Both the position numbers and the translations under genes were made by a program. DNA of 64,000 bases, from the NCBI GenBank assembly GCA_030390025.1, contig CM059431.1, positions 109,060,001-109,124,000 on the forward strand, read 5' to 3'. Position 1 is the stretch's first letter, and each line of letters opens with the position of its first letter. Below, one piece after another: positions 1 through 64,000 of this stretch. A model generated the notes under the pieces. It had not been told where the DNA came from. It saw nothing but the letters and a program-made list of their open reading frames with translations, and did no database searches. This DNA comes from Squalus acanthias (Eukaryota).

Positions 1-35
1 CCTTCCATGGTTAAACTGCCTGTTGAGACTCATAG

Positions 36-510
36 GCCCGGATATTAACTTGGAGGCGGGGAGGGAGCGGGGGTGCTGTTTTGCGGTCAGGAAACCCGGA
101 AGAACAGGTTCCCCCAGGCCCTGCCGATTTTAACGGACGGGGCCTGATCAATATTTTTTGTCTCTGGTTCCCGGCAGTAGCCAGCCAGATTGAGGGGCTG
201 GCTGGCTGGCTGTCGGGTGGGTAGGCCTTTGGAACCAGGCCACAGCTGGTGAGTGGAGAGGATGGAAGGAGAGATCGTGGGTTGGGGGGGGCCGTAGATC
301 AAGGATTGGAGGCCGTAGATCAATCAGAGGGTCGGGGTGGGCGGAGACCGGAGACACATCGGGGTGGGGTGGGGCGAAGGAATCAGAGGCTCGGGAAGGT
401 GGGGGAAAAGAGATTGGAAGGGTTGGGTCGGTGGGAGATCGTGGCTTGGGGGATAAGCACTACCTGCTGTATCCAGCAGTCCGCGCCTCCCTTTAGCTGC
501 CGGGCTTCAT
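36..510. mobile_element. Harbinger-type MITE fragment (left end)
   Basis: Begins GGCCCGGATATT, like the TIRs of other MITEs here; GC-rich body; no right TIR identified. Confidence 0.45.
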
Positions 511-1026
511 GAACATTCACAAACGAACAATTACTCATTTAGTGTAACTGTTCATTTTGTCATAGCCCTGAAACGTGACTAGAGTTTGCATAGATAACTA
601 TTTGTTGTTGATTTTACCCCTCGTCTCTCCCACGTGTCCTGCCTATTGCTTGTGTCTGACCAGTTTGGTAAGGTATAACAAGCATGAAATTCACAGCTGA
701 CACGTGGTAACCGTAACATGAGATATCAGCTTTCAGGAGCTCGCACACAGCTGCAAAACTGTGTCCAACGTATCAATCAGATCACGACAAACGAGCTTCC
801 TCAACGGCCCAACCCCAGCGCCACACAATATTGTCATGTGTCATGCAGACCAGTTGGGTGAAGGGTCAGATTGGTTGTAGCGCCACCTACGTCAAATGCT
901 CTGCCAACACTGACTGCCTAGGCATGCATATCAAGAATGGTCACTTCAGCGAGCTATCAAAGTGTGTTTGGTATCCATAAATCCTGTATCTTGGCATTAG
1001 TGTCCTCAGGAGATTTATTTATTTAT

Positions 1027-1433
1027 TCTCAGGATGTTGGTGTCGCTGGCAAGGCCAGCATTTATTGCCCATCGCTAGTTGCCCTTGAGAAGGTGGTGGT
1101 GAGCCACCTTCTTGAACCGCTGCAGTCCGTGAGGTGAAGGTACGCCCATAGTGCTATTAGAGAGGGAGTTCCAGGATTTTGACCCAGCAACGATGAAGGA
1201 ACGGCAATATATCTCCAAGTCAGGATGGTGTGTGACTTGGAGGAGAACTTCACTTGGAGGTGGTGGTGTTCCCATGCCCCTGCTGCCCTTGTCCTTCTAG
1301 GTGGTAGAGGTCGCGGGTTTGGGAGGTGCTGTCAAAGAAGCCTTGGCAAGTTGCTGCAGTGCATCTTGTAGATGGTACACACTGCAGACACGGTGCGCCG
1401 GTGGTGGAGGGAGTGAATGTTTAAGGTGGTGGA
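1027..1433 (-). mobile_element. Non-LTR retrotransposon 3' fragment (CR1/L2-group, family C)
   Basis: Reverse complement matches 2750-3150: HSL..RCTVAAVCTIYKMHCSN-type coding remnant and tail GGGCAATAAATGCTGGCCTTGCCAG. Confidence 0.85.
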
Positions 1434-2612
1434 GAGTGAAAAAAAGAGGGGAAGTTGTCAACAACTCTTCAAAACTGGAAAGAGGAGAGGGGGAATGAAA
1501 CCGGACATCCAGCCATATCATCACAAAGCTACCATTTTCATCAACATCAGTACTAGGCACTGTTGTTCCAAAGCAACTTTTATTTTGATTTCAGGTCTGC
1601 ACTAGTTATCCACTTGGGTTCATTACCACCTATTCTCTCCCGTAAGTGGATCCCAAGTCGCCTATGAGGAGGAGTTAACTTTATTGCCAAATATCTAGTC
1701 ATACGATGACAATGAATCCCCTTATGTGAACTGGATACTGTAATCTTGCAGCCTGCCCTCACATGCAATTCTCCCATCTTCTGAGGTAGACTGATGCATA
1801 CTTAGTGACACAAGGCTAATTGTAAATCACATAATGTGAACACACAGGAATAACATTTACAGTGAATTTTAATTTATTTCATAATGCTCCTTGTAACAGT
1901 GAAACCAAAGCATGTCACAGTATCCCAGTTAACAAACTGAGTACATTTTTCTGACTCGCTATTCTCTGAAACTAGCAGGCCTGTCAACTTAAGAAGGGAG
2001 TTATCGCCCTCTGCGTATCTGGCTTCCATTCCAGGTTTCTCGCAACTGTGCGTCAGCTTGTCCCAGCTGGACTGGAAGCCAGAGACTTCATCTCTGGCCC
2101 TCCCCCAGCTATCTGTGTCTGGAGGTTGACCAGTCAAACTGTCATCAGCTACCGCCCTCCTCAGTGAGGGCCTACCTTGGAGAAATCCCCCACCCCCCGG
2201 CTGAACTCATGTGAACAAAGCCAATCTTACCAATTTCTTGGCTGAATTCGTTAATGAACCTCAATTGTCTCAATCTGATGTGGAGGAAATTGCTGATAGT
2301 TTGATTGGCAGCTCAACCACACTGTGCCCGGGAAGAGGGCTAAGATCTGAAAATAGACTGAAGAAATTGCAGGCATGGGCTTACATTCTGCCATCTTCTT
2401 GTGTATCATGTTGGAGCACTGTATAATGACCAGTGTAAGACAACAACCAGCACAAGCAACATAATGCAGCTAGAACAATGTAATGCCGGGTACCAAACAT
2501 AATGCTATCATCTGACGAGTGTAGAAGAAACTAGTCATGTGGAGATTAATCGTCTGAGTGCAACAATTTCTTTGGGTATAACACACAATTTCTTTGTTTC
2601 ACCTCCTGATTC

Positions 2613-3150
2613 CCTTTCCACCATCTACAAGGCATAAGTAAGGAGTGTAATGGAATACTCTCCACTTGCCTGGATGAGTGCAGCTCCAACAACACTCAAG
2701 AAGCTCGACACCATCCAGGACAAAGCAGCCCACTTGATTAGCACCCCATCCACCACCTTAAACATTCACTCCCTCCACCACCGGTGTACCGTGGCTGCAG
2801 TGTGTACCATCTACAAGATGCACTGCAGTAACTCGCCAAGGCATCTTCGGCAGCACCTCCCAAACCCACAACCTCTTCCACCTAGAAGGACAAGGGCAGC
2901 AGACGCATGGGAACAGCACCACCTCCCAAGTTCCCCTCCAAGTCACACACCATCCTGACTTGGAAATATATCGCCGTTCCTTCATCATCGCTGTGTCAAA
3001 ATCCTGGAACTCCCTACCTAACAGCACTGTGGGAGTACCTTCACCACACGGACTGCAGCGGTTCAAGAAGGCGGCTCACCACCACCTTCTCAAGGGCAAC
3101 TAGGGATGGGCAATAAATGCTGGCCTTGCCAGTGGCGCCCACATCCCATA
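2613..3150 (+). mobile_element. Non-LTR retrotransposon 3' fragment (ORF2 C-terminus plus 3' UTR, family C)
   Basis: Peptide YKA*VRSVMEYSPLAWMSAAPTTLKKLDTIQDKAA resembles the post-RT region of CR1/L2-group LINEs; three copies in the window. Confidence 0.85.
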
Positions 3151-4115
3151 AAACGAATTTTAGAAAACCATCAATAGCACAGGTGCAAAACAGATTCAAC
3201 CCCATCGGAAGATCTAAAATCTCTGGGGGAAGGTTTCGACTGTTCACTATTTGCTATAGTTAGTGAACAGCGGAAATCTTCTCCCCTGTGTGTTGCCAGT
3301 GAGCTGCAGGTGCCAGACAGGTGCCAAATGGGCACGTCACTGCAACTTGCTGGTGGGGGCGGGTAGCAATTCGACCAGCTCTCAATTTCGCGTTCGGGTT
3401 CCTACAGCCAGTGCAGGATCCGATTTGCCTATTTAAGGAGCCTTATGCCTATTTCAGGCGGAAGCCTTGGACGACTAAAAGCCACCTCAACCAATATGGT
3501 GTCCAGCAAACTTCCGGTCCCGATCAGGCATGACAGATCATGATGAGAAACTCAGAGGCTTAACAGCCTATTTACAAGCACAAAACAGGAGGACTTAATT
3601 TGAATTTCTCCCCAATGGTGATTTATTGCAGCTAATAGGATGAAAATTATAGATCTGGCTATGGCTTTGCCAATTTGTGCATTTTATACATAATGAATTT
3701 GAAGCTCTTATGTTAAGGGTTAATTAGGCCAACCCTGTTATTTGCATTAGGTCAATAAAATTGACAAAATCAAATGTGTACCCAGCACAACTGACTGGCA
3801 CTGGCTGTAACACCAACATCTAGGAACTTGCTTGAAATTTGCATACATTTCTACATCAGGTTTTCATACAAGGCTCGACTGTACTTGAAACATTCCTTTC
3901 TTTATAAGTAATTGGCCATGGTTTCAAAATCTGGTTTTTTTATGCTTTAAAAGAAATGACTAAATAAACATTTTGTCCTAATTAATTTGTAGATGTATTG
4001 CGGGTGAAATTCAACATTGGCAGGGGCGCAAAATGGGTGCTAGTGGATCGGCCGCCCATTATACAAGCTGCCTGATTGTCCTTTCCATTGATCTCAATGG
4101 AAAGGACAAGAAAAG

Positions 4116-4570
4116 GAAAGAAAGAAAAAGGGACCTGCATTTATATAGCGCCTTTCACGACCTCAGGACGTTCAAAAATGCTTTGCAGCCAATGTAGTAC
4201 TTTTGAAGGGTAGTCACTGCTGTAATGTAGGAAATGAAGCAATCAATTTGCGCACAGCAAGGTCCCACATACAGCAATGTGATAATGACCAGATAATCTT
4301 GTTTTAATGAAGGTGCTGGAGGGATAAATATTGGCCAGGACACCAGGGAGAACTCCCCCGCTCTTCTTCGAAATTGTGACATGGGAACTTTTACGTCCAC
4401 TTGAGAGAACAGATGGGCCCTTGATTTAATGTCTCATCCGAAAGCTGGCACCTCTGACAGTGCGGCACTCCCTGAGCATTGCACTGCAGTGTCAACATAA
4501 ATTATGGGCTCAAGTCTCTGGAGTGGGACTTGAACCCACAACCTTCTGACTCAGAGGCCAAAGCTGACAC
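4116..4570 (-). mobile_element. DeuSINE (SacSINE1-like) tRNA-derived SINE, head partly deleted
   Basis: B-box GGTTCAAGTCC, Deu-domain-like core and L2-like tail GGCGCTATATAAATGCA; near-identical to the other copies. Confidence 0.85.
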
Positions 4571-5419
4571 CTTTAAAATATTTTTTAAATGACGATTAAA
4601 ATAGGGGGTCGCCATGTTGAATGGGTGACTGATTCAGTGGGCATTGCTATATCACTTTGGTTGTTGCTACCCTTTCTTTTGTTGATATATATAATAATTT
4701 TCTCAGTTTAAATTAAGTATATTTAATGTCAAAAATATTAGCTCAGAAAACATTCTTGAATCCACATTACATATTCAAGTAATACTAATAATTCCACAAA
4801 ATCAGAGAGAGTGGAACTTGGCTTGTCGGAATCCAGGTTTGGATCAGGTATGTGTTTACAACAATCGAGTGTATACTAGACTACAGATCACTTTCACGAA
4901 CCTTCAGAGCAAGGGCGTCCTTGATTTCAAGGTTAACTTAAAGCTGTTTTTTTTTTTAATTCAGTTACTCCATGGCACCCTCCATCATCAAACAAATTTA
5001 ATCATCGCAGGCATGTGGGAGGAAGAAGGGAAGAAAGAGAAAGCAAGAGGATTTCAAGAGCCATTTTATGAAATAGTAATAAATGGCAGTATTAAAGAGC
5101 AGCAGATTTTATAGCCTAGATTTTCTGATCAGCTTTATTTTAACACGAGTGAAATGGGTTACTGCTGATGCTAAAATAATGGCAATCGGACACTCTAGGC
5201 CTATTTTTCCAGTAACAGCTGTTCTCAACAGATGGGACGATCTTAGTGCAGAAGCAATAGTATAGGCAGACCGTAAAGAACGAGACAATAAGCAGTATGC
5301 AAACAACTCCACTAGAAATTGGATTTTTTTACAACTTCTATATAAAAAAAATAAAGTTAAAGACTATTTTTCTACCTACTTTTTAATAGCCCAATAAACA
5401 GCCTATAAAAAAAAATATT

Positions 5420-6170
5420 GTCCCGGATTTTGCGGTCAGCGGCGAAGTGATGGCGCTCGCCGCTGACCTCAAAGAAAGCTGCCGACCAAGATCTAGCGAT
5501 CTCTGTGGCGTGGATTTCACATCTCCCGACATTAATTTCATTCTGGCGCCACCTATAGGAGATCTCCAGCAACAGTGAAGTCATCAAGCTGGCTAAGCAG
5601 CCAATCATATTGAAGAATTCTCACAAGACAGCAAACCAGGAAGTAAAATGCACTGATTTTCCTTCACTTTTTAATAATTTTACAGCGCATGAAATGAAGA
5701 TTGGGACATACACATGGGATTAAGGTAGAGCTAAAATATGATTTAAAAAAACTTTAAAAAAATAAATTACCTTAAAAACCATGGAATTTTTATCATAATG
5801 GAAAAGTTTGACATTCCACAAATATAAAATTTGTTTTTCAGGGCCAGAATGGCTGCTCAGCATTAATTATGACTCAGTGCGCCGTTAAAATCCCAATTAC
5901 ACCTCATTCAACATGGCTTAACTTTTTCGGTGCTTTTTAACAGCGATATTAAAGCGGAAAAGGAAAAGTTTTCGTCAGTTCAGTGATTTCAATTGATTGC
6001 TGGCTCCGGGGAGTTCCCCTGTGGTGGAGCAGGGAATGACCGACAGCAACTTCTGGATTTCCACGTTTATCTGCGCATGTGCATACGCCAGAAGTTGCTG
6101 TCAGTTTTACAGTTGTAATGACGGCGAACGCTGACAGTTTTGCCGTCATTACAACCGCAAATTCCGGGCC
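5420..6170. mobile_element. Harbinger-type MITE, family B
   Basis: TIRs GTCCCGGATTTTGCGGT / ACCGCAAATTCCGGGCC; ATT on both sides (5417-5419, 6171-6173); homologous to 28434-29173. Confidence 0.8.
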
Positions 6171-6956
6171 ATTAGAAATGCAACTTTCAAAAAAATATGG
6201 CTAAATATATCACGCAATAAAGTACAATTTGGACACCACTGACATCAATAAATACATAACCAGCTGCACATGATAGTGAGGATAATTTTTTAAGCTTTCT
6301 ACCTGGGTGGTAATCTGGCAAAACGGATCTGCTAATTGATCACAATATCATTTTTACTGAAGCTTTCTGACTTTCATGTTTTTATTAAGGTTTGGGGTGT
6401 TTATTTTTTTTTAGTGATTTTTCAGTTTCACCAAATTCTGTGGGTTTTTTTTTTCCATTTTTTGCCAAAATGAAAAAATAAAGAGTAAAATTGGGTCGAA
6501 GTGGGGACACTGCATTCATTCAACAACCGAAACAGATGAGTGATGAACCTCTCGGTCTCTACTTTGCTAGCCGGAAAGTGCAGGTATTAATCAGACCAAT
6601 GGCCATACAAGCTTAGGAGCGACTGTTTGCGGAAAGAGGAACGTGAAGTATTTGTAGGCTGGTGTCCCAAACCTCCTGGCTGTAGAGAGCTCCTGGTGAG
6701 AACATGTTTTATTGCATGACTCATCTGACTTTATTGGGATTCCATATTAACTAATGGGCTATGTGACTCCCTGTCTTGGTCATTAATGCTCAATAGCCAG
6801 TCCATGGGATATGGCAAGGAGCGCAGACTAGCCCGACACCCTCCATCTAGGAAAGCCCTGCCTAATGACCTTTAGAATGGAGACATATGTCATAGTGCTC
6901 CGTGGTACGCTGCCCAACCCGGCAGCTCCTATGAGTCTTACATTGGTGAATATATC

Positions 6957-7277
6957 CCTATGTCTGTCACCTGCTCCAGCCCTACAACCCTCAAGGATCT
7001 CGGAGTTCCTCCAATTCTGGCCTCTTGTGCATCGCCGATTTTAATCGCTCCACCATTGGTGGCTATGCCTTCAGCTGCCTGGGCCCTAAGCACTGGAATT
7101 CCCTCCCTAAACCTCTCTGCCTCTTTACCTCTCTTTCCTCCTTTAAGACGCTCCTTAAAACCTACCTCTTTGACCAAGCTTTTGGTTATCTGCCCCGATA
7201 TCTTCTTATGTGGCTCGGTGTCAATTTTTGTTTTACTATATTAAAGGCGCTATATAAATACAAGGTGTTGTTGTTGT
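6957..7277 (+). mobile_element. L2-clade LINE 3' end
   Basis: Peptide GGYAFSCLGPKHWNSLPKPL...FKTLLKTYLFDQAF, then GGCGCTATATAAAT and a (TTG)n tail. Confidence 0.85.
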
Positions 7278-8162
7278 TTCTGAATATGGTATATGATACT
7301 CAATAGTTGACTAGAGCATATCTGGACCACAAACCAAAAACGAGATTTCAGCCAGTTGAAGCTCGTATAATTTCTGATTTCACTTGCAATTGTTTAAATG
7401 ATGGAGTTTGTATTTTATTCATTGAGACTTCAGCAATAATGCCATTGCCTTAAGAGTCAATGGATTAGCTACTTATGTTTGGGTTAGCTACAAATCTGTG
7501 CCATTTGTATGTGTCTCGTCTCCTTAATACAAATGACTTGCTCACACAGTTCAGGTACAAACTAAACACTTCGATGTCGCTTCCTTTACTTTTTAAAATG
7601 CAACTTTTTCCCCCTCCTGGTTGGCAGCAGTGTTTCAAGCATGCAGTACAGTGCCACTTGGTCACAGTATATCTTTTACAAGACTTCTGTTCTCTTCATC
7701 CCCAGAACGGTACCGGAAATCTTTCCCTCTGCTTCATGCAATTCAAACAAGTCCGACAGTAAAAACTGAAATCAACCAGATGCCTCTGTGTACATTCCAA
7801 TCAAAGCCTTACAAACATGGTTACTGTCAGGGGCATAGTAAAAACCCAACAAACATTTGATTACGAAGGGAGTCAAAATAAGCAGGCTTATCTCCCTCTT
7901 CTGCTCAACTGTACTTCATTAAACTTTAATTTAATTGGTATTTCAATTGCTGAAATTAATTGCACAAATGTGAAAGAACAGCAATGCTCAGCTTCTTACT
8001 AGGAGGCCTTTTAATTCCCTGTGAAAATATTTTATTAATGGATGGCAGTCCTCGTCTTCAAAATACTGGTTGTCAAGATTTCCTTGTTTTAAATTGGCAC
8101 ATTTTAAAGAAACAGTTTAATCTGCCAACTGGTTTATCTTCAGTTGATGATGGCTATAATCT

Positions 8163-8884
8163 GAGTTAAGAATTTCCACTTTGGGCTCAATCGGAAAATT
8201 GCCCCCAAATTTGCACTAATTAGGTTAGACATCAAGTTTGCGCTAAAATTCTTTAGCATAATCACAAACGTAAAATCTTCCATGAACCAGTGCAATCGGG
8301 CAGTGTAACAGCACAATCATTTCTATTTTTTTTTCTTTCCATTAAAAAGTATTCCTTGATGTATTTCAGAGCAGTAAACTGGTGCCGTTTTATTAATACA
8401 GCTGAAAATGGGTTCATCACCAAAAAAAAAGTTTTTTTAATCAGGGGGTCCAGTCCTCCATCTGTGAATCACCCAATTTAAAATCACTGAAAATGACTTA
8501 AAAAAAAACCTACACTGAACCATTTAATAGTTTCATTGGTGTACACTCGTCTGTTTCTTAGTAAATACAATATTTTTGAATAAAACTTTTTAAAACTTGC
8601 CAACTAGTGCCTGTGTGCTTTAGAAAATGAGCACAATTTGAAGAGCCTTCTCGAACCAGCGCAATCGACGGAATCTCGCAATTTTGATCTGGGGGCGTGG
8701 TCAGTTCTGTGGGCGTAGCCTGATCCGGGTGAATCGAATCTTGCACCGCCGTAAATGATCACGGAAAACAGGAATGCAGGTGGTTTTGGGTGACACTCAC
8801 TCAAGTTTAAAATTGCGATCTTTGGCGCTGGTTCAGCCGACTCCGGCCGGATCGCGCCGATATTACTAGTGGAACCTCTACCCC
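8163..8884. mobile_element. Probable Harbinger-type MITE (degenerate left TIR)
   Basis: Right end GTGGAACCTCTACCCC; weak left match GAGTTAAGAATTTCCAC; CpG-rich right subterminal region, AT-rich centre. Confidence 0.45.
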
Positions 8885-10504
8885 ATTAAATGCTGCTGTA
8901 CTTTATATCTAACTATGTAATTGAGACGCCACTAAGTAGGAATCTGAATGAGGGCAACAAACCTAAAAAGTCCCATTAGATGAATTACATAAGCATAAGT
9001 AATGAACTGTATAAAAAGGTTGTGCTGAAAATGCAAATAACATAAGTACATACACATGTTGATTTAAAATATGTATTTGCATGGTTCAAGAGTTTTGTTA
9101 CCTTAAGAAAATAGCAACTGGATTTAATTGATTGCAAGGTGGTATAAAGTTGCAATGGTTTGGGATCAATAAAACTTAAACAAATACTCGTCACTTAGTT
9201 AGTTGTTAATTAGGGCATTTATATGGATTCAATTATTGGACTTACTCTTGTTTAAGATTCTGAGTAAAGTATAAACTGGTTGACTCCACATAACAGAGGC
9301 TTGTGAATTTACTGATGTGTTACAAATTAAACCTGCGCTGCTCCGAGTCCATTACACCTCGGATGTAATGATGAGCTGATTAATTGATGATTGACCATGC
9401 ACAGCTATTGACTTGAAATTTTAATTAATCGGAAGCACAATAATCAGACTGTGCTTGCTGAAAGCTAATTCTGATAGATAAAAGGAGTGTGTAGTTTGAA
9501 GAAAAACATTCCCCCCCGACCCCCGGCCCCCAGTTTCTCCCCTCCTCACCTGAGCAGAGGTACTTCAGTACTTCACCTAGGGAGTCAATCGTCAGGTGTG
9601 ACTCTACACCGTGTTTATTAACAGACTATGAGACATCACAGCCAAAGCTGACATCCATCTTCTGGCAGAATTCATTGGCTAATAGGATAGGAACCCTAGC
9701 TGATTGATCTCCATCTGACCACAGGCTCTCACCTGGGTGCTCGGAGCTCAGTTGTTGCCGTCTTTAATGGAGAGGATTAGCTCAGGCAACACTGATTATT
9801 GAAACTGGAAGCTTTCTGGCCTTTGAGGCTGCATCAGATGATGGATTCACAAGCCAAACCACCAGGAAAACCGACCAAAAGATCTTGTCTGAAAAGTCTA
9901 TCCAGCTCAATATCAAGGGCAGCTGTATGGGATGATAGACTTCCCCAGTATTTTTGAGCAATTTCAAAGGTGAAACCTTCAGAGGAAAAGTCTAAGTTCC
10001 CTTAAATTACAAACAATTCCTTTATTCAGGGGAAAAGAACATCAGTTGTTATGCCTCTGTTAATACTGCACTAAAACCACGTGCTGGGAGGCGCATTCAT
10101 TTCTGGCCTGATCTCACCATGTGTGTTCTCGTTCCACCTTCGATTGGAGAGACACGTGGGCCTGAATATCCAGTTCAGAGCACAAGGGGGTACCATTGTT
10201 ACACCCCTGGGTTGCACTATTGTAGATATTGGGCAGTGTGAATGTACTCTAGCATGTAAGGCGTGTGGGATCCACTTACGAGAGCAGTTGACATCATGAG
10301 CCCAAGAAAGTATCTATGGCAGACCCATATTTGTAAAGGGAACCTTCCAAATTTCCATTCTTCAAGTGTGAGCCCCAACAGTGAATGTTGGCAGGCTATT
10401 CAACAGTGAGGACAACACACCTGACTGTGGTCCTGTCCTCACCCAATGTACGCACGCACGGATGCTTTATAGCACTGGTCACTGCACAACAATAAGAAGT
10501 GAGA

Positions 10505-11650
10505 CTCAGGGAACTTGGTAAAGGAGTAGGTCACTGGCCTTTCACCACTATGGGCTAAGTTCAAATCCAGCAGAAATGGAGGACATGAAAGTCTCCTCTA
10601 TCTTCTGGCTGTAAGGCTCCTATTTTAAATTAGCTTTGGCATCTCAGTGCAGTTGCTAGTGAGCATGGACCTACAACACAAGAACTATCCCAGGTTTGTG
10701 CAAATTGGCAACTCATTGGCCCAAAAATTCATCCCGGTGCGCGAGAGTACACACTGCGTACTCTCGCGTATTCCCTCTGCAATTGCCGGTTTTCTGCATG
10801 CCCTGCGCATGCGCTGAAAACCGGCAATTGCTCTTTTGAAAAGGGGGTGGTTCCTCGGTGCATCGCGTGCGCGCTACAGGCTGCGCGCACGCTGTGCACT
10901 TCATGCTTTGGACGCGCAGGTAAGTACTGAAGATTTTAGAAATGTAAAAAGGAGGAGTAAGACCCACTTTTAACAAGGTAAGTAGTGAATTAAGTATTTT
11001 TTTGAATTTTTTTTTACAGGTGTATCTTTTTTAGAGACTTTAAAGACAGGTAAGTTTATTTTTATAACTTTTTAAAAGATTTTAAATTTTTTCAAAAATT
11101 TAATTTTTTATTTAAAATGGTTAATTTATTTAACTATACTTATTTTATTAATGTGATGGTTTGTTTTTTAAATTTAATTGAGGTTTAGCTGTTATTTTGG
11201 GGGGGTGTAAGATTCATAGATTTCACAGCCTGTGCTGTGAAACTTATGAATGGAAGATGGTGTGCTGCCATTGGCTCTAACTGAGTCACGTGATCCCACA
11301 GCTCGCACGAATTCACTACGCCGGTGGGATACGCAAGCACTGCCCGGCTGATGTCTAGAACATCAAGTTCGTGCGAGCTGGATCTGAAAAAGCACAAGCG
11401 AGGTGAGAGATCGCGGGGAAGGCTTACCCCCGCGGGAACAGAGCGAGATCAATTTCTGGGCCATTGTCTATCTCACTCAGTGAGGATAGAAGATGCTTGT
11501 GTGAATGGGTAAAAATGTCATATTGATGCAGTAGAGGTGCTCTTCTAAGATTAGGAGGGAGCAAAAGGAGCTTTACCCTGCAGCTGGCTGTGACTTGGTT
11601 GGTTGATACTCACTTTGGGTGGGTGTTTGAAATTAGAAGAGTTTATTCCC
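10505..11650 (+). mobile_element. LF-SINE-like element split by a MITE
   Basis: 10529-10714 (GCCTTTCACCAC..GTTCAAATCCAGC..TCTCAGTGCAGTTGCTAGTG..AATTGGCA) is colinear with the LF-SINE consensus as I recall it; weaker similarity continues after 11463. Confidence 0.6.
10718..11462. mobile_element. Harbinger-type MITE (related to family B)
   Basis: TIRs GGCCCAAAAATT / AATTTCTGGGCC; exact ATT TSD (10715-10717, 11463-11465). Confidence 0.8.
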
Positions 11651-11888
11651 CAGTACTTCCACTTGATGAACACAAAAAATTAATTGGGAGAAAAAAAAAA
11701 AGAGGTTTGACCCTGACCTAATTTTCCTCTCCTCAGACCACAGTCAATTATATAGACCATCAGGCAAAAGTATACATGCTCATCTGGGGTGCACAAAAGT
11801 TAAAAACAAATGTATTTATGAGTGAAATAATTGGAAGTTGTTTAATGGAAATGAATACATGATAAACAGACTATTATTATTATGAACA

Positions 11889-12363
11889 GTGTCAGCTGTG
11901 GCTCAGTTGGTAGCACCCTCGCCTCAGTCTGAAAGTTGTGGGTTAAAATCCCACTCCAGGGACTTGAGCACAAAAAAAAATCTGGGCTGACACTGCAGTG
12001 CAGTGCTGAGGGAGCGCTGCACTGTCGGAGGTGCTGTCTTTCAGATGAGACGTTAAACCGAGGCCCCGTCTGCTCCCTCAGGTGGACATAAAAGAGCCCA
12101 TGGCACTATTTCGAAGAAGAACAGGGGAGTTTTCCCCGGTGTCCTGGCCAATATTTATCCCTCAATCAACATAACAAAAACAGATTATCTGGTCATCATC
12201 ACATTGCTGTTTGTGGGAGCTTGCTGTGCGCAAATTTGCTGCCGCGTTTCCCACATTACAACAGTTACTGCACTCCAAAAAAGTACTTCATTGGCTGTAA
12301 AGCGCTTTGAGACGTCCGGTGGTTGTGAAAGGCGCTATATAAATGCAAGTCAGTCTGTCTTTC
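11889..12363 (+). mobile_element. DeuSINE (SacSINE1-like), full length
   Basis: A-box TGGCTCAGTTGG, B-box-like motif, Deu core, L2-like tail. Confidence 0.9.
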
Positions 12364-13210
12364 TATTTACACCACACCAGCAAACACAGACGTGCCTGGT
12401 GTCAATGTGTTTATCACAGAATTTGCAAAGTATGCCTGAGTCAATATTCCCTCTACTTTTTTTTGGGTGCGCGGCCCGTTCAAATATTCGCGCACGTGCA
12501 TTTTTTATCCCATTTAAAAGCCAGTGAGCGGTCTGCGCAGGACCTCGAGACCGCTGCTCGGCCGCGTGGCCGCACAGCTCAACAGGAATATTGGTCGCAG
12601 TGTGACTAAGTTATCAAAGCTCGAGGTGACGAACCAATGTTGGAACAATAGTAATACTGCGCATCATTAACACAGTTATGAAACCCCTTATATATACACA
12701 CTCATGAAGAATACTGGTTTCCTTGAATTCTAATTATTGCTTCCTGAACGTAAGGGGACTGTCAATTTTAAACATAAATCATTATTTCTTACATTATGTT
12801 CTTGTAATTACATTATTTCCAACTTACTGATCTAATGGCAATAATGAATGATAAGGCATCTGTACATTTGCATTTTTTTTAAGCTAACCAGCAATTTGTT
12901 TGTGCTTGGAGTCTCTTCGTGCCAAACTAATCATTGCCGTGGTTAAAAAGAAACTAATTCTACATGCCTCGTCATTCATTATTGCTCAAGAACATTGGCA
13001 TACTTCAATGATACTTTAACATCAGTGTTGAGGGAAGTTGCTATAAACGCATCGATCTTATTTCGGGTTGACACTGTACTGCATTGGGCCAACATTTTAG
13101 TTCTGCAAAAACATCAAATGGTAATTATTCATCAGTCAGCGCCAGCACCAAAGCAAAGTGTAACTTTTTGCCATCTCTCATTTCATGTCAGAGAAGCTGA
13201 AAAGGTTGAC

Positions 13211-14620
13211 GGCCCTGAATTCGCGGTCGGTATGACGGTGCACGCTGAGTATGCCGACGTACCGCCTTTGAAATTGACTGCAAGTTGGGGATGAAGCGCA
13301 TGCTTTATGGGTTTGTTACCTTATGGGCACATTTCAAATAATGGAGCATCTAATCTAATACTGAGTAGGTAAGAACCGTATATCTAATAAATGCAGTATT
13401 ATTATTTACATGTTGGGGGAATTTTCCCAGCCCCGAGGAGGCGGGACTGCCGGGAAAATGGCAGAAACTGGGAGCGGGTACCAACTCCGCTCCAAACCCG
13501 CCTCCGTGCCATCTTCCCGGGAGGCGGGTCCCCGAGTTGAGCAGGGACCTGTCTCCGAGGCGGGAAGGGGATTACAGCCAATTAACTGCCTGTTAACAGG
13601 CAGTTTTGAGGCTTATCCCCATTTTCCCCCTGCAAGTGTGGGCTCCCCAACGGCTGCGAACCTCGCCAGGGTCAACCAGGCGAGCAGTGGGTCTGCGGGG
13701 GTGAGAGGGATCGAAAAGTACACTGTGGAGGTGCGTGATGGGTGCAAGTGTGGAGAGGTAAGTATGAGAGGTGAGTGTAAAGTGTTAGAAAAAGTTTCCT
13801 TACCTTTGTTTCTTCCTGCAGGCTTCAACCCTTGGGGATCCGGAGGTGCCTCATCTCAACGGCAGAGTTGACAGAATGGCTGCTACATTCTCAGATGCAG
13901 CAGCCATCTGATTTCTGCTGAGGAAAGAGGTTTTGGTGAGTCTTTGTGCAAGGACTCACCATAGAACAGAAATTGTCAGTGTTTGACAGCTTCTCAAAGC
14001 TGTCAAACGTTGACAATTCATCTGTCAAAAATTTTTGACAGATGAAACTTCATACACTGATGTCCTCTGTCACCAGCTTTCCCTTAATTGGCCGGCTAAG
14101 CCCACAAGGCGGGCTTAACAAGGTCAATCAAGGGAAAATAGCATGGGTTGGCCGGACATCGTTGGGGGTGGGACTGAAACCCGACAACCAGCAGTCCCGC
14201 CCCCAACAATAAAATCCAGCCCATAGTTATGAAAGATGTTTGATCAAATGTATATCTGGCATAACTAAAATATATATACCTACTTTTTAAATCCCTTCAA
14301 ACAACATTTCCAATTAAGAGTGGCTGTTAAACACCATGTAGATTTTAAATATATGCCAGTAGAAGACTTCTGTCTTCTATTGACATATATTTACAACCCT
14401 GTTTTGGCAATCTCCTCTGTTTCCTGATTGGCTAAGAGTCAGCAAGTGAAAGGAGCACTGCCCCATGTGATCCCAGGTTCGCCTACGCACAACGGTGCGC
14501 CCCTGGGATCCAGCCTCTACGCTGCGCACAACTCTGCAGTGTTTGAAAGGTAAGTGCGGATTTTGTTCAGATGTCGGTGGCGTACTCCTTAGCTATGCCG
14601 CCGACCACGACTTCAGGGCC
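13211..14620. mobile_element. Harbinger-type MITE, family B (host of a nested MITE)
   Basis: TIRs GGCCCTGAATTCGCGGTCGG / CCGACCACGACTTCAGGGCC; exact GAC TSD (13208-13210, 14621-14623); inverted homologue of 44814-45567. Confidence 0.8.
13415..14222. mobile_element. Harbinger-type MITE, family A (nested)
   Basis: Ends GGGGGAATTTT / AAAATCCAGCCC; inverted homologue of 21390-22173 and 55760-56568. Confidence 0.8.
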
Positions 14621-14947
14621 GACATACGTTATAATTGCTTCACATGCAAACAAGGCAGAGAAGGTTGATGACCCGAAAATACCCCATTTTCAAATACACT
14701 GATGCCCAACGACGTCTTTAAAATAGCCTGATAGATATTATGCAATGGGACCGGGTGGTACAGTGAGGCTAATACCTGGCTAGAAACCAACCCAGACCAT
14801 GTGCAAATTGGAAATTTCCCCTCCCTGCAGTGGCAGAAGTAAGCATTAAATTGGCAATCATGCTCAGAGAGACTAGATGCAGGAAATGGAAGAGTGCATG
14901 CAGGTGTGCTAGGAGACTGGCGTTTAGGTGCATTATTTGGGCAGAGT

Positions 14948-16054
14948 AAAGAAAGAAAGACGCACATTTATATACCGCCTTTCACAACCACCGGACGTCT
15001 CAAAGCGCTTTACAGCCAATGAAGTAGTTTGAAGTTTTGACTGTTGTAATGTGGGAAACATGGCAGCCAATTTGCACTCAGCAAGCTCCCACAAACAGCA
15101 ATGTGATAATGACCAGATAATCTGTTTTTGTTATGTTGATTGAGGGATAAATATTGGCCAGGACACCAGGGATAACTCCCCTGCTCTTCTTCAAAATAGT
15201 GCCATGGGATCTTTTACGTCCACCTGAGAGAGCAGACGGGGCCTCAGTTTAACATCTCATCCAAAAGAAGGCACCTCCGACAGTGCAGCACTCCCTCAGC
15301 ACTGCACTGGGAGTGTCAGCCTAGCTTTGTGTGCTCAAGTCTCTGGAGTGGGACTTGAACCCACAACCTTCTGACTCATAAGAACATAAGAAGTAGGAGC
15401 AGGAGTAGGCCATACGACCCTTCGGGCCTGCTCCGCCATTCAATAGGATCATGGCTGATCCGAACCTAGACTCATGTCCACTTCCCTGCCCGTTCCCCAT
15501 AACCCTTAATTCCCTTATCAGCTAGGAAACTGTCTATCTCCGTTTTAAATTTATTTAATGTCGCAGCTTCCACAGCTCTCTGAGGTAGCAAATTCCATAG
15601 ATTTACTACCCTCTGAGTGAAGAAGTTTCTCCTCATCTCAGTTTTGAAACAGCAGCCCCTTATTCTAAGATTATGCCCCCTAGTTCTAGTCTCACCCATC
15701 AGTGGAAACATCCTCCCCGCATCCACCCTATCAAGCCCTCTCACAATCTTATATGTTTCGATAAGATCGCCTCTCATTCTTCTGTATTCCAATGAGTAGA
15801 GGCCCAACCTACTCAACCTTTCCTCATAAGTCAACCCCCTCATCTCCAGAATCAACCGAGTGAACCTTCTCTGAACTGCCTCTAGAGCAAGTATATCTTT
15901 TCTTAAATATGGAAACCAAAACTGTACGCAGTACTCCAGGTGTGGCCTCACCAGTACCTGTATAGCTGAAGCAAGACTTCCCTGCTTTTATACTCCATCC
16001 CCCTTGCAATAAAATCAGAGGCGAGTGTGCTACCCACTGAGCCACGGCTGACAC
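14948..16054 (-). mobile_element. DeuSINE (SacSINE1-like) interrupted by a CR1 LINE
   Basis: SINE body 14948-15378 and head 16015-16054 rejoin as ...CTGACTCAGAGGCG...; TCA is present at both junctions. Confidence 0.9.
15379..16014 (-). mobile_element. CR1-clade (HER1-like) LINE, 5'-truncated
   Basis: ORF RPHLEYCVQFW...LYSLEYRRMRGDLIETYKI...FFTQRVVNLWN (CR1 ORF2 C-terminus) and tail (TTCTTATG)n. Confidence 0.92.
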
Positions 16055-16278
16055 TAAAAGGTGCTTCAATCTATTTCTGATGCTGCTATTCTGGTGATTG
16101 ATACCAACAGTGCTTGAACATAAAGTAGACAAATTATCCAACCGTTAGCTTACTGAACTCACCGTAATGTAGTCTGGACATGGATTAAACTTGCTCTTAT
16201 TCAGAAATGGTGTTTACTTGGTGTTCTGTTCAATGGAACAGGTTTTCTGTAACATTCAGACAACTGAAATGAAATTAT

Positions 16279-16620
16279 GGGAGAAGACTTTTACCCCAGC
16301 AGAAACAGGGCGGCAACGCCCCAAAAATGGCGGTGTGCGACTTACCACCCCGTTCCTGCAGACACGGTGCCCGATGCTATTGTCCCAAAGGACCAACTGC
16401 TGGGTGGCCAGAGCGCCTGCCTGAGTCAGGCAGTAGCCCCTTTTAACATGCAAGTTGGGATCCTATGCTGTACATGGGACCCCAATTGGCATTTTAGGAC
16501 TCAACTGTGGATGCTCCACAGTGTCAGCTGGTCCAGCCCAGAAGAGACCCGATTGCAAGTGCTCCACTTGGTTCCTTAAAACCAACCTGGGCTAAAACCA
16601 TAGCAGGTGTCTCTCTGCAC
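16279..16620. mobile_element. MITE-like left arm flanking the minisatellite
   Basis: Similar to 22530-22700 and, inverted, to 3330-3480 (GCCTG..CAGG..TTTAA(C/T)ATGCAA..GGATCC..CATTTT). Confidence 0.5.
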
Positions 16621-19141
16621 CCCCTGCTCCCACCACCCAACCCAAAGAGTGGACCCCCCCTCCTCCCACCACCCAACCCAAAGAGTGGACCACCCCCTCC
16701 TCCAACCACCAAAGCCAAAGAGTGGACACCCCCTCCTCCAACCACCACCCAAACCAAAGAGTGGACAGCCCCCTCCTCCAACCACCACCCAAACCAAAGA
16801 GTGGACAGCCCCCTCCTCCCACCACCCAACCCAAAGAGTGGACCCCCCCCCTCCAACCACCCAACCCAAAGAGTGGACAGCCCCCTCCTCCAACCACCCA
16901 ATCCAAAGAGTGGACACCCCCTCCTCCCACCACCCAACCCAAAGAGTGGACAGCCCCTCCTCCCACCACCCAACCCAAAGAGTGGACCCCCCCCCCTCCC
17001 ACCACCCAACCCAAAGAGTGGACAGCCCCTCCTCCAACCACCCAACCCAAAGAGTGGACCCCCCCCCTCCAACCACCCAACCCAAAGAGTGGACAGCCCC
17101 CTCCTCCAACCACCCAATCCAAAGAGTGGACACCCCCTCCCACCACCCAACCCAAAGAGTGGACCCCCCCCCCTCCAACCACCCAACCCAAAGAGTGGAC
17201 AGCCCCCTCCTCCAACCACCCAATCCAAAGAGTGGACACCCCCTCCTCCCACCACCCAACCCAAAGAGTGGACCCCCCCCCCTCCTCCCACCACCCAACC
17301 CAAAGAGTGGACCCCCTCTCCTCCCACCACCCAACCCAAAGAGTGGACCCCCTCTCCTCCCACCACCCAACCCAAAGAGTGGACCACCCCCTCCTCCCAC
17401 CACCCAACCCAAAGAGTGGACCCCCACCCCTCCTCCAACCACCCAACCCAAAGAGTGGACACCCCCTCCTCCAACCACCCAACCCAAAGAGTGGACACCC
17501 CCCCTCCTCCCAACACACAACCCAAAGAGTGGACAGCCCCCTCCTCCCACCACCCAAACCAAAGAGTGGACAGCCCCCTCCTCCAACCACCACCCAAACC
17601 AAAGAGTGGACAGCCCCCTCCTCCCACCACCCAACCCAAAGAGTGGACCCCCACCCCTCCTCCAACCACCCAACCCAAAGAGTGGACCCCCCCTCCCACC
17701 ACCCAACCCAAAGAGTGGACAGCCCCTTCCTCCAACCACCACCCAAACCAAAGAGTGGACAGCCCCCTCCTCCCACCACCCAACCCAAAGAGTGGACCCC
17801 CCCCCCTCCCACCACCCAACCCAAACCAAAGAGTGGACCCCCCCCCTCCCACCACCCAACCCAAACCAAAGAGTGGACCCCCCCCCCCCTCCCACCACCC
17901 AACCCAAACCAAAGAGTGGACCCCCACCCCTCCTCCAACCACCCAACCCAAAGAGTGGACACCCCCCCTCCTCCCACCACACAAACCAAAGAGTGGACAG
18001 CCCCTCCTCCCACCACCCAACCCAAAGAGTGGACAGCCCCCTCCTCCCACCACCCAACCCAAAGAGTGGACAGCCCCCTCCTCCCACCACCCAACCCAAA
18101 GAGTGGACACCCCCTCCTCCAACCACCCAACCCAAAGAGTGGACCCCCCCCCCCTCCTCCCACCACCAATCCCAAAGAGTGGACAGCCCCTCCCACCACC
18201 CAACCCAAAGAGTGGACCCCCCCCTCCCACCACCCAATCCATAGAGTGGACACCCCCCCCCCCTCCCACCACCCAACCCAAAGAGTGGACACCCCCCCTC
18301 CCACCACCCAACCCAAAGAGTGGACCCCCCACTCCTCCCACCACCCAACCCAAAGAGTGGACCCCCCCTCCTCCCACCACCCAACCCAAAGAGTGGACCC
18401 CCCCTCCTCCCACCACCCAATCCATAGAGTGGACCCCCCCTCCTCCCACCACCCAACCCAAAGAGTGGACAGCCCCCTCCTCCCACCACCCAATCCATAG
18501 AGTGGACCCCCCCTCCTCCCACCACCCAACCCAAAGAGTGGACAGCCCCCTCCTCCCACCACCCAACCCAAAGAGTGGACCCCCCCTCCTCCCACCACCC
18601 AACCCAAAGAGTGGACCCCCCCTCCTCCCAACCCAAAGAGTGGACCCCCCCCTCCCACCACCCAAGCCATAGAGTGGACACCCCCCCTCCTGCCACCACC
18701 CAATCCATAGAGTGGACCCCCCCTCCTCCCACCACCCAACCCAAAGAGTGGACCCCCCCTCCTCCCAACCCAAAGAGTGGACCCCCCCCTCCCACCACCC
18801 AAGCCATAGAGTGGACACCCCCCCTCCTGCCACCACCCAATCCATAGAGTGGACCCCCCCTCCTCCCACCACCCAACCCAAAGAGTGGACCCCTCCTCCT
18901 CCCCCCACCACCCAACCCAAAGAGTGGACCCCCCCTCCTCCCACCACCCAACCCAAAGAGTGGACAGCCCCCTCCTCCCACCACCCAATCCATAGAGTGG
19001 ACCCCCCCCATCTCCCACCACCCAATCCATAGAGTGGAACCCCCCCTCCTCCCACCACCCAACCCAAAGAGTGGACACCCCCCTCCCACCACCCAACCCA
19101 AAGAGTGGACCCCCCCTCCCACCACCCAATCCATAGAGTGG
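16620..19141. repeat. Minisatellite, ~37-bp unit CCCAAAGAGTGGACAGCCCCCTCCTCCCACCACCCAA, roughly 65-70 copies
   Basis: Directly visible tandem array with variable C-run lengths. Confidence 0.98.
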
Positions 19142-20707
19142 ATCTACCTTTTCCAGGCCCAGATGCCAGTAGGTTGCCCCGGGGGTGCTCATTTTCTGCT
19201 GTCCCCATGTTAAAAAGGCCCACCCCCTCAAAATAAACTGGGCCTTGCGGTTCGACTATCACGTGGCCAGCCAGCTGCCCGAAAGCCACACAGAGGGAAA
19301 ATGTACCCCTATGTTTCCACAGGCACATTGTTGGGAAAAAAAACAAAGTGACATTAAAGACTTGTTTTAATGAATTTTCATGCATTGTAGAGATGCTCAT
19401 TTTTTTCATTGAAAACATACTGCAAATGTTAGAAACAGGCTATACGGTCATAGTTCTGAAATATAATAAATATTTTAACTCGTGAGCAAACTATAACCCA
19501 CTCAAGATCTCGCCACTTCTCATTATCCCATTGCCGTCCAGGAGTAGCTCTTGAAAAATAAGCACATTCAATACTATTTCGTGTGAGTAATATATTACAG
19601 GATAGAAACAGGATACCTTGTGGTAAAATTCATAAAATGTCGCTCAGGTTATTCCCACTCAAGAGAGCTCCACTTTACATAGGAGCTCACTTGTGACTGT
19701 GTTGCTTTTGAGTAACTGGATCATCCTCATATTAACAGCATTTCACGACTGCCCATGAAGTATCACAATTCACCTTCACAGAAAAGACCAATGTTAGCAC
19801 TTGTCAGCCTGTCAAAAGGGAGACTTAAGGCAACTCAGAATAAAATGGTTCAATTCTGTAGAATTGCCTATGGGTGATTACCATGAACTCCAGTTCCATA
19901 AGAATAGTGTTCAGAGATCAATCTTTCCTTTCTAGAGTAGATTCTATTGTGCAATATTAGTAATGAACGGGTTTGCACATTTGTGTCAAATTGCTCCATC
20001 CTGCTATTTTAATGAAGTCATTAATCTGTTTAAAATACAATGGGTTCATATCTCAATTAAAACTAATGGACAAATGAGTTTCTTTTGACTACATTTGCTA
20101 TTAACCACACAATGCAATTTTCAACTCACCAAAGTTTTCCTGTAACTGAAGGAATAAATTAACAACAACTTAAACTATGTAGATATCCCTAAGGCAAAGG
20201 GGAAGTTGGAGTCTCAGATATTCAATCAGCTAGATTTGGGGTAATGGACATTTGACTGGATAATTGGATCTATACCAAATCCAATTAAATTACTGGAATT
20301 TTACACTTTTCCCGCTAGGAGAGAGAGAGAGAGAGAGAGAGAGAAAAGAGGCTGCTTATAGTTTTCATAGATATAAGTGTTTGAAAAGGGAAGAATATAC
20401 AAAGGATACAGGAAGAGGGAAGGAGTGCTGGATTACAGTAGATATCAGTTGAAGACCAAACACCAAATGCAGGCATGAGGGGCTGAATGGCCTCCTTTTG
20501 ACTATAATTTCTAGGATTCTTGACTTCTTCTAGATGGACCACTTTAACACGTCAATTAAATCAGAATGAAAACCCACTGTTTAAAGAATACTTCACTTGA
20601 TAAACATACCATCAAGGCTAATTTCCTAATAAATGATGGACTGATCACAATGAAAGGTCCATCAGCCATGACCTCCTGACGGCTTTTGAACCCGCAGAAC
20701 ATCTACT

Positions 20708-20872
20708 TGCCTCTCCTCCTTTAAGGCGCTCCTTAAAACTTGAATCTTTGCCCGCCTGTCTTAATATCTCCTTCTGTGGCTGGGTGTCTAATTCTGTGTG
20801 ATAATCGCTCCTGTGCAGTGCCTTGGGATGTTTTACTACATTAAAAGGCGCCACATAAATGCAAGTTGTTGG
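20708..20872 (+). mobile_element. L2 LINE 3' tail fragment
   Basis: CTCCTTTAAGGCGCTCCTTAAAAC ... ATAAATGCAAGTTGTTG; matches 7130-7277. Confidence 0.75.
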
Positions 20873-21389
20873 TGAAATTGTACTTCAGACTAATTATGAG
20901 GCAAATGAACACTCTGGGGTTGCAGTCACAGTAACACTATTGTTGCGATGACTTATCATTCTACTCACTTCCCTTCTTCCAACATGATAAAACTATGAAT
21001 CACACACACAACTCCAAATTCACAATAAGAACCGCACACCCTTATATTAACAATCTGGAATGACTTTAGATGATAAATGAAAAAAAAATCTACTCCAACA
21101 ATACAGCAAAGTACCATTTTAGTTCAAAGATTTTGAGAGACACAGTGATGATACAAAGAAGGATAGTTACAAGTAAACTACCAGCATGTGAGCTACTCAA
21201 GGTTCAAAGGATATTATAAGTCATAAGACAATGTTAGAGCAGTTTGTGAAATTTACCTCGACTGAGATTAGATCATTTTTCAACATATACAGGGCAATGT
21301 GTGCATAGTTAATGAAGTTGAGAGATTGCATCCGAGGTAGCACTGTTATTCAATCTGCTTCTGGTTTGTGTGAGGTGAATGGACACAAG

Positions 21390-22173
21390 GGGGGTGATTT
21401 TCTCAATGGGGAGCTTTTGGAGGCGGGACTCACTTGTCGGGTTTCAGTCCCGCCTCCATCAACTTCTGGCCAACCCACGCTATTTTCCCAGCGGGCTTAG
21501 CAGGCCAATTAAGGGAAAGCCGGTTGCAGAGAACGTCAACGTATGACGTTTCATCTGTCAAACATTTTTGACAGATGAATTGTCATCGTTTGACAGCTTC
21601 ACAGTGACATTCTCTGTAGTTTGATGAGTTCTTGAATTCAAGACCTCATCAAACCTCTTTCTTTTGCAGAAATGAGATGGTTGTTGCATTGGAGAATGCA
21701 ACGACCATCTGTCATCTCTACCGTGGAGGTGCGAGACTCTCCGCATACCCACCGATTGAAGCCTGCAGGAAGAAACAAAGGTAAGTAAACTTTTTCTAAC
21801 ACTTTGCACTTACCTCAATTCTCCACACTTGCACCTATCACTCACCTCCACAGCACATTTTTGGACCCCTCTAACCCCCGCAGACCCCCTACTCACCTCG
21901 GTGACCTGGCGGGGTTCAGAGCCTTCGGGAAGCCCGCACTTGAGGACAAAAAGGGGATAATCCTATTTTCTGCCTGTTAACTACCTGTTAACATGCAGTT
22001 AAGTGGATGTAATCCCTTCCCGCCTCCAAGGAGACGGGACCCGGCGTGGGACGGCTACCCGCCTCCTGGCAAGATGGCATGGAGGCGGGTTGGGCACCCG
22101 CCCCCAAATTCTGCCATATTCCCGGCAGTCCCGTCTCCAAACCCGCCTCCCCAGGGCTGGCAAGATCGCGCCC
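21390..22173. mobile_element. Harbinger-type MITE, family A
   Basis: Ends GGGGGTGATTTT / AAGATCGCGCCC; shares the internal palindrome and body with 13415-14222 and 55760-56568. Confidence 0.8.
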
Positions 22174-24014
22174 ATGGATTTCAATCGGGATGTGATACTT
22201 TTTATGCTGTCAATTTACCCCCATTCTCTTCTAAATGCAGGCAATCCTACTAGTTCTAGTTCCACAGACCACTGCCAGCATAAGTGGCCAAACTGTGTGT
22301 GTAAACCATGATGGTCGGTGTCTTCAGGCTGCTTGACTATGGAAGGCATCACAGCTGAGCCTAACTCTATGTCTGCACATGGATTCTTTCCAGCAGAAGT
22401 AACCGGATTTTAACCAAGAGCAGGAAGCCTGGCTGAGGCCATTTCTGATGCTTCAATTGCTGCCCCAATTGAGAGCAGCTAAGTCAACACCAACCAGGGA
22501 TATATCTATAATTTTTAAAAAGCACGTTCTGTCCTGGAAGGCACCTATCGCTGGGTGTCTAAGCACTTGCCTGTTTCAGGAGGGGGGCCTTTTAATATGC
22601 AAATCAGGATCCTTTGACCCCCCCCCCATTGCCATTTTGGGTTGGAACTGGTTGGAGCGTGCGCCATGATCAGTTCCACCGGCGATAGAACCGAAAAGGC
22701 CCAGTTAAGGTTACATTATTTGTGGGTCCAGAGGATCCACAATCGTGATCCCCGCCCCGCCACCTCGGACCTAGTTACTGGTGGTTGGCATGGCTGATAT
22801 TGGCTCGCCGGCCCAAAAGGTAAAGGCGGCCACGGCCTCAAAACGACAGCCGCCTCTTTGCTGCGCGTACGGGAAACTGGCCATCATGCTCCAGCGGTTT
22901 GTTCGCCCAAGAAGTCAGAATCAATCCCCACGGAGAGAGAAACATTCAGAAAGAATTTTTTATTTTTTTTAAACTGAGAGAAGACTTACGGAAAGGAGAG
23001 AGAGAGAGAGAGAGAAAGTGTATGAAAAATGGACAGAGAAAGAGAGAGACGTAGGGAAGGAGAGGCTTACGGAAAGAGGTAGCGTAAGACTGAGAAAGGG
23101 GCGAAGCATAGAGAGCGAGAAAGAGGGGAACAGAAAGTATAGAAGACAAACAGAAGGATAAAGTCAGACCAAGAATCAGAGCATGGGAGGCAAGCCATTA
23201 CAGGATGAGAGAATAGACAAGTTTCATTTTATTTTCTCTGTGAGCAATGCCACGAGATCAACCAGTAATAAAACATAAATGATTATATATTTTAATTGGT
23301 AGATTGTTTGGTAGTAGAAATCACAATATTAACAACTCTGCTGTCAACATCAATTGTAGAATACCAGTAAACCTCCTAGCATAACACTGCACGTTAATTC
23401 AGAGCAATGCTGCCGTAGCTCAAACAGAATCCATACAGTTGAAGCAATTGATTCAGACTCACAATCAGACTATAAATATTTTAATTCCAATAAACACCCA
23501 CTGTGTATCCTTTTTAGCCACAAGTGAAAATATTAACACATAACGTAGTGATGCACAAGTTACACTGTTTTAATTATTAAGAAGCTTTTAAACGTCTAAA
23601 GGCAACTAAGCTTTTTCCACACAGTGGGGGGAAAAAAAAAGTTGTAATACCGTGTAAAAGGGCTGTTCAAATTCTGTGGAGTTGCTGACGTCCCCATTGA
23701 TGCCCTCCAGGAGAACTTTATACAGTTCAGAGCTTGCCTTTATCTGACTCAACAAATTCAACGTGTCGCGATTACAGTGTGACCTGTCCTCATGGCCAAC
23801 CTGATTAAACAGCCAATTAGTTTCCGAATCAACCAATGTCTACTTCAATTAAACAGAATCAGCACCAAGATTATCAGCCACCTGCCAACACGGGCCATTG
23901 TCATTGGCTCATAACAGCCATCAGTGCTGCCTTGACCTCAATGAAACCACAAGCCTGTAGGTCGAGGTCAATGGTGCACAGTGTGCTCGTGAAAATTGAC
24001 CATTTTAATGTACG

Positions 24015-24095
24015 ACTAACGCTCTTGTGAAGCGCCTTGGGACGTTTTACTACCTTAAAGGTGCTAGATAAATGCAAGTTGTTATTTTTGTTGCA
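24015..24095 (+). mobile_element. L2 LINE tail fragment
   Basis: GTGAAGCGCCTTGGGACGTTTTACTAC...ATAAATGCAAGTTGTT. Confidence 0.7.
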
Positions 24096-24769
24096 TAGGT
24101 ATGGGGTATCAATTTGGGGCAGCCTCAGAAGACGATGCCCTCACAACTGCAGTATTAATAAAGAGCCATGTTTAAAGGCTATCATTATGCGATTGGATTC
24201 AATAGTCACCTTGTTTGAAGCCTGAACATGATTGCTAAATACAGGTTTAACTGTGCAACAGATGATACCTTACATTCTTTAATATGGATCCCTTAACATC
24301 CGTGAGCAACAGCCAAGTTCTTTTACTGATTTATTTGGTACACTGCTTGATCATCAAGGTGAGAGATGATGGAAGCCTAGCATCAGCCACTTTCTATCCA
24401 GTAATAGAACTGAGGCAGTGAGGCAGGTTATTACCAGGCTTGAGAAATCAGTCACAAATGTCAGCAAAATCTTAAGGGAATTTTTATGAAATCTGTGATA
24501 AGCCTAGAGGAGCGCACGTCCACATTCATTGTCAATAAGGACCAGATAAACATACATTTTCCTTTACAAAGATGCAAGGAGGTGATAATGCAGACCTCTG
24601 GGACTTTTATTAGATATCACCACTTTCACAAGGCATTAAATTGACCCACTTTCCATCGGTTCACGACTGACCCAGCTTCATAGTAATTCAAAAGCCCCAT
24701 AAATATTCAGCAAACAAGCAAACTATTATAAAAATACTGTACTGCAAAAATCATCCTCGCCGTCATCCT

Positions 24770-24993
24770 TTGCGTGGGTAGTGGATATCTGGAACTCCCT
24801 TCCCCCAAAAAGCCATTGAGTCTGGGGGGTTCAACTGAAAATTTCCAAACTGAGAAAGATAGACTTTTATTAGACAAGGGTATTAAGGGTTACGGAGCCA
24901 AGGCGCATAGATGGGAGTTAAGATACAGATCAGCCATGATCTAACTGAATGGTGGAACAGGATGGAGGGGCTGAATGGCCTGCTCCTGTTCCT
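24770..24993 (+). mobile_element. CR1 (HER1-like) 3' end
   Basis: GATCAGCCATGATCTAACTGAATGGTGGAACAGG...GAATGGCCTGCTCCTGTTCCT tail. Confidence 0.8.
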
Positions 24994-26639
24994 GCATATG
25001 CATCACACAGGTTAATCTATTTGAATAGAAAACATTTAAAACATTTATTTATGCATGTAACATTTTAATTCAATATTTAGCTTTTCCTACAATACATCTT
25101 GTGCTAATAAAGCCAAATAAATTAGATATAAGGAAGCAATCAAATAAAATAATTAAGTAATAAACTGCAAGCCTTGCTTTGAATAGGCCTCCAGCAGTTC
25201 CGGAAGAAAAACGCAATAACTGAGCATTCGCAAACATGCAAAGCTCGTGGTGAGGGAGCCTCTTTTATTCAGCTATCATTTACAGTGCAGTATTCCTGGC
25301 TTGAACTTGTAATCTCTCTCCAAAATCCGACTTCATGCAATTTCTTTGCTTTTAAATTTCATTTTAAAGCTTGGGATTAGGTAGATTCCATAGAGATAAA
25401 GAAAATAATCTATTTTTGTGGAATTTATAGGCAACAAAAATACAACCAAATATTTTCCATTGACCCTGGGAATCGCACAGGTCAAATACAATATAAATAC
25501 AATATAAATCCCCTCCTCTGCTGCCCCGGGTTGTAACTCATCTTGTTTACATTCTCTATACACAATCCTTCTATCCTCCCAGAGCAAGACTGCTGCCCTA
25601 TTGTAACACATTTAGAGCAGTTTGCTTTATTTGGTCACATTGGGGATCAAAATGACCCCCACTGTTCCTCAACTAGAATGAGAAGAACCAAGTTTATGTA
25701 ATTCAGGATCAGCAAGGTGTGTGATAGGGGGGAAACGGGAGATCATCGGTGCCCTCTATCTGATGTAATTTAAACCTAAGTGAAAGGTCAGAGTTTAGAC
25801 TGCATCACCTGCATCTATCTTCAACACTTAAAGGCATGATGACAGAGCGAGAGGACTCTGAATTACTAGATTCAAGAATCAATGGAACGCAACAGTTACA
25901 GTTTGGTATGATTGATTAAAAAGACAATTTCTCTCTTCATTGACCTATAGAGAGCTGGATTTTTATACTGCAAGAATCAAGGTCCCTATACATCACTGTC
26001 TTTCACTGATCCAGGTCTTGTCATACTGGTCATGGTATTGTAAATAAATCAGTCAAATATATCAACAGCAGCACTGGAGGAAACAGCCATCATCTTTATT
26101 TATAGGTATGGTTAAAAATTTGTTTTTTTATTTTACCATTTCAAAATAATTTTGTCACTTTTCTTAACAGGCCCGGGTTCAAAGTTGGTCGTTTCTATGT
26201 TCGAGCTACAAATATTGCTGCCGTCAGTGGTAGAATGAAAAACAATAAGAAATGTAATTTATTCCATGCTCGAATGGGGCAACGGTTGTAGCTGCTATCA
26301 ATTTAAAAATGAAGCAAAACCCGTGCATAGTGCCTCAATTTCTGCTCGAATAAACCGCTCGAGGTTCTGGAGAGAAGGCAAACTGCAAGGACAACCATCG
26401 GTTAGACTTTCAAATGCTAGGATATGTTGACAGGCTGAGATGAAGTAAGGTGGTTGGAGGCTCGCGTGGAGCATAAGCACCGGCACGGACCAGTTGGGCC
26501 GAACGGCCTGTTTCTGTGCTGTAAATACGATGCGACACCCTGTCACTATACTACCACAATCGGAATTCCAGCTACAAGAGGGATCAGCAACCTGCAGCTC
26601 CATATTACCCACCTGTAACTCATCTCCCTCCTACTCAGA

Positions 26640-26727
26640 AGTGAGAAGTCGCACAACACCAGGTTATAGTCCAACAGCTTTATTTGAAATCACAAGCTTT
26701 CGGAGCGCTGCTCCTTCGTCAGGTGAA
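26640..26727 (-). mobile_element. Short Penelope-like insertion with hammerhead ribozyme (family H1), 9-bp TSD
   Basis: CTACTCAGA at 26631-26639 and 26728-26736; homologous to 43644-43730. Confidence 0.75.
26690..26726 (-). ncRNA. Minimal type I hammerhead ribozyme
   Basis: Minus strand reads UCAC-CUGACGA-A-GGAGC agc GCUCC-GAA-AGCU-U-GUGA: catalytic core, helix II, palindromic helix III AGCU, helix I UCAC/GUGA. Confidence 0.75.
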
Positions 26728-27717
26728 CTACTCAGAGGCTGCCAAGGAAACAGGGACAGATATGATAGGAGAACCAAGTGCTTACACAGAACATGGGGCA
26801 TATTTTCCAGCCAGCAAGCTGGATGTGTGCCAAACGCAGCATATGTAAGCGAAGGACAGGAAAAAAAAAGAGAGATGGGGAAAACCTCTTCCAGGGTCCC
26901 TGCCTGATCTCCTGTCCGGCCTAGAGTGCTCTTAACAAAACTGACCACGTTAGATCAAAAGCTTGCAATAGTTTGGGAATATAGTTTATAGGTGGCTATT
27001 GCAACAAGTAAAATGCAGAGCTAGTGCTAGCGATTGTTCTGTGCTTGGCATTTAGCGAGCGCGCCACACGTGCCAACGATCAGCTTATTTGTCGCCAAAG
27101 TTTATTTCAGTATTCTAATATATTAAAATATATGTTAATAAGGATGATTTCCCATCCAGTTAGAGCTGGACCACAACATGTGCTCTCCTCGTCTTTCTGG
27201 AGTGGGTGTAAAAGCAAGCTCCATGGAGCTCTTAAAAAGGCAATTTTTTTTTTTTTTTTTTAATTTAAATTTTCTCAGTACCTATTTAGTGTTTTTGCTT
27301 GTCCCATTTTTTTTTAATAAATTCTTTTGCATTTTTATAAAAAATTATAAATTGTTTTTTATCAAAATAGCCAGAGAATGTTTATGTTGAAACAACAAAG
27401 AGCTGAATGCCACCAGTAATCAATTAATTTAGTGTTTAATTAATGAGGAGTTTTCATTGTGTTGTCACATATGCTTCTTTGCAATACAAAGGAGGTTATG
27501 CCTATTCTCTGAAGCAAACCTAACTGTAAATAGCATTGCATTAAGCTCCTCTCATTTGTGGTTGTTTCTCTCATTTTGTTTCTCTCACTATTTTCTTAAT
27601 CAATTAGCCATTAATGATGAACAAAAACAAGTTATTCATTCTTTAGATGCTACAAGATGTCCATGATGACAAAGTCCAACAATTTTCCAATAAGAAAATC
27701 AGCAAACATGTCCACTC

Positions 27718-27953
27718 TTGTGAATCTTTGGAATTCTCTACCCCAGAGGGCTGTGGAGGCTCAGTCATTGAGTATATTCAAGACAGAGATCGATAGATTT
27801 TTGAATATTAAGGGAATCAAGGGATATGGAGATAGTTCAGGAAAGTGGAGTTGAGGTAGAAGATCAGCCATGATCTTATTGAATGGCGGAGCAGGCTCGA
27901 AGGGCCAAATGGTCTACTCCTGCTCCTATTTCTTATGTCCTTATGTTCTTATG
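27718..27953 (+). mobile_element. CR1 (HER1-like) 3' end
   Basis: Peptide VNLWNSLPQRAVEAQSLSIFKTEIDRFL..KGIKGYG and tail TTCTTATG repeats. Confidence 0.88.
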
Positions 27954-28433
27954 TCGCACATCTAATGACGAGTTTAATAATGGGGATGTTGTGGAATCAA
28001 AAAACTGCGGCGCGTAGTTTCCAAAAGCTTCCCTATTATGTTGCGTCTTCCAACTGCCGGGACACAAGGAAGACACAAGTGAAGTGAACTTTATAGGGTA
28101 AATTTGAACAAATTAGCACGGATCGGAGAACCAGGCTTGGAGACCAGTGCTTCACATTTGTGGCAGGTCCAATTGCCCAGTCAATAATGTTAATAATTGG
28201 CAAATTGGGAGCTCTGCAAATTGGGCATTAAGGTCACCACCCGACTTCCAAATCCGTGCTCCCAGCAAGTCAGACTCTGCCAGCAACCTGAGCGTTTTGC
28301 AAAACTCATGCTCCTATATAATGTGTCGCAGCAAAGATAACATTAAAGCTAACAAAATCACCAGTTACGTAGCACAGTTAGCCCAGGTACCAGTTTAAAG
28401 GAATAGAAAGCCTACTCAACCACAAAATACAAT

Positions 28434-29173
28434 GGCCTGGATTTTGCAGCCAGCGGCAAATGAACAGCACTATCCGTTCACCTCGGACAGCTGCCCACAA
28501 AGTTTTCACGGACTTTTGAGCAGCGACTTGCTCTAATCTGGTGTCTGATCCAGCGCGACGCCCTATACAGGGGATCTGTGAGCAGGTCAAGAAATAGCGA
28601 AACTCTTCAACCAATCAGATTGAAGAATCCTCACTGAGCCACGCAGAGTCTAAACCAGGAAGTATAAATAAGGAAGTATAAATTAGATTTTAATCATGTA
28701 CAGAAAACAAAATAAAGATTCAGAAATACAGATCAGATTGAGAGAGAGAAAGATGAGAGACAGAATTTTTTTTTTAAACTCTAAATCCAACAGTAATTAA
28801 CTTCTGAAGGAATGAGATTCCACACTTGTAAAATTTAATTTTCAAGGCCAGAGAGTTTGTTTGGCAGTAATCATCACTTATGACATCATTAAAAATTCAC
28901 TTACTCCTGAATGCACCAGGCCAAACTTTTTCTGGCGTGTTTAATGGGGAACTAGTGGTTAAGTACCCCAATTTCACGCCATTGCTTGTATTTCAATGCC
29001 GAGTCGATCAGTGAAGTTCTGTTACAGCACAGCCTGTGGAGGAGCAGGGTAACTCGGACAGCAACTTCTGGATTCCAGAGTTTAACTGCACAGGTGCGTA
29101 CTCCGGAAGTTTACTCCATGAAAACGGTGAGCGCTGATGGCCTCACCATTATTATTAACACAAAATCTGGGCC
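28434..29173. mobile_element. Harbinger-type MITE, family B
   Basis: TIRs GGCCTGGATTTTG / CAAAATCTGGGCC; flanks AAT/ATT; colinear with 5420-6170. Confidence 0.8.
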
Positions 29174-29244
29174 ATTGTCTTCAAAAGTACTATGTTTATG
29201 TATTTTAGGATTTCTCTCCCTCCAATTTTAGATCTTCTTCACAC

Positions 29245-29552
29245 GACGACGACGACAAAGACAATTTGAATTTATATAGCACTTTTAACATAGCAAGATG
29301 TCCCAGGGCGTTTCGCAAGAGTGTTATCAGACACAATTTGACACCAAGCCATAAAAGTAGATATTAGGACAGGTGACCAAAAGCTTGGTCAAAGAGGTCA
29401 GTTTTAAGGAGTGACTTAAGGAGGAGGGGGGAGGTAGAGAGGCAGGGAGGGAATTTCAAAGCTTTGGGCCTGGACAGCAGAAGGCACAGCTGAATGGTGG
29501 AACACAGGAAATCGGGGATGCACATGAGGCCAAAATTGGAGGAGTGCAGAGA
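29245..29552 (-). mobile_element. L2 LINE 3' fragment
   Basis: CAGGTGACCAAAAGCTTGGTCAAAGAGG etc.; reverse complement of the 6957-7277 family. Confidence 0.8.
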
Positions 29553-30086
29553 ACAACATTGACTTTACGATTCAAAGACAGTTCCAGTACAGAGGTTTGA
29601 TGCCGGCAATTAGCTGGGGCATTCTCCTGATTGGCCGTCACAAATTCAGCAAAAATCCCATTTGTATGGTGTCCACCGATCTCCTGCCTATGTTACGGTG
29701 GCAGATTGGGAGCAACCCTGAGGAAGCTCAGTGAGAGTGGCCGAACCGCAATCGAAATCCACCCCATGAATATCAACAGGGGTGGAGCATAGTGATCAGG
29801 TGCAGAAACTCTGGCCAATTTTCTGCTTCCTTTCGGAGATTGCCTGAGGTAAAATTTAACACCCCTACCACGTCTCGAGAAGAGATCTCAGCTCATGCAG
29901 GAAAGACCTGGATCACACCTGGCACCTAACTGGGCTGGATGGCTCGGCTATTCAGTTGCACGGTTCAGCTACTCGCTGAGCCATCAGGGGAGCTATCAGT
30001 AGATGTTTCAATCAGTGCTACAATATATTCAACTGCAATCAATACCAAGTTCACAGGAGCTGCCACAAACACAGCCACCGATTTAC

Positions 30087-30216
30087 CTTCACAGCTGGTA
30101 CGAGCTGCAGGAAATAATTCCATTTGCAAAAGGTCACCGTCTGACAATATGGCAACTCCGTCAAGACAAAGATGAAGTAAAATCTGAATTATAGAATCAG
30201 CGCTATACGTGCCGAC
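30087..30216 (-). other. Candidate exon (130 nt), product unknown
   Basis: Acceptor CTTTGCTCTCTTTGCAG|, donor GAAG|GTAAAT; one open frame VGTYSADSIIQILLHLCLDGVAILSDGDLLQMELFPAARTSCE; not recognised. Confidence 0.25.
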
Positions 30217-31521
30217 CTGCAAAGAGAGCAAAGCCTGGCAACAGCTTCGAGAGAGCCGACGGCAGAAAAACAGGCCTGGATATAGGTCTTATGACACGTG
30301 AAGACAACGATAAACTGAGCGCGCGGTGGGACGCAGGTACAACCAATGGGAGTAATTTTGCCATCTTCCTGTCCTGCCTTACAATGGATCTGATTGGCTC
30401 AGGATTGCAGTCCGTGGCTCATATTTGTGATGCTTGTTATGAAGCTCGATTAGTAAAAAAAAGACTGCAGAGCCTCAAAGCACAAGGTTTGCGTCAGTTA
30501 TTTTTAAAAACTCCACAACCTGTGGCTTTCAATCATACAAACATTTTCAGGTCAGCAGCAAACAATCAAAGGGAGCTTCCTGTACTTAACTATAGGTACA
30601 AAGTTATACAGGCATTCAACTTCCACTCGGAGTGAAAAAAAAGATGTTTTTTCTTGTGAAATTCTGACAAGGTGACACAGGATTGAAAAGTTGCCTGTGT
30701 TACAGGGTCCGATCATCTCAGAGCCTCCTGTCCTTTACAATAACTAATCCTTGAACAATCCATGTTTCAAACACCTTTTTTTTCCCAAATGCACATACCA
30801 CAAAAGCCGACCACACAGTCAGTATGTCTGTCAGCTATCCAACTCCCAGCCTCTTTCAAGCCCCTACTTCGCCTGAACCTCCCCTTTTATGTTCACCTGG
30901 CCGGGAAAGGTCTCCTCCCACTCCAGGTGCAATTGTCTTTAAAGGGGAGGTTCTTAAAGGGGCCAAACCCTTACTTGGGGATCAGAGCCCGTCGTCAGCC
31001 TACGGTTGACATACCAGCCCTCAATGACCCTGCTACAACTGTCAGATTAATAAGCTGCTCGTTGGCACGGGTGGAGTGTTCACTAGGGGTCAAGAACAGA
31101 ACAATCACTCACACTAGCTCTGCATTTTACTTGTTGCAATAGCCACCTATAAACTATATTCCCAAACATATTGTAAGCTTTTGATCTAATGCGGTCAGTT
31201 TTGTGAACAAAAAAACAGATTATCCTAACAAGCAAGTGATTTGCAAAGGAAGCATTTGATTTGAACTGAGAGAACTGCACACTGATGATCAGAAATCTTC
31301 AAAAAATATATTTTGTACAGTAACTCACCACATTATCTGACTCATCGTGGAATAGCACAAAGGGCTCCCCCGTATCAGAAATTAGATCTGACGAATCTTT
31401 AACATGCTGCAGCTTTCTTTCAAAGTTTCCTCAGAAATTGTGATGAATTGTTATGAAGTATATCTTGTTTCTACTGGCAAACTAAGATGGCAGCTGCACT
31501 CTACAATTAAACAGTTGCTCA

Positions 31522-31945
31522 CTACAACAACAACTTGCATCTATATAACACCTTTAACATAGTAAAAGGTCCCAAGGCGCTTTACAGAAGTGATTATCAA
31601 ACAACATTTACCATTGAGCCACATAAGGAGATAGTGGAACAGGTGACCAAAAGCTTGGTCAAAGAGATAGATTTTAAGGAGCGTCTTAAAGGAGGAGAGA
31701 GAGGTAGAGAGGCGGAGAGATATCGGGAGGGAATTCCAGAGCTTAGGGCCGAGGCAGCTGAAGGCACGACCGCCAATGGTCGAGTGATGAAAATCAGGTT
31801 CACGCAAGAGGCCAGAATTGGAGGAGCGCAGAGATCTCGGAGGGTTGCAGGGCTGGAGCAGGTTACAGAGATGGGGAAGGGCGAGGCCATGGAGGGATTT
31901 ACAAACAATTACAGGAGTCTTAGGTGAAATGGGTTTGAGGAATCT
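31522..31945 (-). mobile_element. L2 LINE 3' fragment
   Basis: Peptide KSLHGLALPHLCNLLQPCNPPRSLRSSNSGLL...GGRAFSCLGPKLWNSLP..FKTLLKIYLFDQAF. Confidence 0.9.
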
Positions 31946-32862
31946 CAATCAAGTCCTCCATAGCACAGAACTGAACACAAAATGAAAAAGTTGAGATGGG
32001 CGGATGATGATGGTGGTTTTAAAAGTGAGAGGGAAAGTTGAGTAGAAGTAATGCGGCCCGAGTGATCGTTATCCATTTACTGAGAGTCTCGGCAGAGAGA
32101 CAGACAGATGAAAATGAAGGGCAGGAAAAAACCAGCTGGTCCATTGAGCCTGCCTCACATAGCTGTGATGCTTTAGGTATCATGATTCACAACAGCCCCC
32201 CTCCCATCAGCAGCCAATGTAACCATCTGGGAGATGCAAATAAAAAAAGATTTAAAAATCCACAGCAAATTTATGGGGGGGCAATATCTGGAATATTCCT
32301 GCCCAATCACCTTAGGCAATCAAAACTGGAGATCAATTTGACCATGATTTGTATTGTTTAGTATTCCACATACCTTTTATATGCCCTAATCTCCATCCCA
32401 GCCAGGAACTGGTCCAGCTCTCTTGTGAAGGTATGCGGCAAATCAGCACTCATTGCACAAGCCAGCAACATGTCCCAAAGGTCTACTATCCTCTCAGACA
32501 AGAAGGTCCTCCTGACATCTAACCTCATTCTGCCCTTGCATAACTGTACACATGACCCCTGGTCCTCCCTAACCTATCTAACTGAAATAATCTGTCAATA
32601 TGAACACAGTCTAGTCCCTTCATTATTTTATCTATCAGACCGCCTCAGAGTCTGCGTATCTCATAAGTAAACAGATGTACAGACTATTTAATTTTATTTG
32701 GATAGCTAAGGTGTTTTAAGCTGGGTATCATTGTTGTGGGCCTACTTTAAGTCTTTTCCAAAGTCTGTACATCACCCAGCATGTGAGGGGACAAATACTG
32801 GACATGGTAATCCAAGTCAGGCCTAATCAAAGTCTTACAATCAAGCCTCAACCTGCCCTCAC

Positions 32863-32864
<2 letters not shown>

Positions 32865-32898
<34 letters not shown>
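32865..32898. repeat. (CA)n microsatellite
   Basis: Visible dinucleotide run. Confidence 0.95.
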
Positions 32899-32900
<2 letters not shown>

Positions 32901-32957
32901 CATTTGCAGCAAGGGTCTCTCTAACACTCTAACACTCACCTTGTAGGACAGTGGTCT

Positions 32958-33520
32958 CTGGTTCAGAAGATTGGGAGCTTGAACATCACATCCAGGGCCT
33001 GAGTACACAATCTAGGCTAACACTGTAGTGCGGCACTGAGGGAACGCTGTATTGATGGAGGTGCAATCCTTCAAAAGAGATGTTAAACTGAGGACCTGTC
33101 AGCCATTACTCTGCCCGATGGTGTTGAAAAGGTGTTTGAAGAACAGCAGGGAACCTTCCTGGTGTTTTAGTCAACATTCTTCCCTCAAACAATACCATCG
33201 TAAAAACAGATCAACGGGTCATTCAGCTCATTGCTATGACGATAGCAAAATACTGCGGATGCTGGAAATCCGAAATAACTACAGAAAACGCTGGAAAAAC
33301 TCAGCAGGCCAGGCAGCATCCATGGAGAGAGAAACAGAGTTAACGTTTCAGGCTGAGTTTTTCCAGCGTTTTCTGTTGTTATTTCAGCTCATTGCTATGT
33401 TGTGTGCAGAATGGCTGCTTCATTTGCCTGCATAACAGTTACAACACTTCAAAAGTAATTCATTGTTGAGTACTCAGAAGCATTTAGACACGATAAGGTG
33501 CTTTATGCATGCAAGCATTT
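32958..33520 (+). mobile_element. Degenerate DeuSINE interrupted by a Penelope-like insertion
   Basis: AATCTAGGCTAACACTGTAGTGCGGCACTGAGGGAACGCTG ... CACTTCAAAAGTAATTCATTG. Confidence 0.75.
33239..33382 (-). mobile_element. Penelope-like short insertion (family H2) with inverted segment, 17-bp TSD
   Basis: TTCAGCTCATTGCTATG at 33222-33238 and 33383-33399; inverted repeat 33272-33305 / 33352-33385; homologous to 38317-38397. Confidence 0.8.
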
Positions 33521-33678
33521 TTTTCTCTCAATGGTGCTAAAACCAACTGTTCCTCAATTGTGACCATGGGACAAACTCTGCCTGAAAACCCCATGATAAA
33601 GCACTTTACATTTTCCCTGGCATTCCAGATGAACACATGTAATTCAATCATAATCCTTCGTTCCTCAAAAAAATGAAT

Positions 33679-34307
33679 GTGAACCGCAAAGGCTGCCGCT
33701 CACTTAATGTGCAGTTGGTGTGCGACCACACACAGTGAATCCTGACCGTCAATGCCCGCTATCCTGGCAGCAGCCACGATGCCTTCATCCTGCGCCAGCT
33801 CTGTTCCAGCCACCATTTCAAGCTCGCGGCTGGCTGCTGGGAGACAAGGGCTATCAGCTCATGATTCCCCTTAGCAACCCCAACACTCCTGGCCAGCACT
33901 CATATAATGAGAGCCATGCTGCCACCAGGAACATCATTGAGCAGACCATCGGGGTGCTCAAGCAACGGTTCCGCTGCCTTGACTGTTCAGGAGGAGCCCT
34001 CCAGTACTCGGCTGAGCGGGTGTCATTTTTTGTCGTCGTCTGCTGCATGCTGCACAACTTGGCCATTATGAGGGCGTAGCCTTTGCCACCAGGCATAGCT
34101 AAACCACCTCAGGAGGAGGAGGAGGAGGAGGAGGAGAAGGAGGAGAACGAGGACGAGGAGGAGGAGGATGAGAACCAGGACAAGGAGGAGGAGGAAGAGG
34201 AACAGGAGGAACAGGGGGACGAACAGCAGCGACGGAGGAGGCAGCCATTCAATCAGCGTTCTGCAAGATCGGTCCGTGACCGCCTCATCAGACTTCATTT
34301 CCAGTGA
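33679..34307 (+). pseudogene. PIF/Harbinger DDE transposase remnant (HARBI1-like family), C-terminal half
   Basis: VNRKGCRSLNVQLVCD..ARYPGSSHDAFILRQ / GWLLGDKGY / YNESHAATRNIIEQTIGVLKQRFRCL / CCMLHNLA plus acidic tail; two in-frame stops and a frameshift. Confidence 0.9.
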
Positions 34308-34439
34308 CTTCCAGAGTCCTCGTTCCGGTTGCTGAGCACGTCGCCATCATTCCATCACTTAGTGATTCCATATCACACCCCAGAACTGAAATGAGACACT
34401 GCACCAAATCTGCAACATTCCAGTAATAAATTTATCAAA

Positions 34440-35000
34440 AACCATTAACCACATATATACAACAATATTGACTAATCACCCTTGTGCAAACACTTGCCTC
34501 CCCTCTTTACAGTCCCCTTTCCTAATCTAGTGCTGCTACGTAGTGTCTCCCCAGTGGCTGCAGCAGGGCTGGTGGAAGGCTGCTGAGTGTGGGTGCCACA
34601 GACTACAGATGGCCTTGCAGGACGCCCTCGACCAGCTCTGTCCCTGGGAGTGGGAACAGCCATAGCCATCAGGGGATTCATTTGCTCGCAGGTCGCCTCA
34701 AAGCCAGCAATGCTGAAAATGAGCTTCTGCACAATGATGCAACCTCCCCTTTAAGAGCTGGAAGGAACCAGCGTGAAGGATCATTGCTGAATGCATTGCA
34801 CCTGAAATTCATTAGCGCTCTGCTGGTAGCGCCCCTGTAGCGCCCCACTGAGGCCATTAACGCTTGATTTAGCGCCCCACTTCTTTCCTGGGGTGCTAAC
34901 ACCCAATTTAGTAGAAGTTCAGAATCCTTAGTGCCTGGCGCTAAATTTTAAAATTTCCAAAGTTAGCGTCCCCAAGCGGGGCAATACCCAATTTCACCCC
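34440..35000 (-). mobile_element. Harbinger right arm: convergent second-ORF remnant, subterminal TAGCGC repeats and TIR
   Basis: Basic C-terminal peptide ending at 34472 on the minus strand; repeated TAGCGCCCC; terminus CCCAATTTCACCCC. Confidence 0.7.
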
Positions 35001-35004
35001 CCCA

Positions 35005-35125
35005 GTCTTTGACCAAGCTTTTGGTCATATCTCATAACCTCTCCTTCTTAGGCTCACTGTCCATCTCTGTGAAGTGCTGTGAGATGTTTCTCTAAGCTAA
35101 GGGTGCTATATAAGTGCAAGCTGTT
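35005..35125 (+). mobile_element. L2 tail fragment
   Basis: TCTTTGACCAAGCTTTTGGTCA ... GGTGCTATATAAGTGCAAG. Confidence 0.7.
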
Positions 35126-35552
35126 TTTATAGTGCCACAAGAGCTTTTGCATAGAGACCTCAGGCTGAAATGTTCTGACTGAAGAACACAAAGACCTTTA
35201 ATAGTAAGAATTTTCCAATTCTCATTATGCATGATGTTTGTGCAATAATATGGGCCAAGGCTGCTGTTGTATTGATCTGAAGATGATTTATGATTTTAAG
35301 ATCTCAGAACAAGCGGCAAAACCAAGTGATCAATTTACAAGTTCTGGCCAGTCAGTGATTACATTGCACTAAAGCATTGAAAATTGATCATGAGGTGTAC
35401 TTTAAGGATTGTTATAGTAGACAAAAAAAACACACATATAAAAATATGGCAAATGTGTGTGAGCTAATAGAAACAGTTGCTTGTAACAATAACCCCAGTT
35501 GCTACCCTTGAACTCTGAAAACTTCAATTCAACTATAGTTCAAGCAAAGAAG

Positions 35553-36102
35553 AATCATAGAAATTTACAGCACAGAAGGAGGCCATTCGGCCCATTGTGT
35601 CCATGCCGGCCGACAAAGAGCTAGCCAGCCTAATCCCACTTTCCAGCACTTGGTCCGTAGCCCTGTAGGTTATAGCACTTTAAGTGCATATCCAAGTACT
35701 TTTTAAACATGATGAGGGTCTCTGCCTCTACCATCCTTTCAGGCAGTGAGTTCCAGACCCCCACCACCCTCTGGGTGAAAAGATTTCTCCTCAACTCCCC
35801 TCTAAACCTCCGACCAATTACTTTAAATCTATGCCCCCTGGTTATTGACCCTTCTGCTAGGGGAAATAGGTCCTTCCCATCCACTCTATCTAGGCCCCTC
35901 ATAATTTTATACACCTCAATCAGGTCTCCCCTCAGCCTCCTCTGTTCCAAAGAAAACAACCCCAGCCTATCCAATCTTTCCTCATAGCTAAAATTCCCCA
36001 GCCCAGGCAACATCTTCGTAAATCTCCTCTGCACCCTCTCTTGTGCAATCACATCCTTCCTGTAATGTGGTGACCAGAACTGCACGCAGTATTCCATCTG
36101 TG
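35553..36102 (-). mobile_element. CR1-clade LINE, 5'-truncated
   Basis: EYCVQFWSPHYRKDVIA.ERVQRRFTKMLPGL...LFSLEQRRLRGDLIEVYKI...FTQRVVGVWNSLP. Confidence 0.92.
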
Positions 36103-36416
36103 AGGAAGATTTCTTCCTCACAGATGGACTTCTTCCACCTATCTCCCATTACCATTATTTTAGTTTCTTTATTTCCTGGCTTTAGATCTCCCTACACACC
36201 ACACCCTCTTAAGTCAAAGAGAGGATTCAGTTAGCCTTCTCCAGATCTGCTCTGCCAGCAGTGAGAGTGAAATAAGCAGGCTGCAGATCCTCAAACACTG
36301 TAGGCAAGTCCATTGCTTCGATTTAGTGTTTCCCTACCTCTATCCCAGCTGAGATTAGGAACTCTTTGTATGAAAAACTGTAGCTGCAAGCCTGATTCCA
36401 GCGGTGATGCAGCAAT

Positions 36417-37099
36417 GGCCCAGATTTTGCGGGGCTGATGACGGCGTGCGCTGCGCATGCGCGAAAACCCGGAACTTGCGATCTGTCAAGTTTCTCCTTG
36501 ACAGATCGTCCGCGTGCGCCCCTAAAACACTTTCGCTGGCGCAGATTGCCCAACTACTGCCCAGCGAATGCCCACGAAACCCTTATGCCTGGTAAAAGCA
36601 GGGGTAGGGCCTGCTTTTACCAGTGCAAGGGTTAAAATAAATGTTAAATTAAAGTTTTGAAAATGATTAAAACGTGCAAAAACATTTAAAATTAGTTCAT
36701 GTAAACTTTGGGCCAGAATAAAATGATTTTATTATTTTTCAAAAAATGTAATTTTTATTTTAAATGCTTAATCAAAGGGACTTTTAATTAATTTTGAACA
36801 TGGGAATATTTATTTTTATTAGAATTGTGTTTTCTTTGGGGAATTCTCATGAGCTTATGGGGATTCCGTTCGTAAATGGAATCCCCCATAAGCTTACGAG
36901 GAAGCCCCCTTTCTAATTGGTTGGCCTGGCCCACGTGATCCCAGGGATGCTGCCGAACCGCCTGCGCCCCTGGGATCCGTGGACCTTTATCCCAGGGCCC
37001 GAAGTCTCCGAAGCTCCGTAGACACCAGGTACTTTCAGACTTTTTTTTCGGGTCGGAGGCGTATTCTTCTGGTACGCCTCCGACTGCAAATTCAGGGCC
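36417..37099. mobile_element. Harbinger-type MITE (related to family B)
   Basis: TIRs GGCCCAGATTTTGC / GCAAATTCAGGGCC; flanks AAT/ATT; terminal hairpin GTCGGAGGCGTA..TACGCCTCCGAC. Confidence 0.8.
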
Positions 37100-38295
37100 A
37101 TTATGTTGCACCACTGAGCTCCCTTATCGATAGTTGATATTAAGGATGGCAGGTACATTAGTTAAAGGTGAAATGTATTCTGCAGAGTTGGCACATTTTT
37201 CTAAGCGTAGCCGTAACTAAGAGGCACTCAGGAGATGCAACTGCCTACCTAATGTGATCCTGCACTGCTGCTGAACACTTCATTCAGTCTTACACATTTG
37301 TTGCAACAGGGATCTCTGGAGATGCTCTTCCTGTTGAAATCTATGATCTTTTCCTTTTGACTTGGTTTTGCCAAGAGTCCATGCTGGTGCTTGCGTGGTT
37401 ATGAAAAGGCATAGCTCAGTGCGGCAAAGGGAACGCAAGAAAATGAGCACCCCATTGATGTCCTGAAGCAAATACTTCCTCAACTTTTTGACAGGTAACT
37501 AAATGTAAATGTTTAGAAACAATTAGTTAGTCTCAAAATGCCTTTGTTCATTTTAGTAATAGAGGGGACTGAGAGAATTGGATGCTGCTGGGAAAACTTT
37601 GAAGGTGAAATCCTTGTTTTGAGAAATTTGGCAAAAAATCTTATTTTCTAAACTTGCCAATTGTCTCTCATAAAATTATTAACAGGAGGGATTATATCCC
37701 CCCTCCCCACCCCTTAACATCCAATTTCCCTGGTGTGACATTATGGGGCTGCATTTGCTCATCTGTAACTCGGGCAAATAGGAAGGAAAATCAAACAGGG
37801 AAACAATCCGTTGGCCTCCTGCCACTCAATACCATTTCCAAGATTTTCCACCAGAAATGGCTCCAAGTGCATAATACGGCCACTCAAATAGGGCCGGGCA
37901 TATTATATTGAGATGTAAATGATGGAATAAGATCATTCAATGTATTTCCTGTCATTTGCAGCTTAGCAACGCAGGGCACTAAGAACATGGTGTGTTCTTG
38001 TCATGGAGTGTTGCTACAGGCTACATATTTATGGGCCACTTTTTCCTGGTCAAAGTGGCAAATTCAAAATGCAACCTAAAAATTAGATTTCAGATCTTCT
38101 TTCAAAAATAGGTTCACCATTAATGTCCTTTTGCTGTGGGTCATGATAACTTCATCATTATTTTATTTTTCAAGTCAATTTCTATTTATTGTAAAAGTTG
38201 AATATTTGCATCAACACTGAATACTGATGAAATTAAGAGGGGTCACTGACAGTGTGAAAGCACTCCATTAATATAAGCAGAGAAGTCATTGTCCT

Positions 38296-38330
38296 GTTCT
38301 GACGAAGGGTCATCGACCTGAAACGTTAAC
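38296..38330 (+). ncRNA. Minimal type I hammerhead ribozyme
   Basis: GUU-CUGACGA-A-GGGUC auc GACCU-GAA-ACGU-U-AAC: core, helix II, palindromic helix III ACGU, helix I GUU/AAC. Confidence 0.75.
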
Positions 38331-38397
38331 TCTGTTTCTCTCTCTACAGATGCTGCCTGACCTGCTGAGTATTTCCAGCATTTTTCTGTTTTTATTT
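38296..38397 (+). mobile_element. Short Penelope-like insertion with hammerhead ribozyme (family H2), 13-bp TSD
   Basis: AAGTCATTGTCCT at 38283-38295 and 38398-38410. Confidence 0.8.
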
Positions 38398-39469
38398 AAG
38401 TCATTGTCCTTGGTGCTTTACCAAACTTATAATTTTAACGAAGAATTTCGTGTAACACTTCAATTGTAAGGGAGAGGTTGATTGTGAAACACACTTTATG
38501 TGTTGACAATCTCTGCCTAATCAACAACAGATATGAACACAAAGCAGTCCCAAATCAAATCCAGTCCCACTCCCTAAACTCCAGAATGGCCCAGGAATAG
38601 AACTGGAGAACAGTCCCTAGAGATAGGTGCATTGCTGTGGTATCGCAGCACAAGCCAAACATTGCGATGACTATACATCATATTTCACTTGGGAATGCTT
38701 GGCTTGGTCATTTATGCAAAGTGGCAAAAAATTGCTACTGTTTATACAATGAGGTGTGAACAGTAAAATAATATTCTATCGTTTTTTGTTTCCATATTAA
38801 AAAAATTATAATAATCTATAGTACATTCAAAGCTTAGATTATAAAAATCTATAGTACATCCACTCTTCAATGCAGTGAAGTTTCAATTATCTTGTGATTT
38901 AATACGGCACACCCATGATGTTAATCTTGAAAGCATTCACAATCTGAATTACATTTAATTGTGATGAACTCTAAAGCCCACTAAATGAATTGGACTCCAA
39001 GGATTGTGAGAAGTTTCTAAGCAGACTTCGTATTTCTATTCGCAAAGCTTTTATTAGTTTACATGTACATGCAGAATTAGACTCTGTAGATATCCATTTA
39101 TATTAAAACTGCAGAAATAACAGAGCGTTTGCAGATCACCAGTAGCGGTGATCGAGAGCTTTAGATGCGACTGGGCCTCATTATCCTCCAAAGGGTGCTA
39201 TGGCATAGTGGGTTATTGCACCCACCCTTACACATCAACAGAAAGCGTATCTGGAGTGGTTGTGATTTTTGAATATAAAAATTCCTCCCGGCAGTCATGT
39301 TCAGTGGTGGATGTACTGCTCCAAGATAGGCGTGACCAATGAAGTACTTTCTGTTCTTACCCAGTCATGCAAAATAAGTAGACATTCGAAAAAAAAATCA
39401 TAATTTTTTTCCCCCCCCCCACCCCCCCCCCCCCCCCCAAGTTAACATTGGAAATAATTGCTTGCAATC

Positions 39470-39560
39470 AGTTCTAGTGAGGTTTTACATCCAAAACATT
39501 AACCCATCTTTACAGATGCTGATGAGCCTGCAGTGCATTTAGGGCACTTTCTGTTTCTGC
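39470..39560 (+). mobile_element. Highly degenerate H2-family copy
   Basis: GTTCTAGTGAGG..AAAACATTAAC..TACAGATGCTG..CTTTCTGTTT is colinear with 38296-38397; ribozyme core decayed. Confidence 0.5.
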
Positions 39561-40739
39561 TTCTTACAATCGATGTTCTTTTACGATATGTGGCCTGTCA
39601 CTGGCGCGCCAAATATTGCTGCTGCACTGGTCAGTTCTCAGTCTTCAATACTCTCCACAACCAGAAACTGTGCATTTTTTTTTGCTGAATTTCACCTATG
39701 CTCAAATTAAGAGAATAAGGCCCAATATTGCTGCAATAAAGTGCGGTCCTGTTGTGATTTATTTGTAGGACTGACTATGGTGAGTAGCGTTACTTTCAAC
39801 AATTAAAATGTCAAGTTGTGAGAGAATGCGACGTCACATACGGATAATCAGCAAATGGAACACTCTTTCCATAAATACAATGATTAGTGCTTTTGGGTAC
39901 AGGTCATAAAAGAAATACAAGATTCATGGTTCACTCACAGATCAAGCTTGGAAAATGAAATATACGCACGCTATTTTGAGGACTGACTGAAATGGACGCC
40001 CAAGACATATCTTACAGATAGATACAAAGGCAGTGCACAGGAATGATTGCAAGGCAGTGAAACTCATCAAGGTGTTCAGACGATATTATAAACCACAACA
40101 GTGAAAGCCAAGGAGTGGTCTATATATATATATATATATATATTGTGTATATATATATATAGACTGCAATATTGTAACGAGATTACAATCTGGAAATCAC
40201 TCCTGTAGGAATTTAAAAAAAATATATATACATACTGTGGAGTTCATGGGGTAGTTTTATTCCATTTGCCAGACTTTTTTGCCAGCAGCAGCTGTCATGA
40301 CTGATGCTGATGGCCAGTGCCCTCTGTATCGCTGACATCCACACTAAGGATTAATAATTGTGATGATTAACCCATTGATTTTGGGAATAAACATGAAGGT
40401 ATATGCTATATATGTAAAATAGGTTTGAAGCATTTTCAGTTTTTCCAATAAACAATAAGCCACTATCATTCTTAACTAGCAATTGCCACAGGGTTCAAGT
40501 CTCCCTTTTTTGTACCCCCCGAGCCAAATATGACCCTTGCTTTCCTGTAGGTGTTGACTCCTTGCTGGGGTACAGTTCCATTTAATGACACTTGCCCTCA
40601 GACACCTTGCCCAAGTAACCCATTATTCATTGAGAACCTCGAAACTGAACGTTGGCAGTGCTATTTTCTCAGAGGCATCACAGTCGAGTCAAATCCTGAC
40701 GACACTTGGTCTGCATGTTTCAACTACTCGTACTGTGAA

Positions 40740-41195
40740 CCTGTGGCTCAGTGGGTAGCACCTCTCGCCTCTGAGGCAGAAGGTGGTGGGTTCAAGCCCC
40801 ACTCCAGGGACTTGAGCACATAATCCAGGCTGACACTTCAGTGCAGTGCTGAGGGAGGGCTGCACTGTTGGAGGTGCCGTCTTTTGGATGAGACGTTAAA
40901 CCGAGACCCCGAGTGCCCTCTCAGGATGTAACAGATCCCATGGCACTATTTCGAAGAAAAGCAAGGGAGTTCGCCCCGGTGTCCTGGCCAATATTTATCC
41001 CTCAACCAACATAACTAAAAAACAGATTATCTGGTCGTGAACTCATTGCTGTTTGTGGGAGCTTGCTGTGCTCAAATTGGCTGCTACGTTTCCTACATTA
41101 CAACAGTGACTGCACTTCAAAAGTACTTCATTGGCTGCAAAGCGCTTTAGGACACCCTGAGGTTGTGAAAGGCGCTATAGAAATGCAAGTCTTTA
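40740..41195 (+). mobile_element. DeuSINE (SacSINE1-like), near full length
   Basis: A-box, B-box GGTTCAAGCCC, Deu core, L2-like tail. Confidence 0.9.
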
Positions 41196-41309
41196 TTTTT
41201 AAGTGTGAAATGCAGCATGGCAGGTGAGTAAAACCAGGTGTGTCTAATTAATGAACAGTGCTGTAAAAATTGACTAAAATGACAGGAGAACTGCTTTATT
41301 AAAATATAT

Positions 41310-42316
41310 TCTCAGGATGTGGGCATCGCTGGCAAGGCCATAATTTATTATTCATCCCTAATTGCCCTGAGAAGGTGGTGATCAGATGCCTTCTTGGATG
41401 GTGTGTCACTTGGAGGGGAACTTGGAGGTGGTGGTGTTCCCACACACATTCGGCCCTTGTCCTTCGAGGTGATGGAGGTTGCGGATTTGGGAGGTGCTGC
41501 CGAAGAAGCCTTGGTGACTTGCTGCAGTGCATCCTGTAGACAGTACATACTGCAGCTATGATGGTAGAGTGAGTGAATGTTTAAACTAGTGGATGAGGTG
41601 CCGATCAAGCAGACTGCTTTGTCCTGTATGGTGTCGAGCTTCTCGAGTGTTGTTGCAGCTGTACCCATCCAGGTAAGTGGAGAGTATTCTACCACACTCC
41701 TGACATCCTTGTAGATGGTGAAAAGGCTTTGGGCAATCAAGAGGTGAGCCATTCATCAGAGAATACCCAACCTCTTACCTGCTCCAGTAGCCACAGTATT
41801 TTTGTGGCTGGTCCAATTGAGTTTCTGGTCAATTGTAACACCAAGATGTTGATGGTGGGAGAATTGGCGATGGTACTGCCATTGAATGTCAGGAGGAGGT
41901 GGCTAGGCTCTTCTTGGACCTGGTCATTGTCTGGCGCTTGTGTGGCACGAATATTACTCGCCATTTATCAGCCCAAGCCTGGACATGATGCATGCAGGCA
42001 CGGACTGCTTCATTATCTGAAGAATTATGAATGGAGCTGAGCACTGTGCAGTCATCAGTGAACAGTTGCATTTCTCGCCTTATGATGGAGGGAAGGTCAT
42101 TGATGAAGCAGCTGAAGAGAGTTGGGCCTAGGACGCTGCCCTGAGGAACTCCTGCAGCGATGTCCTGGGGCTGAGATGAATGTCTCCAACAACCACAACC
42201 ATCTTCCTTAATGCCAGGTATGACTCCAGCCAGTGGAGAGTTTTCCCCCTGATCCTCATTAACTTCAGTTTACTCAGGCTCCTTGGTGCCACACTCGGTC
42301 GAATGCTGCCTTGATG
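41310..42316 (-). mobile_element. Non-LTR retrotransposon fragment (family C) including RT motifs
   Basis: Remnants GKTLHWLESYL, LFTDDCTV (decayed ADD catalytic motif) and VRSVVEYSPLTWM..KLDTIQDKA; same tail as 2613-3150. Confidence 0.88.
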
Positions 42317-43126
42317 TATGTTGATTACACCATGGTCTTGGGATAGCTGAGACTTAAATGTGCGTCCTTCTTTACAAAATGAATAGAACCCCCCACCCCC
42401 CTGCCCCCCACAATGACCATGCAACTCCTAAGAACTTTCAATACCTGCAGCCACATTACCAAATGCTGTATATTTTACTGCAGACCCGGACGGAACATTT
42501 ATCATCCAGGTGCTGTCAGAAACTGTTGGGCCATAGCTGACCCGCAAACCTTTGTAAAATGATGTATAACTCTGCAGTGTTGCAAATAAAGTTGAGCAAT
42601 AGAAAATTATGTTCTTCCACATCATTTTCCGCACACTTCTTCTTGAAAACTAAATTGGCATTTTGAGTAATCTCATTCTGATCGTTTACCATTTGAAGTC
42701 CTTAGCGGAGCACTGGAATGGGAAATTTAAAGCACCGACCATGTCTCATAAAAATGTCCTGCAACTCCACCTGTTTCATTTAAATAAGAATGTCGATCTG
42801 AAAACATTTGTTGTATCCCAATGAAGTGGCACTATTTAAATATAGGATAACAACACGCTGACAGTGAAATATACGGCAGTCAGTGAATGTTCAGCTATAT
42901 TATAAAGCATCAAAGCTGGAGTCATTTCTGAACCTTGAGATTTGATCTATTGCTTCACACGTAGGCAGTCATTTTCTTTTTACTTTATTATAACATTTAA
43001 TATTCTACTTGTTCGGGATTGATTTGTCTAACAGGGATGGCCTGGATGATGAAAGTTGTTGTCAATAGTTTCGGTGAAAGACTGGTAATAGAAAAAAAAA
43101 TCCATGGGTCTGAAGTATGAAGCCAG

Positions 43127-43290
43127 CATAGAATCATAGAAAGTTACAGCACGGAAGGAGGCCATTTCGGCCCATCGTGTCCACGCTGGCCAACAAAGAG
43201 CTATCCAGCCTAATCCCACTTCCCAGCTCTTGGTCCATAGCCCTGCAGGTTAGAGCATCCCAAGTGCACATCCAAGTACTTTTTAAATGT
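43127..43290 (-). mobile_element. CR1 3' tail
   Basis: Matches 35553-35705. Confidence 0.8.
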
Positions 43291-43582
43291 GCAGGATTTG
43301 GCTATGATAAATTGACCCTTAGTGTTAGGGGGGGGATTAAATATGTGGGGTTACAGGGATAGGATGGGATATGTTAGGGGGAATTAAATACGTGGGGTTA
43401 CGGGGATAGGGTGGGATATATGTCGGTGCAGGCTCGATGGGGATTCCGTGTGAGAAGGCAGGGACAGGGTACTGGATTTGGATGATCAGCCATGATCGTA
43501 TTGAATGGTGGAGCAGGCTCGACGGGCCGAATGGCTTACTCCTGCTCCTAGTTTCTATGTTTCTATGTTTCTATGTTTCTAT
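43288..43582 (+). mobile_element. HE1-like SINE fragment followed by a CR1 tail with (TTTCTATG)n
   Basis: TAAATTGACCCTTAGTGT..GGGGTTACGGGGATAGGGT..GTCGGTGCAGGCTCGATGGG, then GATCAGCCATGATC..GAATGGCTTACTCCTGCTCCT. Confidence 0.6.
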
Positions 43583-43603
43583 GAACCCTAACCACATTTA
43601 AAA

Positions 43604-43732
43604 ATGATGCGGAGATGCCGGTGTTGGACTGGGGTGGACAAAAATGAGAAGTCGCACAACACCAGGTTATAGTCCAACAGTTTTATTTAAAATTACGAGC
43701 TTTCGGAGCTGTTGCCCCTTCATCAGGTAAAG
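43604..43732 (-). mobile_element. Penelope-like terminal repeat with hammerhead (family H1)
   Basis: Homologous to 26640-26727, extended to GATGCGGAGATGCCGGTGTTGGACTGGGG. Confidence 0.75.
43693..43730 (-). ncRNA. Minimal type I hammerhead ribozyme
   Basis: UUAC-CUGAUGA-A-GGGGC aaca GCUCC-GAA-AGCU-C-GUAA; helix I UUAC/GUAA. Confidence 0.75.
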
Positions 43733-44039
43733 GTACCACCCTTTCAGGCATCTTCCTGGTACTTTAATAAAAGCAGCTGCTTTCTTGAGAGGGTGACAGA
43801 AAAATACACACTACAGTGTGCACCATTTCACTTTGGCCGTGAAAACATGTGGGCAACAATCCCAGCAGTAAGGCTGGGATCACACCCGCCCATGCCCTCC
43901 AGCAATGACCCTCCTACAGTTTCTGTGGTCAGTGGGAGGGCAGATCATCTGCACGGGCCCAGTAAGTGCCCGTGCCACTAGGCACATCTTGGACGCCTGA
44001 TTGCCCCAGCCTTCCAGAAACTCTGCATTGGTAGGACTA

Positions 44040-44355
44040 CCTCTAACTCTTGTCAGTCTAGGGGTGTGAGATGGATCCCTACCACTAGACTGATGGGTGT
44101 TAGAGGTATTCAGCGGTATTCCTACCACTAGACCGACAGGAGCTAAAGGTATCCCTGCTGCTAAATTGACAGCAGCTAGTGGTATCCCGGGCACTAGATT
44201 GGCAGGTGTCAGAGATATCCCTGCCACTAGGCTGACATGAATTAGAAGTGTTCCTACCACTAGACGAACAGGACTCAGTAGACTAATGGGAATCCCAGAT
44301 ATTCTTGCCTCTAGACTTGAAGGAGTCAGAGGAGTCCTTGCCCCTAAACTGACAA
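44040..44355. repeat. Degenerate 33-bp tandem repeat
   Basis: CCT(A/G)CCACTAGACTGACAGG...AGAGGTAT units recur every ~33 bp. Confidence 0.7.
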
Positions 44356-44813
44356 AGAGTCAGCGGCATATCATTAAACAACCATGCAAAGTAGCCTGAG
44401 AACTCTCTACTGCTGCAAAAGAACAAATAAACCAATATAAGTATAAAATGGAAAAAGAAAACTACCGATTCCTGGAAAAAAAAATCACAGAGTGGAGTGA
44501 ATCATGCACAGTGGGTTACATAGTGCAATGCCAATTGTCATTATTTTGAAGGGGAGGAACTTAACAAAATATAAAGTGATCCAAACTCAGCCTAATTTGG
44601 AATTTTCAGGATAAATCGGAGTTTTAACTCCGCACAGTTTGGTTTTACTCTTTGAATGCTGCGCTCCTGCACAAACATTGTCGACAGATTTAGAGATAAT
44701 TCCAATGAAAAGGCGCAACGTTCGCAGCCTCCTGTTGACTTCCTCAACAGTCAGTGCAGAGCAGTTTTTCCCATTCTTTTACCTGAATCCCTCTTAACTC
44801 AACGAATCATATT

Positions 44814-45567
44814 GGCTTGGATTCTGCGGTTGGCAGTGCAACTACGGATTATGCCGCCAGCATCTGAACAGAATGCGCACTTACCTGATGGGGACCCTCC
44901 TTTGAGAACTCGCTGGCAGATGCTGCGTACTAGAGGGCAGCGTACTGGCCCATGGCTCCCGGGGGCGCACCGTGTGCGGAAGCGCCCCTGGGATCACGTG
45001 GGCCGGTGCTCCAATTGGCAAACAGAAGGTCTCTCATTATTTATAACATAGATGTTTATGCACATTAAATCCCGGAAGACTGAGACTTTGCTTATTTTCC
45101 TTTTCTCCACTTTCTGTACGGATTTGTTTTAAACGTATGCTTCACATAGATGCAAAAAAAATAAAACCCTCAATGTAGCAACCGCTTCCTCGAACTTTTC
45201 ATGGAGAATAAATACTTTTCATGGACAGAATCCTAAAATACTTCCATTTCTGGCCTCATATAGCTTTTACAATTACTTGGTTTTGTCAGGAGGTATTCCC
45301 TTACGCTGTGCAAACAGGCTCTGTGCCTATTTGCACCAGCCGTAAAATTTTCATACGTAATTGCTGGGCAACTCAACTCTGCGCCAGCAATTAGGATTTC
45401 CCCGTCGGTACGGATCATCTGTCATGTCGGAACTTGACAGATTGCAAGCTCAGGATTTAACGCATGCGCAAGCGGATACGGAAATCCCGAACTTGCTGTC
45501 CATTTCAAAGGTGGAATGACAGCGTACTCTGAGAGTACGCTGTCATACCGACTGCAAATTCTGTCCC
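44814..45567. mobile_element. Harbinger-type MITE, family B
   Basis: TIRs GGCTTGGATTCTGCGGTTGG / CCGACTGCAAATTCTGTCCC; perfect subterminal hairpin ATGACAGCGTACTC..GAGTACGCTGTCAT. Confidence 0.75.
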
Positions 45568-46389
45568 TAATTGTGGAAAATGCATGTAATACATTTTTTC
45601 TTATCTTAGTCAAATATATGTTATTTGCATTCATATTAATAAATATTGTAGAATTAAACTATGCATGTTTGATGGTCACATTAGGTATTTTGGTTACCTT
45701 AGAACAAATAAGTGCTATTATACTGAACATGTACAATCTAATTAAAACTTAAGCTAGCATAATTTACCATAGCACATTATATTACTGTAATGAGATAATA
45801 TTACCTTGTAACCCAAAGATTAGCGCCCTTGGCACATGCAGAATCAAGGAGAATTAGAGTCTGAAGATAGTGGATGGAAGTTAAATTTCTGCAATGCTTT
45901 TATAGGACAAAAATTGATTATTAGGTTAGGAGAATTGTTCTCCGAGGTATTCAGGCTGGGTATGTTCAATAAACTTGTCAGCAACTCTTGTAAAGTTGTT
46001 ATATTCGTGCAAAAATTCAAGTGCCACTCTTTCTGAAAATGTGATATCCTTGCCCTCTACAGATCAAATTAATACGGCGCAGTATCTGTTGGAAGAAGCT
46101 ACAATCCGATCCGGAATAAACTGTTCTTTTGATAGTTGCATACTTGCCTCTGCAGCAGGACAAAATATTAGCGTTTTCCCAATGCGATTTGCTTTGGAAA
46201 AGCAAATGTCTATGTTACAATCTGGACGACTTTGTCGGGTAGTTATGCATGTGTTCATGTGCATGTGTCTCTTTCTGTTAATCTGGTGCATACCTAGCAA
46301 AAACCTACCGTTCAGATGCAAAGTGACCCATTCTTTGCAATGCCCATTAGTTCACAATCTGGTTGCAGCATTTAAGGGGAAACATGATA

Positions 46390-46545
46390 AATCATAGAAT
46401 CATAGAGTTGTTACAGCACGGAAGAAGGCCATTCAGCCCGTCGAGCCCATGCTGGCTCTCTGCAAGAGCACTTCAGCTAGTCCCACTCCCCCGCCCTTTC
46501 CCCATAGCCCTGCAAATTTCTTTCCTGCAGATACTTATCCAACTA
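46390..46545 (-). mobile_element. CR1 3' tail
   Basis: ATCATAGAATCATAGAG..GGCCATTCAGCCC..CCCCATAGCCCTGCAA. Confidence 0.8.
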
Positions 46546-47026
46546 AATAGGGCAGGCTCGGAGATATTTCTGGCTTCCAATGGACACGGCAGACAAGCCT
46601 GCTTTCTGACAGCTGTTTACAGCTTTCCCATATGTATCACGGGACATGAAGTGCTTCCTGATAACATTCACAGTACAGCTGAAAGTGTCATGGGAATCTG
46701 AAGCAGAAATGTCCTTGAGTTCTCTGTTTTGTGCTTTGTGCTGCATCTTATCCAAACACTGATGGCAGAAATTACACTAAACATTTTAATCTAAATGCAA
46801 TCCCAATTAGATTTAAACTAAAACTGGATTACGCATGTAAACAGTAAGACATCTCTTTATTCGGATTAAATCCAACTGAAACCTAATCTCTTTCTCTTCA
46901 CTTCCCTTTATAGCTAACCACAACAAGGCATTTCTGTGTTATTATACTATTCTATAAGTCTCTGATTAGTTACTTTATAAGTAGCTAAGGTTAAGGTTAA
47001 GGTGAGATTTAATAGAGTTGTTCAAC

Positions 47027-47303
47027 ATTATGAAAGGTTTTGATAGAGTAAATAAGGAGGAACTGTTTCCACTGGCAGGAGGGTCGGTAACCAGAGATTT
47101 AAGGTAATTGGCAAAAGAACCAGATGGGAGAGGAGGAGGATTTTTTTTTTTACACAGCGAGTTGTCATGATCTGCAATGCACTGCCTGAAAGGGTGGTGG
47201 AAGCAGATTCAATAGTAACTTTCAATTGGATAAATACCTGAAAGGGAAAATATTGCAGGGCTATGGGGAAAGTGCAGGGGAGTGGAACTAATTGGATAGC
47301 TCG
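47027..47303 (+). mobile_element. CR1 3' fragment
   Basis: TTTTACACAGCGAGTTG..TGCACTGCCTGAAAGGGTGGTGGAAGCAG..GCAGGGCTATGGGGAAAG. Confidence 0.8.
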
Positions 47304-47559
47304 TTCAATGATTTGTCTCTCCAACTGCATATTAAACAAAAACAGAAAATGCTGGAAGTGACCACCAGGTTAGACAGTATCTGGATGGCTCTCTTTTGTC
47401 TATTTTAAAGTTAATCTATTCTTCTCCCCCTCCCCACCACCCACCGCCCACCGCCCCCCACCCCGAGCCGACAGTGACCATTCCCACTAACTCTCCTGCA
47501 TTTGTTTCACAGGAGATCCAGATTTCACGCCTGCCCATTTGAGTTAAAGAGAGAAAAAA

Positions 47560-47981
47560 GTTTTAAAATTTTAAATGAAATTTTTAAAAAATCTCTAAGA
47601 AGAATTTACTACATGCAGGAATGAGACTCAACAGTTAAAATTGTTCTCTTTCTGGGCTGGAGAGGTTGATTGGCATTGCATTAAGAATTATCGCGTTGTT
47701 AACGAGATGCTTACGCTGTTAAGTACAAGCCTTATCTTTCTGCAGCGAGTTTAATTCGAGCTTAATGTGCAAATCCAGCAAGTTCTTAAAAATAGCGGGC
47801 AGGTTGAGAGCGAGATTGCCGTCTGTCTGAAACAAACGCTGGAGTGGCGTAAATCAACCAGCAAGTTCTGGAGATTTGCAACTCGCGGCGTAGCTCTTCG
47901 CGTGAACTTGCCGGTCGATTTGCACATTAATAATGGCGTGCGTCATAAACTCAGCGTTACTTTCCCAGCAAGATTTGGCCC
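47560..47981. mobile_element. MITE family B, right half
   Basis: Colinear with 28810-29173; ends GCAAGATTTGGCCC. Confidence 0.65.
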
Positions 47982-48847
47982 AATGTATTTATAAAAAAAT
48001 AGATAAACTGGCTTCGCTTTATTGTGCAGTTGTAAAAAGCTTGAAGATCCTTCAACTGGATAAATAGAAACATTCCACAGAATATAGGTATCTACCCCTT
48101 CTTACAAACCCAATCTGGTTCACGCTCCTTGGCCTCTGCCTGACCCCTTAGCAAATAAGCACCCTCTTCCTCTACACAATCTATCAGCAGTTTGAAGTGA
48201 CTGGAATAGTGATTCCATTCCGCATTATGGCCTTTCCTCTGTGTATCAGATGTAGGCCAAATTCCTCAATGTACAGCGGCAATGGAAAAAAAAAATCCTT
48301 GCCACATTTGCCCTTTCACAGAGACGGAATTATTATTAGAAAGGACATAAACAGACTAATTAAATCACAGCAGTGTGGCTGGGGTGACAGCTGTTACTGC
48401 CTGTGACCGAGCAGATCCATATCTGCAAGCAGGAGGCACTTCACTTCCAATCCATTCTTTATAATGTGCTTTCAGGCTTGCTGCAGAGGCATTAAATAAT
48501 ACCGTATAATTTCTGAAGTAGAATTGATTGAAAAAAAAGAAAGTCTTTCTCTTTGTATCTGCAATCTCTCGGCTCAACAGAAAAAAGGCATTTAAAAGGG
48601 AAGTTATTTGCCTGGCAATAAAACTGTTAATAACCTCATTACCTTTCAACAGCGGGGATCCTTTTTTAAAAAAAAAAATCAACAGCTTTTGCTGATCGTG
48701 CTGGGACACAAGAGTGAAACTAACGGCAGTAAGTGGCCGGCAGTGCCACAGATCCATTAACTGACAGGCCCGTTCTTTGTTGAAGAGGCAGAACTCTGAT
48801 GGGGCCTGGGATTGTTAACTGGTAAACGCGGTGTAATATTCACTTTA

Positions 48848-49163
48848 ATCATAGAATGATATGGCACAGAAGATGGCATTCGGCCCACCATGCCTGTGCC
48901 GGCTCTTTGAAGGAATTTACCAATTACTCCCTAAATCTGTGTCCTCTGGTACCAACCCTTCTGCCGTTGGAAACAGTTTCTCCTGATTTACTCTCGTCAA
49001 AACCCTTCAAGATTTTGAACACTTCTATTTAAATCTCTCCTTAGCCTTCTCTGCTCTAAGGAGAACAATCCCAGCTTCTCTTGTCTAATATCAAGATTTT
49101 GAACACTTCTATTTAAATCTCTCCTTAGCCTTCTCTGCTCTAAGGAGAACAATCCCAGCTTCT
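48848..49163 (-). mobile_element. CR1 3' fragment with an internal 73-bp duplication
   Basis: CR1 tail and ORF remnants; 49007-49079 is identical to 49091-49163. Confidence 0.8.
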
Positions 49164-50533
49164 AATATATCTCACAGCAATACCAAAGCATTCTATAGGA
49201 TTATGAAACCATCATCAAGGGGCCTGTAATAAAGAGAAAACTCACAGCATTTACAATATATTGAAGTTATCTTAAACAGTCAGAAGCCTTTAGGATCCAA
49301 TTTGAATTTTTCAGAGGACTCGTGGATCTCTTGTTTCATTGCACATGATGAGTAAAAGGAAACGCTGTTTTACATCGTGGGGCCCCATTAGCCTGAACAG
49401 TAACTGACTCTCCCACTTCTAGTAGAGGCAGTGATGTCCCCTCCCCGCAACAGTTGCCGGGAAATTGGTCTCACGCTGACAATCAGTGCGAAGCGAGCCC
49501 ATAAATAAAGGCCCGAGGCTTGTTGGAAAATAGGCCTCGGGCCTTATCTACAGAATGCCGGCAAGCTGCAGGCACCAATCAGAGCCTTAGAAAGCAGCCT
49601 CCGACTATACCCTGACAGCCAACTGGTCACATAGGAACTCCCATTATAAATGTTTACATTCCATTTTACATTGCAAATGTGCACATAAAAGCTTTGTTGA
49701 AAAATGATGACAATAGGAAGTAGCATTTGTGGAAAGGAAGTGTGCATCAGATGTCAGACTTTCAATATATAGATATATTCAGTGGAGTTATAATTAAGGA
49801 ATCTTGCAGAACTTCAGCTGGGATGAGCGCAAGAAAGATGACATTTAGCTATGTCTGGCAGGAACTTTGTTATTTTTTTTTACATCTTATTACTCAAGAT
49901 GATTTTGGCTCTCGAATCTTAGATCACTCTCATGGGTGAGTCTCAACTCCCCATATGTTCAAATGTGTCTATCCTGTTTTCAGTTTGGGATAAGCTTTCA
50001 ATAATACACTGGGAAACAAACAGCACATCTTGTTTGGTAATTGTTATTAGATACTGGACTATTTTATGCCTCCATAAGATGTCACTTTAATCTTTGAAGG
50101 CTAGCCAATCAGTGATATAATACAGTTATACATTTACAGTAAAAAGCCTTATCCAACTCCTCGAGTAGCAAGTAGATTGAGTCATAATCTAATACTAAGC
50201 TATTCCTTTGCAGATAACTTTTTTAAAATATAGTCCCTTGTTTTCTTACAATCTTTTCGGACTTTTCTTACAATCTTTTCGGACTATGGGAGTTAAATAG
50301 TTTACTTATCCTTTCCTGCAAAGTTTCCATTCAGTCCAATCACCTTCAATAACTCAACTCAATGATCAGAACCTATCTATTAAAGGCCCTTTCACTGGCA
50401 CGGCTGTCATGCATTTAACTGTATAATTTACGGCATCTATGTTGCTTTAAAGTTGGTTTGGCTCCTCCCCTCGGAGTCTACAGTTCAAAAGCTAGTTTAA
50501 GATAATCTTGCAATTTATTATCGAAATAAACTT

Positions 50534-51139
50534 GGTGTGCGATTGTAACCCTGCCCGCCCAGTGGAAACCGGACGGGTGGGCAGTTAAAATAGCCCGGGT
50601 TATTTACCCGCCCTAGAGGCGCCGGGAGCTGACTCTTGGGATTTTAACCTGCTCAACTGAGCAGGCGGCAAGGAGAGCCAGCCAAAGCTGGCAGGGTCCT
50701 TTTTTACATTTGCATATCAGGCCCAATGACGTCATCTGCACTGCAATTTTAACTCAGTGGCCTGAGCGGGAAGCCACAATGAGTTTCCTACCAGGCCAAG
50801 CTAGTGGGGCAAAGGACTGGGGGGCCAGAGCAGGCCTAAAAAGGTATGTTTCCTTGTGGGGCCAGGAGGAGGGTGAGCGAACATGTGCGCCGCCCCCCAC
50901 CCCCGCCCCATCGATTCCCGATCACAAGACCCTAGTGGGACGTCCGAGGGGAGCAGCTGATCACATTACTTACCTGGTGTCGGTGGGCAGGAAGGCCGCA
51001 CGAGTCTCTGCCACGCCCTAACTGGAATGGGGCAAATTGGCGGTGGGATATAAATGAGGCCTGGGAGTTAAAATACCCAGGGCCTTATTTGTGGAGCAGC
51101 GGGTGGAGTTTCTAACTTACCCAGAGTTAAAATCAGGCC
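50534..51139. mobile_element. Probable Harbinger-type MITE
   Basis: Imperfect TIRs GGTGTGCGATTGTAACCCTG / CAGAGTTAAAATCAGGCC; hairpin-rich subtermini. Confidence 0.6.
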
Positions 51140-51990
51140 GTTGATATTGCAGTCGGTTTCTTTAACCTGCTTCATCGAGTGACTAGATTTAAACGGACTA
51201 AAGCTGGACAGAAATACATCATTTTTAACATAGAAATAAATACATTTGCAAATATAACGAAAGAGGTTCAGTCCAGTAGACTAGGAAGTCACTGTTTAGA
51301 TCCCAGTCCAACAGCCTAAATGCAATAATCACTGCAATTAATTTAAACCAGCAGTATGCTGTTTTCTTGGGTGTTTTTACTCAGCATCAATTGTAATTGT
51401 TTGACACCAAGATGCAGAACTAATGTGTATTGCAATTATTAATTCTGTAGTGTTTATTTACAAATCTTCACGGGCTAGTGGATAGAGTATTAAGCTGTGC
51501 ATCATTGGAAATGGTTAGTCGTTATTTCAATTTAGACAGAAACAAATGGTAGAAAAGGCAGTCTTGTCTGGTATTATTGCTAGCTAAACTATAGCATGTC
51601 CTCCTTGACTCCATAGAGTAATAAACTGCTGCATAACTAGCATATGTGTAAATCTTCGGGACTTACACCACTAATAGTCAACAGAGCACAGCAGTCGGAG
51701 AGAGTAAAATAAGACAGAATTGACCTCCAATTCTTCTTTTATAGTGCAAGAACCCACTAATATAATGTCCCTGTCCAAACGCGTGTATATTATGAGTGTA
51801 TTTAAAATCCGCCCCAATACAGTTGTAATATCGTATCCAATTAGATGAAAATGCAGGTAAGAATTCTAGCCCCGATTTCTTATAAGGACTGGAAGTCTTA
51901 TGGACGGATGGCGGGGGTGGGGGGGCTAAAGCGAACGGCAAAACATCCCAACCTTTGCAAAATGAGGCTCTGGAGTTTTTAAAGTACTGG

Positions 51991-52354
51991 TGGGGTCGCC
52001 AACCCTCCAGGATTGGGCTGGAGTCTTCCAGGAATTGAAGATTCCTCTCCAGGACACTACTGGGAGCAAAAGCCAGGAGAAAAATCATAGGAGGCAATAA
52101 CAAATAATTGTGTGTTTTTTTTGAACACCTCTGTTTATTAGTTCTAAAAATATTGGAGATGGGTAAAAGGGTTGTTTGACTGGCAAGTCAAGAATCAGCC
52201 AATCAGACATCGAGGAGTCTCTTTGTTTTCCAATTGGCCGTGGGAAGGATGTGTTGGCCGACCAATGGCAGGAGAGTGGGGGCAGGGCGGTTGGAGGCCG
52301 TAGGTCACGTGACGAAAGCTCCAGGAATACATTCAACCAGAATTGGCAACCTTA
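51991..52354. mobile_element. hAT (Blackjack-like) non-autonomous element
   Basis: TIRs TGGGGTCGCCAA / TTGGCAACCTTA; repeated TCCAGGA subterminal motifs; 8-bp TSD not preserved. Confidence 0.6.
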
Positions 52355-53617
52355 TCCACCGCGCCTCAACTACATAGGCTCAGTCGGTCCCGTCTCCTGC
52401 CCGAAACCGTCCGGAAGCAGCAGCTGGCTGACGGGCAGGGAGCACAATGCCAGGACCGAAGTAATAGTCCTCGTCACTCGGATAAGACGCCAAGCAGGGT
52501 CTGGCGATTGAGGGAGGGGCAAGGCCCGGGGCACAGAAGGCTAAACTTTCCATGTTTTGATGTAAAAAAAATTGCCCTTCTGAATGAATGCATTATTGTC
52601 GGGCAGCTTTACTCTCGTGACAATAAATAGGGAGGGACGTCCAAATAGCTGCAAGTGAAATTCAAATTGATCTGAAGTGGGAGCAATTTAGATGAATTCC
52701 GAGTTTGCCAAGTTTAAATGACTTCATGCTGGCTGTTTTCTCCTTTCAAGTAAAATGGTGCTCTCCATGCTGTATTGTAGGCAGCATGCTGGACGCATTT
52801 TAGATTTGTGGAACTGGCAGCTGAAAGAGTATGACCAACAGGTATTTCTTCTTATGTAATTGTCATTTTGCTTTTGTTGCATTGCATGCGTATGGTGCAT
52901 TCATTTTTTTGGTGTGTGCTTTAATGACTACAAACACTCTTTTATTCACAGTTGAGGGGGGTGGGGGAGGATCTATTTTCCCCCAAAGTATCTCTTTTCC
53001 TTAGAATTAGATGGGGGGTAATATCCATTTAAAGTGTCCTGTACACGGATGATCAGGGAGATATTCAGTTAAGTCTGTATTTCTCCCACTTGGAATGGCA
53101 ACGAGTCCAAAACATCCTCACAGATGCTAACCTATGCTAATTACTTATTAGCATAAATGCTAATGACTGCATTTATTTTCCTGGTGATTCACTCAGCCCC
53201 TTCTCCCGTTTGGATTCGGACCGTGCAACGTAGAAGTCAAACGTCCCAAATATCAGAACATTCATTCTTGATAATTATCACAAAGTTCCAAGCCTGTGCT
53301 TTCTTAATTGCATAAAATGGGGAACAAATTCCCTTTCCCCCAGCCCAAGAAATCTTTGACACGCTTGCATTGACCATCAGAAAGGAATACAGGCTGCAGA
53401 AATAATTATAATAGCTCAGCCGGGCTTCTAACTCACTCGTTTGAGAACTTGGCTTTCAAGGTTCAGTCCTGGGCCTGACATCATTCACCTGCCTCAGGTG
53501 GGTGAGTTCTGTCAGTTCTCAAACAGGCCACCAGATGGAGTGTCAAGCCGAAGCGAGGTAAATGTATTTGGCAAAGCGGCGAAAGTGACACTATCTGACT
53601 CCCACCACCCACCACAG

Positions 53618-53659
53618 CTGGAGATAGCGAAGAGCGGAGCGACATCAATGTCACTCATG
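53618..53659 (+). other. Candidate 42-nt symmetric microexon
   Basis: CTGAC..CCACCACAG| acceptor, ATG|GTAAGC donor; open as LEIAKSGATSMSLM (phase 0) or GDSEERSDINVTH (phase 1). Confidence 0.25.
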
Positions 53660-54686
53660 GTAAGCCCGCAGCCAAGGCAGCTGTCCCCTCCCAGCAGAGT
53701 AAAGATCCATAACAGGGGAGCAGACTGCACTGGGGCAATAGACAGGGAAAAGGAGCTGAATTTAAAAAAAAGAATGAAGTGACTATAAGTAAAGCATACA
53801 GAAAGTCAGATCAAGCTGTAATATTGAGTTGCACAAGTTTGTAAAGTGGGGCTGCGCTCTGTCTGTTAACCCCATACCCCTGCTAGGAAATCAGCTGGCA
53901 GACACTGTGAGTTGAACCAAAAAGGCAAAAGGATTAACTCTCATATCCATCTGAGAACACCGATAATTCCCAGTAATTGGTAAAAAATGAAGATGAATGG
54001 GACTGAGAGATAAGAAGCAATTAGCTCATCAGCAGTTACAGCTGTGCTCTCAATCCGGATCCTTCTCTCGAGCCTTGGCCCTCTCAGACAACAGGGCAGG
54101 CAGAACGAACACGTCAACCCCCCCCTAACATTTCCCAGCAGCCTCGGTGGCCACCATTTGTCTCCCGGTTAATTCCTCATTGAGTAAGCAACACCTGTCA
54201 CAGCACGCCGCATTCAGCACCACCTCTCGCAGGGTTAAACTCAGCCCCTTTTTTGCAGAAAGCCAATTTGTTGTTTTTTTTTTAAAAAAGCTTCTCTTCA
54301 GCCTTTTTAACCGAAACAGAATCAGTACAGTAGACGGACTTCATTTTAACAGCATCATCTGCCTGACAATATAAGCAATTCCCACATCTAATTACGGTGA
54401 GGATTTCAGGTTCATTAACATCAGTAAGGCAGGGAATTAGATGTGAAAGTGCCAAGCTTTGCTCCACAGCCTGCAAAGCTCTGTTTCCTTTCCCTGGCTT
54501 TCTCCAGGACACCTGGATTTTTTTCCCCCTGTAAAAGTAATTCAATTTTCTTCAAATAAGTGCTATTAAAAAGGAAATGGCCACACGTTTGACAACAGCT
54601 TTCTATTGAGGTCACTGCAATCGGAATAAGATGCACCTTCTATGTTATACTTTGTATTTGGTTTGCTTAAAGAAGTTGGAGTAAGG

Positions 54687-54800
54687 TTTCCTACATTACA
54701 ACAGTGACTGCACTTCAAGATGACTTCACTGGCTGTAAAGCGCTTTGGGACGTCCTGAGGTCATGAAAGGCGCTATAGAAATGCAAGTCTTTTATTTCTT
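54687..54800 (+). mobile_element. DeuSINE 3' fragment
   Basis: TTTCCTACATTACAACAGTGAC..GGCGCTATAGAAATGCAAGTCTT. Confidence 0.85.
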
Positions 54801-55759
54801 TCTTCCATTCTTTCAATTAAAAACAGCAAAAACCTACATTTCCTCAAAGTTCCCTTGTAAATCTCTCCGCTCAGAGAACTGCCCGTCGATAAATCATACA
54901 CTGAGGCCTTATTTTGCACAACAGATAAATGGGCACATGTCCTGAGAAGCTCTTCTGCAAGTACTGCACTGTGACAATTATAGCCAAATTCATTTAAAAT
55001 ATGCCTTTCTGTATTACATTTTCTGGCCGAGGTCAGAATAAGGTTTTATGTTAATGTCTTTGCAACATTCAAAATACATGTCATCCCACTCACAGTAACA
55101 CCTGCAGAAAAATGACACTGTAAATAGCTTGTGCTGAATATTATTAATTATGCAGGATTGTGGAATATGCCAGCAGGTTCAAAATAGCCTAACAGGTGTA
55201 GTTCTCTAACCCATTTATAACCGTTAGCAAAGCAGGATTAAATGGAAGCAAATGTTATTGTGAAGTATACGTAATATAGGTAAAAAAAAAAATGCTATAA
55301 AATGTACCTCCGAACATTTGGTATGCAGTTCTTTACCTGAGCGCTATGGGATCAACATTACAATATGCTCCCCGCACAGAGCGTTCACGGCAGGAGCCCG
55401 TATCGGGGATTCAGCGTGCCCTGCAGGAATGGCTGTCCATTAAAATTAGTGTGTGGAAAATTGTGCAGCGCCTCTGACCTCTATTGTTTGAATTCCCAAT
55501 ACATTCTCCCAGCACACAAAACTCTGCTGCGGGAACGCTAATTCATAAAAGGACGCGGCTACTGCCAACGAACTGAAGGCTGCGCAGAAGCGTTCTGCCC
55601 ATGCGCGCTTCCGGCTCGTTACGGGAGTGGGCTCATTAAAAAAAAATGTAAATGCCAGGGAGGGAACGGGCTCTGAGGAAAAGTGCCGGGGAGGGAGTGG
55701 GCTCCTTGAAAAAATGTTGGGGAGGGAGCGGACTCTGGGGAAAAAAACAGAAACATCAT

Positions 55760-56568
55760 GGGCTGGATTTTACCTGCCGAGACGAGTTGGGGGCGGGACT
55801 GCTGACTTCCGGGTTCTAGTCCCGCCCCCAGCGACGTCCGACGCACAGACGCTATTTTCCCCTGATTGGCCTTGTTAAGCCCGCCCTGCGGGCTAGCCGG
55901 CCAATTAAGGGAAAGCCGGTGTCAGATGATGTCAGTTGATGACGCTTCATCTGCCGGCATTGAGGTGCTGTCAAACACTGACAATCACTGTACAAAGGTG
56001 AGCCCTTGCACCCAGACTCTCCAATGACTCTCTCTTTAGGATAAAACAGATGGCAGCTATAGGTCAGGGTACAGAAGCGATCTGTCACATCTTCCAAAGA
56101 GGTGAGGCCACACAAACACTTCAAAGCTTGTCACCTACAGGAAAATCTAAACACATTAAAAATGACTTTCAAAACATTTCCTTACCTCTGATACTCACCA
56201 GTGTCCCATTGCATCCTTCACACCACTTCTGCAGCTGTCATCTATACACAAACATAACAACAGACCCACAGCATGCATCACTTACCCTGGCGGGGGTTCC
56301 CCGACGTCGGGAAGCCCGCAGCAGAAGTCTCAAAATGGGAAAAAGCCTCTTAACTGCCTGTTAACTACCTGTTAATGGGCAGTTAAGTGGCTATAATCCT
56401 CTTCCCGCCGCTAGGAGTCGGGTCCCTGCGCAAATCGGGTACCCAACTCCTGGGAAGATTGGTTGGAGGCGGGTTGGGAGTGGGTTCGGGACCCGCTCCC
56501 ATTTGTTTTGATTTTCCCAACAGTCCCGCCTCCAGACCCGCCTCCTCAGGGCTGGTAAAATCCAACCC
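55760..56568. mobile_element. Harbinger-type MITE, family A
   Basis: TIRs GGGCTGGATTTTACC / GGTAAAATCCAACCC; flanks CAT/TAT. Confidence 0.82.
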
Positions 56569-57468
56569 TATGCTTCCGGTTCCAGATTAATGTGCAGTAC
56601 GCTTCTGAGCAGCTTCCGGTCGTAGGCAGCAGTCACTCCGTTCATAAAATTTACACCTATATCTCGAATAAGCTTTGATATAGTGGTGTTTAGTAAAGAA
56701 TCTTGGAATTCCTGCTGACTTTTTTCATTGTAAATTCCTATGTCCACAGTTATAATTATAAAGGCCTATGTAAACTTGTCACGCTGTAATTACACCCTCC
56801 TGCCAGGGGTGGTGCTGTACCACCTCAGTTTTGCATCTCCCAGCTCCTTGGTCTCTACTACAGAGAAGCTTTGATGCTCCAACCAACTCTACTTACCAAG
56901 GTGCTGTAAGTTTTGCTATTTAGTTGTAAATATAGTATCAAAGTAATGTATACAAATAAAGAAAGAATGCATCACTGTAAAATGGCGACTGTATTATGTC
57001 TGTGCACCCTGGCCCTCTAATCCCCCATACTCGCCGCTTTACCTGAAAGCTATACATTAAGGATACCAACCCTTTCCATAATCCATATTCCACCTGCTGT
57101 GAACGCTAATGTAAACTGGACACCAACAGATACTATGTAAAGTGACCTGGACTTCAGAGAACAATGTTGGGTCTGTGGCTAATGTCAACCTGACTATTTG
57201 ATTTCTACTTAGCAACACAAAGGCTACCCTAATCTTAAACATACTCATTTAGCAGCCACTTTGATCCAAGAAGCAAGAAAACTTAACGTGGACACATTTT
57301 TTAGATGGCTGTGATTTAACCATTACAGGGATTGCTGTTGTAAATTTGTTGGGGCGGGGAGCGGGAGGGTTCCAAGCTTATTGATACTTGTGAAGTAAGA
57401 CAGCTTGCAGTTGTGGTTCATTCATTATGGACACTGCGTTGTTCATCGATCGATCCACATGGTCTATT

Positions 57469-57934
57469 GTGTCAGCTGTGGCTCAGTGGGTAGCACACTC
57501 GCCTCTGAGTCAGAAGGTTGTGGGTTCAAGTCACACTCCAGCGACTTGAGCACGTAAATCTAGGCTGACAGTCCAGTGCCGTGCTGCGGGAACGCTGCAC
57601 TGTCTGAGGTGCCGTCTTTTGGATGAGACGTTAAACCGAGGCCCCGCCTGCTCTCTCAGGTGGACGTAAAAGATCCCATGGCACTACTTCGAAGAAGAGC
57701 AGGGGAACTATCCCTGGTGTCCTGGCCAATATTTATCCCTCAACCAACATTACAAAAACAGATTATCTGGTCATTATCACATTGCTGTTTGTGGGAGCTT
57801 GCTGTGCGCAAATTGGCTGCTGCATTTCCCACATTACAACAGTGACTACACTTCAAAAGTACTTCATTGGCTGTAAAGCGCTTTGAGACGTCTGGTGGTC
57901 GTGAAAGGCGCTATATAAATGCAAGTCTTTCTTT
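57469..57934 (+). mobile_element. DeuSINE (SacSINE1-like), full length
   Basis: A/B boxes, Deu core, L2-like tail ending GCAAGTCTTTCTTT. Confidence 0.92.
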
Positions 57935-59293
57935 ATCATGTTCTTTGGCGCCCTTACAAAATTTCTGGAAAGTTCTAGGAACATAAAGAGATGGCATTGT
58001 AGGAACCCAGAAACTCTGACTGTACCGCACAACTTAGTATTTCTTGTAACTTGGACAAAAAAAAAGCAAAAAAAAGCAAGTGTCAAAATCAACACTGTCT
58101 TTGTGTCTTCACACTCTTGCCTTGGAGAACAGTGTGACGTAGTGGGAGGGTTTGCAGGCTGTTTAACAGCGAGCGCTCGTTCCATGGCTGTAACCATTGG
58201 CGGAAGGGTTTTATGGGCTCCCACAGCCCATAAGATAAGGCGAGGGGGGGGGGGGGGCAGCGATCACCCACCACCACCAGGCGCGAGTTACCTGCTGGAT
58301 GCCAACCCAGAATTCCAAGCGGGAACTCGCCGGGACTGTCTGGAGCGAGGTTCGAACCCTGCACCTTCTGACCCACAGGCAGATAATGCTACTGCGAAGA
58401 TTAATTCTAAAATCCAAGTAAATAAAAGAATTAAAGTAACACAAAAAGTTAGGATGTGTGGATGCGTCACCGTGTATTTCATTTCTCTTTAAGTACTACC
58501 CATGGCAGAAATGACATCAGAACAAGGAGCACCTTCCGTTGGCAGACACCACATGGCACCATCTCAACAGTGACATGACTTTGATGTTCACGAATGCCAG
58601 CAAAGGTCACGGCTTGTACACAGGCTTGGCTTTACTTAATCACATTGATCACTTTAACAAGACAGCATCAAATTATCTGGTATTTCACTGTGAATAATTT
58701 GGGTCAGGAATGCAATGGGGCATTTCTGACTCTTTATGCTACCTCAAGAAGATACTAGCACAACGTCACCAATCCCACATTCCCAGCAGGACACTATTCT
58801 CAAGGCAAATGGTGGGCCAGAGAAGGAGCAGTTCAGTATTGCAACCCTGTCTCCAGCCTATGAACCTCTCACTGGGAGTGCAGGATTCCTTTGGAATGCC
58901 AGTGAAACCAAGTCTGTAATTAACTGAGCAATTGATTTCCCCCCCCCCCACCCCCCACCGCCCCCCCCAACCCCACCCCGTCAACAACAACAAGTTGTAG
59001 TGTTGCTCACACAGGCAAAAGTAAAAATATTTATGTCCAGGAATGTTCAATCCATTAGTAAACACTTGTTATATGATGGCCTGAGTTGGGGTATAGTTGG
59101 GGAGGAGTAGGTACAATAGAGCGGGGCTGACCTTAAAACTGCCGCTATAAGTCCCCTCCCTCCGTCCCCAGGCAGATAACTGGGCCACACGATCTTTCAC
59201 CATCCTAGTGCCTTTCAATGATAGTGGGGAAGAGGGATATAGCTAAGGAAACCCAAGATTTTCTGGTTTTCCCTTTAAAGTACTGCCAATCCC

Positions 59294-59554
59294 AACAACA
59301 GCAACAATTTACATTTATACAGCGCTTTTAACATAGTAAAACGTCCCAAGGCGCTTCCCAGGAGCGTCATCAAACACAATTTGACACCGAGCCACATAAG
59401 GAGATATTAGGGCAGGTGACCAAAAGCTTGGTCAAAGAGGTAGGTTTTAAGGAGCATCTTAAAGGAGGAGAGTGAGGTAGAGAGGCGGAGAGGTTTAGGG
59501 AGGGAATTCCAGAGCTTAGGGCCGAGGCAGCTGAAGGCACGGCCGCCAATGGTG
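59294..59554 (-). mobile_element. L2 LINE 3' fragment
   Basis: IGGRAFSCLGPKLWNSLPKPLRLSTSLSSFKMLLKTYLFDQAFGHLP. Confidence 0.9.
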
Positions 59555-61149
59555 ATCAGCAACCAAGCCTTTGGCATCTCACCTGAGTGACCACTATTCA
59601 TGTATGAGCCTAGCCCATGAATATCAGCAGTTATGTGGGAGGGGGGGGCATCTAGTTTATCCAAACTTGGAATGCTTAGTACAAACCAGCTAAACTCAGA
59701 AAACGCTAAAGAGGCATTTCTAGCTGGATGAAACTGACAAAATGTCCATTTCTTGGTTGGCTGCGGTGAATAAAAGGACAGAGACGAGCTTTCATTTCAT
59801 TTCAAAACAATTCAAGTATATTAGGCAACCTGATCATTATTACCTCAAGAAGATCGTGGTCGAGAGATCTAAATTGAACAGCTAAATTAATACACATCCT
59901 AATGTTTGGTTAGGCACTTGAAACGTTGTGAAACAGAACGGAACTTTCTTTTGTGTTTTATTTTTTGAGAACCTGCTTGTCCTTTTGATGTCGATTCAGT
60001 GCGTCTCTGTTTAAATAAATATTCCACTTTGCAGTATGAACACGCCGCAAAGTTCTGAACCTTGCAGGCTCGGCTCTCAAAGTTCTGAGGCGTACGTTCA
60101 AACGTCCTTTATATTGCTGTCAGGCCCAGTCGCCTGTGACAGGCCGCATCTCTTCCACCTTATCTGAAAGTCATTAGTTCAGATCAGCAAATCCGTCACA
60201 AGGCAGTGCTTGATATAAACAAGAGATCACAAAGGCATTCCTGGTAATCAATAGTAGGACGGCTCCAGTATGGAGGCCCCTCCAGTGCTCATCATTTTTC
60301 TCACTCTCCATTTCTATGACCAAACGAAGCATTAATTCCAATAATAAATCTGTGGTGATTTAAATCCTGGGCCGTGTGGCTGCCTGCTTTAATGATTTAT
60401 TTTGTACATTTCACGAAGCGGGAGATTTGTCCATTCCGACTGACAGGTCACCTTCAAACACCACAGGCAGACCATTCTTCATCATGCAGACGAGCATCTC
60501 ATCCCAGCAAGTAAATATTAAAGTAAAAGAGTCCAATTGATTGTGGATGGAGGAGAAAAGGCACCACGGCCATATATTTTACTCAAAGTGCTAATGCCTC
60601 ACTTTCCGTGCCTTCTGTGGCTCATTTACTAGAATTATAATGCTGCTTGGAGGCAGTGGCTCAAGGTTACTGTGTAAAAGGGAAGAGATAAAACAGTTTC
60701 CTATTAGCTTCATTGGCATGACCGCACTCTGTTAATCAGTGGATCTCAGCTCGGCCGATTAGTCTGACCCTGTCTGCTCGCTTATCTGCAGTAACAGCTT
60801 CTCTGTCCCAACTTCCTTCACAAATTTTTCACCAAAAAAACTCAGCTGGACATATTTCCAGTTTGCACGTATAGATGTGTTTAATTTCTAGCCTGCCCAA
60901 GGGCTTATGAGTGGTGTGATATTGGTCACAATGACTTCTGACGAAACTCATGTAGGTAGTGGTGCCAGATTTCAAATGAAAAATAATATACGTGATGGCT
61001 TAAGCAGAACTCGCAGGAACAAGCTGCAGTTTATTGAGAAACAAGCTGGGAAAAAAAACACCAGTTCAGAGTGAGGTATCACTCCGGGGACCTATTTACA
61101 TTCTCTCCCTAATGAAAAAAAAAGTCTCCACTGTGATCGCTTTTTATTT

Positions 61150-61320
61150 TTGAGTATGTTCAAGACAGAGATCGATAGATTTTTGAATATCAAGGGATAT
61201 GGGGATAGTGCAGGAAAGTGAAGTTGAGGTAGATGATCAGTCATGATCTTATTGAATGGCGGAGCAGCAGCGAAGGGCCAAGTGGCCGACTCCAGCTCCT
61301 ATTTCTTATGTTCTTATGTT
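61150..61320 (+). mobile_element. CR1 (HER1-like) 3' tail
   Basis: Matches 27768-27953. Confidence 0.85.
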
Positions 61321-62492
61321 TGTGTTTCTTCCCCTTTCACCTCTCCAACTTCTAACTCTAATTCCCACAATCTATCGGATTGTGGAGAGCTCACCAACTG
61401 CTCCCACACCACTTTGCCGCCACTATTGGTGACCTCTCCACAGCTGTCACTCCCACCATTTGTACGGTGTTATTTTACCTCAGCTTTAAACTTCACTGTT
61501 TATTTTCATTCATCCCGAAATGCCGAAGAACGAGCAAGCTGACTTCACCGCTTCAAGTGCAAGTTACTGGGAGCCGTGGGAAGGTGATGGGCTCACAGGC
61601 GAATAGGGAACGCTTTGCAGCGGATTCTCCGTGGCTTGACAAAGCTGAGTGTGTGACGCCACATGGAAATCCCCCCAGGTCCACAACTGTTAGGCTTAAT
61701 GTGGAAATCTTCCCACAAACTACATCTCAACAATTGTATCCTGTCTGGCGATGATTGCAGTGATGCGGTTTTCTATTGAAGTTCAAAAGCAACCAATATA
61801 TATATAAATAAATATATATATAGGTACATTTTTACATGAAGGAAATGATGCATATCAGGTGCAATGAACAAATTCTGTGTAAACAGTAAATTAAGACTTA
61901 CTAACTGTAAGGTAAAATAGTGACAAAAGAAGCCAATCCTCCTGTCCTCTCAACATGACTGCACGCAGGGATATCTTCCAACTATTAGAATATGGGCAGG
62001 AGTGTTATGCTTCCATGGAACATAATTACTGTTTTTGATTAGAACCCCTCGACTCCACCGCCCCATCTGCTGTGATACTGAGCCGCACAAAAGCAGGTAG
62101 GTGGCAGACTCAGCACCCTCTGCTGAGTTGTCTGATCTCAGTTGTGGCAGCAGCAGGGGTACGAACATACGGACAATGACAGACAGGAAAAGACCCTCTG
62201 GCCCATCCAGCCTGCCCCACACAATTCACATCCATGCCCTACCCCACCCCCCAAACCATGTGCTCTCCTGGGAAAGGAGAAAAAAAAACTGGGAAAAAAA
62301 TCTAGGCCAATTTGAGAGGAAAATTCCGCCCCCCCCCCCGGCAGGTGATTAAAACGAGTCCAGGTGATCACCCGGGAATGGGTAAGGGGGTAAAATCAAC
62401 CAGGTTTCCCACTCCTGAAAGTGCACATGCGGACGTCAGATGAGGAAAGGATCATGCGCGACCCACAATCAGCCTGCCCATACTACTGTCCA

Positions 62493-62958
62493 AAGAAAGA
62501 AAGAAGCACTCGCATTTATAAAACACCTTTCACAACCTCAGGACGTCCCAATGCGTTGCACAGCCAATGAAGTACTTTTGAAGTGTAGTCACAGTTGTAA
62601 GTTAGGAAACCTGGCAGCCAATTTGACCACAGCAAGTTCCCACAAACAACAATGTGATAATGACCAGATGTTTTAGTGATGTTGGCTGAGGGATAAATAG
62701 TGGCCAGGACACCGGGGAGAACTCCCCTGCCATTCTTCGATTAGTGACGTGGAATCTTTTACATCCACCTGAGAGAGCAGACAGGACCTCGGTTTAACAT
62801 CTCATCCGAAAGATGGCACCTCCGACAGTGCAGCACTCCCTCAGTACTGCACTGGAGTGTCAGCCTAGATTTCGTGCTCAAGTCTCTGGAGTGGGACTTG
62901 AACCCACAACCTTCTGACTCAGAGGCGAGTATGCTACCCACTGAGCCACAGCTGACAC
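62493..62958 (-). mobile_element. DeuSINE (SacSINE1-like), full length
   Basis: Reverse complement of 57469-57934. Confidence 0.92.
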
Positions 62959-63368
62959 ACAATTAAGTCCAGGCTCTCATATGAAGAATGGGCACTTGTA
63001 TGAGTTTACAAAGGCTGCTGACACCCATGGAACCATACCCAAGGATGAATTAGACCTTCAGGAGAGGATCAAGACAAGGAGAAGCACAAAAAACTCTTCT
63101 GTCTTCTACAGGAACCTATCCAGAGCACATGTCAGTTGTTTTAGCTCTCTGAATCAAGAACAGGCAGCCAGCGTCATATATTGCATTCAAAAAAAATGTC
63201 AGCATATTGTCACCATTTTCAGCCTTTGGTCACTGTAAAGAAATCCTATTTGCAATTGCCCCTGCTGTCACTAAGTAACCCAGTGTGTACCTCCACGGAT
63301 GTATGAGGTGCACAGCGCTTGTTTTTTTTTCCATAAATCCTTTTTTAAGGTGCTGAGAGAGTTCAATA

Positions 63369-63557
63369 CAGCAACAACTTGCATTTATATAGCGCTTTTA
63401 ACCTCGTGAAACACCCCAAGGTGCTTCACAAATTATCAATCAAAATTTGACAATGAGCCGCTTAAGGAGACGTTCGGACAGGTGACCAAAAGCTCGGTCA
63501 AAGAGGTAGGTTTTATGCAGCGTCTTGAAGGAGGAGAGAGAGAGAGTGAGGTAGAGA
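63369..63557 (-). mobile_element. L2 tail fragment
   Basis: CAACTTGCATTTATATAGCGC..CAGGTGACCAAAAGCTCGGTCAAAGAGGTAGG. Confidence 0.8.
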
Positions 63558-63838
63558 TGATGTCGCTTTTTTTTTTAGCATCGAACAGAAGCACCAGGTC
63601 TTCAGGATGTGGGACAGGCCCCACCCTCCCACGCACATTTCAGCTGAGGAGAAGATCCGCTCCTGGCACTCTGATTTACATATTGTATGTATGACACTGC
63701 CAATGAAAGGAGTCCTCACTAGATTAATTCCTTTGTAAGTGAGAGCTGAGTTAATAATGTTTTATTTTTCACTTCCGACCCAGTTTTTGTCAGTGCAGCC
63801 AGGGTTGTTGTGGAATCTTAATTTGTTATCTCCATCAG

Positions 63839-64000
63839 AGAAAGAAAGAAAGACTTGCATTTATATAGCGCCTTTCACGACCACCGGACGTCTCAAAGCA
63901 ATTTACAGCCAATGAAGTACTTTTGGAGTGTAGCCACTGTTGTAATGTGGGATACGCGGGTGCCAATTTGCGCATAGCAAGCTCCCACAAACAGCAATGT
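63839..64000 (-). mobile_element. DeuSINE 3' end (runs off the window)
   Basis: AAAGAAAGACTTGCATTTATATAGCGCCTTTCACGACC... Confidence 0.88.

What the first reader, a model, noticed from the sequence alone, without database searches (positions are those of the whole stretch)
38283..38410. 102-bp hammerhead-ribozyme mini-retroelement with a perfect 13-bp TSD
Seen: AAGTCATTGTCCT flanks a 102-bp insert whose first 35 nt fold as a complete minimal type I hammerhead (GUU-CUGACGA-A-GGGUC/GACCU-GAA-ACGU-U-AAC). The insert starts exactly at the 5' arm of helix I. Known: Penelope-like elements carry minimal type I hammerheads with palindromic helix III that are proposed to work as dimers. Inference: this is a non-autonomous, self-cleaving mini-element (retrozyme-like) mobilised by a Penelope-type RT/endonuclease in a shark genome.
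Basis: partly seen in the sequence, partly recalled or inferred. Interest (0 to 1): 0.8.

Follow-up and report, generated by a model that had tools for sequence, protein, structure and literature searches.

The report
Truncated Penelope retroelement end with hammerhead
This 102-base insert is the end-piece of a very abundant Penelope-like jumping gene and carries that element's small hammerhead ribozyme motif; it is likely a dead-end by-product of copying, and this kind of sequence is already known.

Summary
A 102-bp insert (38296-38397) lies between perfect 13-bp duplications. Its first 35 nt match the minimal type I hammerhead of Penelope-like elements (PLEs).

It is not a separate mini-element. 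In longer copies the same sequence continues upstream into a 3' UTR and an RT + GIY-YIG ORF. In full-length copies two hammerheads lie 3199 bp apart, and the 1004-aa open frame reads through the motif. The insert is therefore the hammerhead plus the first codons of the PLE ORF, ending at the inner of two 3' ends. The outer end adds the 34-bp PLE "tail".

In 1.06 Mb of arbitrarily chosen genome, 14 of 64 copies (15 with the window's own copy) start within -3..+4 nt of the hammerhead's first base. One starts at the predicted cleavage site. A second, sequence-unrelated hammerhead family behaves the same way (10 of 20).

So the templates were uncut, and the template RNA likely begins at the motif's front edge. 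A TATA-like box about 30 nt upstream fits this; the start site is inferred and untested.

No tandem arrays were seen, so it is not retrozyme-like. This is a known kind of sequence, and the scan has reported it before, on other DNA and in this genome.

The parts
38283..38295 (.). Left copy of the 13-bp target-site duplication AAGTCATTGTCCT
38296..38397 (+). 102-bp tail-less terminal copy of a Penelope-like element (family 1). It holds the hammerhead motif plus the first codons of the element's ORF and ends at the inner 3' end (...TTTTTATTT).
   Evidence: The genome holds copies 96-100% identical. In longer copies the same stretch follows the GIY-YIG ORF and its 3' UTR.
38296..38330 (+). Minimal type I hammerhead motif.
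- Helix I: 38296-98 with 38328-30.
- Core CUGACGA: 38299-38305.
- Extra A: 38306.
- Helix II: 38307-11 with 38315-19.
- GAA: 38320-22.
- Palindrome ACGU: 38323-26.
- U17: 38327.
- Predicted cut: 38327|38328.
   Evidence: Sequence. Pair counts. Features of PLE min-hammerheads from PMC4209133. No Rfam hit. Cleavage was not tested.
38350..38397 (+). In-frame ATG (38350-52) and 16 codons of the PLE ORF start. The frame is open across the whole insert. In intact copies it also contains an ATG inside the CUGAUGA core; in this copy that codon reads ACG.
   Evidence: the 1004-aa open frames of L077, L078 and L080 read through the hammerhead..
38398..38410 (.). Right copy of the 13-bp target-site duplication

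Best explanation
The 102-bp insert is a target-site-duplicated, tail-less copy of the terminal module of an autonomous Penelope-like element: a minimal hammerhead motif plus the first codons of the RT-GIY-YIG ORF. [quoted passage not shown]

Shown by calls or sequence:
- the insert and its duplication;
- its identity with the end of RT/GIY-YIG elements;
- the two alternative 3' ends;
- the head-to-head partner copies;
- the clustering of 5' ends at helix I;
- the near absence of 5' ends at the cut site.

Inferred:
- The clustered 5' end is the RNA's own 5' end, most simply a transcription start set by a TATA-like box about 30 nt upstream.
- The short copy arises because RT starts at the first start site, only 102 or 136 nt from that end.
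- The copy cannot move again. It lacks the upstream promoter-like stretch. By analogy with the Anolis element PAc, it would also lack the RNA segment beyond the RT start site that the protein needs.
- The hammerhead is a passenger in this copy. Its template was not cut.
For: **Same sequence as the end of an autonomous element**
- The 102 bp have genome copies at 96-100% identity: 45 matches, with 40 of 450 candidates scored.
- Most of these copies run on upstream, and many run on downstream by the same 34 bp.
- In L031 the stretch lies about 220 bp after an ORF with a GIY-YIG hit.
- L044, L045 and L077 ORFs have RVT_1 followed by GIY-YIG.
- The GIY-YIG part has 89,440 first-look candidates. 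All 150 scored have E<=3.1e-115.

**Full-length copies**
- L077, L078 and L080 have two hammerheads 3199 bp apart, and a 1004-aa open frame reads through the motif.
- 15 of 150 scored N-terminal matches have 1004-aa open frames.

**PLE hallmarks as listed in PMC8557442**
- Partial tandems.
- Adjacent inverted 5'-truncated copies. One example, L087, is a head-to-head pair inside a 10-bp duplication.
- An optional 30-40 bp tail. Of 64 arms, 27 end at 97-108, 32 end at 132-141 and 5 end in between.
- PMC11167929 shows for PAc two internal RT start sites that explain the tail, an ORF that begins in the hammerhead, extension of both DNA strands, and insertion from uncut RNA.

**5' ends in unselected DNA**
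- The sample was 100 arbitrarily chosen 10-kb stretches plus the window, 1.064 Mb in all.
- 14 of 64 family-1 arms have a BLAST 5' boundary at -3..+4 of helix I. The count is 15 with the window's own arm, which BLAST over-extends to -6.
- The next fullest 8-nt bin holds 6 arms. The binomial P is about 5e-11.
- One arm (L128) starts at the cut site.
- Family 2, which has different helices, gives 10 of 20 arms at -2..+2.

**Promoter-like stretch**
- 6 of 7 unselected family-1 copies that run on upstream have a TATA-like hexamer 19-36 nt before the A that precedes helix I.
Against: - Both Pfam hits are below the curated cut-offs: RVT_1 17-27 bits against 29.6, and GIY-YIG 19-21 bits against 22.6.
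- No RNA data bear on the 5' end.
- None of the 7 arms that continue from the hammerhead into the ORF starts at helix I. They start at -17 to beyond -299. That is not what a single start site at helix I predicts for full-length run-off copies.
- There is a minor second cluster at -16..-18.
- In family 2 the TATA-like box lies farther upstream, about 35-44 nt.
- In Drosophila virilis Penelope the promoter is described as TATA-less. Its start site lies 46 nt before a 75-nt intron, and the intron's end abuts helix I (PMC2377424; PMC4209133).
- 5' boundaries were read from BLAST ends and by eye, so they are good to about 3 nt.
Confidence: 0.75

Rival explanations
1. Same by-product of the Penelope-like element, but the clustered 5' end is not the end of the RNA. 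The reverse transcriptase stops or switches template once it has copied the folded or protein-bound hammerhead, or the two cDNAs of an insertion are joined there.
For: - Head-to-head pairs join at or within a few nt of helix I, with small untemplated or repeated pieces (L090, L096, L177, L019, L087).
- ORF-containing copies begin upstream of helix I, so RNAs that extend upstream exist.
- There is a minor cluster at -17.
Against: - A roadblock should stall RT before it enters a structure, at the 3' side, not just after leaving it.
- Two families with different helix sequences stop at the same relative place.
- A TATA-like box lies at a fitting distance in family 1.
Confidence: 0.17
2. One reading: an independent, non-autonomous, self-cleaving mini-retroelement (retrozyme-like) that propagates as a 102-bp unit and borrows a Penelope RT.
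For: - There is a discrete size class from helix I to the 3' end.
- A 2026 preprint proposes that animal non-LTR retrozymes derive from PLE pLTRs (10.64898/2026.07.22.740005; abstract, Results part 1 and Discussion read).
Against: - The unit is an uninterrupted part of the autonomous element, and part of it is coding.
- No head-to-tail arrays were seen around the insert or among the arms listed.
- The unit lacks the upstream TATA-like stretch.
- Copies that start at helix I are as close to the long copies as to each other, at 96-100% identity.
- The template was not cut at the ribozyme site.
Confidence: 0.06
3. Plain random 5' truncation of a retroelement copy, with a start at helix I by coincidence and a hammerhead-like word by chance.
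For: Many other truncation points exist, from -129 to +102. Rfam does not call a hammerhead.
Against: - The 5'-end bin at helix I holds 14 of 64 arms against at most 6 in any other bin.
- The pattern is repeated in family 2.
- The core is invariant and the helices co-vary between families.
Confidence: 0.02

Closest known systems
Minimal hammerheads (min-HHR) in the pseudo-LTRs of metazoan Penelope-like elements (Cervera and De la Pena 2014, PMC4209133; parts 1-2 of the text read)
   Same: - Type I topology.
- Short helix I.
- An unpaired base between A9 and 10.1.
- A palindromic 15.2-16.2 with no loop 3, so an expected dimeric helix III.
- Very numerous solo motifs, ascribed to truncated PLEs.
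- Some pairs lie close together on opposite strands.
   Different: - Helix II here is 5 bp, against 6-8 bp in the schistosome and Drosophila virilis examples the paper describes.
- The first pair of helix II is G.U or A-U in family 1, not the G10.1-C11.1 the paper calls highly conserved. Family 2 has G-C.
- That paper does not treat cartilaginous fish in the parts I read.
PAc, a Poseidon-type PLE of Anolis carolinensis (Frangieh et al. 2024, PMC11167929; main text read)
   Same: - The hammerhead lies at the pLTR-ORF junction and the ORF begins inside it.
- Two adjacent internal RT start sites give copies with or without a 30-40 bp tail.
- Both target strands are cut and extended, which fits the head-to-head pairs.
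- Uncut RNA is the main template.
   Different: - RT start sites lie 111-118 nt into the PAc ORF. Here the two ends lie 96 and 130 nt after the core ATG.
- The shark ORF has a CX4CX2C stretch before GIY-YIG. PMC8557442 ascribes such a stretch to the Neptune and Nematis clades; my clade assignment is inference.
- Nothing here was tested biochemically.
Penelope of Drosophila virilis (Schostak et al. 2008, PMC2377424, passages read)
   Same: Transcription starts inside the pLTR, upstream of the ORF.
   Different: - In the fly the promoter is described as TATA-less.
- In the fly the start site is 46 nt before a 75-nt intron that ends at helix I.
- In the shark families the inferred RNA start abuts helix I directly. 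Family 2 has no AG there, so no intron needs to be invoked.
Animal non-LTR retrozymes (PMC7229834, abstract only; Li, Clavereau and Pollet 2026 preprint)
   Same: Small type I hammerhead-bearing sequences related to PLE pLTRs.
   Different: Retrozymes are head-to-tail arrays of non-coding units that give circular RNAs. This insert is single, partly coding, and continuous with the autonomous element.

Membership tests
Hammerhead ribozyme, minimal type I form of Penelope-like elements | Conserved core CUGANGA ... GAA ... A15.1/U16.1 and H17, in type I order | tested here: met
   Sequence 38299-38327. Columns C, U, G, A, G, A, A and G, A, A are invariant in 41 distinct variants of two families.
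Hammerhead ribozyme, minimal type I form of Penelope-like elements | Helices I and II are base-paired and kept by compensatory change | tested here: met
   90.0% of cells are paired against 81.4% in shuffles (0 of 500 reach it). 7 of 11 pairs change on both sides. Most of this signal is the contrast between two families, so it reflects few independent events. 9 family-2 variants with a 4-nt loop were left out of A2 because MAFFT shifted them.
Hammerhead ribozyme, minimal type I form of Penelope-like elements | Extra base between A9 and 10.1, and a palindromic 15.2-16.2 without loop 3 (PMC4209133) | tested here: met
   A at 38306; ACGU at 38323-26. Family 2 has AGCU.
Hammerhead ribozyme, minimal type I form of Penelope-like elements | G10.1-C11.1 pair | tested here: not met
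   This copy has G.U. Across the alignment the pair is GU in 17 rows, AU in 16 and GC in 6. It is still a standard pair.
Hammerhead ribozyme, minimal type I form of Penelope-like elements | Match to a curated hammerhead covariance model | tested here: not met
   No Rfam hammerhead hit at gathering score or at E<=10. That the Rfam models expect a helix III is my recollection, not a result of any call.
Hammerhead ribozyme, minimal type I form of Penelope-like elements | Self-cleavage after H17 | not testable with these tools
   Genomic 5' ends give no sign of it: 1 of 64 arms starts at the cut site. The monomer prefers a competing fold.
Penelope-like element (endonuclease-bearing) insertion unit | A single ORF with RT followed by a C-terminal GIY-YIG, linked to the same end sequence | tested here: met
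   Both Pfam hits are below the curated cut-offs, but they recur in the same order in L044, L045 and L077.
Penelope-like element (endonuclease-bearing) insertion unit | Pseudo-LTRs from partial tandems, and inverted 5'-truncated partner copies | tested here: met
   two hammerheads 3199 bp apart, an upstream partial ORF, and the head-to-head pair in L078.
Penelope-like element (endonuclease-bearing) insertion unit | Optional 30-40 bp tail at the end of the unit | tested here: met
   The tail is 34 bp. Of 64 arms, 27 are tail-less, 32 are tailed and 5 end in between. The window's copy is tail-less.
Non-LTR retrozyme | Head-to-tail arrays of hammerhead-bearing, non-coding units | tested here: not met
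   No tandem repeat in 37800-38900. The neighbouring arms seen are head-to-head, not head-to-tail. The unit is partly coding.
Non-LTR retrozyme | Circular RNA of unit length | not testable with these tools
   No raw RNA reads were on offer.

The most novel reading that the evidence does not exclude
In shark Penelope-like elements the hammerhead is the very first structure of the transcript. A TATA-like core promoter in the pLTR starts the RNA at the first base of helix I. The very abundant 100-136-bp hammerhead inserts are run-off cDNAs from the promoter-proximal RT start site, made on one or both cut DNA ends. The ribozyme would then serve as a 5' leader switch that can remove the cap and the core AUG from the coding RNA, rather than as a unit-length processing site.
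Probability: 0.3. Interest if true: 0.5.

Novelty: new member of a known kind. Interest (0 to 1): 0.25.

Why it matters
On its own the insert is ordinary. It is one of a very large number of dead-end end-pieces of a Penelope-like element, of a kind described since 2014.

Its value lies in the record these copies keep of the element's copying mechanism. They show two RT start sites, extension from both DNA ends, and templates that were not cut by the ribozyme. That is what was found in vitro for a lizard element.

The 5' ends pile up at the front edge of the hammerhead in two unrelated families. This gives a testable guess at where the template RNA begins, and it is indirect evidence about the still unclear role of hammerheads in these elements.

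For annotation, such inserts should be masked as Penelope-like element fragments. They should not be called new ribozyme genes or a new class of SINE.

Tried and rejected
**RNA-family and fold checks**
- Rfam at gathering score on the whole window and at E<=10 on 301 bp gave no hammerhead and no other self-cleaving family. The three hits, with E 0.6-6.6, are chance.
- My first spacing pattern for the motif was wrong and found nothing. The corrected one finds the site once.
- The dimer energy could not be scored, because the dimeric hammerhead is crossed in a two-strand dot-bracket string.

**RNA evidence**
- No RNA holder is listed. All 24 runs are Logan contigs, and "RNA?" is a guess.
- Contigs of X1, X5, X6 and X13 and of X1, X6, X19 and X20 cover the stretch in runs labelled with six different organism codes.
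- Summed contig depth rises about 2-3 fold across helix I in X19 and X20, and about 6-14 fold in X1 and X6. The tool states that contig depth cannot rank parts of a stretch, so I draw nothing from it.
- Table 6 of both calls lists no places where molecules begin or end.

**Alignment**
- The 50-row alignment A1 was shifted by one column between the families and was not used. A2 (41 rows) drops the 9 family-2 variants with a 4-nt loop.

**Ideas considered and rejected**
- A splice acceptor at helix I (family 1 has a pyrimidine run followed by AG there): rejected as a general cause, because family 2 has no AG.
- An HDV-like or other ribozyme cutting at its own 5' end: no Rfam support.

**Literature**
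- Lunse, Weinberg and Breaker (RNA Biol, PMC5785218) is not held. I saw it only in a reference list.
- Literature searches made.
- In the papers and passages I read, I found no statement that short PLE copies start at the front edge of the hammerhead. I cannot say that it is not in print.
- I did not open the supplements of the PLE papers. They may hold relevant tables.

Full report
**Observation**

One search shows AAGTCATTGTCCT at 38283-38295 and again at 38398-38410, around a 102-bp insert (38296-38397). The 13-mer occurs only at these two places in the window. Shuffles give a mean of 0.10 matches.

The first 35 nt of the insert read as follows:
- GUU, then CUGACGA, then an extra A.
- A 5-bp helix II (GGGUC/GACCU, first pair G.U) with a 3-nt loop.
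- GAA, the palindrome ACGU, U, and AAC.

The predicted cut falls between 38327 and 38328. Three caveats apply:
- Rfam calls no hammerhead, either at gathering score or at E<=10.
- Helix I has only 3 bp in this copy.
- The monomer's lowest-energy fold is a competing hairpin that pairs part of the core, at -9.1 against -5.2 kcal/mol.

**What the insert belongs to**

The window lies in a 3.7-Gb genome (G000, contig C7). The 102 bp have copies at 96-100% identity: 45 matches, with only 40 of 450 candidates scored.

When oriented with their flanks, most copies continue upstream with the same sequence. Many also continue downstream by the same 34 bp. The 102 bp are therefore a piece of something longer.
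- In L031 the stretch lies about 220 bp after an ORF with a GIY-YIG hit.
- ORFs of 621-971 aa in L044, L045 and L077 carry RVT_1 followed by GIY-YIG. Both hits are below Pfam's curated cut-offs, but they recur in the same order.
- A CX4CX2C stretch precedes GIY-YIG. The introduction of PMC8557442 ascribes such a linker to the Neptune and Nematis clades. My clade assignment is inference.
- The GIY-YIG part has 89,440 first-look candidates in the genome, and all 150 scored have E<=3.1e-115.
- 15 of 150 scored N-terminal matches lie in 1004-aa open frames.

**Full-length architecture**

In L077, L078 and L080 two hammerheads lie 3199 bp apart, and the 1004-aa open frame reads through the upstream one. 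The core of these copies reads CUG-AUG-A, with the AUG in frame. A second in-frame ATG corresponds to 38350-38352 of the window.

The insert is thus the hammerhead plus the first 16-32 codons of the element's ORF. In the window's copy the core codon is ACG.

This is the layout reported for the Anolis element PAc (PMC11167929):
- The ORF begins in the hammerhead.
- Reverse transcription starts internally at two adjacent sites.
- The stretch between the two sites is the optional 30-40-bp tail.
- Both target strands are cut and extended.
- Uncut RNA is the main template.

The shark family shows the genomic counterparts:
- Of 64 arms in unselected DNA, 27 end at 97-108, 32 end at 132-141 and 5 end in between.
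- Head-to-head pairs with tails pointing outward are common. One of them, L087, lies inside a single 10-bp duplication.
- Partial tandems, inverted 5'-truncated partners, tails and hammerheads in pLTRs are the hallmarks listed for these elements in PMC8557442.

**Is the hammerhead real?**

A second family in the same genome has the same plan with different helices. Helix I is UAC/GUA or CAC/GUG, helix II is GGAGC/GCUCC, and the palindrome is AGCU. It also has its own optional 3' extensions.

On 41 distinct 37-nt variants of both families the core columns are invariant. The pair counts are:
- 90.0% of pair cells are standard pairs, against 81.4% in shuffles. None of 500 shuffles reaches the observed value.
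- At most 48% are paired when partners are slid.
- 7 of 11 pairs change on both sides.

Most of that signal is the contrast between two families, so it rests on few independent events. Nine family-2 variants with a 4-nt loop were left out.

The extra base after A9 and the palindromic 15.2-16.2 are the traits named for min-hammerheads of these elements in PMC4209133. The G10.1-C11.1 pair named there is G.U or A-U in family 1.

Contigs of runs labelled with six different organism codes (four per call) cover the stretch. Their common variants in the motif fall at N7, at 10.1 (G or A, both of which pair), in loop 2 and at 1.1 (A or G, both of which pair). Cleavage itself was not tested.

**Where copies begin**

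After a first look at loci chosen by their 3' 60 bp, I took an unselected sample. It comprised 100 stretches of 10 kb at fixed coordinates on contigs C1-C20, plus the window, 1.064 Mb in all.

For family 1:
- 64 arms reach the 3' end region.
- 9 run on upstream to the limit of the queries.
- 14 have their BLAST 5' boundary within -3..+4 of the first base of helix I. The count is 15 with the window's own arm, which BLAST extends by chance to -6.
- No other 8-nt bin holds more than 6 arms.
- Under an even spread the binomial P is about 5e-11.
- Only one arm (L128) begins at the predicted cleavage product.

For family 2, 10 of 20 arms begin at -2..+2. Two of these are short copies in this window.

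The templates of these copies were not cut by the ribozyme.

**Mechanism, and what is inferred**

The simplest reading is that the template RNA itself begins at helix I. RT that starts at the nearest internal start site, 102 or 136 nt away, then runs off the RNA's end. When this happens on both cut DNA ends, the result is a head-to-head pair.

A start of transcription there fits a TATA-like hexamer 19-36 nt upstream, seen in 6 of 7 unselected extended copies. It also fits an initiator-like CCAGTTC at the junction.

This step is inferred, and several observations weigh against it:
- None of the 7 arms that continue into the ORF starts at helix I.
- There is a small second cluster at -16..-18.
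- The family-2 box lies farther upstream.
- The fly Penelope promoter is described as TATA-less, with its start site 46 nt before an intron that ends at helix I (PMC2377424; PMC4209133).

An RT stop or template switch at the edge of the folded motif remains possible.

The short copy lacks the upstream promoter-like stretch. By analogy with PAc, where RNA beyond the RT start site is required, it would also lack part of the protein's binding site. I therefore regard it as dead on arrival.

**Comparison and verdict**

This is a truncated end of an endonuclease-bearing Penelope-like element with its minimal hammerhead, a kind described in 2014.

It is not retrozyme-like:
- There are no head-to-tail arrays.
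- The unit is partly coding.
- The unit is continuous with the autonomous element.

Earlier notes of this scan, on other genomes and 12 Mb away in this genome, reached the same reading, including the clustered 5' boundary. I saw them only after forming mine, and I tested the claims here.

Interest is low. The one modestly new point is the 5' cluster as a pointer to the start of the template RNA, and that needs RNA 5'-end mapping.

Noticed in passing
window 26640-26727 (-) and about 43605-43731 (-): Two short copies of a second hammerhead-bearing family, with helix I CAC/GUG or UAC/GUA, helix II GGAGC/GCUCC and the palindrome AGCU. The first has a 9-bp duplication TCTGAGTAG. The second has a longer 3' extension. 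Both start 2 nt before helix I.
   Followed up: partly
L037, L139, L162, L178 (family 2 long form): Longer family-2 copies carry a hairpin of about 270 bp upstream of a TATA-like box, and three alternative 3' ends. I saw no RT/GIY-YIG ORF next to them in the DNA held. This family, rather than the reported insert, might be a true non-autonomous passenger of Penelope-like elements.
   Followed up: no
window 33239-33382 (-): A second family-1 copy between 17-bp duplications CATAGCAATGAGCTGAA (33383-33399 and 33222-33238). It runs from position 22 of the unit to the tailed end, preceded by an inverted piece of the unit's 3' part. An old fragment also lies at 47334-47383 (-).
   Followed up: partly
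window 10717-11461 (-); L008, L148, L055: A MITE-like repeat of about 745 bp with terminal inverted repeats is frequent in the genome. In at least three Penelope tails it sits inside the hammerhead's GTTAAC, at the TTA. This is either repeated insertion at that site or a subfamily that carried it along. A Harbinger-type DDE_Tnp_4 ORF lies in L031:953-2107.
   Followed up: partly
L031:4366-6022 (-): An unrelated LINE-type reverse transcriptase ORF (RVT_1, E 7.9e-16) lies next to the Penelope copy.
   Followed up: no
window 38295-38331: The lowest-energy monomer fold pairs UGACG of the core with CGUUA around the cut site (-9.1 kcal/mol). This would hold the motif inactive. It fits the low or protein-assisted activity reported for such motifs.
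   Followed up: partly
L092, L099, L127, L147: There is a minor cluster of 5' ends at -16 to -18 from helix I. One of these copies (L147) continues into the ORF.
   Followed up: no
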